Positions 1-64,000 of a DNA stretch of 64,000 nt are shown piece after piece. The DNA is taken from contig CAVSUD010000014.1 of NCBI GenBank assembly GCA_963731055.1, positions 33,575 through 97,574 on the forward strand. The letters are read 5' to 3'. Position 1 is the stretch's first letter. Each line of letters opens with the position of its first letter. The position numbers and the translations under genes are program-made. Below the pieces are notes generated by a model. The model had not been told where the DNA came from and made no database searches. It saw only the letters and a list, made by a program, of their open reading frames with translations. Source of the stretch: an uncultured Actinomycetes bacterium. Its GTDB lineage: Bacteria > Actinomycetota > Acidimicrobiia > Acidimicrobiales > CADCTF01.

Positions 1-48
1 TGAGTGTCGTCTTTGTCAGCCACGGAGGCGTCCTTTCACATTGCTTGA

Positions 49-450
49 TCAGGTGGGACGGGTCGTTGTCGAAGTTCGGGCGGCGAGCGCGTCGAGCCGG
101 CGCAACGCGACGGCGCACACGGCCAGATACGGCGCCGCCGCCCACGGCGCGCCGAACTGGGCGCGACAGCGATGCGGGCCGAGGGGATCGACCCGGTGCT
201 CGGTGGCGGGGATGCCGGCGACCGCCCACGACCAGGCCCGGCCCTCCTCGAAGTCGGTGATCCTGAAGGGCAGCCACGGACCGGCCGCGGTCTGCACCCG
301 CCCTTGACGGTGGAGGGCCAGCGCCGGCCCGTCGAGCGTCGCGGCCCGAACGGTCGGGCCCCAGTCGGGCCAACGGTCGAGGTCGACGAGCAGCTCCCAC
401 ACGGCCTCGGCCGGAGCTTCGATCTCCCGACTGACCCACCGGCGCCGCAC
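49..450 (-). CDS. SRPBCC/START-fold family protein (polyketide cyclase/dehydrase-like)
   Basis: 133-aa ORF from the track. The N-terminus 'IEAPAEAVWELLVDLDRWPDWGP' is typical of small SRPBCC ligand-binding proteins. Family call by eye only. Confidence 0.5.
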   Translation of the reverse strand: MRRRWVSREIEAPAEAVWELLVDLDRWPDWGPTVRAATLDGPALALHRQGRVQTAAGPWLPFRITDFEEGRAWSWAVAGIPATEHRVDPLGPHRCRAQFGAPWAAAPYLAVCAVALRRLDALAARTSTTTRPT

Positions 451-558
451 GAATCGAGGGTACCCGGGGGTCCAGTGTTACGAGCACCGGGACGAGGACC
501 GGAGCAACGATGGCCACTCCCGAGCGGACACCGCGTCTCGATCCTTGATACTGGGGCG

Positions 559-1476
559 ATGAGCGGGTACGACGTGATCGGCGACATCCACGGCCACGCC
601 GACGCACTCGAACGGTTGCTGGCCGCAATCGGACTACCGCGAGACCGGCGGCGCCTTCCGGCACCCGGAGCGCCGGTGGTGTTCCTCGGCGACCTCATCG
701 ACCGCGGCCCCGGTCAGCTACCCACCCTCGACATCGCCCGACGGATGGTCGACGCCGGGGCGGCCTGGATCGTCCTCGGTAACCACGAGTTCAACGCCGT
801 CGCCTGGGCCACCCGCAACGATGCGGACGAGTGGTGCCGTCCCCACAGCGACAAGAACCGCCGTCAGCACTCCGCATTCCTCGAAGCGGTCGGTGAGAAC
901 TCGGTCCGCCACCAGGAGTGGATTCGCTGGTTCGAGACCTTGCCGATGTGGCTCGACCTCGAAGCGCTGCGGATCGTCCACGCCTGCTGGCACCCCGCCA
1001 GCATGAGGGTCCTCGGCGGCACCTCGCTCAACCGTGACATCATCACCGCCGCCCCAGGGGACCCGCTCCACGAAGCGCTCGAGGTCGTCCTCAAAGGCCC
1101 CGAGATCCACATGGCCGGCCGCACCTACGCCGACAAGGACGGCAACTGTCGCGAGTGGGCCCGCCTCCGCTGGTGGGACCCGACCGCCACCACCCTGGCC
1201 ACGGCGGCCGAGATCCCCGGCGGGGCCACGACCTGCGACGGCGCCCCACTCCCCCCGCTCCCCGACACCCCTCTCGGCCGCGACGCCCTGCCGGAACTGG
1301 TGCTCGACAAACCCGTCCTCTACGGGCACTACTGGCGCAGTGGTCCCCAGCCGGCCATCGACAATCCACGGGCCGCCTGCCTCGACTGGAGCATCGCCAA
1401 AGGCGGCCGGCTCGTCGCCTATCGCTGGTCCGGCGAGACCGAACTCACCAACGACAACCTGGTCGCGGTCCGCTGA
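559..1476 (+). CDS. calcineurin-like metallophosphoesterase (PrpE/ApaH-type)
   Basis: In the frame of ORF 172..1476. The ATG at 559 gives 'MSGYDVIGDIHGH..GDLIDRGP..GNHEFN', the metallophosphoesterase motifs. The upstream part of the ORF is Arg/Pro-rich and looks non-coding. Confidence 0.75.
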   Translation: MSGYDVIGDIHGHADALERLLAAIGLPRDRRRLPAPGAPVVFLGDLIDRGPGQLPTLDIARRMVDAGAAWIVLGNHEFNAVAWATRNDADEWCRPHSDKNRRQHSAFLEAVGENSVRHQEWIRWFETLPMWLDLEALRIVHACWHPASMRVLGGTSLNRDIITAAPGDPLHEALEVVLKGPEIHMAGRTYADKDGNCREWARLRWWDPTATTLATAAEIPGGATTCDGAPLPPLPDTPLGRDALPELVLDKPVLYGHYWRSGPQPAIDNPRAACLDWSIAKGGRLVAYRWSGETELTNDNLVAVR

Positions 1477-1650
1477 CCGGACGTCCGCGAGGCCGCCCAC
1501 TTCGAGTAAGACGATTCACGCCGGCAGATGACCGTCGGGGCGGCCCGCCGGCTCGTCGTCAGTGGAGTTTGATGCCGCCGTACTTCACGCGGTGTCGCTC
1601 ATCGACGCAGGTCCTGCGCCGTCGTCCGTCGGTACCCGGCGGGGTGTGAA

Positions 1651-1899
1651 TCAGGCCTGTTCGTTGCCGCTTTCGAATTGGCGTTCTCCGCGTTCGATGC
1701 GGCGGACGTCGCGGCGGGCGTTCCGGTCGATCTCGCGCACTTCGCCTCTGGCGCTGTTGAGCGCCTCCTCGTCGGCCCAGTGCTCGCCGTCGCGTGTCCG
1801 ATTGGTCCAAGCGGCGCCGTTCCACCACCGTTCGTCGGCTTCGCCTTTGGGGTCGGGGTGCCAGCCGGCGCCGACGGATGCGGGCTGAACGGCACCCAT
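1651..1899 (-). CDS. DUF2510 domain protein (possibly the C-terminal part of a frame-interrupted fusion with the upstream membrane segment)
   Basis: 82-aa ORF carrying 'GWHPDPKGEADERWWNGAAWT', the DUF2510 signature. Confidence 0.6.
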   Translation of the reverse strand: MGAVQPASVGAGWHPDPKGEADERWWNGAAWTNRTRDGEHWADEEALNSARGEVREIDRNARRDVRRIERGERQFESGNEQA

Positions 1900-2278
1900 G
1901 GTTGTACCGGCCCACCGCGGTTCCGGGTGTGTAGCCGGCGGGCGCGACAGCGAGGGTTGGAGTGTCGGCGCACGCCCAGATGAGGCAGGCGATCCAACCG
2001 ATGATGGTCCATGCGGTGAACAAGCAAACGAGGTTGATCGCTACCTCGTTGCGGGTGCGGCGACCGATGGCGACGGAGCCGGGGAGCATGTAGCCGGCGG
2101 TGAACAGGGTCAGGAGAACGGCGAGGACCATGCGCCCGCCATTGTCCGTTCCGGGAGGGGCGACTGCGGCCACCTGGTGGTGGGGGGCATACGCCGTCGC
2201 AGCGGCGTTGACGATGGTGATGTGGTTGACGTTGGACGCGCTGGGCGGGGTGACAGGGTGGGAGTTGTGGTCGGTCAC
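1900..2278 (-). CDS. superinfection-immunity-like small membrane protein segment; 3' end unresolved
   Basis: In the frame of ORF 1559..2389, from the GTG at 2278. 'GYMLPGSVAIGRRTRNEVAINLVCLFTAWTIIGWIACLIWAC' matches the Imm_superinfect-type motif. Downstream of ~1900 this frame becomes Arg-rich junk, while the DUF2510 frame starts there. Confidence 0.5.
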
Positions 2279-2592
2279 GTCCGTGTCCCTGTGCCTCGCG
2301 AGGTCCTGTGCGTCTTGCCGCTCATTCGTGCCCCAGCGCCCACCGATCCGGCCCCCGCGGCATGACCTCGGCGCAGAGAAGTGTCGCACAATCCACCGCT
2401 GGGGCTGAATGGCCCTGGTCTGGTGCCGCTATTGCGGCGCAACGAAAGATCTCTCGTCGGCCACCGCGTCTCGCTCAGCAACACACCTGAGTAGCCGACT
2501 GTTCGAGTCAGCCGAAGGCGTCCAGCGAAGCCTCCGGTAGAAGAACGGCCTTTTCGCGTGTCGCGCCCATGCGCTGACCAGCAAGAAACGAG

Positions 2593-2676
<84 letters not shown>

Positions 2677-2766
2677 GAGTGGAGGGCTCAATGTACCCGA
2701 CGGCCGCGGGCGGAGAAATCGGACTGGGCGTGGGGCAGAGGGCGTCGTGGGTAGGCTCCGAGCGCC

Positions 2767-3429
2767 ATGGCCCTGCAGGAGTTCGAGCGTCGACTCGAGC
2801 GTCTCGTCGAAGGTGTCTTCGCCAAGGCCTTCCGGCGCGGACTGACGCCGATCGAGGTCGGGCGTCGCCTCACCCGGGAGATGGACGTCCGTCGCACGGT
2901 GGGCGTCCGGGGCCTCATCGCGCCGAACGACTTCCACGTGGCCGTCAGCCGCGAGGACCACGAGCAGGTGCTGGCCAAGATGGAGCAGGCCGTGACCCGC
3001 GACCTCGCCGGCTACGTGCGCGAGCACGCCCGGGAGGAGGGGTACGTACTCGTCGGTCCGGTGGAGATCGCGTTCGAGGTCGACGAGAAGCTCGGGCCCG
3101 GCGAGTTCCTCGTGCGCTCCGACATGGTCGAGGGCGCCGGGGGCGGTCCGGCCGGGGCGTTGATCACGGCCGACGGCAGCCGCGTGCAGGTGGCCGTCGA
3201 GCCCGTGACCATCGGTCGTCATCCCGACTGCGACGTCGTCCTCAACGACCAGGAGGTCAGCCGCCAGCACGCCGAGGTACGGCGCGAGGACGGCCAGTTC
3301 CTCGTCGTCGACCTGGGCTCGCTCAACGGCACCAAGGTGAACGGGGTCGGGGCGAAGGCGCCGCGCCCGCTCGAGGACGGCGACACGATCACCATCGGCG
3401 CCCACTCCATCCGCTTCGAAGCGAGCTGA
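2767..3429 (+). CDS. fhaA: FhaA-like protein (DUF3662 N-domain plus C-terminal FHA domain)
   Basis: 220-aa ORF. N-terminus 'MALQEFERRLERLVEGVFAKAF' is DUF3662-like. C-terminus 'VTIGRHPDCDVVLNDQEVSRQHAEV..LNGTKVNG' is an FHA domain. Synteny with fhaB-pstP-rodA-pbpA-pknB. Confidence 0.85.
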   Translation: MALQEFERRLERLVEGVFAKAFRRGLTPIEVGRRLTREMDVRRTVGVRGLIAPNDFHVAVSREDHEQVLAKMEQAVTRDLAGYVREHAREEGYVLVGPVEIAFEVDEKLGPGEFLVRSDMVEGAGGGPAGALITADGSRVQVAVEPVTIGRHPDCDVVLNDQEVSRQHAEVRREDGQFLVVDLGSLNGTKVNGVGAKAPRPLEDGDTITIGAHSIRFEAS

Positions 3430-3437
3430 ACCCCGCC

Positions 3438-3938
3438 ATGCCCGAGTCGCTCCTCCGGATCCTCCAGTTCCTCCTGCTCGCCCTCCTCTACCTCTTCTTC
3501 CTGCGGGTGCTGCGGGCGGTGTGGGCCGAGGTGGCCTCGCCCCGCGAGCTGGCCAACGCCATCGGCGTCGCGCCGGCCCGGACGCGGGGCTCGTCATCGC
3601 GCGAGCGCATCCCGTCGGGACCGAAGGGGGCGCCGGGGCGCCTCAAGGTGATCGAACCGGCCGATCGCAAGGGGCAGGCCTTCGACCTCGCCGAGGAGCT
3701 GACCGTCGGCCGCGCCGCCGGTTGTCAGGTCCGCGTCGACGACACCTACGCGTCGCAGCTGCACGCGCGGATCTTCCGGCGGGAGGGCGAGCTGTACGTC
3801 GAGGACCTCGGCTCGACCAACGGCACGTACCTCAACCGTCGGGGCACCAAGAACAAGGAGAAGGTGGCCGGGCCGTTGCCCCTCAAGCTCGGGGACCGCC
3901 TCATGATCGGCAAGACCACCCTGGAGGTGGCCAAGTGA
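3438..3938 (+). CDS. fhaB: FHA-domain membrane protein FhaB/FipA-like
   Basis: ATG at 3438 in the frame of ORF 2592..3938. N-terminal TM 'LLRILQFLLLALLYLFFLRVL', then FHA 'LTVGRAAGCQVRVDDTYASQLHARI..STNGTYLN'. Confidence 0.8.
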   Translation: MPESLLRILQFLLLALLYLFFLRVLRAVWAEVASPRELANAIGVAPARTRGSSSRERIPSGPKGAPGRLKVIEPADRKGQAFDLAEELTVGRAAGCQVRVDDTYASQLHARIFRREGELYVEDLGSTNGTYLNRRGTKNKEKVAGPLPLKLGDRLMIGKTTLEVAK

Positions 3939-5257
3939 CAGGCCTGCGCAGCGGCAGCGCGACCGACGTCGGCCGCCGCCGGAACCTCAACCAGGACATG
4001 GTGCTCGAGGCCCACCCGCTCTTCGCCGTGGCCGACGGGATGGGCGGCCACCAGGGCGGTGAGGTCGCCTCCCTCACCGCCATCGAGGCGCTCCGCGATG
4101 CGTTCCGCCGGGAGGACGGCGCCGACGGCCTCGAGCGGGCCATCACGATCGCCAACGACGCGGTCGAGGCCAAGGCCCGCAGCTCGGCCGAGCTCCGGAC
4201 CATGGGCACGACCCTCGCGGTCGTCGCGCTCGTCGACGACGGCGACGACGAGCTGTTGGCCGTGGCCAACATCGGCGACTCCCGCATCTATCTCATGCGC
4301 AACGGCGAACTGACGCAGCTCACCGACGACCACAGCCTCCCCCAGGAGCTCCTTCGACAGGGCCAGCTCACCGAGGCCGAGGCCGCCGCCGACCCCCGCC
4401 GCAACATCGTCACCCGCGTCATCGGGCCGTCCTTCGGCGAGGGACCGGACATGCAGAACCTGATCCCCTACGCCGGGGACCGGATCGTCATCTGCAGCGA
4501 CGGCCTCTACAACGAGGTCACCGACGAGGACCTGGCCCACGTGCTGCGGACCGTCCGTGACCCGCGCGAGACGGCTCGTCGCCTGGTCGACGACGCCAAC
4601 GCCAACGGGGGCGGCGACAACATCAGCGTGATCATCGTGGACGTCGTCGACGACGACGGTCGGGCCGAGACCGCCTCGGAGGTGCTGGCCGACGAGCCCG
4701 CCCCCCGCAGTGACCGGCGCCAGGCCAGCGGCCTGATGACGGCCGACCAGCGCAACGCCGAGCTCCGCCGCCTCTCGCGCGACGACGGGCCGTCCGCGAG
4801 CCGCAGCATGGGCCGGGCCGAGCCGTGGGAGGGCAGCCGGGAGCCCGACGTCCACGCCGAGCCCACCCGGCGGGTGACGGTGCGGGTCGTGGCCTTCGTC
4901 GCCGTGCTCCTCCTCGTCGGGACCGGGGCCGCCGCCGCCGTGGGTGTCTATGCCCGCGGCTCGTACTACGTCGGCCTCGACGAAGGCCGGGTCGCGATCT
5001 TCAAGGGCCGTCCGGGGGGCCTGTTGTGGTTCTCGCCGACGGTCGAGGAGGTCACCGACCTGACGGAGGCGTCGGTGCCGCCGGCCCGGGCGGACGCCAT
5101 CGCCGACGGGCACGAGGTCGCCTCCCTCGGCGAGGCGCGGGCCTACGTGCGGAGCCTCTCGACCCTCCCCGGCTCATCCGCGCCGACGACGACGGCTCCC
5201 CCGGCGCCCGCCGACACGACCGCCACCACGGCCGCGCCACCGACCTCCACCCCGTGA
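3935..5257 (+). CDS. pstP: PP2C-family Ser/Thr phosphatase with C-terminal TM and extracellular tail
   Basis: The GTG at 3935 overlaps the fhaB stop (GTGA). 'NQDMVLEAHPLFAVADGMGGHQGGEVAS..ICSDGL..NANGGGDNISVIIVDV' are the PP2C motifs. TM 'VVAFVAVLLLVGTGAAAAVGVY'. Confidence 0.85.
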   Translation: MTGLRSGSATDVGRRRNLNQDMVLEAHPLFAVADGMGGHQGGEVASLTAIEALRDAFRREDGADGLERAITIANDAVEAKARSSAELRTMGTTLAVVALVDDGDDELLAVANIGDSRIYLMRNGELTQLTDDHSLPQELLRQGQLTEAEAAADPRRNIVTRVIGPSFGEGPDMQNLIPYAGDRIVICSDGLYNEVTDEDLAHVLRTVRDPRETARRLVDDANANGGGDNISVIIVDVVDDDGRAETASEVLADEPAPRSDRRQASGLMTADQRNAELRRLSRDDGPSASRSMGRAEPWEGSREPDVHAEPTRRVTVRVVAFVAVLLLVGTGAAAAVGVYARGSYYVGLDEGRVAIFKGRPGGLLWFSPTVEEVTDLTEASVPPARADAIADGHEVASLGEARAYVRSLSTLPGSSAPTTTAPPAPADTTATTAAPPTSTP

Positions 5258-6597
5258 CCGCCGTGCGCGCCTCGCGGCGGACGACCGAGCTCGGCCTCAT
5301 CGTCCTCGCCGCCCTCGTCACCGTCGGCGCCTACGCGCTGGCCAGCCTGGGCAAGTCGGCTTCGCTGCCGGCCAACGTCGTGCCCTTCCTCGGCTTCATC
5401 CTCGGGCTCCTGGCCGCGGCCCACGTGGCCGTGCGCCGCCTCGCCCCCAACGCCGACCCGGTGCTGCTCCCGATGGCCGGCCTGCTCAACGGTCTCGGCT
5501 ACGTGATGATCGCCCGCCTCGATCGCGACCTGGCCGGCCTGCAGGCGGTGTGGACGGCGGTGGGTGTCGCCGCCTTCATCGGCACGCTCGTGTTCGTCCG
5601 TCGGGCCCGCGACCTCGAGCGCTACCGCTACACCTTCGCTTCCTCGGCGTCGGCCTCCTGCTGATGCCGCTTGTGCCCGGGGTCGGCAGCAACGTCAACG
5701 GCGCCCGCATCTGGGTCCGGCTGGGCCCGGCCAGGCTTCCAGCCCGGCGAGCTGGCCAAGATCGTCCTCGCCATGTTCTTCGCCGGCTACCTGGTCGAGA
5801 AGCGCGAGCTGCTGGCGGACCTCACCCGGCGCCTCGGCCCCGTGAACCTGCCCGACCCCAAGTTCCTCGGCCCCGTCCTCGCTGGCCTGGGGCTTCTCCC
5901 TCGTCGTGATGGTCGCCGAGAAGGACCTCGGCTCGTCGCTGCTCTTCTTCGCCCTGTTCGTGGCGATGCTCTGGGTGGCGACGGCCCGGGGCATCTACCT
6001 CGGCCTGGGCTGCCGTCCTGTTCGCGGTCGGCGCCTTCATCACCTGCACGCGCCTTCGGCCACGTGCAGACCCGGGTCGACATCTGGCTCGATCCGTTCG
6101 ACTTCGCCGCCGGCAAGGGCTACCAGATCGTGCAGTCGATCTTCGCCTTCGGCAGCGGCGGCGTCACCGGCACCGGCCTCGCCCTCGGCAGCCCGGGACG
6201 CATCCCCGAGGTCGAGACCGACTTCATCTTCGCCGCCATCGGTGAGGAGCTCGGGCTGCTCGGCACCGCCGCCATCGTCATCGCCTTCCTGCTCATGGTC
6301 GGCGTCGGCCTGCGCATCGCCATCCAGGCCCGCAGCGACTTCGAGAAGCTGCTCGCCCTCGGCCTCACGGTCATCCTCGGCGTGCAGACGTTCATCATCC
6401 TCGGCGGCGTGACCGGGCTCGTCCCGCTCACCGGCATCACCCTGCCGTTCGTCTCCTACGGCGGGTCGTCGCTGGTGGCCAACTACATCCTCCTCGCCCT
6501 GCTCCTGCGCATCTCGAGCGATTCCGTCGAGCGCCAGCCCGTCGGGGGCGGCCGGCGACGTGAGGTCGCCGACCTCGACGAGACCGTCGCCGGCTGA
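5254..6597 (+). pseudogene. rodA: SEDS-family FtsW/RodA, reading frame interrupted at least 5 times (probable indels)
   Basis: The GTG at 5254 overlaps the pstP stop. Conserved pieces lie in three frames:
- 'ELGLIVLAALVTVGAYALASLG..MIARLDRDLAG'
- 'FLGVGLLLMPLVPGVGSNVNGARIWVRLGP'
- 'GFQPGELAKIVLAMFFAGYL'
- 'VAEKDLGSSLLFFALFVAMLWVA'
- 'QTRVDIWLDPFD..TDFIFAAIGEELGLLG..LPFVSYGGSS'
Breaks fall near 5640, 5720, 5885, 6010 and 6050. Confidence 0.85.
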
Positions 6598-6609
6598 GGT
6601 GGGCACCGC

Positions 6610-8052
6610 ATGAACCGCCAGATTCGGCGCGTCGCCGTCGTGCTCATGGCCCTCTTCGGCCTGCTCTTCCTCCGCTTGAACTGGCTGCAGGTCGTCCGCC
6701 GGGACGCCCTCGCCAACGACCCCCGCAACACCCGCGTCGCCATCAAGGACTTCAGCCGGCCCCGCGGGCAGATCGTGTCCGCCGACGGCACCGTCGTGGC
6801 CAAGTCGGTGCCGGCCGACGACCAGTTCGAGCGCCAGCGCCAGTACCCCGAGGGTGACCTCTTCGGCCACATCACCGGCTTCTTCTCCTTCAGCTACGGA
6901 CGAACCGGCGTCGAGCGCAGCTACGGCGACGAGCTGGCCGGGCGCGATCTCGGCTTCCGCAACCTCAAGGACGTGCTCGTCGAGCGCGCCGTCACGGGCG
7001 ACGTGTTCCTGACCGTGGACAAGAACCTCCAGCAGCTGGCCCGCGACACCCTCGGACCGAAGCGGGGGTCGATCGTGCTGATGGACGCGACGAACGGCAG
7101 CATCCTGGCCCTCTGGAGCTACCCGTCGTACGACCCGAACCCCCTGGCCGGCCACGACCAGAAGGCCGTGCAGAACGTCTACGGCCTCCTCAACGCGGCG
7201 CCCAACAAGCCGCTCCAGGCCAAGACCTACCAGGAGACGTTCCCGCCGGGATCCACGTTCAAGGTCGTCACCAGCGCCGCCGCCCTCGATCGCAACCCCG
7301 AGGTCGCAGCCCGCGTCTACCCGCCCCTCAAGGTGCTCGACCTCCCCCAGACCACGGCCACGCTGCCGAACTTCGGGGGGTCCACCTGTGGCGGTGGGCT
7401 CGCCGACCTCCTCAAGGTGTCGTGCAACACCGGCTTCGCCCAGATGGGTCTCGACCTCGGCGCCGAGGCCCTCCACGGCGAGGCCGCCGACTTCGGCTTC
7501 AACGAGCGGCCGCCGATCGACCTGCCGGCCGCGGCCCGGGCGGTGTTCCCGGAGGCGAGTGAGTTCAAGAAGGACCTCCCGGGGCTGGCCAAATCGGCCA
7601 TCGGCCAGGAGAGCGTGCGGGCCACGCCCCTCCAGATGGCGCTCGTCGCGGCCGGGGTGGCGAACGGCGGGTCGATCATGAAGCCCCACGTCCTGGCCGA
7701 GGTGAAGGACTCCGACGGCGCCACCGTGCGGGGCTACGACGCGGGCGAGTGGCGTCGCGCGACGTCGCCCGAGGTGGCCGCCCAGCTCCGCGACCTGATG
7801 ATCAACGTCGCCGAGAACGGCACCGCGACCCGGGCCAAGGTGCCAGGGGCGGTCGTGGGCGGCAAGACGGGCACGGCCCAGACGACGGGGGACAACGCCC
7901 ACGCCTGGTTCATCGGGTTCGGCGAGGCCAACAGCCGCAAGCTCGCCGTCTCGGTGATCGTCGAGAGCCAGCCCGAGGTCAGCGAGGCGACCGGCGGACG
8001 GGTGGCCGCGCCCATCGGCGGGGCGATGCTCAAGGCCGGCCTCGGCCTGTAG
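6610..8052 (+). CDS. pbpA: penicillin-binding protein A (class B transpeptidase)
   Basis: Intact 480-aa ORF with an N-terminal TM and the transpeptidase motifs 'STFK', 'SCN' and 'KTGTA'. Synteny between rodA and pknB. Confidence 0.9.
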   Translation: MNRQIRRVAVVLMALFGLLFLRLNWLQVVRRDALANDPRNTRVAIKDFSRPRGQIVSADGTVVAKSVPADDQFERQRQYPEGDLFGHITGFFSFSYGRTGVERSYGDELAGRDLGFRNLKDVLVERAVTGDVFLTVDKNLQQLARDTLGPKRGSIVLMDATNGSILALWSYPSYDPNPLAGHDQKAVQNVYGLLNAAPNKPLQAKTYQETFPPGSTFKVVTSAAALDRNPEVAARVYPPLKVLDLPQTTATLPNFGGSTCGGGLADLLKVSCNTGFAQMGLDLGAEALHGEAADFGFNERPPIDLPAAARAVFPEASEFKKDLPGLAKSAIGQESVRATPLQMALVAAGVANGGSIMKPHVLAEVKDSDGATVRGYDAGEWRRATSPEVAAQLRDLMINVAENGTATRAKVPGAVVGGKTGTAQTTGDNAHAWFIGFGEANSRKLAVSVIVESQPEVSEATGGRVAAPIGGAMLKAGLGL

Positions 8053-8116
8053 CCACACGCAACCTCCGCACCGGTGGGCGGGTCGGAAAGGGTGCGCCCT
8101 CTAGGCTGGGAGTTCC

Positions 8117-10057
8117 ATGTCGCAGCAATCGCAGCAGGTCTTCAGCGGGCGGTACGAGATCGTCCGCCACCTCGCCCGAGGCGGCATGGCCGAGGTGTAC
8201 CTCGCCCACGACCTCATGCTCGACCGCCCGGTCGCGCTGAAGGTGCTCTTCCCGGAGCTCTCCACCGACCGCAACTTCGTCGAGCGCTTCCGCCGCGAGG
8301 CGCAGGCGGCGGCCAACCTCAGCCACCCGAACATCGTCTCGATCTACGACTGGGGTGAGGAGGAGGGCACGTACTTCATCGTGATGGAGTACATCGAGGG
8401 ACGCACCCTCGGCCAGATCATCCGCAGCGAGGGCCCGCTCCTGGCCGACCGCGCCGCCGAGATCGGCGCCGACGTGGCCGCCGCCCTCGGCTTCGCCCAC
8501 AAGAGCGGCGTGGTCCACCGCGACGTGAAGCCGGGCAACGTGTTGATCTCGCCGACAGGCGTCGTCAAGGTGACCGACTTCGGGATCGCCCGGGCCGCCA
8601 ACAGCGACCAGGACCTCACCCAGACCGGGGCGGTCATGGGCACGGCCACCTACTTCTCGCCCGAGCAGGCCCAGGGCAACCGGGTCGACGGCCGCAGCGA
8701 CGTCTACAGCCTCGGCGTCGTGCTCTACGAGATGAGCATCGGGCGCCCGCCGTTCTCGGGCGACAACCCGATGGCCATCGCCTACAAGCACGTCCGGGAG
8801 GAGCCGGTCCCGCCGCGGTCCATCAACGCCGACGTGCCGGAGGCCCTCGAGGCCATCGTGTTGCAGGCGATGGCCAAGAACCCGAACGACCGCTACACCA
8901 GCGCCGACGAGCTCCGCCAGGACCTCCTCCGGTTCCGCCAGGGCCGCGTCGTGCTGGCCAACCCCACCGTCGCCGTCCCCGTCGTGGACGCGACCGTGGC
9001 CGCGCCCGCCTTCGAAACGACCCGGGTCGTCGACCGCACGCGGGTCGAGGAGCGGGCGGCGCCGGCGCGCGGCGGTCCGCCGCCGGCCAAGCGGGGCACG
9101 GGCGCCTTCGTCGTCCTGCTGCTCGTGCTGCTGGCCGTCCTCGGCGGGCTGCTCTGGTTCGTGGCCAAGGAGACGGGCCTGATCGGCGGCAACACGACCG
9201 AGAAGGTCGAGATGCCGCTGGTGATCGGCAAGACCGAGGCCGAGGCCCGCACCGCCCTCGAGGCGCTCGACCTCGACGTGACGGTCGAGCCCCAGCCGAG
9301 CGATCAACAGGAGCCCGGCAAGGTGTTCGCCCAGGACCCGGTGGCGGGGAACCAGGTCGACAAGGGCGCGGCGGTGAACCTCAAGATCGTGGCCGCCGCG
9401 GTCAAGGTCAAGGTGCCCCCGTTCGCAGGCAAGAACATCGAGGTGGCCCGTGACCTCGCCGACGCCGCCGGCCTGAAGCTCGTGGCGAAGGACGAGAACA
9501 GCACGACCGTTCCGGCCAACACGGTGATCTCACAGGTGCAGCCGGCCGGGTCCGAAGTGAACCAGGGCAGCAGCGTCGAGGTCGTCGTGTCCTCGGGCAA
9601 GAACCAGAAGGCCGTGCCGGACGTCGCCGGCGACGACGCCGCCGATGCGGCCAACCAGCTCGGTCAGGCCGGGTTCAAGACCCGGACCAGCCGCGAGGCC
9701 TCCTCGTCGGTCGACGCCGGCAAGGTCGTCCGCACCGACCCCGCCGCCGGGGCCCGCGCCGAGGAGGGCTCGACGGTCACGATCTTCGTGTCCACCGGTC
9801 CGGAGCAGATGTCGGTGCCGAGTGTGCTCGGGAAGTCCGCCGAAGACGCCAAGGCCGAGATCGAGCGGGCCGGGTTCACCTTCCGCATGGGGGGCACGGC
9901 CCCGGCCAACGCCTCCGACGACGGCAAGGTCGTGGCCCAGAACCCGTCGGGCGGCACCAAGGCCGAGAAGGGTGCCACCGTCACCGTCACCATCGGCAAG
10001 GCCTCGGTCCTCCCGACGACCTCGACGACGGCGGGCACCACCTCCACCACCGCCTGA
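8117..10057 (+). CDS. pknB: Ser/Thr protein kinase PknB with four extracellular PASTA repeats
   Basis: Intact 646-aa ORF. Kinase motifs are 'GGMAEVY', 'VALKVL', 'HRDVKPGNVL', 'DFGIA' and 'SPEQ'. A TM follows, then four PASTA-like ~65-aa units. Confidence 0.92.
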   Translation: MSQQSQQVFSGRYEIVRHLARGGMAEVYLAHDLMLDRPVALKVLFPELSTDRNFVERFRREAQAAANLSHPNIVSIYDWGEEEGTYFIVMEYIEGRTLGQIIRSEGPLLADRAAEIGADVAAALGFAHKSGVVHRDVKPGNVLISPTGVVKVTDFGIARAANSDQDLTQTGAVMGTATYFSPEQAQGNRVDGRSDVYSLGVVLYEMSIGRPPFSGDNPMAIAYKHVREEPVPPRSINADVPEALEAIVLQAMAKNPNDRYTSADELRQDLLRFRQGRVVLANPTVAVPVVDATVAAPAFETTRVVDRTRVEERAAPARGGPPPAKRGTGAFVVLLLVLLAVLGGLLWFVAKETGLIGGNTTEKVEMPLVIGKTEAEARTALEALDLDVTVEPQPSDQQEPGKVFAQDPVAGNQVDKGAAVNLKIVAAAVKVKVPPFAGKNIEVARDLADAAGLKLVAKDENSTTVPANTVISQVQPAGSEVNQGSSVEVVVSSGKNQKAVPDVAGDDAADAANQLGQAGFKTRTSREASSSVDAGKVVRTDPAAGARAEEGSTVTIFVSTGPEQMSVPSVLGKSAEDAKAEIERAGFTFRMGGTAPANASDDGKVVAQNPSGGTKAEKGATVTVTIGKASVLPTTSTTAGTTSTTA

Positions 10058-10082
10058 CCTCCGCCGGGCCGGGCGTCAGGCG
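10051..10082. terminator. candidate bidirectional hairpin between convergent pknB and trpG
   Basis: An 8-bp inverted repeat, CGCCTGAC (10051-10058) / GTCAGGCG (10075-10082), spans both stop codons. The loop is GC-rich and there is no U-tract. Confidence 0.3.
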
Positions 10083-10663
10083 CGGACGGCGCCCAGGAAG
10101 TTGGTGAGAAGCTCCTTGCCGACGGAGGTGAGGATCGACTCCGGATGGAACTGGACGCCCTCGATGGGGAGCTCGCGATGGCGCAGGCCCATGATCACGC
10201 CGTCCTCGGTCTCGGCCGTCACCTCGAGGACCTCGGGAAGCGTCTCGCGCTCCACGACCAGCGAGTGGTACCGGGTCGCCTCGAACGGATCGGGCAGCCC
10301 GGCCATCACGCCGACGCCCGTGTGGTGCACGGGGCTGGTCTTGCCGTGCATGACCCGCTCGGCCCGGACGATGCGCCCGCCGAAGACCTCGCCGATGCAC
10401 TGGAGACCGAGGCACACGCCGAAGACGGGGATGGTCGGGCCGAGCCGGCGGATCACCTCGTTGGAGATCCCGGCGTCCCGGGGCGCGCCCGGCCCGGGCG
10501 AGATGAGGATCGCGGCGGGCTGGAGGCCGGCGATCTCGTCGACGGTCACGGCGTCGTGGCGGTACACGATGGGCTCGGCCTCGAGCTCGCCGAGGTACTG
10601 GACGAGGTTGTAGGTGAAGGAGTCGTAGTTGTCGACGACGACGACGCGAGGAGAGGCGGCCAC
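10076..10663 (-). CDS. trpG: glutamine amidotransferase, anthranilate/aminodeoxychorismate synthase component II
   Basis: The GTG at 10663 lies in the frame of ORF 10076..10963. Motifs '[45 protein letters not shown]' are the class-I GATase triad motifs. Confidence 0.85.
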
Positions 10664-10668
10664 GCCGG

Positions 10669-11412
10669 TCAGGTTACGGGGCGGGCGTAGACGAACTTCG
10701 TGGAGCCGCGATAGGCGGGCAGGTCGAGCTTCGGGCGGCGCACCACGGTGAAGCCGAGGCCGAAGGTGCCGGCGTCCTGCTTGAGCCGACGGACCAACCG
10801 GTCGCCGTCGAAGCGCTCGCGGTTCGCCCCGATGGCCGAGACCACGTAGGGCGGCGAGTGGACGGTCCCGTTCAACAACAGGGTGTTCCCGACACAGAGC
10901 ACGGCGCTGGTGCTGACGAGGCGCTGGCCGTTGATGGACATGGCCTCGGCGCCCGAGCGCCACAGGGCGTTGACCACCGCCTGCACGTCCTGGGAGTGGA
11001 TGACGAGGTCGTTGACGTTGCCTCCCCCCGGAGCGGCGGGGAGCTTGGAGTCCGTCAGGGCCACCTCGAGGCCGGCGCCCGTGAGCGGGCTGAGGCCGGC
11101 CACGACCGACGTGGCGGCGACGAGCTCCGAGCGTTCCGCGGTGCCGTCGCCCCGGCTCGCCTCGGTGGCCCGTTCGGCGTCCACCTCGGCCCGCAAGGCG
11201 GCCACCTCGCGACGCAGGGCCACGGCCTGTCGCTGCTGCTGCTCGATCAGGTCGGCCAGCCGGTACCGGGTGGGCAGCCGGGTCTGGGGGTCGGCCGGCT
11301 GCGATCGGAAGGCGAGGACGCCCAGGAAGGCCATCAACATCGCAGCGACGAGGAGCGCCGGCGACCGGCGCCGAGGGGCCAGGCTGCGGTGGTCGTGGGT
11401 GGGCGCCGTCAT
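10669..11412 (-). CDS. DUF881-domain membrane protein (Rv0012-like)
   Basis: ATG at 11412 in the frame of ORF 10669..11568. A TM and a coiled segment precede '[46 protein letters not shown]'. Synteny between trpG and crgA. Confidence 0.7.
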
Positions 11413-11459
11413 CGCGTGTGCCGCCATTCTGGCCGGGAGTGGGCCGCTACGCTTCGAGC

Positions 11460-11825
11460 GTGCCCGAGAAGAAGAAGGAACACCGGCCCGGTGCGTCGAT
11501 CCAGGCCCGTCCCGTCTCGGCCAAGGGTGGTCGGGTGACACCGAAGGGCACGACCGCCGGCGGCGCACGGCCGGTGGCGAAGGGTCCGAACGCGAGCGGT
11601 TCGATGCCCTCGAACGGGCGTTACACCCCGCCGGTGCCCCAGGAGTACAAGGTGTCGCCGAGGTGGGTGCCCATCGCCATGGGGATCCTGCTCATCGGCG
11701 GGATGCTCATGATCATGGCGAACTACCTCTCGTTGATGCCGGGCGGCGAGCCGAGCAACGCCTACCTCCTCGGGGGCCTCGGGCTCATCACCCTCGGCTT
11801 CATCGTCGCCACCCGCTGGCGCTGA
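11460..11825 (+). CDS. crgA: cell-division protein CrgA
   Basis: GTG at 11460 in the frame of ORF 11418..11825. '(M)PEKKKEH..RYTPPVP..SPRWVPIAMGILLIGGMLMIMANY..GLGLITLGFIVATRW' has the two TMs typical of CrgA. Confidence 0.7.
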   Translation: MPEKKKEHRPGASIQARPVSAKGGRVTPKGTTAGGARPVAKGPNASGSMPSNGRYTPPVPQEYKVSPRWVPIAMGILLIGGMLMIMANYLSLMPGGEPSNAYLLGGLGLITLGFIVATRWR

Positions 11826-11872
11826 CACCACGCCGGGGCCCTCAGCCGTTGCTCCTACGATGGGGCTCCCCC

Positions 11873-11948
11873 GGGGACGTAGCTCAGTTGGCAGAGCGCT
11901 GCCTTTGCAAGGCAGATGTCGAGGGTTCGATTCCCTTCGTCTCCACCA
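11873..11948 (+). tRNA. alaT: tRNA-Ala (anticodon TGC), CCA encoded
   Basis: GGGGACGTAGCTCAGTTGGCAGAGCGCTGCCTTTGCAAGGCAGATGTCGAGGGTTCGATTCCCTTCGTCTCCACCA. It has the G3:U70 identity pair, anticodon loop TTTGCAA and T-loop TTCGATT. Confidence 0.92.
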
Positions 11949-12559
11949 CACCCGATCCTTCGACGCCGGCCTTGCCCCCGTCGACCCGCCGGCGCCAGTC
12001 GTCGTAGCGGGCGGGATCGGTCCAGGCCCCGGTGGCGCGGTCGAAGGCGAGCGCCTCGGGCACCATCCACTCGGCCCGGCCGCGGCGGGCGGACGGTCGA
12101 CGACGCCGTGGCGATGTCGGCCGGGACGTCGAGGGTCGTGGCGCCGAGAGGGAGGTCGACGTGCTCGTGGCCCGGGCGGGGCGCGACGGCGATGGCCGGG
12201 AGGGCGGCCACGGCCGCATCCCGCGCGACGGTCGACCCACGGTAGAAGGTCGGGTCGAGGACCTGGGCCCACTTGTCCGCGCCCAGGACGAGGACGTCGT
12301 ACCCCCGAGCCACGTCCACCAGGAGCTGGTGATCGGTGACGGCGAGCCCGAGCCACCCGCCGGCGGCAGCGACGACGTCGGCCAGCACGGCGAGGCGGTC
12401 GTCGAGGGCCGGGCGGACGACGTGCTCCTTGGCCAGCGCCACGCGCGACACGACGAGGTCGAGGCGCTCGAGGCCGCAACGCTCGAGCGCGGCCGCGGCG
12501 ATGGCGAGGTGGGCGACCGTCGGCGGGTCGAACGAGCCGGGGTAGCAGCCGATCGTCAT
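11884..12559 (-). pseudogene. cytidylyltransferase-fold NMN/NaMN adenylyltransferase-like protein, one frame break near 12085
   Basis: ORF 11855..12559 begins 'MTIGCYPGSFDPPTVAHL' (GxFxPxHxxH-type motif) and runs to 'ATASSTVR' (ISST-like motif). Plausible sequence then continues in the frame of ORF 11884..12240 ('RGRAEWMVPEALAFDRATGAWTDPARYDDW'). That frame only stops at 11884, antisense to tRNA-Ala. Confidence 0.55.
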
Positions 12560-12569
12560 CCGGCTCGGC

Positions 12570-13031
12570 CTACGGCCCGATCAGCAGTGACCCGTCGACC
12601 TCGATCTCGCCGGGGTCCACCTTCACCTTGATGGAGTCCGACCCGGTGGCGCCGGCCTTGATCTCGCCGATGTCGACGGGGATGACGGTGCCGCCGATCT
12701 TCACGCTGACCGTGCCCTGCCAGTCGAACTCGGTGTTGTTGGTGATGGGCAGGCGGAGGAGCACCCGGCCGGGTCCGGCCGGGCCGACGCCGAGATCGAG
12801 GACGAGCCCGCCGCACACGCCCTCGGGCTCGCCGCGCTCGATGACGTTCGAGGACACGATGACCGGCGGGCCCGACTCCGGGACGACCATGGTGAAGGGG
12901 ATCTCCGTCGCCTGCCGGCAGGTGAGGATGTGGGTGAGCCCCCGCAGCGACGACGTGACGATCGGGATGAGGAACGCGCCGAGCAGCACGATGAGGGCGA
13001 TCCTCGACCGGAGGGCGGACGGCATCGCCAC
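12570..13031 (-). CDS. hypothetical membrane-anchored/secreted protein
   Basis: 153-aa ORF with an N-terminal TM 'IALIVLLGAFLIPIVTSS' and a beta-rich remainder. High GC3 and no recognised motif. Confidence 0.5.
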   Translation of the reverse strand: MAMPSALRSRIALIVLLGAFLIPIVTSSLRGLTHILTCRQATEIPFTMVVPESGPPVIVSSNVIERGEPEGVCGGLVLDLGVGPAGPGRVLLRLPITNNTEFDWQGTVSVKIGGTVIPVDIGEIKAGATGSDSIKVKVDPGEIEVDGSLLIGP

Positions 13032-13104
13032 CAGTGTCGCCGATCACCGCTCGGCGTGGCGGTGACCACCTACCATTCCGGCTGATGAGCGCGCCGGGCC
13101 GACC

Positions 13105-13956
13105 GTGAGCTACGACGCGACGCGGCGCCTCGTCCTCGCCGGCGGACTGGCCCTGCTGCTGCTGATCGCCGGTGTGATGTTCGTGCGTCGAGTCGACACC
13201 GTCGAGGTCGTCGCCGTGCTCCTCTTCATCCCGGTCTTCCTGGCCTTCACCTTCGGCCACCTGATCGGCGGCACGGTCGCCGCCCTCCTCGCCACCGCCG
13301 TCTACGCCGTGCTGCGCAACCCGGCCATCGACGCCGTCGGCGGCGGGCGGTTCGCCGGCCTCCTGGCCGGGCGCGGCATCGGGTACCTCGCTTTCGGGGT
13401 CCTCGGCGGCTGGGCCTCCCAGCAACTCGAGCGCAGCCTCGACAAGCTCGACGTCTACGACCAGGTGGACGACGACACGGGCCTGTTCAACGCCCGCTTC
13501 CTGGTGCAGGACACCGACCTCGAGATGGCCCGGGCCGGCCGGTACAAGACCTTCTTCTCCGTGTGCATGGTCGAGCTGCCGGCCGGCCCGCTCGACGCCC
13601 TCCCCCGCCGGAAGCGAGCCGGTCTCCTGCGCGAGCTCGGCGGTCAGCTCGGGGAGGCGGTGCGGTCCGTCGATCGCGCCGTCCACGCCCGCGACGGGTC
13701 CGTCCACCGCTTCGCCGTGATCTGCCCGGAGACGGCGAGCGAGGGGGCGACGGTCTTCGCCGGTCGTCTCGGCGAGCGGGTCGGCGCCTTCGTCCGCAGT
13801 CGCGGCGTGCCGCTGCCGGACGGGGACCTGGTCTCGGTCGCCTGCACGTTCCCCGGGGACGAGGACCGGCTCGGGTCGTTGCGGGAGCAGTTCGCGGCAA
13901 TCGACCGGTCCGAGCACCCGGATCATCCCGCTCCGGAGCGCGCCCCGCACGCCTGA
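13105..13956 (+). CDS. membrane protein with degenerate GGDEF-like domain
   Basis: 283-aa ORF starting at a GTG. Three to four N-terminal TMs are followed by 'DQVDDDTGLFNARFL', which resembles the D-x-LTGL-x-NRR start of GGDEF domains. The GG(D/E)EF position reads 'RDGSVHRFAVI'. Confidence 0.55.
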   Translation: MSYDATRRLVLAGGLALLLLIAGVMFVRRVDTVEVVAVLLFIPVFLAFTFGHLIGGTVAALLATAVYAVLRNPAIDAVGGGRFAGLLAGRGIGYLAFGVLGGWASQQLERSLDKLDVYDQVDDDTGLFNARFLVQDTDLEMARAGRYKTFFSVCMVELPAGPLDALPRRKRAGLLRELGGQLGEAVRSVDRAVHARDGSVHRFAVICPETASEGATVFAGRLGERVGAFVRSRGVPLPDGDLVSVACTFPGDEDRLGSLREQFAAIDRSEHPDHPAPERAPHA

Positions 13957-14133
13957 GTCCGAAATCTTCTGGACACTTCCTGTTTCCAGGCAGGACACAG
14001 GCGGTACCATGGAGAACGTTGCAGGAGCGGCAGCGAACCTTGGGGGTGGTTCGATCGAATGGATCTTCGGATCCTGGACGTCGGACAGGCCAGCCGCCGG
14101 TGTGAGCAAACGACCTCACGTCGGAGGAACGAC

Positions 14134-14436
14134 ATGGCCATCGCAATCGAAACTCCCAAGTCCTGGGACGCGCACCTGACCTGGCGTCAGGACGCGGAAT
14201 GTCGGGACCTGGATCCCAACCTCTTCTTCCCCGTCGGTGTCACCGGCGCGGCGGTCGACCAGATCGCCACCGCCAAGGGCATCTGCGACGGCTGCCCGGT
14301 CCGGACCGAGTGCCTGGAGTTCGCCATCACCTCGAACCAGGAGTTCGGCGTGTGGGGCGGGACCTCGGAGGACGAGCGCCGCGTGCTGCGACGCCAGTGG
14401 CGGGCCCGCATGCGCGCCGGCCGCGTCGCCGTCTAG
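14134..14436 (+). CDS. whiB: WhiB-family (WhiB1-like) Fe-S transcription factor
   Basis: ATG at 14134, preceded by GGAGGAAC. 'QDAECRDLDPNLFFPVG..AKGICDGCPVRTECLEFA..GVWGGTSEDERR' has four Cys in the Wbl pattern. Confidence 0.85.
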   Translation: MAIAIETPKSWDAHLTWRQDAECRDLDPNLFFPVGVTGAAVDQIATAKGICDGCPVRTECLEFAITSNQEFGVWGGTSEDERRVLRRQWRARMRAGRVAV

Positions 14437-15272
14437 GTCTCTTCGGCCGCCACCAGCGGCGTCGGTGAGGTCGGCGTGGCCCCGGCGATGAGCACGGTGG
14501 CGGCGAGGATCGCCGCCCCCCGACCAGCTGTACCGGTCCCGCCGTCTCCCGGAGGAACAGCGCCGCGAGCACGACGCTGCTGAGGGCCTCGAGCGTCATC
14601 ACCACCGCGGTGCGGCTCGGCCCGAGCCGGGCCAGCGCCGCGAACATGAGGGAGAAGGCCGCCGCCGTGGCCAGCCCGTTCAGCCCCATGAGCCACGCGT
14701 CCGCCCCCGGGCTCCGGAGACCACCCGTCACCAGGCCCTGGGTCGTGAGCGACAGCGACGCTCCCGCCGCCACCCAGGCGCCGTTCACCATCGGGTCGCT
14801 GCGCCCGACGGTCCGTCCGCTGATCAGCAGGTAGATGGCGAAGCTGAGCGCGGCGGACAGGGCGAAGCCGATGCCGGCCGGCGAGATGGCGACGTCGCCG
14901 CCGGTGACGACGATCAGCGCCGTGCCGGCCAGGGACAGGCCGAGGGCGCCGAGCAGCCGCCGCGTCGCCCGGATGCCGCCCGTCGTGAGCTCGGCCACGG
15001 TCACCAGGGCCGGGTAGACGTAGAAGAGGAGCGCGACGGCGGCCGCCGTCCCCCGCTGCAGGGCGGCGTAGAAGAGTGACGACTCGAGCCGCGTATCCGA
15101 CGGCGCCGAGCAGCAGCGGTCGCAGCCGCTCCCCCGCCACCGGTCGCAGCGGCCGGCCCAGCAGCCGGAGCAGGGCGAACAGGGTGAGGGCCGAGATGCC
15201 GAAGCGGATCGACAAGGTGGCCTGCGGACCGAAGCCGTGGCGGGCCAGCGTCCGGTTGCAGACGATGGTCAC
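14433..15272 (-). pseudogene. EamA/DMT-family transporter, frame interrupted about twice; 5' end uncertain
   Basis: ORF 14433..15272 holds the N-terminus 'TLSIRFGISALTLFALLRLL' and the C-terminus 'AAILAATVLIAGATP'. The middle TMs ('ALVTVAELTTGG..GFALSAALSFAIYLLISGR..') are in the frame of ORF 14327..15004. TM1-like 'GLAAAGAFAYG' continues upstream of 15272 without a start codon. Confidence 0.6.
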
Positions 15273-15324
15273 GCCGTAGGCGAAGGCGCCGGCGGCGGCG
15301 AGGCCCGTGCCGCCCCTCGAGCCC

Positions 15325-17169
15325 TCAGCGGACGTAGAGCGCCTCGATCTCGTCGGCGTACTTGGCGGTGATGCCCCGGCGCTTGAGCTTCATCGTCGGG
15401 GTCAGCTCCTCGGAGTCGGGGAGCCACTCGTCGCCGAGCAGCTTCCACTTCTTGATCTGCTCGACCTGGTTGAACCGGGCGTTCGCCTCCTGCACGCCGG
15501 CCGCGACCTCGGCCTGCACGTCGGGGTCGGCGGCCAGGTCGGCCATCGATGCGCCGGCGCGATCGTGGCCCTTCGCCCACGCCTCGGCGGCGTCGGGATC
15601 GAGCACCAACAGCGCCGACATGAACGGGCGCTGGTCGCCGATGGCGGCCGCCTGGCCGATCAGCGGGATCGTCTTGAGCGCGGCCTCGAGGTTGGCCGGG
15701 GTGATGTTCTTGCCGCCGGCGGTGATGATCAGCTCCTTCTTGCGGTCGACGATGCGGAGGTAGCCGTCGTCGTCGAACTCGCCGATGTCGCCGGTGTGGA
15801 GCCAGCCGTCGGCGTCGAGGGTCTCGGCCGTCTTGTCCGGATCGTTGAGGTAGCCGGGGAAGATGTTGCCGCCGCGGGCGATGACCTCGCCGTCCTCGGC
15901 CAGGGCCACCTCCACGCCGGGGAGGGCGCGGCCCACCGTGCCCGGCTTGACCCGCTCCGGCGTCCCACGTCAGCGGACCGGTGTTCTCGGACATGCCGTA
16001 GATCTCCGAGAGGGGCACGCCGATGGCGCGGATACCACTCGAGCGAGCTCGACCGGGATCGGCGCCGCGCCGGTGATCGCCCGCTTCAGCTCGTCGAGAC
16101 CGACCAGGGCCCGGATCGGTGGCGAAGGCGACCTCGTCGAGGAAGGCGAGGGTCGCCCGCTCCTCGTCGCTGAGGGCGGCATCGCCCTCGAGCGTGCGCT
16201 TGGCCACCAGCGGCGTGGCGGTGGCGACGGCGTCGTCGAACTTCGCCTTCTTCTCCGGGTCGGCAGCCAGCGCGGCCTCGACGCCCGAGGCGATCTTCTC
16301 CCAGATGCGCGGCACGCCGAAGCCGATGTGGGGGCGGACCTCGCGCAGATACTCCCCGATCTTCCCGGTGTCGGGGCAGCAGGTGACGGTCGACCCGCCG
16401 AGGATGGCGTTGTAGTGGCTGGTCTGACGCTCGGCGATGTGGGCCATCGGCAGGTAGGACACGATCCGCATGCCGGCCAGCTCGTCCTCCGGCATCCCGA
16501 ACGCCCGGAGGAGCGCGACCCCGGTCCACAAGACGTTGTAGTGGGTGATCATCACGCCCTTGGGCGGACCCGTCGTGCCCGACGTGTAGATCAGCGTGGC
16601 GAGGTCGTCGGGCTGCGCGACGGCGGCCGCCTCGACGAGGTCGATCGGGTCGGTGGCCACGAGCTCGTCCCACGTGACGACGTCGGTCGAGGCACCCTCC
16701 CCCGCCACGAGCACGATCGTGTGCAGGGTCGGCAACTCGCCGCGGACCTTGGCCACCCGCTCGAGGAACCCCTCGTTCTCGACGATGACGACCTTGGCCT
16801 CGGCATGGCTGATCAGGTACTGGACCTGGTCCGGCGCCGAGGAGTTGTAGATCGAGAAGGGCGTGGCGCCGAGGAGCGGTGACGGCGATGTCGGCGACGT
16901 GGAAGTCGGGAACGTTGCGGAGCATCGAGCGCGACCCGGTCGCCACGACCGACGCCGAGCCCCCGCAGACCAGCGGCGAGCCGACAGGCCCGATCGGCGT
17001 ACTCCTCCCAGGTCAGCTCGTCCCACCCACCGGTGGCTTCGTTGCGGCTGCGCAGCGCGACGTCGTGCGCCTGGGCCGCGACCCGGTCGGCGAAGCGGCT
17101 GGCGACGGTCTGGCCCGCCACCTCGGCGTCGATCTCGGCTCGGACGGCGGCGACCTCGGGTGTGCCCAT
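15325..17169 (-). pseudogene. fadD: long-chain fatty-acid--CoA ligase (AMP-binding), frame interrupted about 5 times
   Basis: Pieces lie in four frames:
- 'MGTPEVAAVRAE..'
- 'MLRNVPDFHVADIAVT'
- 'LIYTSGTTGPPKGVMITH..YLPMAHIAE'
- 'IRALVGLDELKRAITGAAPIP'
- 'GVPLSEIYGMSENTGP'
- 'GWLHTGDIGEFDDDGYLRIVDRKKELIITAGGKNI'
Breaks fall near 16930, 16885, 16115, 16040 and 15965. Confidence 0.8.
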
Positions 17170-17221
17170 GGTCACGACGCTACCCAGGCCGGGATGCGAT
17201 GCCGCGGCGCGAGACCACATT

Positions 17222-17252
17222 GTTGACCCGTTGGGTCGGGTATCGTGCGGCC
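17222..17252 (+). promoter_or_regulatory. candidate promoter of a leaderless peroxiredoxin mRNA
   Basis: TATCGT (17241-17246) ends 6 nt before the ATG at 17253, and there is no SD-like purine run between them. TTGACC at 17222-17227 is only 13 nt upstream (17228-17240), so the -35 assignment is doubtful. Confidence 0.3.
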
Positions 17253-17888
17253 ATGACGATTCGCCTGGGCGACGAAGCCCCCAACTTCACTGCAGAGACC
17301 ACCGAGGGCACCATCGACTTCCACGAGTACCTCGGTGACGGCTGGGGCGTGCTGTTCTCGCACCCGAAGGACTTCACGCCGGTGTGCACGACCGAGCTCG
17401 GTGCGGTGGCCCGCCTCAAGCCGGAGTTCGACCAGCGCAACACCAAGGTCATCGCCGTGTCCGTGGACGACGTCGAGTCCCACAAGAAGTGGGCCGGCGA
17501 CATCGCCGACGTCGGCGGGACCGCCCTCAACTTCCCGATCATCGGCGACGAGAGCCGCCAGGTCTCCGATCTCTACGGGATGATCCACCCCAACGCCAAC
17601 GACACCCTCACCGTGCGCTCGGTGTTCGTGATCGGCCCGGACAAGAAGGTGAAGCTGTCCCTCACCTATCCGGCGTCGACGGGCCGCAACTTCCAGGAGA
17701 TCCTCCGGGTCATCGACTCGCTCCAGCTGACCGCCGACTACAAGGTGGCCACGCCGGCCGACTGGAAGGACGGCGAGGACGTGATCATCACGCCGGCCGT
17801 CTCCGACGAGGAGGCCAAGGAGAAGTTCCCCAAGGGCTTCGAGGCCAAGAAGCCCTACCTCCGGGTCACCCCGCAGCCCAACAAGTAG
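17253..17888 (+). CDS. 1-Cys peroxiredoxin (Prx6/AhpC-TSA family)
   Basis: ATG at 17253 in the frame of ORF 16863..17888. 'GDEAPNFTAETTEGTIDFHEYLGDGWGVLFSHPKDFTPVCTTELG' carries the peroxidatic PVCTTE motif. Confidence 0.9.
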   Translation: MTIRLGDEAPNFTAETTEGTIDFHEYLGDGWGVLFSHPKDFTPVCTTELGAVARLKPEFDQRNTKVIAVSVDDVESHKKWAGDIADVGGTALNFPIIGDESRQVSDLYGMIHPNANDTLTVRSVFVIGPDKKVKLSLTYPASTGRNFQEILRVIDSLQLTADYKVATPADWKDGEDVIITPAVSDEEAKEKFPKGFEAKKPYLRVTPQPNK

Positions 17889-17912
17889 CGGCCGTCGTGG
17901 CGGGCGACGCCC

Positions 17913-18332
17913 TCACCCCTCGCGATGGAGCAGGAACGTTCCCGTGGCCCGGCTGACGAGGACGCCGTCGGCGTCCTTGACCGTCGCCTCGGCAAACGCA
18001 ACCTGCTTGGCGATGCGGGTGACGGCGCCCCGCACGACGAACGTCCCCCCGAGGTTGGCCGTGCGCAGGTAGCTGCCGGTCATGTCGATGGTGGACCGGG
18101 TGCGGTCGCGTCCGTCGAGGCTGGCGTTGATGGCGAAGTTCATCGCGGCGTCGAGGAGGATGTCGTGGACGCCGGCCTGCACGTAGCCGTGGGGGTTGCA
18201 GGCCAGCGCCGTGGGCGTCCACGTGCAGGTCGCCCATCCTGCGTCGCCGTCGTAGCCGTCGAAGACCCCGCCGATCGCTTCGATGATCGGCATCCCACCG
18301 TCGCCCAGCCAGCGGTCCATGTTCTTGCTCAC
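17913..18332 (-). CDS. PaaI-type hotdog-fold thioesterase
   Basis: 139-aa ORF. 'NPHGYVQAGVHDILLDAAM..' and the C-terminal 'GVLVSRATGTFL' are typical of PaaI/4HBT thioesterases. Its GTG start overlaps the kinase stop (GTGA). Confidence 0.7.
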   Translation of the reverse strand: MSKNMDRWLGDGGMPIIEAIGGVFDGYDGDAGWATCTWTPTALACNPHGYVQAGVHDILLDAAMNFAINASLDGRDRTRSTIDMTGSYLRTANLGGTFVVRGAVTRIAKQVAFAEATVKDADGVLVSRATGTFLLHREG

Positions 18333-19531
18333 GCCGGGAACCGTAGGGTGAAGCGGGCCCCGCCGTCCGGGGCGTCGTCGAGGGTGATGGTGGCGTCGAG
18401 GGCGGTGGCCAACTGGCGGACGACGGGCAGGCCGAGCCCCATGCCGGCGCCGGTGTGGTTGCCCCGGTAGAAGCGCTCGAACACCCGGCCCCGGTCCTCG
18501 GGGGCGATTCCCGGTCCGTGGTCGCGGACGACCACGGTCAATGCACCGGTCTCGTCACGCTCGCACGTCAACACGGCGTCACCGCCGTACTTCAGGGCGT
18601 TGTCGACCAGCTGGTTGACGAGGTGGCGCAGGATGATCGGGTCGGTCACCACCCGGCCTTCCTCGACGGTGGCCACCGTGACCCGGCGCTCGTCGACGGA
18701 CAGGCGAGCCGCCTCGCGGAGCAACGCGGTGACCTCCACGTCTCGGGGCCGCACCCGGGACATGCCGGCGTCGAGGCTCGACACCGTCAGGATCTCCTCG
18801 ATCAACGACGACAGGCGGGTGACCGACGTCTTGATCCGGCCGAGCACCTCTTGTTGCTGCTCCGGCCCGATGCGGTCGCCGTGGAGCAGGAGGGTGTCGG
18901 TGAACCCGCCCATGATCGTGAGCGGCGTGCGCAGCTCGTGGCTGATCCGGGCGATGAAGTCGCCCTTCATGCGCTCGACCTCGAGGAGGTCCTCGCGACG
19001 GCGGGCGCTCTCGACCGCCCCGGCCACCTGCACGGCCAGGCCCTCGAGCACCGCCACGTCGTCGGCGTCGAAGGCATCCGCCTCGACGGCGTCGACCTGC
19101 AACACGCCGATCACGGTGCCCAGGACGGTGAGCGGGACGGCGACGTAGCTGCGGGTCGCGGCATTCGAGCCAACCCGGCGCAGGACCGGGTCGACGCGCT
19201 CGTCGAGGCGGATGTCGGGCGAGGAGATGGTCCGGCCGCTCGAGACGACGCGGCCGCTCAGCCCCGTCCCCAACGGCACCCGGGCCGACCGGACGTCTTC
19301 GCTCACCGAAGGATCCGAGGCGGCGACGAAGACCCCCCGCTCGTCGACGAGCTGGATGGTCCCCCCGCGAAAGTCGACGAGCGATCGCATGGCGTCGAGC
19401 ACGGTCGACAACACGCCCTGCAACTCGAGGGCGGGGCCGATCTCGCGAGCGACACGTGCCAGCAGCGATTGCAGCTGGAGGAGGCGCTCGAGGCGTTCTT
19501 CCGGCGACTTCCCCCGCGGGCCGTTGGGCAC
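18329..19531 (-). CDS. cytoplasmic GAF-domain sensor histidine kinase (no cognate response regulator in window)
   Basis: Intact 400-aa ORF. It has a GAF-like N-domain, the H-box 'ISHELRTPLT', the N-box 'VNQLVDNALKYG' and the G-boxes 'DHGPGI..GMGLGL'. Confidence 0.85.
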   Translation of the reverse strand: MPNGPRGKSPEERLERLLQLQSLLARVAREIGPALELQGVLSTVLDAMRSLVDFRGGTIQLVDERGVFVAASDPSVSEDVRSARVPLGTGLSGRVVSSGRTISSPDIRLDERVDPVLRRVGSNAATRSYVAVPLTVLGTVIGVLQVDAVEADAFDADDVAVLEGLAVQVAGAVESARRREDLLEVERMKGDFIARISHELRTPLTIMGGFTDTLLLHGDRIGPEQQQEVLGRIKTSVTRLSSLIEEILTVSSLDAGMSRVRPRDVEVTALLREAARLSVDERRVTVATVEEGRVVTDPIILRHLVNQLVDNALKYGGDAVLTCERDETGALTVVVRDHGPGIAPEDRGRVFERFYRGNHTGAGMGLGLPVVRQLATALDATITLDDAPDGGARFTLRFPA

Positions 19532-19612
19532 CCCCCGATGCTTGCAGGTCGAGCCAGCCCGGGAACAGGTGCCTTCTGGCGACCTCGGGAGGGCCGGAAC
19601 TAGCGTCGCCCC

Positions 19613-20799
<1,187 letters not shown>

Positions 20800-20829
20800 G
20801 TCCCGAGCCCCCGGCTAGCGGTTCGACGT

Positions 20830-20856
20830 CATCTCCCCCCATCATGGGGGGAGATG
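20830..20856 (+). promoter_or_regulatory. perfect 11-bp hairpin covering the SD and ATG of the downstream small ORF (also a possible thiolase terminator stem)
   Basis: CATCTCCCCCC (20830-20840), loop ATCAT, GGGGGGAGATG (20846-20856). The right arm contains GGGGGGAG plus the ATG at 20854. Confidence 0.5.
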
Positions 20857-21111
20857 CCCGTCCTCTTGAAGCTGGTCATCGGCCTCGGCGTCGCCTACGT
20901 CATCTTGAAGCTGGGCTTCTGGATGCTGCGAGGCCTGGCCAACCCGTTGCCCCCGCCCCCGCCGTCGGGTGAGCTGCGCCGGGTGAACCTGCGCTACCGC
21001 TGCGACGTGTGCGGGGTCGAGCTCAGGATGACGGCCGCGCCGGACGAGGATCCGCCCCCACCCCGCCACTGCACCGAGGAGATGGAGCTCGTCGCCCCCG
21101 TGATGGAGTAG
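20854..21111 (+). CDS. small membrane protein with C-terminal CCHC zinc-knuckle-like motif
   Basis: 85-aa ORF with high GC3. It has TM 'LLKLVIGLGVAYVILKLGFWML', a Pro tract, then 'RYRCDVCGVELRM...PPRHCTEEM'. Confidence 0.55.
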   Translation: MPVLLKLVIGLGVAYVILKLGFWMLRGLANPLPPPPPSGELRRVNLRYRCDVCGVELRMTAAPDEDPPPPRHCTEEMELVAPVME

Positions 21112-21120
21112 CCCCCGCCG

Positions 21121-21151
21121 TCGTCCACAGGCTGTGGACAGAGTTGGGGAA
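21121..21151. promoter_or_regulatory. 17-bp palindrome made of two head-to-head DnaA-box-like elements (composite-motif copy A)
   Basis: tcGTCCACAGgCTGTGGACagagttGGGGAa. GTCCACAG (21123-21130) and CTGTGGAC (21132-21139) are perfect reverse complements. Each contains the GTCCACA core of the actinobacterial DnaA box TTGTCCACA. Confidence 0.4.
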
Positions 21152-21183
21152 GATCACACCGGTGTAACTCGGCCGGCGGCGCT

Positions 21184-22176
21184 TCAGTTGCCGGCGCCGG
21201 CGAAGACCGCCGCCCGCACGCCTCGATCGGCGAGCTCGCGCAGGAAGGCCAGCGGCTCGGGCACGAGCTCGGCGAGGCCGGCGCTGCCGGCCCGGGCCAG
21301 GCGGCCCGAGGTCACCCAGGAGGTGGCCACGGCGGCGACGGCGCCGGCGGCGAGGCCGGGACGGTCGATGGCGCCGAGGACGCGCGCGTCGGTGGTGGAG
21401 CCGCGGCGGCCCCGCACCTCGACCCGCACGGCGCCGAGGGCCCCCTCGGCGTGGGGCCGGCGGAGCATGGGGAGCCGGGAGCTGATCCGATCGCGGCGGG
21501 AGGCACTGACCCGGGCCGTGATCCGGCCGACGCCGGCGAAGGCACCGCGGAGCAACAGGGCGTCGGGAAGCGCGGCCCGATAGCAGTCGAGGCCGCCGAC
21601 GGGATCGGGAAACCACGACAGCTCGCGACCCGACCCGGCCGCCCGCCGCACCCACGCACCGTCGCGCCAGTCGAGGGCTTCCCCGGCCAGGGCGGCGTGG
21701 TGCTGGCGGGCACACGCCGGGCCGCCCGTGCCCGCCTTGGCGATGTGGATCTCGTCGATGGAGGAGAAGTCCGCCGCCGCGTGCCGGGCCAGCAGGCACG
21801 TGAGCCCGGGCGAGAAGCCGGCGCCGATCACGACGTGCCGGCCCCGTTCCCGCGCCTCGGCATCGAGGGCGAGCAACCCGTTCGTCTCCTCGACGTCGTC
21901 GGTGGTCGACACCACGTCGACCCCCCGTTCGAGCGCCCACTCCGCATGCTGGCGGTGAGACCCCGCCGGCAGCGCCAGCACCAGCACCGAAGCGCCGGCG
22001 AGGAGGTCGGGACGCCACCGCTCGGCCCGGGCCGGACGCCCCAACGAGGCCGCGACCGTGGTGGCCCGGGCGTGGTCGCGATCAGTGACGATCAGGTCGG
22101 TCAGGCCGTCGAGGCCGTGGAGCTGCCGGGCGGCACGGGCTCCGACGGCTCCGGCCCCGGCGACGACGAGCCGCAC
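21184..22176 (-). CDS. saccharopine dehydrogenase-like NAD(P)-binding oxidoreductase
   Basis: Intact 330-aa ORF. It has the Rossmann N-terminus 'MRLVVAGAGAVGARAARQL' and 'VVIGAGFSPGLTCLLARH', typical of the Sacchrp_dh family. Confidence 0.7.
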   Translation of the reverse strand: MRLVVAGAGAVGARAARQLHGLDGLTDLIVTDRDHARATTVAASLGRPARAERWRPDLLAGASVLVLALPAGSHRQHAEWALERGVDVVSTTDDVEETNGLLALDAEARERGRHVVIGAGFSPGLTCLLARHAAADFSSIDEIHIAKAGTGGPACARQHHAALAGEALDWRDGAWVRRAAGSGRELSWFPDPVGGLDCYRAALPDALLLRGAFAGVGRITARVSASRRDRISSRLPMLRRPHAEGALGAVRVEVRGRRGSTTDARVLGAIDRPGLAAGAVAAVATSWVTSGRLARAGSAGLAELVPEPLAFLRELADRGVRAAVFAGAGN

Positions 22177-22179
22177 CCG

Positions 22180-22317
22180 CTACCGCAGCTCGGGACCGGT
22201 GAGCTCGCGCCAGCCGCCCCCCTGGGGCGGGACACCACCGGTCCCCCGGAGACGGAGGACGCCGGCGACGACGCCGGCGGTCAGGAGCGCGACCACGGCA
22301 CGGCGGATGGCCCTCAC
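22180..22317 (-). CDS. possible 45-aa single-TM peptide upstream of the dehydrogenase
   Basis: GTG at 22317 in the frame of ORF 22180..22767. '(M)RAIRRAVVALLTAGVVAGVLRL' looks like a TM. The stop is 3 nt before the downstream start. The rest of the 195-aa ORF looks non-coding. Confidence 0.3.
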   Translation of the reverse strand: MRAIRRAVVALLTAGVVAGVLRLRGTGGVPPQGGGWRELTGPELR

Positions 22318-22437
22318 GAGCGTCACCCTACTGCGCCGACGAGCCGGGACCCGGGGCCGGCGTTCGGGCAGACTGCCCCCATGGGCCCGGACCCCACCCC
22401 TCCCCCGCGCACCGTCGCGACGTAGCGCACCCGGCCC

Positions 22438-22818
22438 GTGGACTCGATCCTCTCCGACTCGGTCCTCCGCGACGCGGTCGACGTGCTCGTCCGCCTGGTC
22501 GAGGCGGCCGGCGCACTGGTGATCTTCGCCGGCGCCGCCATCGGCTTCGTCCGCTTCGTCGCCGCCGCCGTGCGCACCCGACGGGCCGAGACGTTCGTCC
22601 CCGTGCGCCTCGACCTGGGCCGCTTCCTCGCTCTCGGCCTCGAGTTCCAACTCGCCGCCGACATCCTGCGCACGGCCATCGCGCCCAGCTTCCGCGAGAT
22701 CGGGCAGCTGGCGGCCGTTGCCGCCATCCGGACGGCGCTCAACTTCTTCCTCAGCCGCGAGATCCAACAGGAGCGGGCGGAGGTGGCCGCCACCTCGAAC
22801 CCCTCGGGGAGCGAGTGA
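22438..22818 (+). CDS. DUF1622-family membrane protein
   Basis: 126-aa ORF. 'LVRLVEAAGALVIFAGAAIGFVRF..LGRFLALGLEFQLAADILRT..AVAAIRTALNFFL' resembles DUF1622. Confidence 0.65.
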   Translation: MDSILSDSVLRDAVDVLVRLVEAAGALVIFAGAAIGFVRFVAAAVRTRRAETFVPVRLDLGRFLALGLEFQLAADILRTAIAPSFREIGQLAAVAAIRTALNFFLSREIQQERAEVAATSNPSGSE

Positions 22819-23060
22819 TGCGCGCCGTGGTGGCGACGGCCGCCTTGGGCGTGACCGCCGCCGGCGTTCTCGTCGTCGTGGTGGGGACGGTCCTCACGGG
22901 CGACGCCCGCCGCTCGCTGCGGGCCGGGCTCGACCTCTGGCTGGCCGCCGGCCTCCTCCGCTTGACCGACGCGCCGCCGCTCGCCGCTCTCGCGGCGGCC
23001 GGTGCCATCATCGGCATCCGCCAGCTCATCGGGGCCAGCCCCCGCCGGCGCCCGACCTGA
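22815..23060 (+). CDS. small hydrophobic protein (hypothetical)
   Basis: 81-aa ORF whose ATG overlaps the upstream stop (ATGA). Two predicted TMs and no motif. Confidence 0.4.
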   Translation: MMRAVVATAALGVTAAGVLVVVVGTVLTGDARRSLRAGLDLWLAAGLLRLTDAPPLAALAAAGAIIGIRQLIGASPRRRPT

Positions 23061-23109
23061 CCGGAATCAGCCGCGCCGACCTCCGGGTTCAGCCCGTCGG
23101 GGGGAGGGG

Positions 23110-23183
23110 TGGGGCTAGATGGAATCGAACCATCGACCTCAGCATTATCAGTGCTGCGCTCTAACCAACTGAGCTATAGCCCC
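23110..23183 (-). tRNA. ileT: tRNA-Ile (anticodon GAT)
   Basis: The reverse complement is GGGGCTATAGCTCAGTTGGTTAGAGCGCAGCACTGATAATGCTGAGGTCGATGGTTCGATTCCATCTAGCCCCA. The anticodon loop is CTGATAA. It starts 7 nt after the DUF3566 stop. Confidence 0.92.
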
Positions 23184-23190
23184 GTAGGAG

Positions 23191-23706
23191 TCACGCAGGA
23201 TAGCCGGGTGCGACCGGCTGGTCCTCCCCACGGACCGGCACCTCCACCGGCGCCTCGACCGGCTCCTCGACCGGCCTCGACCGCGCCGGACGGCGGTCGG
23301 GGGAGGGGGCGGCGGCCCGGGTGGCCGGGACCGCGGGCGGGGGGACGGCGCGGGTGTCCTCCTCGAGGACGGTCACCTCGATGCCGCCCACGACGTCGCT
23401 GATCAGGTTGTAGACGACCGCGATCAACACGGCCAGGCCGGTGCCGAGGATGACCAGGACGAGGCCGGCGGCGGTGAACCCCTTGAGGAGCTGGCTGCCG
23501 ACGAAGCGGAAGTCCTCGAACCCGATGGCCCGCATGAACTTCTCGGCGCCGCCGATGGCCCCGAAGGCCGAGCCCAGCGCCCACAGGATGACGCCGGCGA
23601 TGAGCAGCACGAGCACCAGGCTCAGGGAGAAGAGGGCGGAGACCTTGAGGACCGACCAGGTGTCGATCTTTCGGACCACGCGACGGACGCGACGACCTTG
23701 AGCCAT
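23191..23706 (-). CDS. DUF3566-domain transmembrane protein (Rv0007-like)
   Basis: 171-aa ORF. 'RRVVRKIDTWSVLKVSALFSLSLVLVLLIAGVILW..' is the conserved DUF3566 N-terminus. It sits downstream of gyrA and next to ileT, as in mycobacteria. Confidence 0.75.
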   Translation of the reverse strand: MAQGRRVRRVVRKIDTWSVLKVSALFSLSLVLVLLIAGVILWALGSAFGAIGGAEKFMRAIGFEDFRFVGSQLLKGFTAAGLVLVILGTGLAVLIAVVYNLISDVVGGIEVTVLEEDTRAVPPPAVPATRAAAPSPDRRPARSRPVEEPVEAPVEVPVRGEDQPVAPGYPA

Positions 23707-24377
23707 GGTCCCCGGAGCCTACCCAGCGGGGTGGGGGGGAACCGCCGTTCACACAGCTCGAAGTGGACCGGGTCACTGGTCGGGTACGGCCGGCACAGGC
23801 CGGTCGACCGGCCGGTCGCGGCAAGGCGGTCGGCCACCGCCGGGGGGACGTCGACGGCCAGCCCCCGCTCGTGCATCGACGTGCCCGGCGGCGCCACCGG
23901 ATAGGGGTTCGTCGATCGGTGGGCCCAGAGTCGGTGCTGCTCGACGGGGCTGCGCACGCCGGATGTGACCGGGATGGGCCCGCCCAGGAGCTGACCGGCC
24001 CGGGCCAGGGCGGCCTGCAGTGCCGGCGCCAGCCCGGGGGCGGGCCCGGTCGGCACGGCGGGCGACGCCGGCGCGGCCCGGGCCCGAGCCGACGCCGTCT
24101 CCGCACCCACCCGCACCCGCACCCGCACGTCGGGTCCGGCTCGTTCGTAGGTGAGGACGGCACCACCGTTGGCCGTGGCCAGGCGGCGCGCGGCGGCCTC
24201 CCCATCGGCGGGAGGGGCCGTGGCGGCGGCCAAGGCGGCCCCATCGGCGGCGGTCTGGGCCCGTGCCGCCGCCACCGCCCCGGAGCCGAAGCGACCGAGG
24301 CCGAGCGTCGCCAGGCCGAGCACGACCGCGAGCAGGGCGAGGAGCGGGGCCACCTGGCCCCGTTCGTCGTTGGACAT
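23622..24377 (-). CDS. Tad/TadE-like N-terminal membrane anchor fused to M15 (VanY-type) D,D-peptidase domain; 3' end probably mis-framed
   Basis: 251-aa ORF. The N-terminus 'ERGQVAPLLALLAVVLGLATLG' is TadE/G-like. The C-terminus is 'TSGVRSPVEQHRLW..SMHERGLAVDV..DPVHFEL'. The tail after HFEL overlaps the next gene by 85 nt. A +/-1 change in the G7 run 23733-23739 would give a stop at 23719. Confidence 0.6.
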   Translation of the reverse strand: MSNDERGQVAPLLALLAVVLGLATLGLGRFGSGAVAAARAQTAADGAALAAATAPPADGEAAARRLATANGGAVLTYERAGPDVRVRVRVGAETASARARAAPASPAVPTGPAPGLAPALQAALARAGQLLGGPIPVTSGVRSPVEQHRLWAHRSTNPYPVAPPGTSMHERGLAVDVPPAVADRLAATGRSTGLCRPYPTSDPVHFELCERRFPPTPLGRLRGPWLKVVASVAWSERSTPGRSSRSPPSSP

Positions 24378-24414
24378 GGGAGTTCCTCTCGAAGCGGACC
24401 GAGAGGGGGAAGCG

Positions 24415-26895
24415 TCAGGCCGGGGCGGGTTCCTCGTCCGTGGGACGGTCGAGGATCGGGGCCGCCGAGGCGACGGTGGAGCCGGCGTCGAGGTTCATCA
24501 CCTTGATGCCGGTGGCATCGCGGCCCTGGCTCGAGATGCCCCGCACCGGGGTGCGGACGGTGACGCCGGCGGAGGAGACGAGGAAGATCTCGTCGTCGAT
24601 GCCAACCATGAAGGCGGCCACGACGTAGCCCTTCTTGGCCGTGAGCTTGATGCCGCGCACGCCTTGGCCACCGCGGGCCTGGACGTTGAAGCGGTCGAGC
24701 TGCGTCCGCTTCCCGTACCCGGACTCGGTGACGATGAGGATGCTGGTGTCGTCGCGGGCGACGTCGCAGGAGACGACGGCGTCGTCGGCCTTCATCCGCA
24801 TGCCGCGGACCCCGGCCGCCCCGCGACCCATGGGCCGGACGTCGGTCTCGGCGAAGCGGATGGTCACACCGCCGCGGCTGACCATGAAGATGTCGTCGCT
24901 CCCCGAGGTCTGCAGCACCCGGACGAGCTCGTCGCCGTCGTGGAGGTTGATGGCGATGAAGCCCTCGCGCCGGCTCTTGTCGTACTCGCTGAACGGGGTC
25001 TTCTTGACCTGGCCGCTGCGGGTGGCGAAGAAGAGGAACCGGTCCTCGGGGTAGTCGCGGGTGTCGATGATGGCCTGGATCTTCTCGTCCGGCGCCAGGG
25101 GCAGGAGGTTGACGATGGCGGTCCCGCGCGCGGTCCGTTCCTTCATCGGGACCTCGTGGGCCTTGAGCCGGTACACCTTCCCGGTGTTGGAGAAGAACAG
25201 CAGGTAGGCGTGGGCCGACGTGTGGATGATCTGGGTGACCAGATCCTCTTCCTTCAGCTTGGCGCCGGCCACGCCCCGGCCGCCACGACCCTGCGTGCGG
25301 AAGTTGGCCGCCGCCGTCGTCTTGATGTAGCCGGCCTTGGTCATCGTGACGACGAGGGGCGCGTCGTCGATGAAGTCCTCGGCGTTCATCTCGCCCGGGT
25401 CGTAGGTGATCTCGGCCCGCCGGTCGGTGGCGAACTGGTCCTTGATCTCGGTCATCTCGGACTTGATGACGCCCCGCAGCTTGGCCGGGTCGTTGAGGAT
25501 CGACTCGAGCTCGGCGATCGTCTCGCGCAGCTCGGCCATCTCCTTTTCGAGGTCGGCCCGGCCGAGGCGGGTGAGGCGGCCGAGGGTCATGTCCAGGATG
25601 TGGTTGGCCTGGATCTCGCTGAACTCGAAGGGTGCGGCCATGAGGCCTTCGCGGGCGGCCGGACGGTCTTCGGACCCGCGGATGAGGGTGATGATGGCGT
25701 CGATCATGTCGAGCGCCTTGAGCAGGCCCTCGACGATGTGGGCCCGGTCCTGGGCCTTCTTCAGGCGGTACTTCGACCGCCGGGTGATCACGTCGACCTG
25801 GTGGTCGATGTAGTGCTGGAGCATCTGGACGAGGTTGAGCGTGCGGGGCACGCCGTCGACCAGGGCGACCATGTTCACGCCGAAGCTCGTCTGTAGCGCG
25901 GTCTGCTTGAACAGGTTGTTGAGCACGACGTTGGCGTTGGCATCGCGCTTGAGCGGGAAGACGATCTTGGTGTCGACGCCGGCGCTGAGGTTCTGGATGT
26001 CGCGGATGCCGTCGAGCTCGCGAGCGTTGACCAGCTCGGCCACCTTCTGCTCGAGCGTGGCCGGGCTGGCCTGGTAGGGCAGCTCGGTGACGACGATCTG
26101 GCTCCCGCCGGTGCGGGTCTCCTCGATCTCGGCCCGGGCCCGCACCCGGATGGAGCCGCGGCCGGTGCGGTAGGCCTCGATGATCCCGGCCCGACCGAGG
26201 ATCAGGCCGCCGGTCGGGAAGTCGGGACCCTTGATGAACTGCATCAGGTCGTCGGCGGTGGCGTCCGGATGGTCGATCAGGTGGAGCGTGCCGTCGATCA
26301 CCTCGCCCAGGTTGTGGGGCGGGATGTTCGTGGCCATGGCCACGGCGATGCCCTGGCTGCCGTTGACGAGCAGGTTCGGGAACCGCGACGGGAGCACCGT
26401 CGGCTCCTCGAACTCGTTGGTGTAGTTCGGCTGGAAGTCGACGGTGTCCTCGTCGATGCCGGCGAGCATGTGGGTGGCGAGCTGCCCGAGTCGGGACTCG
26501 GTGTACCTCTCGGCCGCCGCCGGGTAGTCCTGCGAGCCGTAGTTCCCGTGGAAGTCGATGAGCGGGTGGCGCAGCGAGAAGGGCTGGGCCATGCGGACGA
26601 GGGCGTCGTAGATGGCCGACTGCCCGTGCGGGTGCCACTTGCCCATCACGTCGCCCGTGACGCGGGCGCACTTCATGCGGGGTCGGTCGGGGCGGACGCC
26701 GAGGTCGTGCATCCCGTAGAGGATCCGGCGGTGAACGGGCTTGAGGCCGTCGCGCACGTCGGGGAGGGCCCGCTGCACGATGACCCACATGGCGTACTCC
26801 AGGAAGGAGCGCTCCATCTCCTCTTGGATCTCGATCGGTTCGACGCCGTCGGGCGGCTCCGCTCCGGGCGGCTCGGTCGTGGTGATGTCGCTCAT
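24415..26895 (-). CDS. gyrA: DNA gyrase subunit A
   Basis: Intact 826-aa ORF. It carries 'RALPDVRDGLKPVHRRILY', 'AAERYTESRL' (catalytic Tyr region) and the C-terminal beta-pinwheel repeats. Confidence 0.97.
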   Translation of the reverse strand: MSDITTTEPPGAEPPDGVEPIEIQEEMERSFLEYAMWVIVQRALPDVRDGLKPVHRRILYGMHDLGVRPDRPRMKCARVTGDVMGKWHPHGQSAIYDALVRMAQPFSLRHPLIDFHGNYGSQDYPAAAERYTESRLGQLATHMLAGIDEDTVDFQPNYTNEFEEPTVLPSRFPNLLVNGSQGIAVAMATNIPPHNLGEVIDGTLHLIDHPDATADDLMQFIKGPDFPTGGLILGRAGIIEAYRTGRGSIRVRARAEIEETRTGGSQIVVTELPYQASPATLEQKVAELVNARELDGIRDIQNLSAGVDTKIVFPLKRDANANVVLNNLFKQTALQTSFGVNMVALVDGVPRTLNLVQMLQHYIDHQVDVITRRSKYRLKKAQDRAHIVEGLLKALDMIDAIITLIRGSEDRPAAREGLMAAPFEFSEIQANHILDMTLGRLTRLGRADLEKEMAELRETIAELESILNDPAKLRGVIKSEMTEIKDQFATDRRAEITYDPGEMNAEDFIDDAPLVVTMTKAGYIKTTAAANFRTQGRGGRGVAGAKLKEEDLVTQIIHTSAHAYLLFFSNTGKVYRLKAHEVPMKERTARGTAIVNLLPLAPDEKIQAIIDTRDYPEDRFLFFATRSGQVKKTPFSEYDKSRREGFIAINLHDGDELVRVLQTSGSDDIFMVSRGGVTIRFAETDVRPMGRGAAGVRGMRMKADDAVVSCDVARDDTSILIVTESGYGKRTQLDRFNVQARGGQGVRGIKLTAKKGYVVAAFMVGIDDEIFLVSSAGVTVRTPVRGISSQGRDATGIKVMNLDAGSTVASAAPILDRPTDEEPAPA

Positions 26896-26915
26896 CGGTC
26901 GGTGGTCCTCGCCGT

Positions 26916-28916
<2,001 letters not shown>

Positions 28917-29048
28917 GGGCGCGACCTCGCGATTTCCTTGGGTCCGGATCGGCCGTTCCGGGCGGCGAAACCCCTGGTCAGCGGGGTCGCGGCGGTCGGA
29001 ATTGCAATGGTGGGATCTTACCAGAAATCGCGCCTCTGGAGGGGGCTT

Positions 29049-29429
29049 CTAGGAGGCTCGGAAAGGCGGCCGTTTGGCCGTCTGCGGCCCGCTCTCGACC
29101 CGGAGGTCGATGCGGCCCACGACACCCTCCCCGGCCACGTCCGCGAGGCGGGCCAGGAGGTCGTTCGAGAGGTATCGCAGCTGGGTCGCCCACCCCGGCG
29201 CGTCGACGAGCACCACGAGGACGCCGTCGTTCAGGGACGACGGCCGGGCGTGGGCGGCGATCGAGGCCCCGACCGCCTCCTCCCACTGCGAGAACACCGC
29301 CCCGAGCGAGGCCGCCGTGGGCGCCCCGAGCCGGCGGGCGAGGTGCTCGAGGCTGTCGCGGACCGGCCGGGGCGCAGAACGCCACTCGTCCTCGGCCCAG
29401 TGCCCCCGCCGGGTGCGATCGATCGTCAC
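29049..29429 (-). CDS. DUF721/DciA-like protein (Rv0004 position)
   Basis: The GTG at 29429 overlaps the recF stop (GTGA), in the frame of ORF 29049..29807. 'VFSQWEEAVGASIAAHARPSSLNDGVLVVLVDAPGWATQLRYL' is DUF721-like. Confidence 0.7.
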   Translation of the reverse strand: MTIDRTRRGHWAEDEWRSAPRPVRDSLEHLARRLGAPTAASLGAVFSQWEEAVGASIAAHARPSSLNDGVLVVLVDAPGWATQLRYLSNDLLARLADVAGEGVVGRIDLRVESGPQTAKRPPFRAS

Positions 29430-30500
29430 GTCAGCCGCCCCCCGGACACCCGCACCAGGCGGGCCGGACGGGCGGACTCCGGGACGAGCCCGGCCGTCGT
29501 CAGCAACGCCTGGCCGGGAGGGAGATGGGCGAGGAGGGCCTCGGACCGCTCGGGGTCGAGCTCGGAGAACACGTCGTCGAGGAGGAGGACGGGGCTCGCC
29601 CCGACGGCCTCGCCGACCAGGCGGTGGGCGGCCAACCGGAGGGCGAGGGCGAGCGATCGCTGCTCTCCCTGGGAGGCGTGCGTGCGGCCCGGGAGGCCGC
29701 CGATGGCGAGCGCCAACTCGTCGCGGTGCGGGCCGACCAGCGAGACCCCCCGCCGGAGGTCGTCGGCCCTGGAGTCGGCCACCGCGTCGGCCAACGAGCC
29801 CGACCACGAGCGTCGGTAGTCGACGCTGACGTCGGCCGCGGTGTGCGCCACCTGGTCGTAGGCCTTCCCGACCTCGGGCTCGAGGCGCACCACGAGCTCC
29901 TCACGGGCCTCGACGAGGGCCGTGCCGGTGGCGGCGAGCTTGGTGTCCCACACGTCGAGCGTGCTGGCCACCTCGGGCGACAGGCGGCCGCCCGACTGGC
30001 GGAGCAGCGTGTTGCGCTGGCGCAACACCCGGTCCACGTCCCGCTGGAGGGCGTCGTACTTGGGATGCAGGGCGACCAGGACCTCGTCGAGGAAGCGCCG
30101 GCGCTCGCCCGGGCCCCCCTTGCACAACACCAGGTCGTCGGGGGCGAACACGCTGACGCGGAGCGCACCCAGGAGGTCACGGGCCCGTTTCAGGGGTTGG
30201 CGGTTCACCTGGATGCGGTCCCGTCCGGACGGGTTGAGCTCGGCCTCGATCAGGAGGCTGCGCTCGTCCCGCTCCGCTTCGGCCCGCACCACGGCCGTCG
30301 GAGCGCCCTGGCGGACCAGCGCGTCGCCGGGCGCGCCCGCGGAACGACGACAGGGTCGCCAGGTACCCGATGGCCTCGAGCAGGTTCGTCTTGCCCTCGC
30401 CGTTGGCCCCCACGATCACCGTGAGACCCTCGGGATCGGGCTCCAGCTCGGCCGACTCGTAGTTCCGGAAGTTGGTCAACCAGAGGCGGGTGACCCGCAC
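29426..30500 (-). pseudogene. recF: DNA replication/repair protein RecF with a single frame break near 30340
   Basis: The N-terminus 'MRVTRLWLTNFRNYESAEL..IVGANGEGKTNLLEAIGYLATLSSFRG' is in ORF 30177..30500. The rest ('..FLDEVLVALHPKY..LLLDDVFSELD') is in ORF 29426..30292. The junction is consistent with one extra G in 'cgcGGGcgcg'. Confidence 0.9.
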
Positions 30501-30513
30501 GGCGCGGCCCTCC

Positions 30514-31635
30514 TCAGTTGGTGAGGCGCACGGGCATGAGGAGGTACAGGTAGTCGCTGCCCTCGGTGCTCCGCACGGTGGCCGGCTTCATGGGATCGAG
30601 GGTCTCGAGGACGATCTCGTCGCCCCCGACGGCTTCCAGGCCGTCGATCAAGAAGGAGGGGTTGAAGCCCATCACGAGCTCGGTTCCCTCGTACTTCGCG
30701 TCCAGGTCCTCGGTGGCCTGGCCCAGCTCCTGGGTGATGACCGTGCACTCGACGCCGTCGGCCCGCAGCGACACCCGCACCGGCGTGATCGCATCCTTGA
30801 CCAGCAGGCGCACCCGGCGGACGGCGTCGAGCAGTGCCTCGCGGTTGACGACCAGCCGGTTCGGATAGCTGTCGGGGATGAGCTTCTGGTACGGCGGGAA
30901 CTCGCCCTCGATCAGGCGGGTGGTGAGCCGCACCGTGCCGACCTCGAACGACGCGTCGCGCTCCCCCAGCCGCAGGGTCACCGACTCGGCGCCGTTGAGG
31001 AGCCGCTGGAGCTCGGACAGGGCGCGCCCGGGCACCAGGACCTGCTGGTTCTCCCGCAGCACGGTCGTTCCCGGCAGGTCACGAACGGCCAGTCGGTAGC
31101 GGTCGGTGGCCACCAGACGCAGCCCCGCGCCTTCGGCGGTCATGAGCACGCCGCTGATGACGGGGAGGCTGTCGTCGGAGCTGGCGGCCCGGACGACCTG
31201 GCGCAGGGCCTCGGCCAGCTCGGCCGCCTGGAGCGTCACCGCATCGCCGCCGGCCGCCGTGTCACCCTCGGCCGGGAACGGCAAGCGGGGGAACTCGTCG
31301 GCCGGAAGGATCCGCACGGCGAACTGCGACCGACCCGAGGTGACCCGCACCTCCTCGTCGCCCGACTCGAACGTCACCGCGCCCGGCTCGAGGGCCCGCA
31401 CGATCTCGGCGATCAGGCGGGCGGGCAGGACCGAGACGCCGTCCTCGATGCCGTTGATGGCCGTCTCGACCTGGATGGTCAGATCGAGATCGCTCCCGGC
31501 CAGCCGGAGCTGATCTCCCACCACCTCCAGGCGGACGCCGGACAGGACGGGGAGCGCGCCGCCACGCGTGGCGACGGCTCGTCCCGCAGTGCTCAGGGCT
31601 TCGACGAGGGTGTCACGCTCGCAACGGAACTTCAC
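30514..31635 (-). CDS. dnaN: DNA polymerase III beta sliding clamp
   Basis: Intact 373-aa ORF with a GTG start and a purine-rich SD. 'MKFRCERDTLVEALSTAGRAV' and the overall three-domain length fit DnaN. Confidence 0.95.
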   Translation of the reverse strand: MKFRCERDTLVEALSTAGRAVATRGGALPVLSGVRLEVVGDQLRLAGSDLDLTIQVETAINGIEDGVSVLPARLIAEIVRALEPGAVTFESGDEEVRVTSGRSQFAVRILPADEFPRLPFPAEGDTAAGGDAVTLQAAELAEALRQVVRAASSDDSLPVISGVLMTAEGAGLRLVATDRYRLAVRDLPGTTVLRENQQVLVPGRALSELQRLLNGAESVTLRLGERDASFEVGTVRLTTRLIEGEFPPYQKLIPDSYPNRLVVNREALLDAVRRVRLLVKDAITPVRVSLRADGVECTVITQELGQATEDLDAKYEGTELVMGFNPSFLIDGLEAVGGDEIVLETLDPMKPATVRSTEGSDYLYLLMPVRLTN

Positions 31636-31881
31636 CGTGCCTCTTCTCTTCTCTTAGATATAGAAAACTGCAGTAGCAGTAGTAGGTGCTGTGGATTGTG
31701 GACAAGCCACGATCCGGGCAGGTCAGTGCGGGTGCAACGGTGTGCGGCGTCGTCCCCAGGTTTCCACAGGGGTGGGACAGCTTCGGGGAGCCCCTCCGGA
31801 CAACCCTCGCCCGTCCACCGAAATCACAAGGTCCCGACACACCGATCCCCACACCGTCGGGGTCACGCTGGGGTTCGTCAC
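31636..31881. other. dnaA-dnaN intergenic origin-like region: AT-rich tract plus DnaA boxes (oriC candidate, part 1)
   Basis: The AT-rich tract 31641-31686 ('ctcttctcttctcttagatatagaaaactgcagtagcagtagtag') stands out in an otherwise GC-rich sequence. TGTGGACAA at 31697-31705 is a perfect TTGTCCACA. TGTGGATTG lies at 31690-31698 and GTTTCCACA at 31760-31768. Composite-motif copy C spans 31752-31790. Confidence 0.55.
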
Positions 31882-33285
31882 TCAGACCCCCTTCTTGATG
31901 CGGTGCATCAGCTCGGTGACCTGGTCGTAGATCTGCCGGCGCTCCTTCATCTGGCCGCTGATCTTCTCCACGGCGTGGATCACGGTGGTGTGGTCACGAC
32001 CGCCGAACTCGCGGGCGATGGCCGGGTAGCTGAAGTCGGTGAGCTCCCGGAACACGTACATGCCGATCTGTCGGGCCATCACCAGGGGTCGGCGACGGTT
32101 CGGGCCGCAGAGGTCCTCCACGCTGAACCCGAAGGTCTCGGCCGTCGTGTCCAAGATGAGCTTCGGGGTGATGGGTCGGGGCTCGTCGGCGCTGACGCTG
32201 TCGGCCAGGACCTTCTCGGCCAGGGCCCGGGTCGGGGGCTCGCGGTTGAGGCTGGCGAAGGCCGAGACCCGAACGAGGGCTCCCTCGAGCTCCCGGATGT
32301 TGTTCTTGATGTGGATGGCGATGAACTCGAGCACGTCGTCGGGCAGGTGGGCGCTCTCGGTCTCCGCCTTCTTGCGGAGGATGGCGAGGCGCGTCTCGAG
32401 GTCGGGCGGCTGGACGTCGGTGATGAGGCCGGAGAGGAAGCGGCTGCGAAGGCGGTCCTCCAGGGTGACCAGGGACTTCGCGTGCCGGTCGGAGGTGATC
32501 ACGATCTGACCGCCGGCGCCGTAGATGGTGTTGAAGGTGTGGAAGAACTCCTCCTGGGTGCCCTCTTTGTTCTCGAGGAACTGGATGTCGTCGACCAGGA
32601 GGACGTCGCACTCCCGGTAACGGCGCTTGAAGGCGGAGGTGGAGTTCGTCCGGATGGCGTCGATGAACTCGTTCATGAACGTCTCGGTCGAGATGTACCG
32701 GATCGTCTTGTTGAGGTAGTGCTCTCGCACATAGTGCCCGATGGCGTGGAGGAGGTGGGTTTTCCCCAGGCCGGCCTCCCCGTGGATGAACAGCGGGTTG
32801 TAGCTCTTGGCCGGCGTCTCGGCCACCGACAGCGCGGCCGCGTGGGCGAAGCGGTTGGAGGCCCCGATGACGAAGGTCTCGAAGGTGTACTTCGGGTTGA
32901 TCGGGAGGGGGGCGGTGCGACCGTCGGGGGGCGGCTTCTGGGGCGTCAGGCCCGACCCCGAACGGCTCGCGAGGGTTGTACTGGGCGCATCGTTCCTGGT
33001 CAGCGACTCGGCGCCGGCGGCATCGTCATCGCCGGCCTCGGTGCGCACCTCGAGCTCGACGGCCACGCCCCCACCGGCCAGACCGGCCACGGCGTCCTGC
33101 ACGAGGGCGAGGTACCGGCCCTCGAGGCGCTCCTTGACCAACGGGTTCGGGACGGCCAGTACGAGGCGATCGCTGCTGTAGGAGACGGGTCGAATGCCCT
33201 GGAAGAACGTCTTCCAGGTCGATTCCGACACCTGGTCCGAGAGTGCTTCTGCACAAGCCATCCACAGCCGTTCGGCGTCCGTCAC
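31882..33285 (-). CDS. dnaA: chromosomal replication initiator DnaA
   Basis: ORF 31882..33333 (483 aa). It has Walker A '[15 protein letters not shown]', 'LLVDDIQFL', sensor motifs and the C-terminal HTH 'DHTTVIHA'. I prefer the GTG at 33285 ('[15 protein letters not shown]'), because DnaA boxes occupy 33314-33345. The longest start is 33333. Confidence 0.95.
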
Positions 33286-33581
33286 CTGCGCTTCAGCCTC
33301 CCCGGCACGTCGATGGTCCACAGCACCGTCCACACCTGTGGAAATGCTCCGGGGACCGGGGGAAGGGCGGTCGGCGGGAACGGTCCAGGCGGCATCGGCG
33401 AAGGAGGCAAGGTAGCACCGGCCCTGTGGACGGTTCTACGGGCCGGATGGAAAAACTGTCCTCGCGCCCGGTACCGTGGACCGAGGCGCAGCGCCGTTCG
33501 GCTGCCGCGCCCGTTGACGTTTTTCCGTCGTGCCGGCCCTCCCTCGCCCGCACGTCGGCCCGCCGGTCCACAGGAGGACTC
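33286..33581. other. rpmH-dnaA intergenic DnaA-box cluster (oriC candidate, part 2, or dnaA autoregulatory region)
   Basis: GTCCACA-core boxes: TGGTCCACA 33314-33322, CCGTCCACA 33326-33334, TGTGGAAAT 33337-33345, TGTGGACGG 33425-33433 and CGGTCCACA 33564-33572. Short A/T runs occur at ~33446-33460 and ~33515-33530. Confidence 0.55.
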
Positions 33582-33716
33582 GTGAAGCGACCGTTCCAGC
33601 CCAACACCCGCAAGCGCGCCAAGCGCCATGGGTTCCGTCATCGGATGGCCACCAAGGCCGGACACGCGGTGCTGAAGTCCCGTCGCGACAAGGGTCGCCA
33701 GAAGCTCTCGGCCTGA
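33582..33716 (+). CDS. rpmH: 50S ribosomal protein L34
   Basis: GTG at 33582, preceded by AGGAGGA. '(M)[43 protein letters not shown]'. Confidence 0.92.
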
Positions 33717-33807
33717 GCCGATCGACGTCGATGCGACGCCCGCGGCATCGATCTGGCGGCTCTCCGAACCGTCTCGGTTCGCGCGGCTTCGCCGCAGTCG
33801 GCACCGG

Positions 33808-34104
33808 GTGCGGAGCGGTCCGCTCTGGATCGCCTGGATCCCGGGTGCACCCGACGATCCGCCCCGGTTCGCCTTCGCCATCGGGCGTCGGGTGGGCGGG
33901 GCCGTCGTGCGGAACCGACTTCGTCGCCGGCTGCGCCACGTGCTCGCCGAGCTCCGGCCGGGCCCGGGCGATTACCTCCTCGGGGTCGACCCGGCCGCCG
34001 CTCTGCTCCCCTACTCCGACCTGAAAGCCCTGGTGAGCCACGCATTGCAGGCGCTACCCCGCCAGCCGGTCGACCCGCCGGGTCCGGACACCGTGACCTC
34101 GTGA
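33808..34104 (+). CDS. rnpA: RNase P protein component; true start unresolved (conserved sequence extends upstream to at least 33751)
   Basis: ORF 33808..34104 reads '[34 protein letters not shown]'. The same frame upstream reads '[22 protein letters not shown]', a typical RnpA N-terminus, but has no ATG/GTG/TTG back to the rpmH stop. Confidence 0.8.
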
Positions 34105-34337
34105 ACGAGCCGCCCCGGCCGTCCCTACCGGCTCGCTTCCTGCTCCTGGGCATCCGCCTCTACCAGGGCGTTCGGGCCGGTCGCCCGTCGCCCTGCCGTT
34201 TCGTGCCGTCCTGTTCCGTCTACAGCCACGAATCCATAGAGCGCCACGGCGCCACTCGTGGCACCTGGCTCACCGCCCGCCGCCTCTGCCGTTGCCACCC
34301 CTGGGGTGGCTTCGGTTTCGATCCCGTCCCCGACTAG
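34101..34337 (+). CDS. yidD: membrane protein insertion efficiency factor YidD
   Basis: 78-aa ORF whose GTG overlaps the rnpA stop. '[47 protein letters not shown]'. Confidence 0.85.
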
Positions 34338-34348
34338 GAAGCCACCCC

Positions 34349-35323
34349 ATGTTCGACATCGTGTTCAGCGCTCTGGCTGGGCTGTTGAGCTTCTTCTACT
34401 CCTTCAGCCACAACTACGCCCTCTCGATCGCGCTGCTCACGATCTCGGTGATGTTGTTGCTGTTCCCGCTCAACGCCAAGGGCATGAGGTCCATGGCGGC
34501 CATGAGCAAGCTCAGCCCGGAGATGAAGCGGATCCAGGCGCAGTACAAGAACGACAAGGTCAAGCAGAACGAAGAGGTCATGGCCCTCTTCAAGGAGCAC
34601 AAGGTGACGCCGTTCGGCGGCTGTCTCCCCTTGTTGCTCCAGATGCCGGTCCTGTTCGTCATGTACAACGTCATCCGCGGCCTCGTCCACAAGGCGAGCA
34701 AGGGCGAGCTGAAGGGCAAGTTCGACCCCAAGTACCTCGATCACGGGTCGGACCTCTACCGGTCGCTCGTCGGGCAGACCCACATGAAGTCCTTCGGCGT
34801 CGACCTGGCAAGATCTGCCAGTGAGGTGCTGAAGGTCTCCTTCGTGACGGCGATCCCCTTCCTGGTCCTGATCGTGGGCGTCGTGGGGGCGGGCTACTTC
34901 CAGCAGGCGATGATCAGCCGCCGGAACCCGAACCAGAACAACGACGACAACCCGATGGCCAAGCAGATGCAGCAGATGACCAAGATCATGCCGCTCATGT
35001 ATCTGGTCTTCGGTTTCACGCTCCCGGCCGGGCTCAACGTGTACTTCCTCGTCTCGAGCTTGTTCCGCATCGGCCAGCAGACCCTCATCTACAAGCTGGA
35101 CCCCACGCTGACGCCAGGCCACGGCTCGCGGACCCTCGAGAGTCGAGACGTGACCGAGCGGCCCGCTGGAGGCAAGGCCCAGAAGGTGAAGGAGGCTCCG
35201 ACGAAGCCCTCGACCAAGGGTTCGAACGGAGCCGGTCGTACGGTCGCCCCCGCCGGCGCAACCGCCACCCCGCCCGCCCGGATCGCCAACCGTCCGGCCA
35301 ACAAGAAGAAGAAGCGACGCTGA
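34349..35323 (+). CDS. yidC: membrane protein insertase YidC
   Basis: ATG at 34349 after AGGAAG, in the frame of ORF 34292..35323. 'NYALSIALLTISVMLLLFPLN..MSKLSPEMKRIQAQYKND..GCLPLLLQMPVLFVMY..PAGLNVYFLVSSLFRIGQQ'. Confidence 0.9.
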   Translation: MFDIVFSALAGLLSFFYSFSHNYALSIALLTISVMLLLFPLNAKGMRSMAAMSKLSPEMKRIQAQYKNDKVKQNEEVMALFKEHKVTPFGGCLPLLLQMPVLFVMYNVIRGLVHKASKGELKGKFDPKYLDHGSDLYRSLVGQTHMKSFGVDLARSASEVLKVSFVTAIPFLVLIVGVVGAGYFQQAMISRRNPNQNNDDNPMAKQMQQMTKIMPLMYLVFGFTLPAGLNVYFLVSSLFRIGQQTLIYKLDPTLTPGHGSRTLESRDVTERPAGGKAQKVKEAPTKPSTKGSNGAGRTVAPAGATATPPARIANRPANKKKKRR

Positions 35324-36219
35324 TGGAATGGGTCGAAACGACGGGCAAGACCGTCGAAGAAGCACTCGAGGCCGCGCTGGAACAGCTCGGCGTGGACGTC
35401 GCCGACGCCGAGTACGAGGTCGTCGAAGAGGCCAAGACCGGCCTGTTCGGTCGACTCCGGACCGAGGCTCGAGTGCGGGCCCGCGTGCGCCCGACCACAC
35501 CTCGAGCCAAGGACGAACGTCGGGGCCGGGGCCGCAAGGCCGCGGGTGCACCCGCGGCCAGGTCCGCCACGCGCGGTGCCCCGGTCGACGCGCCCGTCGA
35601 CGTACCCGTCGATGACGAGGTGGAGGCGCCCAAGGAACGGGCGCCGCGCCGCAATCCGAAGAAGGCGGCCGCTCCGGCGTCCGCGCCGAGCGCGGCCTCC
35701 CGCCCGCCACGATCAAAGGACGACGACACCGTGAGCGACACCGACATCCAAGAGATCCCGCTGGCCGAGCAGGGTGAGCTGGCCGCGACCTTCGTCCGGG
35801 GCGTGGTCGAGCGCTTCGGCGCCGGCTCGGCCGAGGTGACGGTGCACCCCGTCGACGAGGACACCATCGAGGTGCGGGTCGAGGGTGGGGATCTCGGGCT
35901 GTTGATCGGGCCGAAGGGCGCCGCCCTCCAGTCGCTCCAGGAGCTCACTCGCACCGTGGTGCAACGCCAGACCGGCGCCCGCTCCGGGCGGATCCTCGTC
36001 GATGTGAGTGGCTACCGGGCCAAGCGGAAGGAGGCGTTGGAGCGCTTCGCACGCAAGATCGCCGATGATGTCATCGCCAGCGGCACCCGCGTGGTCCTGG
36101 AACCGATGAACCCGTCGGACCGCAAGGTGATCCACGACACCGTCAACGACATCGACGGGATCTCGACCTCTTCGGAGGGCGAAGAGCCGCGGCGCCGAGT
36201 CGTGGTGTCGCCGACGTAG
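35323..36219 (+). CDS. jag: Jag/KhpB-like RNA-binding protein (Jag_N, KH, R3H)
   Basis: 298-aa ORF. It has 'MEWVETTGKTVEEALEAALEQLGV', a disordered basic linker, KH-like 'LLIGPKGAALQSLQELTR' and R3H 'MNPSDRKVIHDTV'. Confidence 0.85.
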   Translation: MEWVETTGKTVEEALEAALEQLGVDVADAEYEVVEEAKTGLFGRLRTEARVRARVRPTTPRAKDERRGRGRKAAGAPAARSATRGAPVDAPVDVPVDDEVEAPKERAPRRNPKKAAAPASAPSAASRPPRSKDDDTVSDTDIQEIPLAEQGELAATFVRGVVERFGAGSAEVTVHPVDEDTIEVRVEGGDLGLLIGPKGAALQSLQELTRTVVQRQTGARSGRILVDVSGYRAKRKEALERFARKIADDVIASGTRVVLEPMNPSDRKVIHDTVNDIDGISTSSEGEEPRRRVVVSPT

Positions 36220-36230
36220 CGCCACCAACA

Positions 36231-36833
36231 ATGGATGCAGCTGTCGAGCGGGCCCTGGCGGAAGCCAGGGCCCTCGGCTTTCTCGGGCCCGGACCGCTCG
36301 AGGCCCACGCGCGGTCGGCTGACGCGTTCGTCGACGCCCTCGGGCTGCTCGAAGGGCGAGCCCTGGATCTCGGTAGTGGAGGCGGCGTGCCCGGCTTGCT
36401 GCTCGCGGCCCACTACGACGGCCTGGCCTGGCTCCTCCTCGACGTGAACCGCCGACGCACGTCCTTCCTGGCCCGTGCGGTGGCCCAGCTGGGCTGGGGG
36501 CCACGGGTGCAGGTGCACCACGGCGCAGCCGAGGAGGCTGCTCGGCGACCGGAGTTCCGGGCGCAGTTCTCGACCGTCGTGGCCCGATCCTTCGCCGTTC
36601 CCGCCGTGACCGCCGAATGCGCCGCCCCGTTCTTGCGCCTGGCCGGGCGTTTGGCCGTGGCCGAACCCCCGGAACCGGCCTCGGGCCGGTGGGACGTGCC
36701 CGCCCTGTCGGGGCTGGGTCTGGCGCCGGTGGAATCGGCGGCCGGCCCGATCGCCGTGTTCGAGCAGATGCAACTCGCGCCGATAAGCGTGCCTCGCCCG
36801 TGGCGGGAGATGGAACGTCGCCCGCACTGGTAA
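36231..36833 (+). CDS. rsmG: 16S rRNA (guanine527-N7)-methyltransferase RsmG/GidB
   Basis: 200-aa ORF. SAM motif 'ALDLGSGGGVPGLLLA' and 'VVARSFA'. Synteny jag-rsmG-parA. Confidence 0.85.
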   Translation: MDAAVERALAEARALGFLGPGPLEAHARSADAFVDALGLLEGRALDLGSGGGVPGLLLAAHYDGLAWLLLDVNRRRTSFLARAVAQLGWGPRVQVHHGAAEEAARRPEFRAQFSTVVARSFAVPAVTAECAAPFLRLAGRLAVAEPPEPASGRWDVPALSGLGLAPVESAAGPIAVFEQMQLAPISVPRPWREMERRPHW

Positions 36834-37020
36834 AATCGGGCGCCATGGGAGTGGAGCCGCCGCCTCCGCCTCACATGGCTGCGTCGGCATGCGCTGCTCC
36901 CACTCGGGCTGAGCCTGCACGGGCGTGCTACCGGTGAGCGACGACGCGTGCATCCCCCGAAGAGATCCTGGCTGAGCGGGGATTGGGACGCAGGAACGGA
37001 GCCTGGATGGCCGGGCGCGG

Positions 37021-37036
37021 TGTTTCACGTGGCACG
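37021..37036. promoter_or_regulatory. degenerate parS-like site
   Basis: TGTTTCACGTGGCACG against the consensus TGTTNCACGTGAAACA. The left half is perfect and the right half has 3 mismatches. It lies 10 nt upstream of a perfect site. Confidence 0.5.
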
Positions 37037-37046
37037 GTGGGCCCGG

Positions 37047-37062
37047 TGTTTCACGTGAAACA
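37047..37062. promoter_or_regulatory. parS: parS centromere-like site (perfect consensus)
   Basis: TGTTTCACGTGAAACA matches the 16-bp parS palindrome TGTTNCACGTGAAACA exactly. Confidence 0.9.
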
Positions 37063-37367
37063 TCTCCCCTGTCGCTCCACGATCGGGGTGCGGCCGGCCG
37101 GGCGGCGTACGCGCCCCCGGTGGGCTGCGGGGTGGCGGTCGGAGGGTGAGGGGCGGGGGGTGAGGTCACGACACAAACGCCCACCGCTCCGTGGCGGACG
37201 ACCAGTGGTTGGCCCGGCTTCTGCAGGAGGAACCTTCTGGCGCCGAGTCCACCCGGGCGCCGGGGGGCGACCGATCCACTACTACGGACCGACTCCAAGT
37301 TGGACGCGGGAACTCGTGCTTGGTCTTCGCAGGCCTTCGGGCCAGCGAGAATTGCTGTACGGGAAGT

Positions 37368-37383
37368 TGTTCCACGTGAAACA
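37368..37383. promoter_or_regulatory. parS: parS centromere-like site (perfect consensus)
   Basis: TGTTCCACGTGAAACA matches TGTTNCACGTGAAACA. Confidence 0.9.
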
Positions 37384-37391
37384 CCGGGCAG

Positions 37392-38051
37392 GTGCTTGCG
37401 TTCGTTCGCCCCAGGCTGCAGGATGCAGCCGTGACGCTGCCGGACGGAGATGTTGCCGCTCGAGGACGAAGCATCTTCGAGCGACTGCGTGCGGAGCAGG
37501 ACGCCGCCCAGCCCCCGGAGGCTCCGGGTGTCAATGCGTCGGCGGTGTTGCAGTGGGTGGACCTTCCGTTGCTCGAGCGGTCTGCGGTCGTCGCCGGCCC
37601 CCTCGACCCCTCGCCTTCCGCCACCCCTACGATGGAGGCCAGGCTGCAGGACCGTGTGACCGAGGAGGTCGCGGACCCCGAGCCCGACGTCTCCGCCGAG
37701 CAAGTGAGTACTCCGCCGGTCGTCGAGACGGACCCGCCTCAGGACGTCGACCAGCCGACATCTCGTTCTCCGACCACCACGGACACCGCCACCGCGGAAG
37801 CGGCCACAGCCCATCGGCCCCCGACCGGACGTCGATCAGGACCCCCCGACGTCGCCCCCACCGGCTCTGACGTCGCCCCCGCCGCCGCTGTCCCCGATGC
37901 CGCCGCCGACGTCGACGAGCCCGGCCCCGCTGAAGGCGTACTGCGAGCCCGACCCCGCCCCCGAAGTCGTACGTGGCGACACCGCCGGTCATGCCCGATC
38001 TTCCCGCGCTGGGGGCACCGGTCTCCGCCCCGGCGGCTGCCACCTCGCTGA
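37392..38051 (+). CDS. Pro/Asp/Ala-rich low-complexity ORF; possibly part of a long frame-broken N-terminal extension of ParA
   Basis: 219-aa ORF in the same frame as parA. Acidic/proline-rich text continues across frames ('..AADVDEPGPAEGV', '..APLKAYCEPDPAPEVV', '[28 protein letters not shown]'). GC3 is less extreme than in neighbouring genes and the last ~40 aa are Arg-rich. Confidence 0.3.
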   Translation: MLAFVRPRLQDAAVTLPDGDVAARGRSIFERLRAEQDAAQPPEAPGVNASAVLQWVDLPLLERSAVVAGPLDPSPSATPTMEARLQDRVTEEVADPEPDVSAEQVSTPPVVETDPPQDVDQPTSRSPTTTDTATAEAATAHRPPTGRRSGPPDVAPTGSDVAPAAAVPDAAADVDEPGPAEGVLRARPRPRSRTWRHRRSCPIFPRWGHRSPPRRLPPR

Positions 38052-38072
38052 CCCCCCCCGGCCGATGCGCCG

Positions 38073-38920
38073 GTGGTGTCGAGTGGCACGCGGCCGGCCC
38101 AAGACGTGGCGCCCGAGCCGGCGACGTTCGCACGGCCACTCCCCCGGATCCTCGCCATCGCCAACCAGAAGGGCGGCGTCGGGAAGACGACGACGACGGT
38201 CAACCTCGGCGCCTGCCTCGCCGAGCTGGGCTACCGGGTGCTCGTCGTCGACCTCGATCCGCAGGGCAACGCGACCACGGGCCTCGGGCATCAACATCCG
38301 GAACCTCGAGCACTCGATCTACGACGTGATCCTGCACGACGTGCCGCTGGAGGACTGCGTCGAGCCCACCGCCGTGCGAAACCTGTTCGTCGCGCCGGCC
38401 ACCATCGACCTGGCCGGCGCCGAGATCGAGCTCGTCCCGGCCTTCAGTCGGGAGTTGCGCCTCCGGCGAGCCATCGAGGAGGTACGCGACGACTACGACT
38501 TCGTGCTCATCGACTGTCCGCCGTCGCTCGGCCTGCTCACCGTCAACGGGCTGGCCGCCGCCACCGAGGTCCTCGTCCCGATCCAGTGCGAGTACTACGC
38601 CCTCGAGGGTCTGGGCCAGCTGCTGCGCAACGTCAACCTCGTCCAGACGAACCTGAACCCGACGCTCGAGGTCAGCGCGATCGTCCTGACGCATGTACGA
38701 CGCCCGGACCAAGCTGGCCGAGCAGGTGGCCGACGAGGTGCGCGACGCACTTCGGCGCCGAAGGTGTGCCGCAACGTCGTGCCCCGCACCGTCCGGCTCT
38801 CCGAGGCGCCGTCGTTCGGGCAGCCGATCATCGTGTTCGATCCGTCGTCCCGTGGGGCGCATCGCCTACCGGGAACTGGCCAAGGAGGTCAGCGGTGGCG
38901 CGCCGCAGCGGGCTGGGTAG
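38073..38920 (+). pseudogene. parA: chromosome partitioning ATPase ParA/Soj, frame interrupted at least 4 times
   Basis: '[48 protein letters not shown]' is in the frame of 38073. '[46 protein letters not shown]' is in the frame of 37897. '[16 protein letters not shown]' and '[10 protein letters not shown]' are in the frame of 38693. The first junction is an extra G in 'ctcGGGcatc' (~38285). Confidence 0.9.
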
Positions 38921-39981
38921 AGGGCTCGGGGCGCTGATCCCGACCGAGGCGTCGACCGACGACGACCGGCGACGTCGGCGCTGCTGGAGCTCCCCGTCGG
39001 CGCCATCAATGCCAACCGCTACCAGCCCCGTCGTCACTTCGACGAGGAGGCCCTGGCCTCGCTGACGGCCAGTCGTGCGCGAGCTCGGGGTGCTGCAGCC
39101 GATCCTGGTGCGTCCGGCCGAGGCGGATGGCAGCTACGAGCTGATCGCCGGCGAGCGCCGGTGGCGGGCCGCCAAGCGGGCCGGCCTCCAGACCATCCCG
39201 GCCATCGTGCGAGCCGTCGAGCGACGTCTCCAGCCTCGAGCAGGCGCTCGTGGAGAACCTGCACCGCCAGGACCTCAACGCGTTGGAGGAGGCGGCGGCG
39301 TACCAGCAGCTCATCGAGGACTTCCGCCTCACCCACGACGAGGTGGCGGCGCGGGTGGGCAAGAGCCGGTCAGCGGTGACGAACACCCTGCGGCTGTTCC
39401 AGCTGCCGCCCGGCGATCCAGCGCCTCGTGGCCGAGGCGCAGCTGTCGGCCGGCCACGCCCGCGCCCTGCTCGGAACACCCGACCGGGCGTTCCAGGAGG
39501 GCCTGGCCAAGCGGGCGGTCGCAGGAGGCGCTGTCGGTGCGCGACGTCGAGGACGCTGTCCGCCAGCGCAACGACCTGGCCGGCCAGCTCGGCGGCACGG
39601 GCACCGGCTCGGGCTCGCCGGCCCGTCCGCCGTCGGGCAAGGCCGCTCCGACCGCCCGGGCTGCTCGAGCTGGAGGACCTGCTGTCGGAGTACCTCGACA
39701 CCCGCGTGAAGGTGGCGATGGCGGCCAAGAAGGGCAGGCTCGTCATCGACTTCGCCGACCTCGAGGACCTCGAGCGCATCTACCGAGCCATGACCGAGCC
39801 TCCGTCGGGCGGCACCGGAGGGTCGCACCTCAGCCTGACGAGGGTGCAGGGCGGGTCGACGGTTCCGGACCGCCGATCCGAATCCTCGCAGGTCAGCCGG
39901 TGTGCCGCCGCGGCGCTGGGGCGTGGATCGAGGCTTCGACCTCACGCTCGACCTGAAGTGACGTCCCCAGGCTGTGGATAA
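38895..39981 (+). pseudogene. parB: chromosome partitioning protein ParB, frame interrupted about 6 times; 3' end uncertain
   Basis: GTG at 38895 ('(M)[15 protein letters not shown]'). The sequence then continues through:
- '[28 protein letters not shown]'
- '[36 protein letters not shown]'
- '[44 protein letters not shown]'
- '[14 protein letters not shown]'
- '[35 protein letters not shown]'
These are spread over three frames. Confidence 0.85.
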
Positions 39982-39990
39982 CTTGGGGAC
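39963..39990. promoter_or_regulatory. perfect TTATCCACA DnaA box inside a 7-bp dyad (composite-motif copy B)
   Basis: GTCCCCAggcTGTGGATAActtGGGGAC. TGTGGATAA (39973-39981) is the reverse complement of TTATCCACA. The flanks GTCCCCA (39963-39969) and TGGGGAC (39984-39990) are exact inverted repeats. Confidence 0.5.
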
Positions 39991-40002
39991 AGGGCCGGCG
40001 CC

Positions 40003-41013
40003 TCAGAGCCGGGGAGTGGGCTGTGCCCAGTGCTGCAGGGCCGTCGTCAGTGCCGCGGCGAGCTCGGCGGTGCGCTCGACCACGACCGTCGGCGCACCGA
40101 GCTCGCGACAGGACGGCCGGCATCCGCGTCTCGCGGAGCACGGGCAGCGCCATGCCCCGCACGCCGCCGTCCGTGGCGCCGGCACCACGCCGGGCAGGAC
40201 CGCTCGCACGAGCTCGGCCAGGCGGTGGCCCTCGGGGCCTCGCAGCCGGTGGGGGAGCGGTAGTACGACGACGAGCAACCACGGCCGCCGTCGGCGAGGC
40301 ACAGCCCGACGAAGGCGTCGGCCTCGATGGCGTTGGCCTGGGCCGCCTGGGTCGAACCATCCGGATGTTGCGACCACGACGGCCACCCCGCCGGCGGCGG
40401 AGATCGCGGCCGCGACGGCGTGGCGCCAGCGCGTCGAGCCCGCCGGACTCACCCACGGCGATGGCGCGTCCGGCCAGCGACGGGGGCGATGCCGGTGCCG
40501 TTCGCGTTCGCGCACGGCCGAGATGGACGCACGTCCCCCCGGGGTGCCCCGGTCGCCGCCCACGTCGCCGAGACGGGCGAGGGCGGCGAGGGTGGACGGC
40601 CCGCAGATCGAGTCGGTGATGAGCCCGCCGTTGCGCTGGAAGTCGGTCAGGGCCCGGTCGGTGCGAGGCCCGAAGATCCCGTCGACCCGACCGGCGTCGA
40701 ACCCGAGCAGACCGAGGCGGCGCTGGAGCTCGGCCACGTCGTCGCCCCGCTGCATGGGGGCCGTCAGATACAGCGGCCGGTCACCGAGCCGCCAACCCGC
40801 CTCGACCAGGGCGGCCCAGGTGTCGGGTCCCGCAGACGCCGTCGCGCGCGAAGGCCCCGTTGTTCCTGGAAGGCCCGGACGGCGGCATCGGTGCCGGCGC
40901 CGAACGAGCCGCCGTCATCGCGCACCGATCCCGTAGCCCAACGCGACGAGGCGGCGCTGGACGATCCCGCACCGCCTCGCCTGACCTGACCCGTCGCCGA
41001 GGGGAAGACCGCG
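40003..41013 (-). pseudogene. cwlM: CwlM-like protein (two PG_binding_1 repeats plus amidase_3-like C-domain), heavily frame-interrupted; start not identifiable
   Basis: ORF 40003..40755 carries 'MQRGDDVAELQRRLGLLGFDAGRVDGIFGPRTDRALTDFQRNGGL..CGPSTLAAL'. Upstream, in other frames, lie '[15 protein letters not shown]', '[25 protein letters not shown]' and '[22 protein letters not shown]'. The position after trxA matches mycobacterial cwlM. Confidence 0.65.
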
Positions 41014-41016
41014 TCT

Positions 41017-41344
41017 CTACAGGAATGCGGAGAGCTCCTCGAGCAGCTGGCCCTTGCCCTGTGCGCCGACGACCCGCTTCTGCGACCTCGCCGTCCTTGA
41101 ACAGGATCAGCGTGGGGATGCTCATGACCTGGAACTGCTGCGGCGTGGCCGGCGCGTCGTCGACGTTGAGCTTGCCGATGCGGAGCTTGCCGGCCTGCTC
41201 GGTGGCGATCTCCTCGAGGATGGGGGCGATCATCTTGCACGGCCCGCACCACTCGGCCCAGAAGTCGACGAGCACGGGCCCGTCCGCACCCTTGACCTCT
41301 TCGTCGAAGTTCGTGTCGGTCAGCGTGGTGATGTTGTCGGCCAT
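41017..41344 (-). pseudogene. trxA: thioredoxin, one frame break near 41080
   Basis: ATG at 41344. '[59 protein letters not shown]' is followed, in another frame, by the C-terminus '[20 protein letters not shown]'. WCGPC is the active site. Confidence 0.88.
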
Positions 41345-41438
41345 GACGACCGTGCCTCCTCGAATCGGTGTGCCGGGAGCGTACCCAGCGAGGCGGGTCA
41401 ACGTCCCTCCCGGCGGGACATTCCGGCGCTGGAAGCAC

Positions 41439-42432
<994 letters not shown>

Positions 42433-42439
42433 GATGCTC

Positions 42440-42793
42440 CTACTTCTTGGAGGGGTCGTCGCGGGTGGGGCGACGCTTGCGCCAGAGGAACAACCCCAGC
42501 GCGGTGAAAAGTCCCCCGACGATGGCGTCCACGGCCCAGATCGGCAGGACGTAGTCGAGGAGCCGGATGGCGAGGATCGTGAGGAGGACCAGGGCGGTCG
42601 TGCCCATCACGGCGATCAGGATCCCGTAGACGAGGGCACGGGCGACGGTCTCGAGCGGGACCGCGGTCTTGTCGCGGATGGACCCGACGACCGACTCGAT
42701 GGTGTCGGCGACCTGCACGGTCCAGTCGCGGCTGGTGGAGCCGTCGGTCGCGGCCAGGGGCGCGTCGGGGCGGGGCGCGGCAGGCGTGGCCAT
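42440..42793 (-). CDS. two-TM membrane protein (actinobacterial holin-X-like topology; function unknown)
   Basis: 117-aa ORF. It has an amphipathic N-part, two TMs ('ALVYGILIAVMGTTALVLLTILAI', 'AVDAIVGGLFTALGLFLW') and a basic tail. Confidence 0.55.
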   Translation of the reverse strand: MATPAAPRPDAPLAATDGSTSRDWTVQVADTIESVVGSIRDKTAVPLETVARALVYGILIAVMGTTALVLLTILAIRLLDYVLPIWAVDAIVGGLFTALGLFLWRKRRPTRDDPSKK

Positions 42794-43223
42794 GGACCGA
42801 CACTACCCAGCGCATCGCCCGGTGCCGTTTAGCCTCGGGCCATCGCGCGCTCCCGTGCCGGCGATCGTCCTGGCCCTCCTCGTCGCCGCGCTGGGCGCCG
42901 TGATCCTCGGCGAGTACGAGCTCGTGGGGCTGCGGCCGGTCTTGGCCGGTCTGCTCTTCGGGGTCACGATCGGCGAGGTCGTCGCGTCGGTGGCGCGGGT
43001 CGGGCGGGACGACGTGCACCTGCTCGGCGCGGCCGCGCTGGTGGCCGAGGCCGGTCTCGTGTGGGCGACGTGGATCTCGACGGGCCACGACCTCGGTCGG
43101 GCGTCGACGACGGCGTGGCTGGGCATCGTCGCAGGGGCCGTCGCTGCGCCCGGGTGGCTCAGAACCGCGGGTCGGCGAGCAGGGCACAGCCCGGACGCGA
43201 CAGCACCAGCGCCTGGCGACTGA
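42792..43223 (+). CDS. possible multi-TM membrane protein (hypothetical)
   Basis: ATG at 42792 in the frame of ORF 42669..43223. 'VPAIVLALLVAALGAVILG..LAGLLFGVTIGEVVASV..' gives hydrophobic helices. It overlaps the anti-sigma 3' end by 65 nt, so it is uncertain. Confidence 0.35.
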   Translation: MDRHYPAHRPVPFSLGPSRAPVPAIVLALLVAALGAVILGEYELVGLRPVLAGLLFGVTIGEVVASVARVGRDDVHLLGAAALVAEAGLVWATWISTGHDLGRASTTAWLGIVAGAVAAPGWLRTAGRRAGHSPDATAPAPGD

Positions 43224-44085
43224 TCCCGTTCGCGGGCTCTCGCAGGGCGAAGACCAGCACCTCGGCCGGCGCGCCGGCCCACCGCAACGTGGAGGTCGAC
43301 AGGAGCGGCCCCAGCCGCCCCGCGCCGATGGCCTCGGCCTGCACGCGGCACTGGGCCCGGCCGTCGTCCGCGACCGCAGCCGCCGTGGTCGGGACCGACG
43401 CCACTTCGGGCCCGCCGGCGTCGTCGGCGGCGGTCCCGGCGCTGGCTCCACCCGCGACGGCCCGCCCGGAGGCCGCCGCCGCCGGGGCGGCCGAGGCGAA
43501 CGCCTCCGAGCCGAGCCGAGCGGCGAGCTGCTCGGGGTCGCTCAGGTCGCCGAGGTCGCCGCCCACCACCTCGGGATCGGCCGCCTTCGTCGTGGCGCCG
43601 CCGGCCCCCGCCTCGTCGGACGACGCGGCGTCCGAGCGGAGCGCGGCGACGCTGGCCCGGGAGCTCGGCGATCGGCGCGCGACCTGGATGCCGGCGGCGA
43701 GGCCCGTCAGCACGACGATGGACGCCACCGCGGCCAGCAGCCACGAGGGGGGCGGCGTGCGGAACCGGCCCCGGGTGATCGTCGCCGGCGGGCGGGCCGC
43801 CGCCGTGCGCTCGGCCGCGGCGGGGCGGTCGAACGCCGCCAGTGCCCCGCCCACCAGTGCGTCGAGGCGTTCTGCCGAAAGCCCGGGCACGGCGGCCCCG
43901 GCCAGCGCCGCCCGAGCCATCGCCAGCTCCTCGGAACGGGCGCGGCACCGGGGGCAGGTCTCGGCGTGGGCGGCCGGCGCCGGCGCCGGCGCCGGGGCGG
44001 TGCCGCCCGCGGCGGCGCCGTCCAGCCGCGCCGAGAGGTCCTCGTCGGAGAGGTGGGCGTCGGAGGAGGCGGGGCGGTCGGTCAC
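43159..44085 (-). CDS. ZAS-type anti-sigma factor with TM and Ala/Pro-rich extracytoplasmic region
   Basis: 308-aa ORF. 'HAETCPRCRARSEEL' fits H-x3-C-x2-C. TM 'WLLAAVASIVVLTGLAAGI'. The start overlaps the sigma stop. Confidence 0.7.
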   Translation of the reverse strand: MTDRPASSDAHLSDEDLSARLDGAAAGGTAPAPAPAPAAHAETCPRCRARSEELAMARAALAGAAVPGLSAERLDALVGGALAAFDRPAAAERTAAARPPATITRGRFRTPPPSWLLAAVASIVVLTGLAAGIQVARRSPSSRASVAALRSDAASSDEAGAGGATTKAADPEVVGGDLGDLSDPEQLAARLGSEAFASAAPAAAASGRAVAGGASAGTAADDAGGPEVASVPTTAAAVADDGRAQCRVQAEAIGAGRLGPLLSTSTLRWAGAPAEVLVFALREPANGISRQALVLSRPGCALLADPRF

Positions 44086-44651
44086 GGTCGGGTCCTTGGA
44101 CGATCGGGCGGGGGTGTGGGGTTCCCGTCCGGACGCAGCACGGCGGCGAGGGCGGCCCGCCCTCGGGCGATCCGCGACTTCACCGTTCCCGGCGGCACCT
44201 CCAGGATGTCGGCGATCTCGGCGTAGTCGAGGCCGATGAGGTCCCGGAGGACCACGGCGGCCCGGAACTCGACCGGGAGGGTGGCCAGGGCGGTGTCGAT
44301 GTCGACCCGAAGGCCGACCCCGTCGAGCGTGACCTCGCCGCCCACGGTCCCACCATCGTCATGGGCGACCACGTCGAGGTCGGCGTCCTCCATCGGCTCC
44401 GGCCGCCGCCGCCGCCGGCGCAGCTCGTCGAGGCAGGCGTTGGTGGCGACGCGGTAGGCCCAGGTCGAGAAGGCCGAGCGGGCGTCGAAGCGGGGGAGCC
44501 CCCGGACGACGGCGAGCAGCGCCTCTTGGGTCGCATCGGCGGCGTCGGCGTCGTTCCCGGTGATGCGCCGGCAGACGGCATGGAGGCGATGGGTGTGCCG
44601 GCGCAGCAGGACCTCGAGCGCGTCACGATCGCCGGCCTGGGCCGCCACCAC
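44082..44651 (-). CDS. ECF-type RNA polymerase sigma-70 factor (SigM position)
   Basis: 189-aa ORF. Region 2 reads 'DAADATQEALLAVVRGLPRFDARSAFSTWAYRVATNACLDELRRR'. Region 4 reads 'VVLRDLIGLDYAEIADILEVPPGTVKSRIARGR'. Confidence 0.85.
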   Translation of the reverse strand: MVAAQAGDRDALEVLLRRHTHRLHAVCRRITGNDADAADATQEALLAVVRGLPRFDARSAFSTWAYRVATNACLDELRRRRRRPEPMEDADLDVVAHDDGGTVGGEVTLDGVGLRVDIDTALATLPVEFRAAVVLRDLIGLDYAEIADILEVPPGTVKSRIARGRAALAAVLRPDGNPTPPPDRPRTRP

Positions 44652-44726
44652 CAGCGCGGGGTCGTTGCGATCGTCCTCGATGGCCCCACGGTAGAGAACG
44701 GGCCGGGGAGCGGGCCGGACCCCGGT

Positions 44727-46226
44727 TCAACCCTCGACGGTGATCTCGTCGACCGTGACCCGCTCGTCGGCCCCGAGCCGGGTGAACCACACCAGCACGG
44801 CCCGCCCGCGGCGACCGCCCCCGAGGTCGAAGGTGACCGTCCCCTCGACGTCGGACTCGTCCGCCGCGGCCCCGCCCCAGTCGGCCAGCGCGGCGCCCGC
44901 GGCGTCGGCGACGTACACCTGTCCGCTCCACCCGCTGGTCGGGGAGGAGACCCGCACCCGACGGACGTTGGTGTCGTCGGGAAGCTCGACGACGATGCCG
45001 ACGCCGTCCTTGAGGCCGCCGAACTCGCGCGTGTTGTAGCGGTCGGTGCGCCAGGACGTGGCCGGGTCGCCGTCCCACACCGAGGCGATGGCCTCTTCGT
45101 TCTCGACCGGCGGCTTGCCCTGCGGGTCGAAGCTGCGGGCCGCGGCGAGGGCGATCGGCGCCGGCTCGGCGTCGGCGGCCCGCTCCTTGCCGCCCCCGCC
45201 GAGGAGCTTCGGCCCGACCGCGGACTGGCTGAGCACGATGCCGACCAGGATCAGCGCCACGGCCACGGCCACGATGACGGCGGCCGGCACGAGCCACGAC
45301 CGCTCGGTCTGGCGGAAGGTCGGCGCCACGCCCGACGGAGGGGTCGGGTCGCGCACGACCGAAGGCACCGCGTCGTCGCCGAGGTCGAGGCTCCGCAGGG
45401 CCCCGGCCAGCTCGCCGGCCGTGGCGTAGCGGGCGTCGGGATCCTTGGCCATGGCGCGACAGACGACGGCCTCGAGGCTGCGGGGGATGCCGGCCCGGAG
45501 CTGGCGGGGCGTGAGCGGCTCGGTGTGGACGTGCGCCATCGCCGTCGCCATCTCGGTCGCGGCTGCGAACGGCGGACGCCCCGTCACCAGCTCGTAGAGG
45601 ACGACCCCGAGGGCGTAGACGTCCGATCGGGGGCCCGGCTCGCCTCCCTGCACCTGTTCCGGGGACAGGTACTTGGCCGTGCCGAGCAGCGCGCCGGGTT
45701 GGGTGAGGTCGGCCCCGTCGTGGGCGGCGGCCCGGGCGATGCCGAAGTCGGCCACCTTCACCTGCACCGGGGAGTCGCGCTCGCCGTCGCACACGAGCAC
45801 GTTGGCCGGCTTCACGTCCCGGTGGACGAGCCCGGCCTGGTGGGCGTGCTGCAGGGCTTCGGCCACCTGGAGGCCGATGTCGCGCACGAGCGCTGCGGGC
45901 AGGGCGCCCTGCTCCTCGAGGAGCGCCCGCAGCGTGCGGCCCCGGATGAGCTCCATGACGATGAACGCGATGCCGTCGTCCTCGCCGGTGTCGAACGTGG
46001 CGACCACGTTGCGGTGGGCCAGGCGCGCCGCGGCAATGGCCTCCCGTCGGAATCGCTCCTGGAAGCCCTCGTCCGCGGCCAGGTGGGGGTGGAGCACCTT
46101 CACCGCGATCGGACGGGTCAGCACGTCGTCGACGCCTTCCCACACCTCGGACATGCCGCCGCGGGCGATCGGGGCGACGAGCCGGTAGCGGCCGTGGAGG
46201 AGACGGCCCGGTTCCACGACGCTCAC
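44727..46226 (-). CDS. Ser/Thr protein kinase with TM and extracellular beta-rich domain
   Basis: Intact 499-aa ORF. All catalytic motifs are present: 'IARGGMSEV', 'IAVKVL', 'HRDVKPANVLV', 'ADFGIA' and 'LSPEQ'. TM 'WLVPAAVIVAVAVALILVGIVL'. Confidence 0.9.
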   Translation of the reverse strand: MSVVEPGRLLHGRYRLVAPIARGGMSEVWEGVDDVLTRPIAVKVLHPHLAADEGFQERFRREAIAAARLAHRNVVATFDTGEDDGIAFIVMELIRGRTLRALLEEQGALPAALVRDIGLQVAEALQHAHQAGLVHRDVKPANVLVCDGERDSPVQVKVADFGIARAAAHDGADLTQPGALLGTAKYLSPEQVQGGEPGPRSDVYALGVVLYELVTGRPPFAAATEMATAMAHVHTEPLTPRQLRAGIPRSLEAVVCRAMAKDPDARYATAGELAGALRSLDLGDDAVPSVVRDPTPPSGVAPTFRQTERSWLVPAAVIVAVAVALILVGIVLSQSAVGPKLLGGGGKERAADAEPAPIALAAARSFDPQGKPPVENEEAIASVWDGDPATSWRTDRYNTREFGGLKDGVGIVVELPDDTNVRRVRVSSPTSGWSGQVYVADAAGAALADWGGAAADESDVEGTVTFDLGGGRRGRAVLVWFTRLGADERVTVDEITVEG

Positions 46227-46251
46227 GTGGGACCCCTACCCGTCGCGCCGG

Positions 46252-47100
46252 TTACGGAGACCGGGGAGCCAGCTGGAAGGTGACGCCCATCGTGCGGGGC
46301 CCGCCGTGGGCGCCGATGACCGCGCCGAGGTCGCCGACGACGATCTGCTCGCGGGGGAAGATCGGCGCCAGCAGATCGAGCATCTCCTCGACGTCCGGCG
46401 CGTCGCCGTGCATCACGGCGAGGTTCTCGATGTTCGGGTGCTGCTTCACCTTGTCGGCGAGGTAGCGCAGCGACTTGGACCTCGTCCGCTGCTTGGCCTC
46501 CTGCTCGACCTTGCCGCCGGTGATGTCGATGATCGGCTTGATCGAGAGCATCGATCCGAGCATGGCCTGGGCGCCGCCGATCCGCCCGCCCTTCTTGAGG
46601 TTCTCGAGGGTGTCGAGGGCGGCGTACGTGCGGGTCAGCGGGATGCGCTCCTCGACGGCGGCGACGACCTCGTCGATGGTCTTGCCCGCCTCGGCCACCC
46701 GCGCCGCCGACAGGCACAGGTTGCCGAGGCCCATCGTGAGGGTGCGCGAGTCGATCACCCGCACGGGCACGACGTCGGCGACGGCCTTGGCCGCCAGCTC
46801 GGCCGCCTGGAAGGTGGCCGACAGATCGGCCGACAGGTTGATGCACACGACGCCTTCGGCCCCGTCGGCGGCGGCCGCCCGGAAGGCGGCCTCGAAGGCG
46901 CCCGGGGACGGGGCGGCGGTCTCGGGGAGCAGGGCCGACGACGCGCACCGCGACCAGAACTCCTTGGTCGAGAGGTCCTTGCGGTCGGTGAACTCCTCGC
47001 CCCCGAAGCGGATCGACAGCGGCACGATCGTGATGTGGTGGGCGGCCTCGAGCGCCGGCGGGAGGTCGCAGGCACTGTCGGTGACGATGCGGATGGTCAT
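46252..47100 (-). CDS. DegV-family fatty-acid-binding protein
   Basis: Intact 282-aa ORF. 'MTIRIVTDSACDLP..ITIVPLSIRFG..TAAPSPG' are the DegV signatures. Confidence 0.85.
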   Translation of the reverse strand: MTIRIVTDSACDLPPALEAAHHITIVPLSIRFGGEEFTDRKDLSTKEFWSRCASSALLPETAAPSPGAFEAAFRAAAADGAEGVVCINLSADLSATFQAAELAAKAVADVVPVRVIDSRTLTMGLGNLCLSAARVAEAGKTIDEVVAAVEERIPLTRTYAALDTLENLKKGGRIGGAQAMLGSMLSIKPIIDITGGKVEQEAKQRTRSKSLRYLADKVKQHPNIENLAVMHGDAPDVEEMLDLLAPIFPREQIVVGDLGAVIGAHGGPRTMGVTFQLAPRSP

Positions 47101-47115
47101 GCGGTCGCTTCCTGC

Positions 47116-47469
47116 CTACCGTCGCTCGGCCGTCGCGGAGGCGGTGACGTCATACCAGTCCTTGGTCGCATCGAACTTGTCGAGCAGGAACGAGCGGGCG
47201 TGCTTCTGGACCTTGACCACGACCTCCTGCTTCTCGTTCACGGTGCACTCGAGGATCGTGACGCCCCGCTTCTCGGCCTCGGACCGGCACGTGGCGTCGA
47301 GGGTGGCCTGGGTGAAGCTGTCGCGCAGGCGGAACGAGGCCTCGTCGGCGACGTCGTGGGCGGCGCTGTCGGCCTGGGCCCGGGCGACGAGCGGCGAACC
47401 GCCCTCGACGACCAGAAAGCCGACGAGCGCGATGCCCACGAGCACCTTGATCAGCCAGCCCCCGATCAC
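47116..47469 (-). CDS. small N-terminally anchored hypothetical protein
   Basis: The GTG at 47469 overlaps the murJ stop (GTGA), in the frame of ORF 47116..48126. TM 'GGWLIKVLVGIALVGFLVV' precedes a soluble domain. No motif. Confidence 0.5.
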   Translation of the reverse strand: MIGGWLIKVLVGIALVGFLVVEGGSPLVARAQADSAAHDVADEASFRLRDSFTQATLDATCRSEAEKRGVTILECTVNEKQEVVVKVQKHARSFLLDKFDATKDWYDVTASATAERR

Positions 47470-49106
47470 CCACGCCTCCTGAACGACAACAACGAGCGAA
47501 GCTCGCCGACCCGGAAGATCCGGCCCGCTACCAGGTAGACGGTAACACCGGCGACCGTGGCCACTCCGGCACGCACCGCGGCGCCGAGGCCGGCCGATCC
47601 GAGGCCCGAGGTGGCGGCGCGGACCGCCACGACGGCGGCCGCCATGAGCGCGCTGGCGGCGGCGATGCGGCTCAGGGAACGGACGAGCGCACCACCGTCG
47701 AGGCCCCCGAGGCGCCGGCGGAGCTGGACCAGCGCGGCCGCCGTCCCGCCGGCGTAGGCGAGGGAGAAGGCGAGCCCGAGCCCCTGCACACCGAGCACCG
47801 GGTACAGCGCCAGGGCGGCGGCGATGTTGATCCCGTTCTCGACGAGGTAGAGGAAGAACAGGGTCCGGGTGTCCTGCATCGCCTGGTACGCGGAGGTCAG
47901 GAAGAGCCAGGTGCTGAACACGGGGAGCCCGAGGGCCATCAGTGCCAGGGTTCCCGCGATGCGCCCGGCGCTGGCGCCCCCGAGGGCGCCGTGCTCGAGG
48001 AGCACCGCCACGATCGGTCGGGCCAACAGCACGTACCCGACCGCCGCCGGCACGATCAGCACGGCGATCGTGCGGATGCCGATGCCGAGTTGGCGGCGGA
48101 AGCCGTCGACGTCGCCGGCGGCCCACCGGTCGGCCAGCTCCGGCTGGACGGCGGAGATGATCGACACCGACACGATGCCGTGGGGCAACAGGAAGATCGT
48201 GTAGGTGAGGAAGTAGACGGTGACGTCGCCGGCGCGGCTGTTGGCCAGCAGGTTCACGACGAACAGCGCGACCTGGTTGGCCAGCACGAAGGCCACCGTC
48301 CAGCCCGACAACCGCAGGATCGTCCGGACGGCGGGGTGGTTCGGAGCCCAGACGAAGCGGAGGTGTCGGCGCACCGTGCGCAGCGGGAACTGGGCCAGCG
48401 CCATGGCGGCGACCCCGGCCGTCGTGCCCAGTCCGAGGAGCAGGAGCGCGCCCCGGTCGTGGCCGACGGCGGACAGGTCGCGGGTGCCGACCAGGTGCGG
48501 GTAGGCCAGGAAGACGCCGATCACGAGCAGGTTGTTGAGGACGGGAGCGAACATCGGCGCCGCGAACCGCCGCCGGGCCCGCACCAGCGCCGTGGTCAGG
48601 CTGATCATCCCGTAGAAGAAGACCTGCGGGGCGAAGAGCCGGAGGAGGTCGGTGGCCACCGCGATCTGCTCGCGTCCCACCTCCCGCCCGGCCTTGAGCG
48701 TGTAGAGGCGGATGAACAGCGGCGCCACGACGATGAAGGCGGCGGCCAGCACGGCCGAGGCGATCAGCCCGAGGGTGAAGACGGCCGACACCGCCCGCCA
48801 GCCCTCGGCCTCGCCTCCGTCCTCGTCGCCGCGTCGGAGCTCGCGGACGAAGATCGGGAGCAGCGTGCCCGACAGCACCCCGCCGAGGATCAGCTCGTAG
48901 ATGATGTTCGGGGTGTTGTTGGCGAGCGTGTAGGTGTCGGGCAGGCGCCCCGCGCCGAGGGCGTAGGCGAAGGCGAAGATGCGCCCGAAGCCGGTGATCC
49001 GGGACAGCGCCGTCCCGGCGGCCTGCACGGCCGTGGAGCGGGCCAGGCCCGGGGACGGCGGCTCGGAGGACTCCGGCTCGCCGGTGGGAGAGGTCGTGCC
49101 GGTCAA
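47466..49106 (-). CDS. murJ: lipid II flippase MurJ/MviN
   Basis: Intact 546-aa ORF that is polytopic (about 14 TMs). 'LSRITGFGRIFAFAYALGAG..ANNTPNIIYELILGGVLS' is the typical MurJ N-terminus. Confidence 0.9.
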   Translation of the reverse strand: MTGTTSPTGEPESSEPPSPGLARSTAVQAAGTALSRITGFGRIFAFAYALGAGRLPDTYTLANNTPNIIYELILGGVLSGTLLPIFVRELRRGDEDGGEAEGWRAVSAVFTLGLIASAVLAAAFIVVAPLFIRLYTLKAGREVGREQIAVATDLLRLFAPQVFFYGMISLTTALVRARRRFAAPMFAPVLNNLLVIGVFLAYPHLVGTRDLSAVGHDRGALLLLGLGTTAGVAAMALAQFPLRTVRRHLRFVWAPNHPAVRTILRLSGWTVAFVLANQVALFVVNLLANSRAGDVTVYFLTYTIFLLPHGIVSVSIISAVQPELADRWAAGDVDGFRRQLGIGIRTIAVLIVPAAVGYVLLARPIVAVLLEHGALGGASAGRIAGTLALMALGLPVFSTWLFLTSAYQAMQDTRTLFFLYLVENGINIAAALALYPVLGVQGLGLAFSLAYAGGTAAALVQLRRRLGGLDGGALVRSLSRIAAASALMAAAVVAVRAATSGLGSAGLGAAVRAGVATVAGVTVYLVAGRIFRVGELRSLLSFRRRG

Positions 49107-49110
49107 CGGC

Positions 49111-51091
49111 TCAGCCCGGCCCGGCCGGGACGAGTCGCTTCGAGCGCCGGCCCCGGAGGTGGTTCGCCCACCAGACCACGAGGAACAGGCCGGCGCCGAC
49201 CGACAGCGTGGTGCCGACGCCGCTGATGGCCGTCGAACGGACCGTGAACGTGCTGCTCCGGATCTCCTCGCCGCCCGACGGCGTGACGATGCGGACCTTG
49301 ATCGGGAACGACCCCGACGACTTGGCCCGGACCGCGAACTGCGAGGTGGTGTTCTCCCGCACGAGCGACAGCTCCTGGGAGTCCCCGTCGGGGAAGTCGA
49401 GGGCGTCGCTCTGCACCTCGAGCACCACCCGCACGGGGTAGCCGAGGCGGCTCGTCACCGTGACGGGGATCTCGCCCTCGCGGGCGGTGAGGGTGATCGA
49501 GCGCTTGGTCGGCATGGCGATGCCCCGCAACTGGTTGTCGACCTGCTCGTCCACGCCGTCGAGGTAGGCGGCGCGGTCCCGCACCCGCAGGTCCCCCGAC
49601 TGGGCCGACAGCAACGTCCGGTCGAGGCGGTCGAGCACGGCCTGTCCCTCGGGCGCGCCCGGCTCGACGGCCGAGGCGAAGGCGTCGATGCGGTTGCGGG
49701 AGGCGCGGATCGCGTTGCCGGGCAGCGGGGGCGCGACGGCCGTCCCGGCCGGTGGGTCGCCGATGCGACGGACCAGCGGGACGGCCCGCGTGCCCGTGCC
49801 CGTGGTGGCCGCCGCGACCGCGTCGAACAGGCCGTCGACCGTCACCGGCGCGAGCACGGGGCTGGCGGCCATCCCGGCCAGGAAGGTGTCGAGGAAGGCC
49901 TGCGTCGGCGCCCACGAACGGCTCGGCGCGACGACGACGCCGCGGCGGGCGACGTCGGGCTGATCGTTGTAGAGCACGGCGAGGTCGGCGAGGAGGTGCT
50001 GGGCCCCGAGCACGCCGTCGGCCTCGTCGAAGTGGTTGCTCAACGCCGCGTCGGCCATGGCCGCGGCCACCGGTCCCCGACGGCTCTCCATCCCGAAGGT
50101 GCCGGTGAGCGTGAGGTTCCGGGTGGCCGGCTGCAGCAACGCCTCGGGCACGACGAGCCTGGTCACCTGCTGGGTGGTCTGGAGGTGGGCGAGGGCCTCG
50201 TCGCTGAGCCGTTCGTCCACCGGTCGGGTCGCCGTCGTGGGCTCCACGCCGAATCGGCGCCGCAACACCTCGGTCCCTCGGGTGAGCTGTCCGGCCGATT
50301 CCTCGTCCAGCCCCGCCGCGATCATCGAGGTGAGGTTCGTCGGCACGAACGGCCCGCCGAGGAGCTGGCGCCCATCCGACGACCGCACGAGCGCGGCGAG
50401 GGTGGCGGCGTCCTCGTTGCGCGGGCTCGCCCCCAACGCCTCGATCGTCTCGGGCGTCGGGTTCAGGGTGAGCGGGACGTCGGCGTGGCCGAGGAGGGAG
50501 GTGGCCAGGTCGGCCAGCTGCTCCGCCCGGCCGTCGTCGATGGCCACGCTCCCGTCGGGTCGCACGCCCGGCGGCGCGTGCACCGGCAGCACCGCCGCCA
50601 CCGACAGCGCATCGGTCTCCAGCGCGGCCGGCACCCGCATGAGGTGGGTGACGAACCCGGCCACGGCGGATCCACCGCCGAGGGGACGGAGCTCGACCCG
50701 CAGCGGGTAGACGCCGTCGGCCCGCAGCGTCGGCAACAGCGAGACCACCCGGTCGCCCCGCTCGTCGGTGGGCACGTCGTTCAGCGCGATGACCGTCGGT
50801 TCGGTCACCGCCCGGCCCGTGGTCCGTCCGTCGAGCGTCGCCGCGAAACGCGGTGCGGGTGCCGAGCTTCGCGAACGTCGTGACGACGACCTCGAGGCGC
50901 TCGGGCGCCGCCGTCTCGACCCCGAGGTTCAGGGTGAAGGGCGTCTCCGGGGACCACCACGTGGTCTGGCTCCGCAGGGCCAGCGTCGCGGTGGGCGCAC
51001 CCACCTGGGCCCCGCGGGCGCCCTCGAGGCCGGCTCCTGCGCCGACGAGTGGAAGGAGGACGACGAGGAGGAGGGCGAGCCGCCTACCCAT
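49111..51091 (-). pseudogene. DUF6049-like large secreted/anchored protein (Rv3909 position), one frame break near 50848
   Basis: The signal peptide 'MGRRLALLLVVLLPLVGAGAG' (ATG 51091) is in the frame of ORF 49103..51811. The body is in ORF 49111..50808. C-terminal TM 'LSVGAGLFLVVWWANHL'. It sits immediately upstream of murJ. Confidence 0.6.
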
Positions 51092-51811
51092 CGAGCTCGC
51101 GGCGAGCACCGACAGGCCCGACGACTCCCGCTGGAACCCGACCCGCTCGTAGAGCGCCAGGGCCCGCGTGTCGGCCAGCTGGGTGTTGACCATGGCCCGC
51201 TCGGCCCGCCACCGGCGCAGCCAGCGCAGCGCGTCGGCCACCAGGAACGTGCCGAGCCCCTGGCGCTGGGCGTTGGGGTGCACGGCCAGCCGCTGCAGGT
51301 ACCCCCGCCGGCCGGCCCGCCCCGTTATGGCATAGCCGATCACGGTCTCGTCGTCGTCGGCCATCGCCACCCGGAACCGGGTGTGGGGCGTGGCGGCCAC
51401 GGCCTCGTCGAGCCCGGCGTCGTCGAGGCGCCAGAAGGTGTCGAAGGCGAGGTGGTCGAGCGCCAGCACGCTCGTGCGGTCGCGTCGGCTGCTGCGGCGG
51501 AGGAGCCCGTCGGGGGGATCGGCGGACGGGAGCGAGCGCAGGTCGTGGGACAGCAGGTGGAGGTGCTCGCTGACGACGAACCCGGCGGCGCGGAAGGCGC
51601 GCTGCTCCGACGGCGAGAGGGCGCCGGTGACGACCCGGCCGTAGCCCTGACGGGTGAGCGTCTGGAGGCAGCGGCCCACGAAGTCGATGGAAGGCAGGGG
51701 GGCGCCGGGCACCGGGTTGAGGTACGCCGTCCCGGGGTCGCCGCGCCACGGGCCGACGCGCAGCCGCTCCCGTCCCGATTCCATCACCGTCGTCGTGCTC
51801 GTCACGCTCAC
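51084..51811 (-). CDS. GNAT-family N-acetyltransferase (stop codon apparently lost by a frame slip near 51105)
   Basis: 'IGYAITGRAGRRGYLQRLAVHPNAQRQGLGTFLVADALRWL' is the acetyl-CoA-binding motif A (Q/RxxGxG/A). As written, the frame runs on into the next gene. The alternative frame ends 'RELDG*' at 51084. Confidence 0.7.
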
Positions 51812-51873
51812 GTCGCGCCAGAGGTTACGACGCGCTGCTCAACCCCGGCGGCGCGCGCTCCGATGCTCCACAC

Positions 51874-52955
51874 ATGCTGGATCTCAACGAGCTGCTCCGC
51901 TACACGGTGGAGCAGCGGGGTTCCGACCTGCACGTGAAGGTGGGGTCGACCCCGTTCGTCCGCGTCGACGGGCACCTCCTGCCGGCGCCGTTCCCCTTCG
52001 TGCAGCCCGCGGACACCGAGCGCATGGCGTTCTCGATCCTGCCCAAGGACCGCGCCGACGAGTTCGACGTCGGCAGCGAGGCCGACTTCGCCCACAGCGT
52101 CTCGGGCCTCGGCCGCTTCCGGGTCAACGTGTTCCGCCAGCGGGGCTCGATCGGCCTCGTCTTCCGGCGGGTCCTGCCGGGCACGCCGTCCTTCGAGTCC
52201 CTCGGCCTCCCGCCGGTCGTGCGGCGGCTGGCCGAGGAGCCCCGGGGCTGGTGCTCGTCACCGGTCCGACCGGCTCGGGCAAGACGACGACCGTCGCCGC
52301 GATGATCGACCACATCAACGAGACCCAGGCCGTCAACATCGTGACGATCGAGGACCCGATCGAGGTGCTCCACCCCGACAAGAAGTCGCTCGTCAACCAG
52401 CGCGAGATCGGCACCGACACCGCCGACTACGCCTCGGCCATGCGCCGGGTGCTCCGCCAGGACCCCGACGTGATCTTCATCGGCGAGATGCGCGACCCCG
52501 AGACGGTGTGGGCCGCGCTGGCGGCGGCCGAGACCGGCCACCTCGTCCTCTCCACGCTGCACACGACGAACGCCACCGAGACGGTCAACCGGATCGTCGA
52601 CTTCTTCCCGCCCCACCAGCAGAAGCAGGTCCGGCTCACGCTGGCCGCCTCGCTGCGGGGCATCGTCACCCAGCGGCTGCTCGAGCGGGCCGACGGGACG
52701 GGCCGGATCCCGGCCGTCGAGGTCCTCGTGATGACCGGACGCGTCTTCGACCGGATCATCGACCCCGAGCAGTCGAACGGGATCGAGGAGATCATCGCCG
52801 AGGGCGAGTACTACGGCATGCAGACCTTCGACCAGAGCCTGTTCAACCTCTACAAGAACGGCCTGGTCGCCCTCCGCGACGCCCTCTCCGTCTGCTCCCA
52901 CCCCCACGACTTCCGCCTGCTGCTCCAACAGGAGGGCCTCGCCACCACGTTCTGA
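51874..52955 (+). pseudogene. pilT: type IV pilus retraction ATPase PilT, one frame break near 52240
   Basis: 'MLDLNELLRYTVEQRGSDLHVKVGSTPFVRVDG' is in ORF 51874..52305. 'GLVLVTGPTGSGKTTT..IVTIEDPIE..REIG.D..ALRQDPDVIFIGEMRD..AAETGHLVLSTLHT' is in ORF 51654..52955. Confidence 0.85.
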
Positions 52956-53020
52956 CGGACCCGCGCGGCGGTGCCGCCGGGATTGGTCGCCGGGGGTGCC
53001 CCCGCTACCCTGGCTCCCCC

Positions 53021-54439
53021 GTGGTTCCCGAGCGTCTCCAGCCCCTCGTCGAGGAGACCCGACCCCTGGCCGAGCGGTTCGCAGCGGCCGGCTTCCGGCT
53101 CTACCTCGTCGGCGGCGTGGTCCGCGACGCGATCCTCGATCGGCTGGGCGACGGCAACGACCTCGACTTCACGACCGACGCGCCGCCCGACGACATCGAG
53201 CGGATCCTCAAGCCGTGGGCCGACGCCGTGTGGCTGCAGGGCAAGCGGTTCGGCACGATCGGCGCCAAGAAGGGAGAGCGGACCTACGAGGTCACCACCC
53301 ATCGCGCCGAGGCCTACACGCCGGACTCGCGCAAGCCCGACGTCCGGTTCAGCCAGTCCATCGAGGCCGATCTGTCCCGCCGGGACTTCACCGTGAACGC
53401 CATGGCCCTGCGCCTCGACGGCGACCTCGAACTGGTCGATCCGCACGGGGGTGTCGTCGACCTTGCCGCCGGTCGGCTGCGCACGCCGCTCTCACCCGAG
53501 GAGTCGTTCACCGACGATCCGCTGCGCATGCTCCGGGCGGCCCGGTTCCTCAGCGGTTACGCCCTGGCGCCGGACGACGACCTGGTCGACGCCGTGAAGC
53601 GGCTCCACGGTCGCCTCGAGATCGTGTCGGCCGAGCGCATCCGTGACGAGCTCGACAAGCTCATGGTGGTCGACGACCCGTCGCCCGGGCTCTGGTTCCT
53701 CATCGACACCGGACTGGCCGACGAGTTCCTCCCCGAGCTGCCCGCCCTCGGCCTCGAGCAGGACCCGATCCACCGTCACAAGGACGTGCTGGCGCACACG
53801 ATCGCCGTGGTCGAGAAGACGTCGGCCGACCGGATCCTCCGCCTCGCCGCGCTGTTCCACGACGTCGGCAAGCCGAAGACCCGTTCCATCGGTCCGGGCG
53901 GCGTGTCGTTCCACCACCACGAGGTGGTCGGCGCCCGCATCACCCGCGACCGGATGCGGGCCCTGCGCTACCCGATCGAGGACATCGAGGCGGTGACCAG
54001 GCTGGTCGAGCTCCACCTGCGCTTCCACACCTACAAGATGGGATGGACCGACAGCGCCGTGCGTCGCTACGTGCGCGACGCCGGCCCGCTGCTCGATCGG
54101 CTCAACGAGCTCACCCGCTGCGACTGCACGACGCGCAACCGGCGGCGGGCCGAGGAGCTCTCGCGGCGGATGGACTCGCTGATCGTCCGCATCGCCCAGC
54201 TGCGCGAGCAGGAGGAGCTCGACTCGATCCGTCCCGATCTCGACGGCCGGGCCGTGATGGACCTCCTCGACGTCCCCGCCGGGCCCGTCATCGGTCGGGC
54301 CCTCGGCTTCCTCCTGGAGCTCCGCATGGAGGAGGGCCCGCTCGAGCGCGACGAGGCCGAACGCCGCCTCCGCGAGTGGTGGGTGTCGCGGGCCCGGGAC
54401 GACGTGACGGAGGCCGGGAGGCGTACCGTCGACCCATGA
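53021..54439 (+). CDS. cca: CCA tRNA nucleotidyltransferase / poly(A) polymerase family with HD domain
   Basis: GTG at 53021 in the frame of ORF 52508..54439. 'LYLVGGVVRDAILDRLGDGNDLDFTT..RRDFTVNAMA..DPLRMLRAARF..HRHKDVLAHT..LFHDVGKP'. Confidence 0.85.
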   Translation: MVPERLQPLVEETRPLAERFAAAGFRLYLVGGVVRDAILDRLGDGNDLDFTTDAPPDDIERILKPWADAVWLQGKRFGTIGAKKGERTYEVTTHRAEAYTPDSRKPDVRFSQSIEADLSRRDFTVNAMALRLDGDLELVDPHGGVVDLAAGRLRTPLSPEESFTDDPLRMLRAARFLSGYALAPDDDLVDAVKRLHGRLEIVSAERIRDELDKLMVVDDPSPGLWFLIDTGLADEFLPELPALGLEQDPIHRHKDVLAHTIAVVEKTSADRILRLAALFHDVGKPKTRSIGPGGVSFHHHEVVGARITRDRMRALRYPIEDIEAVTRLVELHLRFHTYKMGWTDSAVRRYVRDAGPLLDRLNELTRCDCTTRNRRRAEELSRRMDSLIVRIAQLREQEELDSIRPDLDGRAVMDLLDVPAGPVIGRALGFLLELRMEEGPLERDEAERRLREWWVSRARDDVTEAGRRTVDP

Positions 54440-54882
54440 GCGAGAACCTCGAGCGAGCCAGAAAGCACCGGGCGGGGTTGCGGGCGGCGATCGGCCAGGT
54501 CGAGCGGTCGCTCTCCACCGCAGCCCACGGACGGGTGGCCGCCTGGTCGAGCGACCTCCGTCAAGAGCTCACCAACCTCTCCGACGCCCTCGACTCCCAC
54601 ATCGAGCTCACCGAGGGCGACGACGGATTGCTCGCCGACATCGCCCAGTCGACGCCGCGTCTCGTCCACCGCGTCCAACGCGCCCGGGAGGACCACGTCG
54701 TCCTCCGCGCGGCCGTCGCCCGCGCCGTCGAGGGCCTCCCGCCGGGGGACGGCGGCGACGCCGGCGTCGCCCCGGCACGCGATCGCGTCGTCGAGTTGCT
54801 CACCGCCCTCGTCCACCATCGCCACCTCGGCGCCGACCTCGTCTACGAGGCCTACAACGTGGACATCGAGGCGTCCGACTGA
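54436..54882 (+). CDS. hypothetical helical protein, translationally coupled to cca
   Basis: The ATG at 54436 overlaps the cca stop (ATGA). 148 aa, predicted all-helical, with several conserved-looking His/Glu ('HIELTEG', 'HHRHLGADLVYEA'). Hemerythrin-like is only a guess. Confidence 0.45.
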   Translation: MSENLERARKHRAGLRAAIGQVERSLSTAAHGRVAAWSSDLRQELTNLSDALDSHIELTEGDDGLLADIAQSTPRLVHRVQRAREDHVVLRAAVARAVEGLPPGDGGDAGVAPARDRVVELLTALVHHRHLGADLVYEAYNVDIEASD

Positions 54883-54904
54883 CCTCGCGTGGTAGCCAAC
54901 CGGG

Positions 54905-55789
54905 ATGCGATTCGGACTGGTCCTGGGGGGCGGCGGCGTGGTGGGCATCGCCTGGGAGATCGGAGTGCTGGCCGGTCTGGAACGGGCCGGGGTGTTCGAT
55001 CCCGCCGCCGTCGACGCGTTCGTCGGCACGTCCGCAGGGTCGGTCGTCGGCTCCCGGCTCGCGCTCGGTCACGCCATCGAGTCCCTCGTGGAGGAGCAGG
55101 GCCGGCCGGCGCCGGCGGCCGCGGCGTCGACCGGCGACGCCGCGCCCAGGGCCGACATGCGCGTCGTGATGGAGATCTTCGGTGAGCTCCGCAAGGCCGA
55201 GGCGGTGACGCCCGAGGTGACGCGCGTGGTGGGGCAGAAGGCGATGGCGGCCACCACGCCGTCCGAGGCGAAGTGGGTCGAGAGCTTCGAGACCACCCTC
55301 GGCGGGGCGGACTGGCCGGCCGGGCGCGACCTGCGGGTCGTGGCCCTCGACTGCCACAGCGGCGAGCGCCGCGTGTGGACCGCCGCCGACGCCGCCATCG
55401 CTCCGCTGCCGAGGGCCGTCGCCTCGTCGTGCGCCGTGCCCGGCATGTTCCCGACCGTGGGCATCGGCGAGAGCCGCTACACCGACGGGGGCGTGTGGTC
55501 CGGCAGCAACGCCGACGTGCTCGTCGGCGACGGCTTCGATGCCGTCGTGTTCATCGGGCCGATGGGGGCCCAGCCGGTCGAGCCCGGTCGCCGGGCCGCC
55601 GTCGACGTCGAGGCCGACCGGCTCGTGGCGTCCGGCGCCCGGTTCCTCAAGGTCGGCCCCGGCGAGCGGTTCGCCACCGAGATCGGCCTGATGAACCTCA
55701 TGAACCCGGCCCAGCGCCAGCTGGGCGTCGAGATCGGCATCGCCGACGGCACCGCCGCCGCCGCCGAGGTCGCGCAGCTGCTGGCGTAG
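54905..55789 (+). CDS. patatin-like phospholipase
   Basis: 294-aa ORF. It has the oxyanion 'GLVLGGGGVVG', the nucleophile 'GTSAGS' and the catalytic Asp 'YTDGGVWS'. Confidence 0.85.
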   Translation: MRFGLVLGGGGVVGIAWEIGVLAGLERAGVFDPAAVDAFVGTSAGSVVGSRLALGHAIESLVEEQGRPAPAAAASTGDAAPRADMRVVMEIFGELRKAEAVTPEVTRVVGQKAMAATTPSEAKWVESFETTLGGADWPAGRDLRVVALDCHSGERRVWTAADAAIAPLPRAVASSCAVPGMFPTVGIGESRYTDGGVWSGSNADVLVGDGFDAVVFIGPMGAQPVEPGRRAAVDVEADRLVASGARFLKVGPGERFATEIGLMNLMNPAQRQLGVEIGIADGTAAAAEVAQLLA

Positions 55790-55793
55790 CGAG

Positions 55794-56534
55794 CTAGGTG
55801 CCTTCCTTGCGGGCCCGGATGATGAGGGTGCGCGGGACGTAACGGAAGGCCTCCCGCCAGAAGATCGACCGGGGTCCACTGGCCGTTGGCTCCGGCTCGA
55901 TCATCACGTCGATGCGGTAGCCCGAGCGGTTCAGGCCCATGTAGAGGTCGCTGATCGTGTGGTGGTAATCGGTGAACTTGATCCCGTTCCACTCGTAGTC
56001 GATGGGCGACCGGTCGAAGTACGACCGGCGGACGAGGAGCGGCGCATCGAGATCGTCGTCGTCGATCATGTCGTAGGACGGGTGGGGGAGCGAGAAGACC
56101 AGGGCCGCGCCCCGCTTGAGGACGCGATGGACCTGGCGGAACACCCGGTTGAGGTCTTCGACGTACCCGAAGGAGTACGACGAGAAGACGAGATCGATCG
56201 AGTCGGCCCGGACGAACGCGAGGTCGGCCAGGTCGCCGTGGTGCAGCTCGACCTTGACGCCCTCGCGCTCGGTCAGGCGACGGGCGAAGGCGAGCTGTTC
56301 CGCCGAGAAGTCGACGCCGATGGCCACGGCGCCCTGCTTGGCGAAGGCGATCGAGCACTGCGCCCCGCCGCAGCCGAGCTCGAGCACCCGCTTGCCGGCG
56401 AGGTCGCCGAGGAGACGGAGATCGGACTCGTTGGCGATGTCGGGCCCGTAGTGGGCGACGTCGGTCGGCAGGGCCGCGCCCTGTTGGTACGCGCTGGAGT
56501 GGCGGTCCCAGGCGGCGGCGTTGTCGGTCGGCAC
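55794..56534 (-). CDS. class I SAM-dependent methyltransferase
   Basis: GTG at 56534 in the frame of the 1444-aa ORF. 'VLELGCGGAQCSIAFAKQGAVAIGVDFS..DLVFSSYSFGYV..LKRGAALVFS' are the MTase motifs I-III. Confidence 0.8.
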   Translation of the reverse strand: MPTDNAAAWDRHSSAYQQGAALPTDVAHYGPDIANESDLRLLGDLAGKRVLELGCGGAQCSIAFAKQGAVAIGVDFSAEQLAFARRLTEREGVKVELHHGDLADLAFVRADSIDLVFSSYSFGYVEDLNRVFRQVHRVLKRGAALVFSLPHPSYDMIDDDDLDAPLLVRRSYFDRSPIDYEWNGIKFTDYHHTISDLYMGLNRSGYRIDVMIEPEPTASGPRSIFWREAFRYVPRTLIIRARKEGT

Positions 56535-56568
56535 GCCCCAAAGGGTAGGCGGGGCAAGATGTCGCGTC

Positions 56569-57282
56569 GTGCCCGGTATCCGCGCCGTCAGCTTCAACAT
56601 CCTCCACGGCCGGCGGGTCGACGGCACCAGGGTCGTCGACCTCGACCGACTCGGCCGGGTGGCGGCCTCGCTGGCACCCGACCTGCTCGCCCTCCAGGAG
56701 GTCGATTCGGGCGTCCCACGCTCGGGGCGAGCCGACCAGGCGGCCGCCGTCGGCGCGGCCACCGGGCTGGCCCACACCTTCGGGAAGGCGGCGCGCGTCG
56801 GGGGGATCGGGAAGTACGGCAACGCCCTGCTGGCGCGCGGCACGATCACCGAGGTCGAGGTCCGCCCGCTGCCGAGAGCGAAGCGCAGCCACGAGCCCCG
56901 GTGCGTCGTGCTGGCCACGGTCACCCTTCCGGGCGCGGCTCCCGTCGTCGTCGCCGCCACCCACCTGTCGATCCACCGCCCCGAGGTCCACGAGCAGCTC
57001 GCCGCCGTCGTGGCCGCGTTGGTGGAGCGGGCCGCGGGCCGGCCCCACGTCCTGCTCGGCGACCTCAACCTCCGCCCCGACGAGGTTGCGCCCGTGGTGG
57101 AACGGGCCGGTCTGGCGCTCGCCCCCACGGACGAGCCGACGTTCCCCAACCCGGAGCCCCGGATCCGGATCGACCACGTCGCCGTCGGCGGCGGGATCGC
57201 GCTCGGACGAGTCGAGGTGGTGGCGACACCGTCGTCGGACCACTGCGCCCTGGTCGTCGAGCTCGACGTGCCGCCGGCCTGA
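56569..57282 (+). CDS. endonuclease/exonuclease/phosphatase (EEP) family protein
   Basis: In the frame of ORF 56521..57282. 'AVSFNILHG..LLALQEVD..GNALLAR..THLS..LLGDLN..DHVAV..SDHCALV' are the EEP catalytic motifs. The start could instead be the TTG at 56521. Confidence 0.7.
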   Translation: MPGIRAVSFNILHGRRVDGTRVVDLDRLGRVAASLAPDLLALQEVDSGVPRSGRADQAAAVGAATGLAHTFGKAARVGGIGKYGNALLARGTITEVEVRPLPRAKRSHEPRCVVLATVTLPGAAPVVVAATHLSIHRPEVHEQLAAVVAALVERAAGRPHVLLGDLNLRPDEVAPVVERAGLALAPTDEPTFPNPEPRIRIDHVAVGGGIALGRVEVVATPSSDHCALVVELDVPPA

Positions 57283-57335
57283 CGCCGGCCCGGGCGGCGG
57301 CAGGGAAAGCACGGCTGCGGCCCGAATCCCTGGAC

Positions 57336-59405
57336 ATGCGTCTCCGTCGCCGCCTCGCTCTGGTCATCGCTGCGTTGACGACCGTGGCCATGTTCCAGCT
57401 CAGCCCCTTGGCTCGCGCCGCGACGCCGGCGAGCGGGAAGGTGACCGCGCCGGGCGATCGGGTCACGTGGAAGGGCGGCCCGTTCCTGACCCCCAACCCG
57501 GTGAACGACCCTGGCGCCGGCGCCGTCGAGCCCTGTGCCGACGCCGCTGCGCCGGGCTGCGACCGCTACACCGTCACGGTCGCCGACCAGGCCGCCCCGA
57601 GCACCCTCGTCGTCACGGTCACCACGGCCAACGGCACCATCGACGACTACGACCTCTACGTTTTCCAGAACGGCGTCCGGGTCGGCACGTCGGCCGAGGG
57701 CGGCACCCCGCCGGCTGGTGAGTCCGTCGCCATCGGCCTCCCTCGGGGCAGCTACGAGGTGCGGGTGCAGGCCTACGCGGTCACCCCCGGGTCCACCTAC
57801 ACGGGCGAGGCCAGGCTCGCCGCCGGCGGCGCGCGCACGTTCGATGAGGGCGCGCAGGAGTGCCTCGAGCTCGTGCCGGCCAAGGCGGGCGTGGCCGGCG
57901 TCACCGACGACGGCCGTCGGGTCGCGGTCGACGTCACGGTCCTCGTCGACGAAGGCATCCCCGAGGCCCGCGCCCGCGAGGTCATGACCTACGCCCGGAA
58001 GTCGTACGCGCCCCTGGGCATCGATCTGAACGTGACCCGTTACCTGGCCATCGCCGCCCCGAGCGACGGCACGGCCAAGAAGGGAAGCCTCACCGTCGGC
58101 ACGGCCGAGGGCGGGGCCATGAACACCTACGCCAAGAAGGTCATGGGCGGCGTCCGGCCGGCCGACTCCGACGTCGTCTACACGCTCACCAACAAGGACC
58201 TCTACTCCGTCGACGCCACCGCCGAGGGCGGCCGTGACTACGGGCTGCTCGGCTTGGCCGACTGCATCGGGGGCGTGCGGTTCGACAACCGCGCCTTCGC
58301 CGTCGGCGAGCTCGGTGACGACCTCGCCTTCACCGGCCCCGGCGGCACGACCTTCCTCGGCAACGCCGGGTCGAAGACGGCGTCGCACGAGATCGGCCAC
58401 CTGCTCGGCGCCCACCACCACTACTTCGACTGCGTCGAGGGCCTGGCCACGGAGACGACGGACCAGCGGGAGGTCTCGCCGTGCACGATCATGGCGCCCT
58501 TCGTCGACCTGGGAAGCATCAACTTCGGCGTCGCCGACGGCGCCGCCGTCCGGGGCCACTCGCTCGCCTACGCGGCGGGCAACGATGCCGTCGCCGCGGC
58601 GGCCCGCGCCAAGGCGGAGCAGTCGGCGGCGCAGCAGGGGAGCCAGGGGTTCCGGGCCCCCGGCTACGCCCTCCTCGGCGAGGACGGTGGGATCTTCACC
58701 TTCGGCGGGGCGGCGTTCCACGGCTCCACCGGCGACCGGAAGCTGAACCAGCCGGTCGTCGGGATGGCCTGGACGCCCACCGGCGACGGGTACTGGATCG
58801 TGGCGCGCGACGGGGGCATCTTCACCTTCGGCGACGCGACCTTCGAGGGCTCCACCGGCGGGATGCGGCTGAACGCTGCGATCCTCGGCATCGAAGCGAC
58901 GCCGACGGGCAAGGGCTACTGGCTCGTCGCCGCCGACGGGGGCATCTTCACCTTCGGCGACGCCGGGTTCTTCGGGTCGACGGGGGACAAGAAGCTCAAC
59001 GCCCCGGTCGTCGGGCTGGGCACGACGAACTCCGGTCGGGGCTACTGGCTCGTCGCCTCCGACGGCGGCATCTTCACCTTCGGGGACGCCGCGTTCCAGG
59101 GTTCCACCGGGGACCGCAAGCTCAACGAGCCGGTGTTCGACCTGGCCGCCACCGGGAGCGACGCCGGCTACTGGCTCGTGGCCCGCGACGGCGGCGTGTT
59201 CACCTTCGGCGACGCCGGCTTCCACGGTTCGGCCGCGGCCCGGGGCAACCCCCCGGTCATCGGGCTCGACGCCACCCGCAGCAGCGGCGGGTACTGGATC
59301 GCCAACCGTGGCGGCACGGTGACCGCCTTCGGGGACGCGGCGGTGCTCGGCGACCTCCGCGGCCAGCGCCTCAACGCCCCGGTGGTCGGCTTCGCCGCCA
59401 TCTGA
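57336..59405 (+). CDS. secreted metzincin zinc metalloprotease with N-terminal PPC-like domain and C-terminal six-fold repeat
   Basis: ATG at 57336 in the frame of ORF 55959..59405. It has the signal peptide 'RLALVIAALTTVAMFQLSPLARA', 'HEIGHLLGAHH' (HExxHxxGxxH) with the Met-turn 'CTIMAP', and then six ~41-aa repeats. Confidence 0.8.
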   Translation: MRLRRRLALVIAALTTVAMFQLSPLARAATPASGKVTAPGDRVTWKGGPFLTPNPVNDPGAGAVEPCADAAAPGCDRYTVTVADQAAPSTLVVTVTTANGTIDDYDLYVFQNGVRVGTSAEGGTPPAGESVAIGLPRGSYEVRVQAYAVTPGSTYTGEARLAAGGARTFDEGAQECLELVPAKAGVAGVTDDGRRVAVDVTVLVDEGIPEARAREVMTYARKSYAPLGIDLNVTRYLAIAAPSDGTAKKGSLTVGTAEGGAMNTYAKKVMGGVRPADSDVVYTLTNKDLYSVDATAEGGRDYGLLGLADCIGGVRFDNRAFAVGELGDDLAFTGPGGTTFLGNAGSKTASHEIGHLLGAHHHYFDCVEGLATETTDQREVSPCTIMAPFVDLGSINFGVADGAAVRGHSLAYAAGNDAVAAAARAKAEQSAAQQGSQGFRAPGYALLGEDGGIFTFGGAAFHGSTGDRKLNQPVVGMAWTPTGDGYWIVARDGGIFTFGDATFEGSTGGMRLNAAILGIEATPTGKGYWLVAADGGIFTFGDAGFFGSTGDKKLNAPVVGLGTTNSGRGYWLVASDGGIFTFGDAAFQGSTGDRKLNEPVFDLAATGSDAGYWLVARDGGVFTFGDAGFHGSAAARGNPPVIGLDATRSSGGYWIANRGGTVTAFGDAAVLGDLRGQRLNAPVVGFAAI
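58662..59402 (+). repeat. six tandem ~123-126-bp coding repeats (GYWLVAxDGGIFTFGDAxFxGSTG units; beta-propeller-like)
   Basis: The repeat units begin 'GYALLGEDGGIFTFGGAAFHGSTG', 'GYWIVARDGGIFTFGDATFEGSTG', 'GYWLVAADGGIFTFGDAGFFGSTG', 'GYWLVASDGGIFTFGDAAFQGSTG', 'GYWLVARDGGVFTFGDAGFHGSAA' and 'GYWIANRGGTVTAFGDAAVLGDL'. Confidence 0.85.
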
Positions 59406-59457
59406 GGAGGCGCCCCGGCGGCAGGAGTCGGCGCCACCGGTGGCGAACCCTTGGGGT

Positions 59458-62176
59458 GTGAGAAAGCTCCTTGCCGGCGTCATCGCCGCGCTCCTGATCG
59501 GTGCGGTCGTGCCGGCGATGGCGGCCACCCGTACCGGGTCCCCCTCGTCGGCCCCGTACGCCCCGACCGGCTCCTCAGCCGCGCCCACGAACACCTTCAG
59601 CGCCGGTCTGACCGATCTGCTGCGGACCACCCCCAAGACGGCGTCCCTCGGCGTCATCGTGCGGGGCGACTCCCTCGCAGCCGCCCGCGGCGCCGCCGAG
59701 GCCCACGGCCTGCAGGTCGCCATGACCTTCCCGCGCGTCAGCGCCGTCGTCGCCTCCGGGCCGGCCTCGGGTGTCGCCGCGCTGCGCCGGGCCAAGGGCG
59801 TCCGGTACGTCGAAGCCGACCGCCGGCTCGACTTCTTCGACGAGACCTCCAACCTCGCCACCCGAGGCCAGGAGGTCCTCGACGGCTTCACCGGCACCCG
59901 CACCGTCGAGACCACCACGCCCTGCCCGAGCCGTGCGAAGGAGAAGAAGAAGAAGAAGCCGTGCCCGCCGACCACGACGTCGGTGATGACGACGGCGGCC
60001 TCGGCGCCCGTCGACGGTTCCGGCGTGACCGTGGCCATCGTCGACAGCGGCATCGACGGCACGCACCCGATGTTCGCCGACGCCGACGGCACCAGCCGGG
60101 TCGTCCGCAACCTCCGCCTCGTCTGCACGCTGAACGTGGCCCCCGGCGCCTACGACTGCAACGGCCCCGCCGGTGACGCCAACGACGACGTCTTCGTCGA
60201 CCTCAGTGGCGCAGGCCCGGCCAACGACACCGACACCATCTCCGGCGGCGGCCACGGCACCCACGTGGCCGGCATCGCCGGCGGCGGCCAGGTGACGACC
60301 AGCGACGGCCGCGAGTTCCACGGCGCCGCCCCTGGCGTGAAGATCGTCGGCCTCTCGGTCGGCCAGGCCATCTCGGTGTCCGGCGCCGCCGCCGGCCTGA
60401 ACTGGGTGCTCGAGCACCACGCCCAGCCCTGCGGTCCCGACGTCCCCGCCGCCGATTGCCCGGCCATCAAGGTCGTCAACAACTCGTATGGCACGACGGG
60501 CGACTACGACCCGGAGAGCATCGACGCCCAGCTCGGTGAGGCCCTCGTCGCCGAGGGCGTCGTCATGGTGTGGGCCAACGGCAACGGCGACGAGCTCAAC
60601 GACGGCGGCACCGGGGCCGACAACCGGTCGAACCCGCCGGGCCAGAGCCCCGTCCCCGGCGTGATCAGCGTCGCCAACTACGACGACGGCGGCACCGGCA
60701 CCCGCGACGGCTCGCTCGACTCGAGCAGCTCGCGCGGCGAGGCCACCCGCCGTGAGACCTTCCCGGACCTGTCCGCTCCGGGGACCGACATCACGTCGGC
60801 CTGCAAGCCGACGCTCACGATCTGCCGCACGCTGCCCGGACCCGATCCCGACCCCTACTACGGCACCATCAGCGGCACCTCGATGGCCACCCCGCACGTC
60901 GTCGGCATCGTCGCCCAGCTCATCCAGGCCGGGCGCCAGGAGGGGGTCGAGCTCACGCCCGGCCAGATCGAGGACGTCCTCGAGGACACCGCCTACAAGT
61001 TCGCCTTCGGCGCCGCCTACCAGCCCGACCTGCCCGAGCGGAACGACGGCACGACCTCCTTCGACAAGGGCCACGGCCTCGTCGATGCCAAGGCCGCCGT
61101 CGCCCGCATCCGGAAGCTCACGTTGGCCGGCGAGGGCGGCCCGGCCGCGTCGCCGTGTGTCGGCGGCGTGATCGTGGTCGACCCCTCGGGTGACGGCACC
61201 GACCCGTCCGTGGACGTCACCGAGGTGACGATGGCGTGGGACGACACGGCCAAGGCGCTGACGACGACGATCCACGTCGCCGACCTCCAGGCCGCCTACC
61301 CGGCGACGTACAACGGCCAGGCCTTCTACGTCGACTTCGTGCGTGACGGCCACCCGTACTTCGTGTCGGGTGAACGTTCGATGTTCGAGGAGGCGGGTTC
61401 GTTCTCGCTCGGCCGCCCCGACCCCAACGCCAGCAACCTGCGCACCGCGCTGTCGTCGGCCGGCATGTCGGGCTCCTTCGACGACGCCGCCGACACGATC
61501 ACCATCGTGTTGAAGCAGGCGGCCATCGACGAGGCCAACGCGACGCTCGACCGGCGAGGGCACGACCCCGCTGCCGCCGCTGACCAGCTTCGTGTTCCCC
61601 GACCTGTCGGTGACGTCGAACCTCGAGCGGAACGCCCTCGTGGTGGCCTCGCTGCCGGCGGGCGACAAGGGCGGGAGCGGCTGCCAGTTCACGGTGGCCG
61701 GCACCTCCGGTGGGTCGACGCCGGCCCCCCCGCCCCCGCCGCCGCCCGTCGAGGCGCCGCCGGCCGCGCAGGGCACGGTTGCGCCCGGCCAGCCCTACAC
61801 GTGGGTGGGTGACCCCGCCTTCGGCGTCTCGGCCCCGCTCGTCACGGACTGCGACAACCGACTGGCCGACCCGTGCGAGGACCGCTACGTCACCGTCGCC
61901 GTCCCCGCCGGCGGCGCCGTGCTCACGGTGACGATCACGCCGGACAACCCGCTCGACGACTACGACCTCGCCGTCTACGACCCCTCGGGCCACGAGATCG
62001 GCACGTCAGGCGGCTCGCCGGTCGTCGGCGCCACCCCCGATCCGATCGGCGTCGATCCGACGTCGACCGAGACCGTCACCGTCGCGGTGACCACCCCGGG
62101 CCTCTACCGGTTCCGGATCGACCCCTACAACACGGTCGTCGGCGGCACCTACCGCGGGTCCGCCTCGCTGGGCTGA
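59458..62176 (+). pseudogene. secreted S8 subtilisin-like serine protease with C-terminal PPC-like domain, one frame break near 61553
   Basis: Signal peptide from the GTG at 59458 ('(M)RKLLAGVIAALLIGAVVPAMA'); the ORF opens at 59440. Catalytic triad: 'VAIVDSGID', 'GHGTHVAG' and 'GTSMATPHV'. After 'EANATLD' the sequence continues in the frame of ORF 61592..62176 ('TPLPPLTSFVFPDLSV..DDYDLAVYDPSG..'). Confidence 0.85.
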
Positions 62177-62194
62177 GCCCGGCTCGATCCGCAC

Positions 62195-62234
62195 GCGAAG
62201 GAGCCCCGGCCGCATCGGCCGGGGCTCCTTTCGC
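62195..62234. terminator. strong bidirectional intrinsic-terminator-like hairpin between S8 protease and ino1
   Basis: GCGAAGGAGCCCCGGCCG, loop CAT, CGGCCGGGGCTCCTTTCGC. This gives a ~15-bp perfect stem plus a 3-bp extension with one bulged T. The T-run lies at the 3' base on the + strand. Confidence 0.6.
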
Positions 62235-62255
62235 GTCCACGTCTCGCCGGGCGGG

Positions 62256-63329
62256 TCAGCCCTCGTTGGCGAACGTCTCGACCATCTCCCGGGCGACCTC
62301 GTCGCGGTACTGCACGGGCGGGGACTTCATGAAGTAGGCGGACGCACCCATGACCGGGCCGCCCAGGCCCCGGTCCTTGGCCACCTTGGCCAGGCGCAGG
62401 GCGTCGATGATCACGCCGGCGGAGTTGGGCGAGTCGTGGACCTCGAGCTTGAGCTCGACCATCAGCGGGACGTCACCGAAGTTGCGGCCCTCGAGGCGGA
62501 TGAAGGCCCACTTGCGATCCTCGAGCCACGGCACGTGATCGGAAGGGCCGATGTGCACGTCGCGGTCGGTGATGCCCTGGTCGATCTGCGAGGTGACCGA
62601 CTGGGTCTTCGAGATCTTCTTGGACTTCAGCCGCTTCCGCTCGAGCATGTTCATGAAGTCCATGTTCCCGCCGAAGTTCAGCTGGTACGTGTGGTCGATC
62701 GTCGTGCCCCGGTCCTCGAAGAGGCGGGCCAGCGTGCGGTGGACGATGGTGGCGCCGACCTGGCTCTTGATGTCGTCGCCGACGATCGGCACGCCGGCGT
62801 CGGTGAACTTCTGGGCCCACACCGGGTCCGAGGCGATGAACACCGGGATGGCGTTGACGAACGCCACGCCCGCATCGAGGCACGCCTGCGCGTAGTGCTT
62901 CTGGGCGTCCTCGGAACCGACCGGCAGGTAGGAGACGAGCACGTCGGCACCGGAGTCGCGCAGGGCCTGGGTCACGTCGACGGGCTCGAGCGGCGACTCC
63001 TCGGCCACCTGGCGGTAGAACTCGCCGAAGCCGTCGAAGGTCGGGGCGCGCTGCACGGTGACGCCCAGGTCGCTGACCTCGGCGAAGCGGATCGTGTTGT
63101 TGATGTCGGCGTAGATCGCCTTGCCGAGGTCGAGACCGACCTTGGTGGCGTCGACGTCGAAGGCGGCCACGAACTCGACGTCGCCCACGTGGTAGCCGCC
63201 GAGCACGACGTGCATGAGCCCGGGCACGCGTGCGGTCGGGTCGGCGTCCTTGTAGTACTCGACGCCCTGCACCAGCGAGCTGGCGCAGTTCCCGACGCCG
63301 GCGAGGGCGACCTTGATCTTCTTACTCAT
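62256..63329 (-). CDS. ino1: inositol-3-phosphate synthase
   Basis: Intact 357-aa ORF. '[31 protein letters not shown]' and '[11 protein letters not shown]' are typical of the actinobacterial/archaeal-type MIPS. It is paired with an upstream PadR gene, as in mycobacteria. Confidence 0.9.
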
Positions 63330-63915
63330 TGGGGGATCCCTTCTCTGCTGCGATCAGTGAGTCGAGCCACGAGATGTCGCGCTCGGTCGTTTCGTTGGTG
63401 TGCTCCAGGAGGGAGCGGCGGTAGCGGTCGAGGTTCGTCTTGCGGGGGCTGCGGGCGAGGCGCTCCGCGAGGTGGGCTCGGCGGCGCTCGAGGAGGCGCA
63501 GGCGGGCCTCGGTCGGGAGGAAGCGGGCGAAGGCCAGCTTCAGGGCGAAGGTGCGGTCGTCGTCGGCGGCGATGGCCTCGCCGGCGAGCAGCTCCTCGAA
63601 GAGCTGTTGGCCCCGGTCGGTCATGCCGTAGACCTTGCGACCCCGTCCGCCCGGGGCACTGGTGCCCCGGCGGGCCCGGAAGGCGGCCAGCTCCCCGCCG
63701 AGCGAGCCCGTCATCGGCATCGGGCGGGCCGGCGCCGAGACGTTGGCCTCGACCGCCTTCACGGCGCCACTCGCCTCGAGCCGGCGCAGGGCCGGATAGA
63801 GCGAGCCGAACGACGCCCCGGAGAACGGACCGAGGGTCTCGCCGAGGCGCTTCTTCAGCTCGTAGCCGTGGAGCTCCTGGTCCTGCAGCAGTCCGAGGAT
63901 GGCGAGTTCGAGCAT
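63322..63915 (-). CDS. PadR-family transcriptional regulator
   Basis: 197-aa ORF. The winged-helix N-terminus reads '[37 protein letters not shown]'. It overlaps the ino1 start by 8 nt. Confidence 0.85.
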
Positions 63916-63936
63916 GGCGTCCGGTTCGTTCGTGTC

Positions 63937-63965
63937 GTTCGATGTATCGGTTCGATATAACGATA
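63937..63965. promoter_or_regulatory. AT-rich repeat/palindrome upstream of padR (candidate operator/promoter)
   Basis: GTTCGAT at 63937-63943 and 63950-63956, and AACGATA at 63959-63965. The palindrome TATCG-GTT-CGATA lies at 63945-63957. Locally AT-rich, and close to the window edge. Confidence 0.3.
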
Positions 63966-64000
63966 GAGGACTCGGGCGTATTCCGCACGCGCCGGTACCC

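Follow-up and report, generated by a model that had tools for sequence, protein, structure and literature searches.

The window, i.e., the whole stretch of 64,000 nucleotides analysed here, has a GC content of 71% and covers a classical origin neighbourhood. Its minus strand carries the block formed by dnaA, dnaN, recF, gyrB, gyrA, and a DUF3566 gene, and on the plus strand we find rpmH and further genes (yidC, rsmG, parA, and parB). The DnaA protein encoded in the window is 39% identical to that of Escherichia coli. A previous sequence-only reading of this DNA had proposed that four sites in it, A to D, share one composite motif, made of a DnaA box between an arm CGTCCmCA and an arm GGGGAv. 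The genes around these sites and the origin itself are placed as follows.

20800-21111, plus strand: open reading frame of 103 amino acids, function unassigned (GC3 of 0.89), convergent with the oxidoreductase gene, with its stop 10 nt ahead of site A
21184-22176, minus strand: oxidoreductase of the GFO_IDH_MocA type (Pfam), final gene of the co-directional block dnaA-dnaN-recF-gyrB-gyrA-DUF3566
30514-31635, minus strand: dnaN (Pfam DNA_pol3_beta domains 1-3)
31640-31705, plus strand: unwinding module of oriC, beside the dnaN start within the dnaA-dnaN spacer, as read from the sequence
31882-33285, minus strand: dnaA (Pfam Bac_DnaA, Bac_DnaA_C, and DnaA_N), with a GTG start at 33283-33285
33582-33716, plus strand: rpmH
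40003-40755, minus strand: PG_binding_1 gene (Pfam; cwlM-like), convergent with parB, with its 3' end facing site B

Several genes are split over reading frames (parB, parA, the cwlM-like gene, and a thiolase gene), which indicates that the assembly contains indel errors. The cwlM-like gene is frameshifted and its matches to relatives are restricted to the first 62 amino acids. Because of these errors, little weight can be placed on spacer differences of 1 bp in the window.

The unwinding module matches the basal unwinding system, which is composed of tandem DnaA boxes, a GC gap of about 4 bp, at least three NAN trios (3'-GAT-5'), and an AT-rich stretch (PMC8287927). All of these are found at 31640-31705. 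An AT-rich stretch (31640-31670) is followed by the DnaA-trio-like series CAG TAG CAG TAG TAG (31671-31685), a GC gap of 4 bp (gtgc), and two boxes, TGTGGAT and TGTGGACAA, at 31690-31705. This pair of boxes is kept beside dnaN in most relatives.

The four strings put forward by the sequence-only reading are all present in the DNA where it had placed them. Three of them, A, B, and D, belong to a module of three DnaA boxes of 9 bp each. The first of these, box I, is inverted and is separated by 2-3 bp from box II, which in turn is separated by 2-3 bp from box III, and boxes II and III point the same way. The CCACA end of box I is thus turned towards the TGTGG end of box II, with 2-3 bp in between. 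Box II tends to match the consensus best, and the period between boxes II and III is 11-12 bp, i.e., approximately one helical turn. The arms CGTCCmCA and GGGGAv are parts of this module, the former being the inverted box and the latter the third one, both of them degenerate DnaA boxes. The sites have the following composition.

21121-21153, plus strand: site A triplet, with box I TCGTCCACA (21121-21129, inverted), spacer ggc, box II TGTGGACAG (21133-21141), spacer agt, and box III TGGGGAAGA (21145-21153)
31750-31768, plus strand: site C, two tandem co-directional boxes within oriC, TCGTCCCCA (31750-31758) and GTTTCCACA (31760-31768)
33314-33345, minus strand (sense of dnaA): site D triplet, with box I ATTTCCACA (33337-33345), spacer gg, box II TGTGGACGG (33326-33334), spacer tgc, and box III TGTGGACCA (33314-33322)
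33351-33356, plus strand: GGGGAC, first described as the right arm of D, which is probably outside the element and is not conserved in the relatives L001 and L016
39961-39992, plus strand: site B triplet, with box I ACGTCCCCA (39961-39969, inverted), spacer ggc, box II TGTGGATAA (39973-39981), spacer ct, and box III TGGGGACAG (39984-39992)

Boxes II and III are 3 bp apart at A and at D; at B they are separated by 2 bp, which L001 confirms. Site D ends about 30 nt 5' of the dnaA GTG and about 12 nt 5' of the GGGGAGG ribosome-binding site. The GGGGAC arm that had been assigned to it is not kept in L001 and L016, the closest relatives, and the third box on the dnaA side (33314-33322) is conserved, so that the true triplet is 33314-33345 on the minus strand. 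As claimed, A and B lie between convergent genes: A between the stops at 21111 (plus strand) and 21184 (minus strand, the 3' end of the oxidoreductase gene facing the site), and B between parB (plus strand) and the cwlM-like gene (minus strand). Both sites are intergenic and lie outside the unwinding module, at a distance of 10.5 kb for A and 8.3 kb for B.

The pattern CGTCCMCA-N2-3-TGTGGANA-N3-6-GGGGA matches A, D, and B in the window and has no match in 100 shuffles, but this pattern was written after seeing the sites. We therefore used an independent score based on the generic DnaA-box consensus TGTGGAYAA, in which an inverted box, 2-3 bp, a box, 2-4 bp, and a further box are each compared with the consensus. 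In the 64-kb window, this triple-box score reaches at least 17.5 only at A (20.0), D (20.5), and B (20.0). In 100 Markov shuffles, the mean number of matches with scores of at least 17.5 was 0.09, and none reached 20. The 11-mer that A and B have in common, CAGGCTGTGGA, occurs exactly twice in the window, at these two sites (0.02 occurrences are expected), and each of the five occurrences of TGTGGANA belongs either to one of the sites A-D or to the oriC box pair. Perfect 9-mer boxes are found only at 31697-31705 (oriC) and 39973-39981 (site B) in the window, box II of site B being a perfect match to the consensus. No extra boxes with at most one mismatch were found within 200 nt of A or B. These results show that the architecture of A, B, and D is real and non-random.

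The proposal of one architecture at four sites thus stands for A, B, and, once corrected as above, D, given their triple-box scores, and fails for C. The latter has two tandem co-directional boxes within oriC, 45 nt to the right of the unwinding module and in the same dnaA-dnaN spacer, where the best triple-box score is 15.5. The "GGGGAg" arm previously attributed to C is 16 nt off. Hence, we rejected C as a fourth copy of the composite and regard it as a component of oriC. We also rejected the idea that A and B were copied from some longer repeated sequence, as their likeness ends at the motif.

A DnaN-anchored scan of species-representative genomes assigns the window, which comes from an uncultured bacterium, to the Acidimicrobiia, the best matches being uncultured MAGs with 84-89% identity in DnaN. 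Triplets with a score of at least 19.5 were surveyed in 80 dnaN-centred Acidimicrobiia loci (1.39 Mb), and enrichment near oriC was judged within +/-32 kb in the window and +/-10 kb in the relatives. There are 93 such triplets in the 80 loci and 88 of them are confined to three places. The first is the position of site D, just 5' of dnaA, with 60 triplets in 60 loci, of which 57 point to dnaA; the gap between boxes I and II is 2 bp in 51 of them and that between boxes II and III is 3 bp in 57. The second is the position of site B, the parB 3' region, with 21 triplets in 20 loci (gap between boxes II and III of 3 bp in 20 out of 21). The third is the dnaA-dnaN spacer, inside oriC, with 7 triplets. 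Two of the remaining five (in L036 and L057) are likewise parB 3' sites, which leaves a background of about 3 triplets in about 1.3 Mb elsewhere.

When the cut-off is lowered and 660 control windows serve as the reference, the parB 3' region is at or above their 99th percentile in 33 of 53 loci, a contrast that is somewhat inflated because the control windows are mostly coding sequence. The gene that faces the parB 3' spacer with its 3' end is always convergent, and is cwlM-like or encodes a thioredoxin. The ortholog of B in L001 reads ACGTCCCCA-tcc-TGTGGAAAA-cc-TGGGGGCGA, with the boxes retained and the spacers altered. Canonical boxes fill all three positions of the parB 3' triplet in L035 (TTGTCCACC-cc-TGTGGATAG-tgc-TGTGGACGA), L004 (GCTTCCACA-ggc-TGTGGAGAA-acc-TGTGGTCAG), L049 (TTATCCACC-cc-TATGGATAA-gcc-TGTGGATAA), and L032 (TTTTCCCCA-ggc-TGTGGTCAA-acc-TGTGGGTAG). 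Site D aligns with L001 and L016, where the boxes persist and the spacers vary. A second palindrome, GTGACANNTGTCAC, is present in the parB 3' spacers of relatives and absent from the window.

Site A has a counterpart in L084, TCGTCCACA-ccc-TGGGGACAG-atc-TGGGGAGAG, in the same orientation and directly after the stop of the 103-aa open reading frame, a homolog of which occupies the equivalent position there. The neighbours match those of site A, with identities of 76% for the oxidoreductase and 74% for the 103-aa product. Every box is retained between the two loci and both spacers are altered, with a change from TGTGGACAG to TGGGGACAG in box II (TGTGGA to TGGGGA). Box clusters of other layouts follow the oxidoreductase stop in L084, L085, L086, L088, and L142, and more distant loci orthologous to site A have no box clusters. 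Judged from these comparisons, site A is conserved, but within the nearest clade only. Both A and B are thus conserved at orthologous positions, A in L084 and B in the 33 of 53 parB 3' regions mentioned above, as would be expected of sites through which DnaA exerts regulation. Since the oxidoreductase gene is syntenic with gyrA and the DUF3566 gene in many Acidimicrobiia contigs, A can be seen as the outer end of the block from dnaA to gyrA. B is the outer end of the block from rpmH to parB, and the two sites thus mark the outer ends of two conserved gene blocks diverging on either side of oriC.

These comparisons bear on the suggestion that a DnaA box sits within a separate outer dyad, GTCCCCA/TGGGGAC. 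The dyad is specific to B and to its closest relative, L001; elsewhere the same positions carry TTCCACA, TTGTCCAC, TGTGGAC, or TGTGGTC. It is a by-product, because boxes I and III share the same A-to-C variant. Exchanges between TGTGGA and TGGGGA are found at orthologous boxes, and boxes of the TGGGGA type also occur within the oriC-spacer triplets, in 6 of 7 loci.

In an unbiased census, we counted strong box pairs over 1.88 Mb, permitting all gaps of 0-12 bp. Head-to-head pairs (CCACA facing TGTGG) are found 41 times at 2 bp and 11 times at 3 bp, with at most 2 at each other gap. Direct pairs are found 56 times at 3 bp, 10 times each at 1 and 2 bp, and 8 times at 12 bp. There are almost no tail-to-tail pairs. 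Gaps restricted to so few values point to protein-protein contacts among adjacent bound protomers.

We propose, with a probability of about 0.65, that the triplet is a compact three-box candidate DnaA module, which at D would be an operator of dnaA and at A and B would provide oriC-proximal, extra-origin modulators of initiation of the kind of datA, the Bacillus subtilis DnaA-box clusters (DBCs), and the Streptomyces coelicolor D78 cluster. Domain IV of DnaA would occupy the strong central box II, and protein-protein contacts would bring in two further protomers on the weaker boxes at its sides, the one on box I in a head-to-head and the one on box III in a head-to-tail arrangement. Cooperative assembly of this sort is in line with the tight spacing. 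Site D would act as the autoregulatory operator of dnaA, and possibly also as the left arm of the origin. Sites A and B may hold or remodel DnaA beside the origin, where they would be copied within seconds of firing. A role as promoter elements is unlikely for these two sites because both lie between 3' ends. The original suggestion of DnaA-titrating or regulatory sites, or else of targets of another protein, is supported as regards conserved, non-random DnaA-box sites outside oriC, and not as regards a separate protein.

The kind of element is already known, as extra-origin DnaA-box clusters plus a dnaA operator. In E. coli, S. coelicolor, and B. subtilis, extra-origin clusters of DnaA boxes exert a negative control (PMC3479198), with datA, D78, and the DBCs all implicated in the negative regulation of initiation (PMC3479198, PMC3245932). 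Actinobacteria are said to have clusters close to oriC commonly (PMC3245932). Like them, A and B are intergenic clusters of DnaA boxes outside, yet near, oriC. They show the features of such clusters, being non-coding, near oriC, and conserved at orthologous positions. The B. subtilis cluster gcp-ydiF also sits between convergent 3' ends (PMC2533591), as do A and B. There is a further likeness to the hosts of the DBCs and D78, Gram-positive bacteria without SeqA and Hda for which negative regulation of initiation has been proposed. Unlike datA, the DBCs, and D78, which are by description larger arrays, the sites described here have exactly three boxes in a fixed geometry, and the parB 3' position is conserved over the whole class Acidimicrobiia. 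Three boxes could accommodate only some three DnaA molecules, and would thus make a poor sink relative to datA or the B. subtilis DBCs, so that pure titration is a weak mechanism. A catalytic or structural role may fit A and B better than titration.

DnaA boxes in the dnaA promoter autoregulate the gene in E. coli, B. subtilis, Streptomyces, and Mycobacterium (PMC2533591, PMC8203912). Site D resembles them, as its boxes directly precede dnaA, in the stretch from the rpmH-dnaA spacer to the start of dnaA. This position is occupied in 60 of 80 loci and with a fixed orientation in 57 of 60. The likeness is restricted to D; no gene that could be regulated lies downstream of A or B. Inverted boxes also occur at the Streptomyces dnaA promoter, and this was not used as evidence. 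The same applies to the box variant TTGTCCCCA, which we take to be a weak Streptomyces box; a literature search on it returned unrelated primer sequences only.

The sequence-only reading knew of no named element of such a form. However, the cores of DARS1 and DARS2 of E. coli share its box order and orientation and differ in the gap between boxes I and II. In E. coli K-12 (NC_000913), the core is TTATCCACT-attcc-TGTGGATAA-cca-TGTGTATTA for DARS1 and TTATCCCAG-ctttc-TGTGGATAA-cat-GGTGTAAGA for DARS2; the core is defined as in PMC5742627, which reviews Fujimitsu 2009, and PMC6868365. This raises the alternative that A and B are functional counterparts of DARS, where a trimer of ADP-DnaA would assemble on boxes I-III. 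ADP would be expelled through the head-to-head contact of the protomers on I and II, so that ATP-DnaA would be regenerated beside the origin and initiation stimulated. The resemblance goes beyond order and orientation (inverted I, direct II and III, at A, B, and D as in DARS1 and DARS2). In both cases a consensus box II stands between degenerate boxes I and III, the gap between II and III is 3 bp, and there are two intergenic copies, one per replichore. Box II of site B is the perfect TGTGGATAA also found as box II of DARS1 and DARS2, and a catalytic role suits a three-box site better than a role as a sink.

We nevertheless consider this alternative unlikely. The gap between boxes I and II is 5 bp in both DARS and 2-3 bp here (14 and 11-12 bp from centre to centre), and the published head-to-head model of DARS was fitted to 5 bp (PMC6868365). 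Among the 56 strong head-to-head pairs of our census, only 2 have a gap of 5 bp. The identical module is present in the dnaA 5' region, where an operator is expected, so that the geometry may be the generic cooperative unit of the clade. The presence of the module at this place is itself a difference from DARS, as is the lack of an evident IHF or Fis region. In the alignment of the two DnaA proteins, Leu290, Phe239, and Lys243 of E. coli are identical in the window DnaA, and Gln208, a residue of the head-to-head interface that is needed for DARS activity, aligns with an Asn, which may weaken the case for such an activity. Furthermore, A and B lie 7-12 kb from oriC and not at mid-replichore. 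We know of no ADP-DnaA cycle of the Hda/RIDA type in Actinobacteria, and of no report of DARS outside proteobacteria, and we counted both against this alternative. The sites thus have the box order and orientation of DARS and depart from its fixed spacing of 5 bp (I-II) and 3 bp (II-III). Since this spacing is a defining feature, we do not claim that they belong to DARS. It is equally doubtful that A and B are the first DnaA-reactivating sequences of the DARS type outside proteobacteria.

Another possibility is that A and B act on convergent transcription, either as hairpins, of RNA or of DNA, that end transcripts (GTCCACA-ggc-TGTGGAC for site A, GTCCCCA...TGGGGAC for site B) or as roadblocks to read-through. 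Both lie in short spacers between 3' ends, A can form a perfect stem of 7 bp with a loop of 3 nt, and B a stem of 7-9 bp. Yet, the folding of A and B on both strands is no more stable than that of shuffles (z of -0.04 to -1.1), there is no terminator-like site with a T run in 20900-21400 (an intrinsic terminator being a GC-rich stem-loop that precedes a T run and is more stable than chance), and no Rfam families were found at A or B. The stem of A gains a mismatch in L084 even though the box is retained, and there is no compensatory change, since across species the complementarity is limited to the invariant CCACA/TGTGG core. Box III is conserved in spite of lying outside the hairpin of A. The orientation of the triplet flips freely relative to parB (11 versus 10 among the B-type triplets), as a site in DNA would, but not an element that works in a transcript. 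We therefore rejected an RNA element or terminator on the fold z-scores, the terminator check, and the Rfam check, and regard this possibility as a whole as very improbable. A roadblock formed by bound DnaA is compatible with the modulator function that we propose for A and B.

Even less probable is an operator of another dimeric, origin-associated protein that would read GTCC(A/C)CA-N2-3-TG(T/G)GGAC or the outer dyad, with an incidental or competitive likeness to DnaA boxes: boxes I and II of A and D together form a near-perfect palindrome, and B-type sites have non-random I-II spacers (acc, ggc, and agc recur), but the half-site is identical to a box of the oriC unwinding module, a third, non-palindromic box is conserved at a fixed gap of 3 bp, the outer dyad is lost beyond the nearest relative, and the arms are DnaA-box variants that are swapped for canonical boxes at orthologous positions.

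The three-box geometry is conserved in Acidimicrobiia and, as far as could be found, it has no description for the class. Members of this class abound in soil, water, and activated sludge, and most are uncultured. The control of initiation is poorly known outside E. coli and B. subtilis, and nothing is known of it in Acidimicrobiia. If the geometry is a mere cooperative binding unit, A and B are one more example of an oriC-proximal cluster of DnaA boxes. If the DARS reading were true, the tighter gap of 2-3 bp between boxes I and II would imply a different head-to-head geometry, and a chemistry like that of DARS would mean that the recycling of the nucleotide state of DnaA on DNA is far older and more widespread than thought. 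In either case, a box consensus for the clade, including the TGGGGA variant, is now available for testing, together with spacing rules (2-3 bp for head-to-head boxes and 3 bp for direct ones) and a pair of conserved sites outside the origin, one at the 3' end of parB and the other where the gyrA block ends.

The dnaN-proximal side of the origin carries a complete basal-unwinding-system layout, listed here by window position:

31640-31705, complete basal-unwinding-system layout, adjoining the dnaN start

In this module an AT-rich stretch is followed by five NAG trios (CAG TAG CAG TAG TAG), a gtgc gap, and two boxes, TGTGGAT and TGTGGACAA, which abut each other. The motif TAGgnnCTGTGGATTGTGGAnAA was found again next to dnaN in the majority of the Acidimicrobiia loci.

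The triplets of DnaA boxes (box I inverted, boxes II and III in the same direction) usually lie in the dnaA 5' region, the parB 3' region, or the dnaA-dnaN spacer. A distant locus, L078, has a very strong triplet (12182-12213; score 22) outside these three places: ACTTCCACA-gt-TGTGGATAA-ctc-TGTGGACAA, roughly 1 kb downstream of dnaN.

Site A, the triplet between the stops of a 103-aa ORF and an oxidoreductase gene, lies in a spacer of 72 bp, against about 490 bp in the related locus L084. Ten nt past its box III stands TGTAACTC (21163-21170), which is kept in L084 (about 1290-1300) despite the divergence of the flanking sequence. In the closest relatives, a run of same-direction CCCCA-type boxes, reading TTCGTCCCCA-ggtc-ATCCCCA-aag-TTGTCCCCA, directly follows the oxidoreductase stop (L084, about 896-940; L085, about 1075-1110); this run is absent from the window. 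Three tRNA genes were annotated in the window:

23110-23183, minus strand, tRNA gene between the DUF3566 and DUF1622 genes, located from site A towards gyrA
11873-11945, plus strand, tRNA gene
2593-2676, minus strand, tRNA gene

Directly upstream of parA we observed three parS sites (37021-37062 and 37368-37383), against 0.36 matches expected from shuffles. One of them is perfect (TGTTTCACGTGAAACA, 37047-37062) and the remaining two have 0-2 mismatches. In relatives, a second conserved palindrome adjoins the box triplet (in the parB 3' spacer of L008, L015, L039, and L049; also in L020, L033, L038, L017, and L024). Some relatives have it as GTGTGACAnnTGTCACAC, others as TCGAACAnnTGTTCGA, and both forms are absent from the window.

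Four genes are broken across reading frames:

38900-39981, parB
37897-38937, parA
40003-40755, cwlM-like gene
19635-20799, thiolase gene

For two of them, the match to relatives is limited to the first 52-62 aa. These splits look like assembly indel errors, not true pseudogenes.

Directly 5' of the triplet upstream of dnaA lies a C-rich motif of 11 nt (33357-33367; minus strand CCTTCCCCCGG), which is unchanged in the related loci L001 and L016; it could belong to the dnaA promoter or be a regulatory element of this gene.
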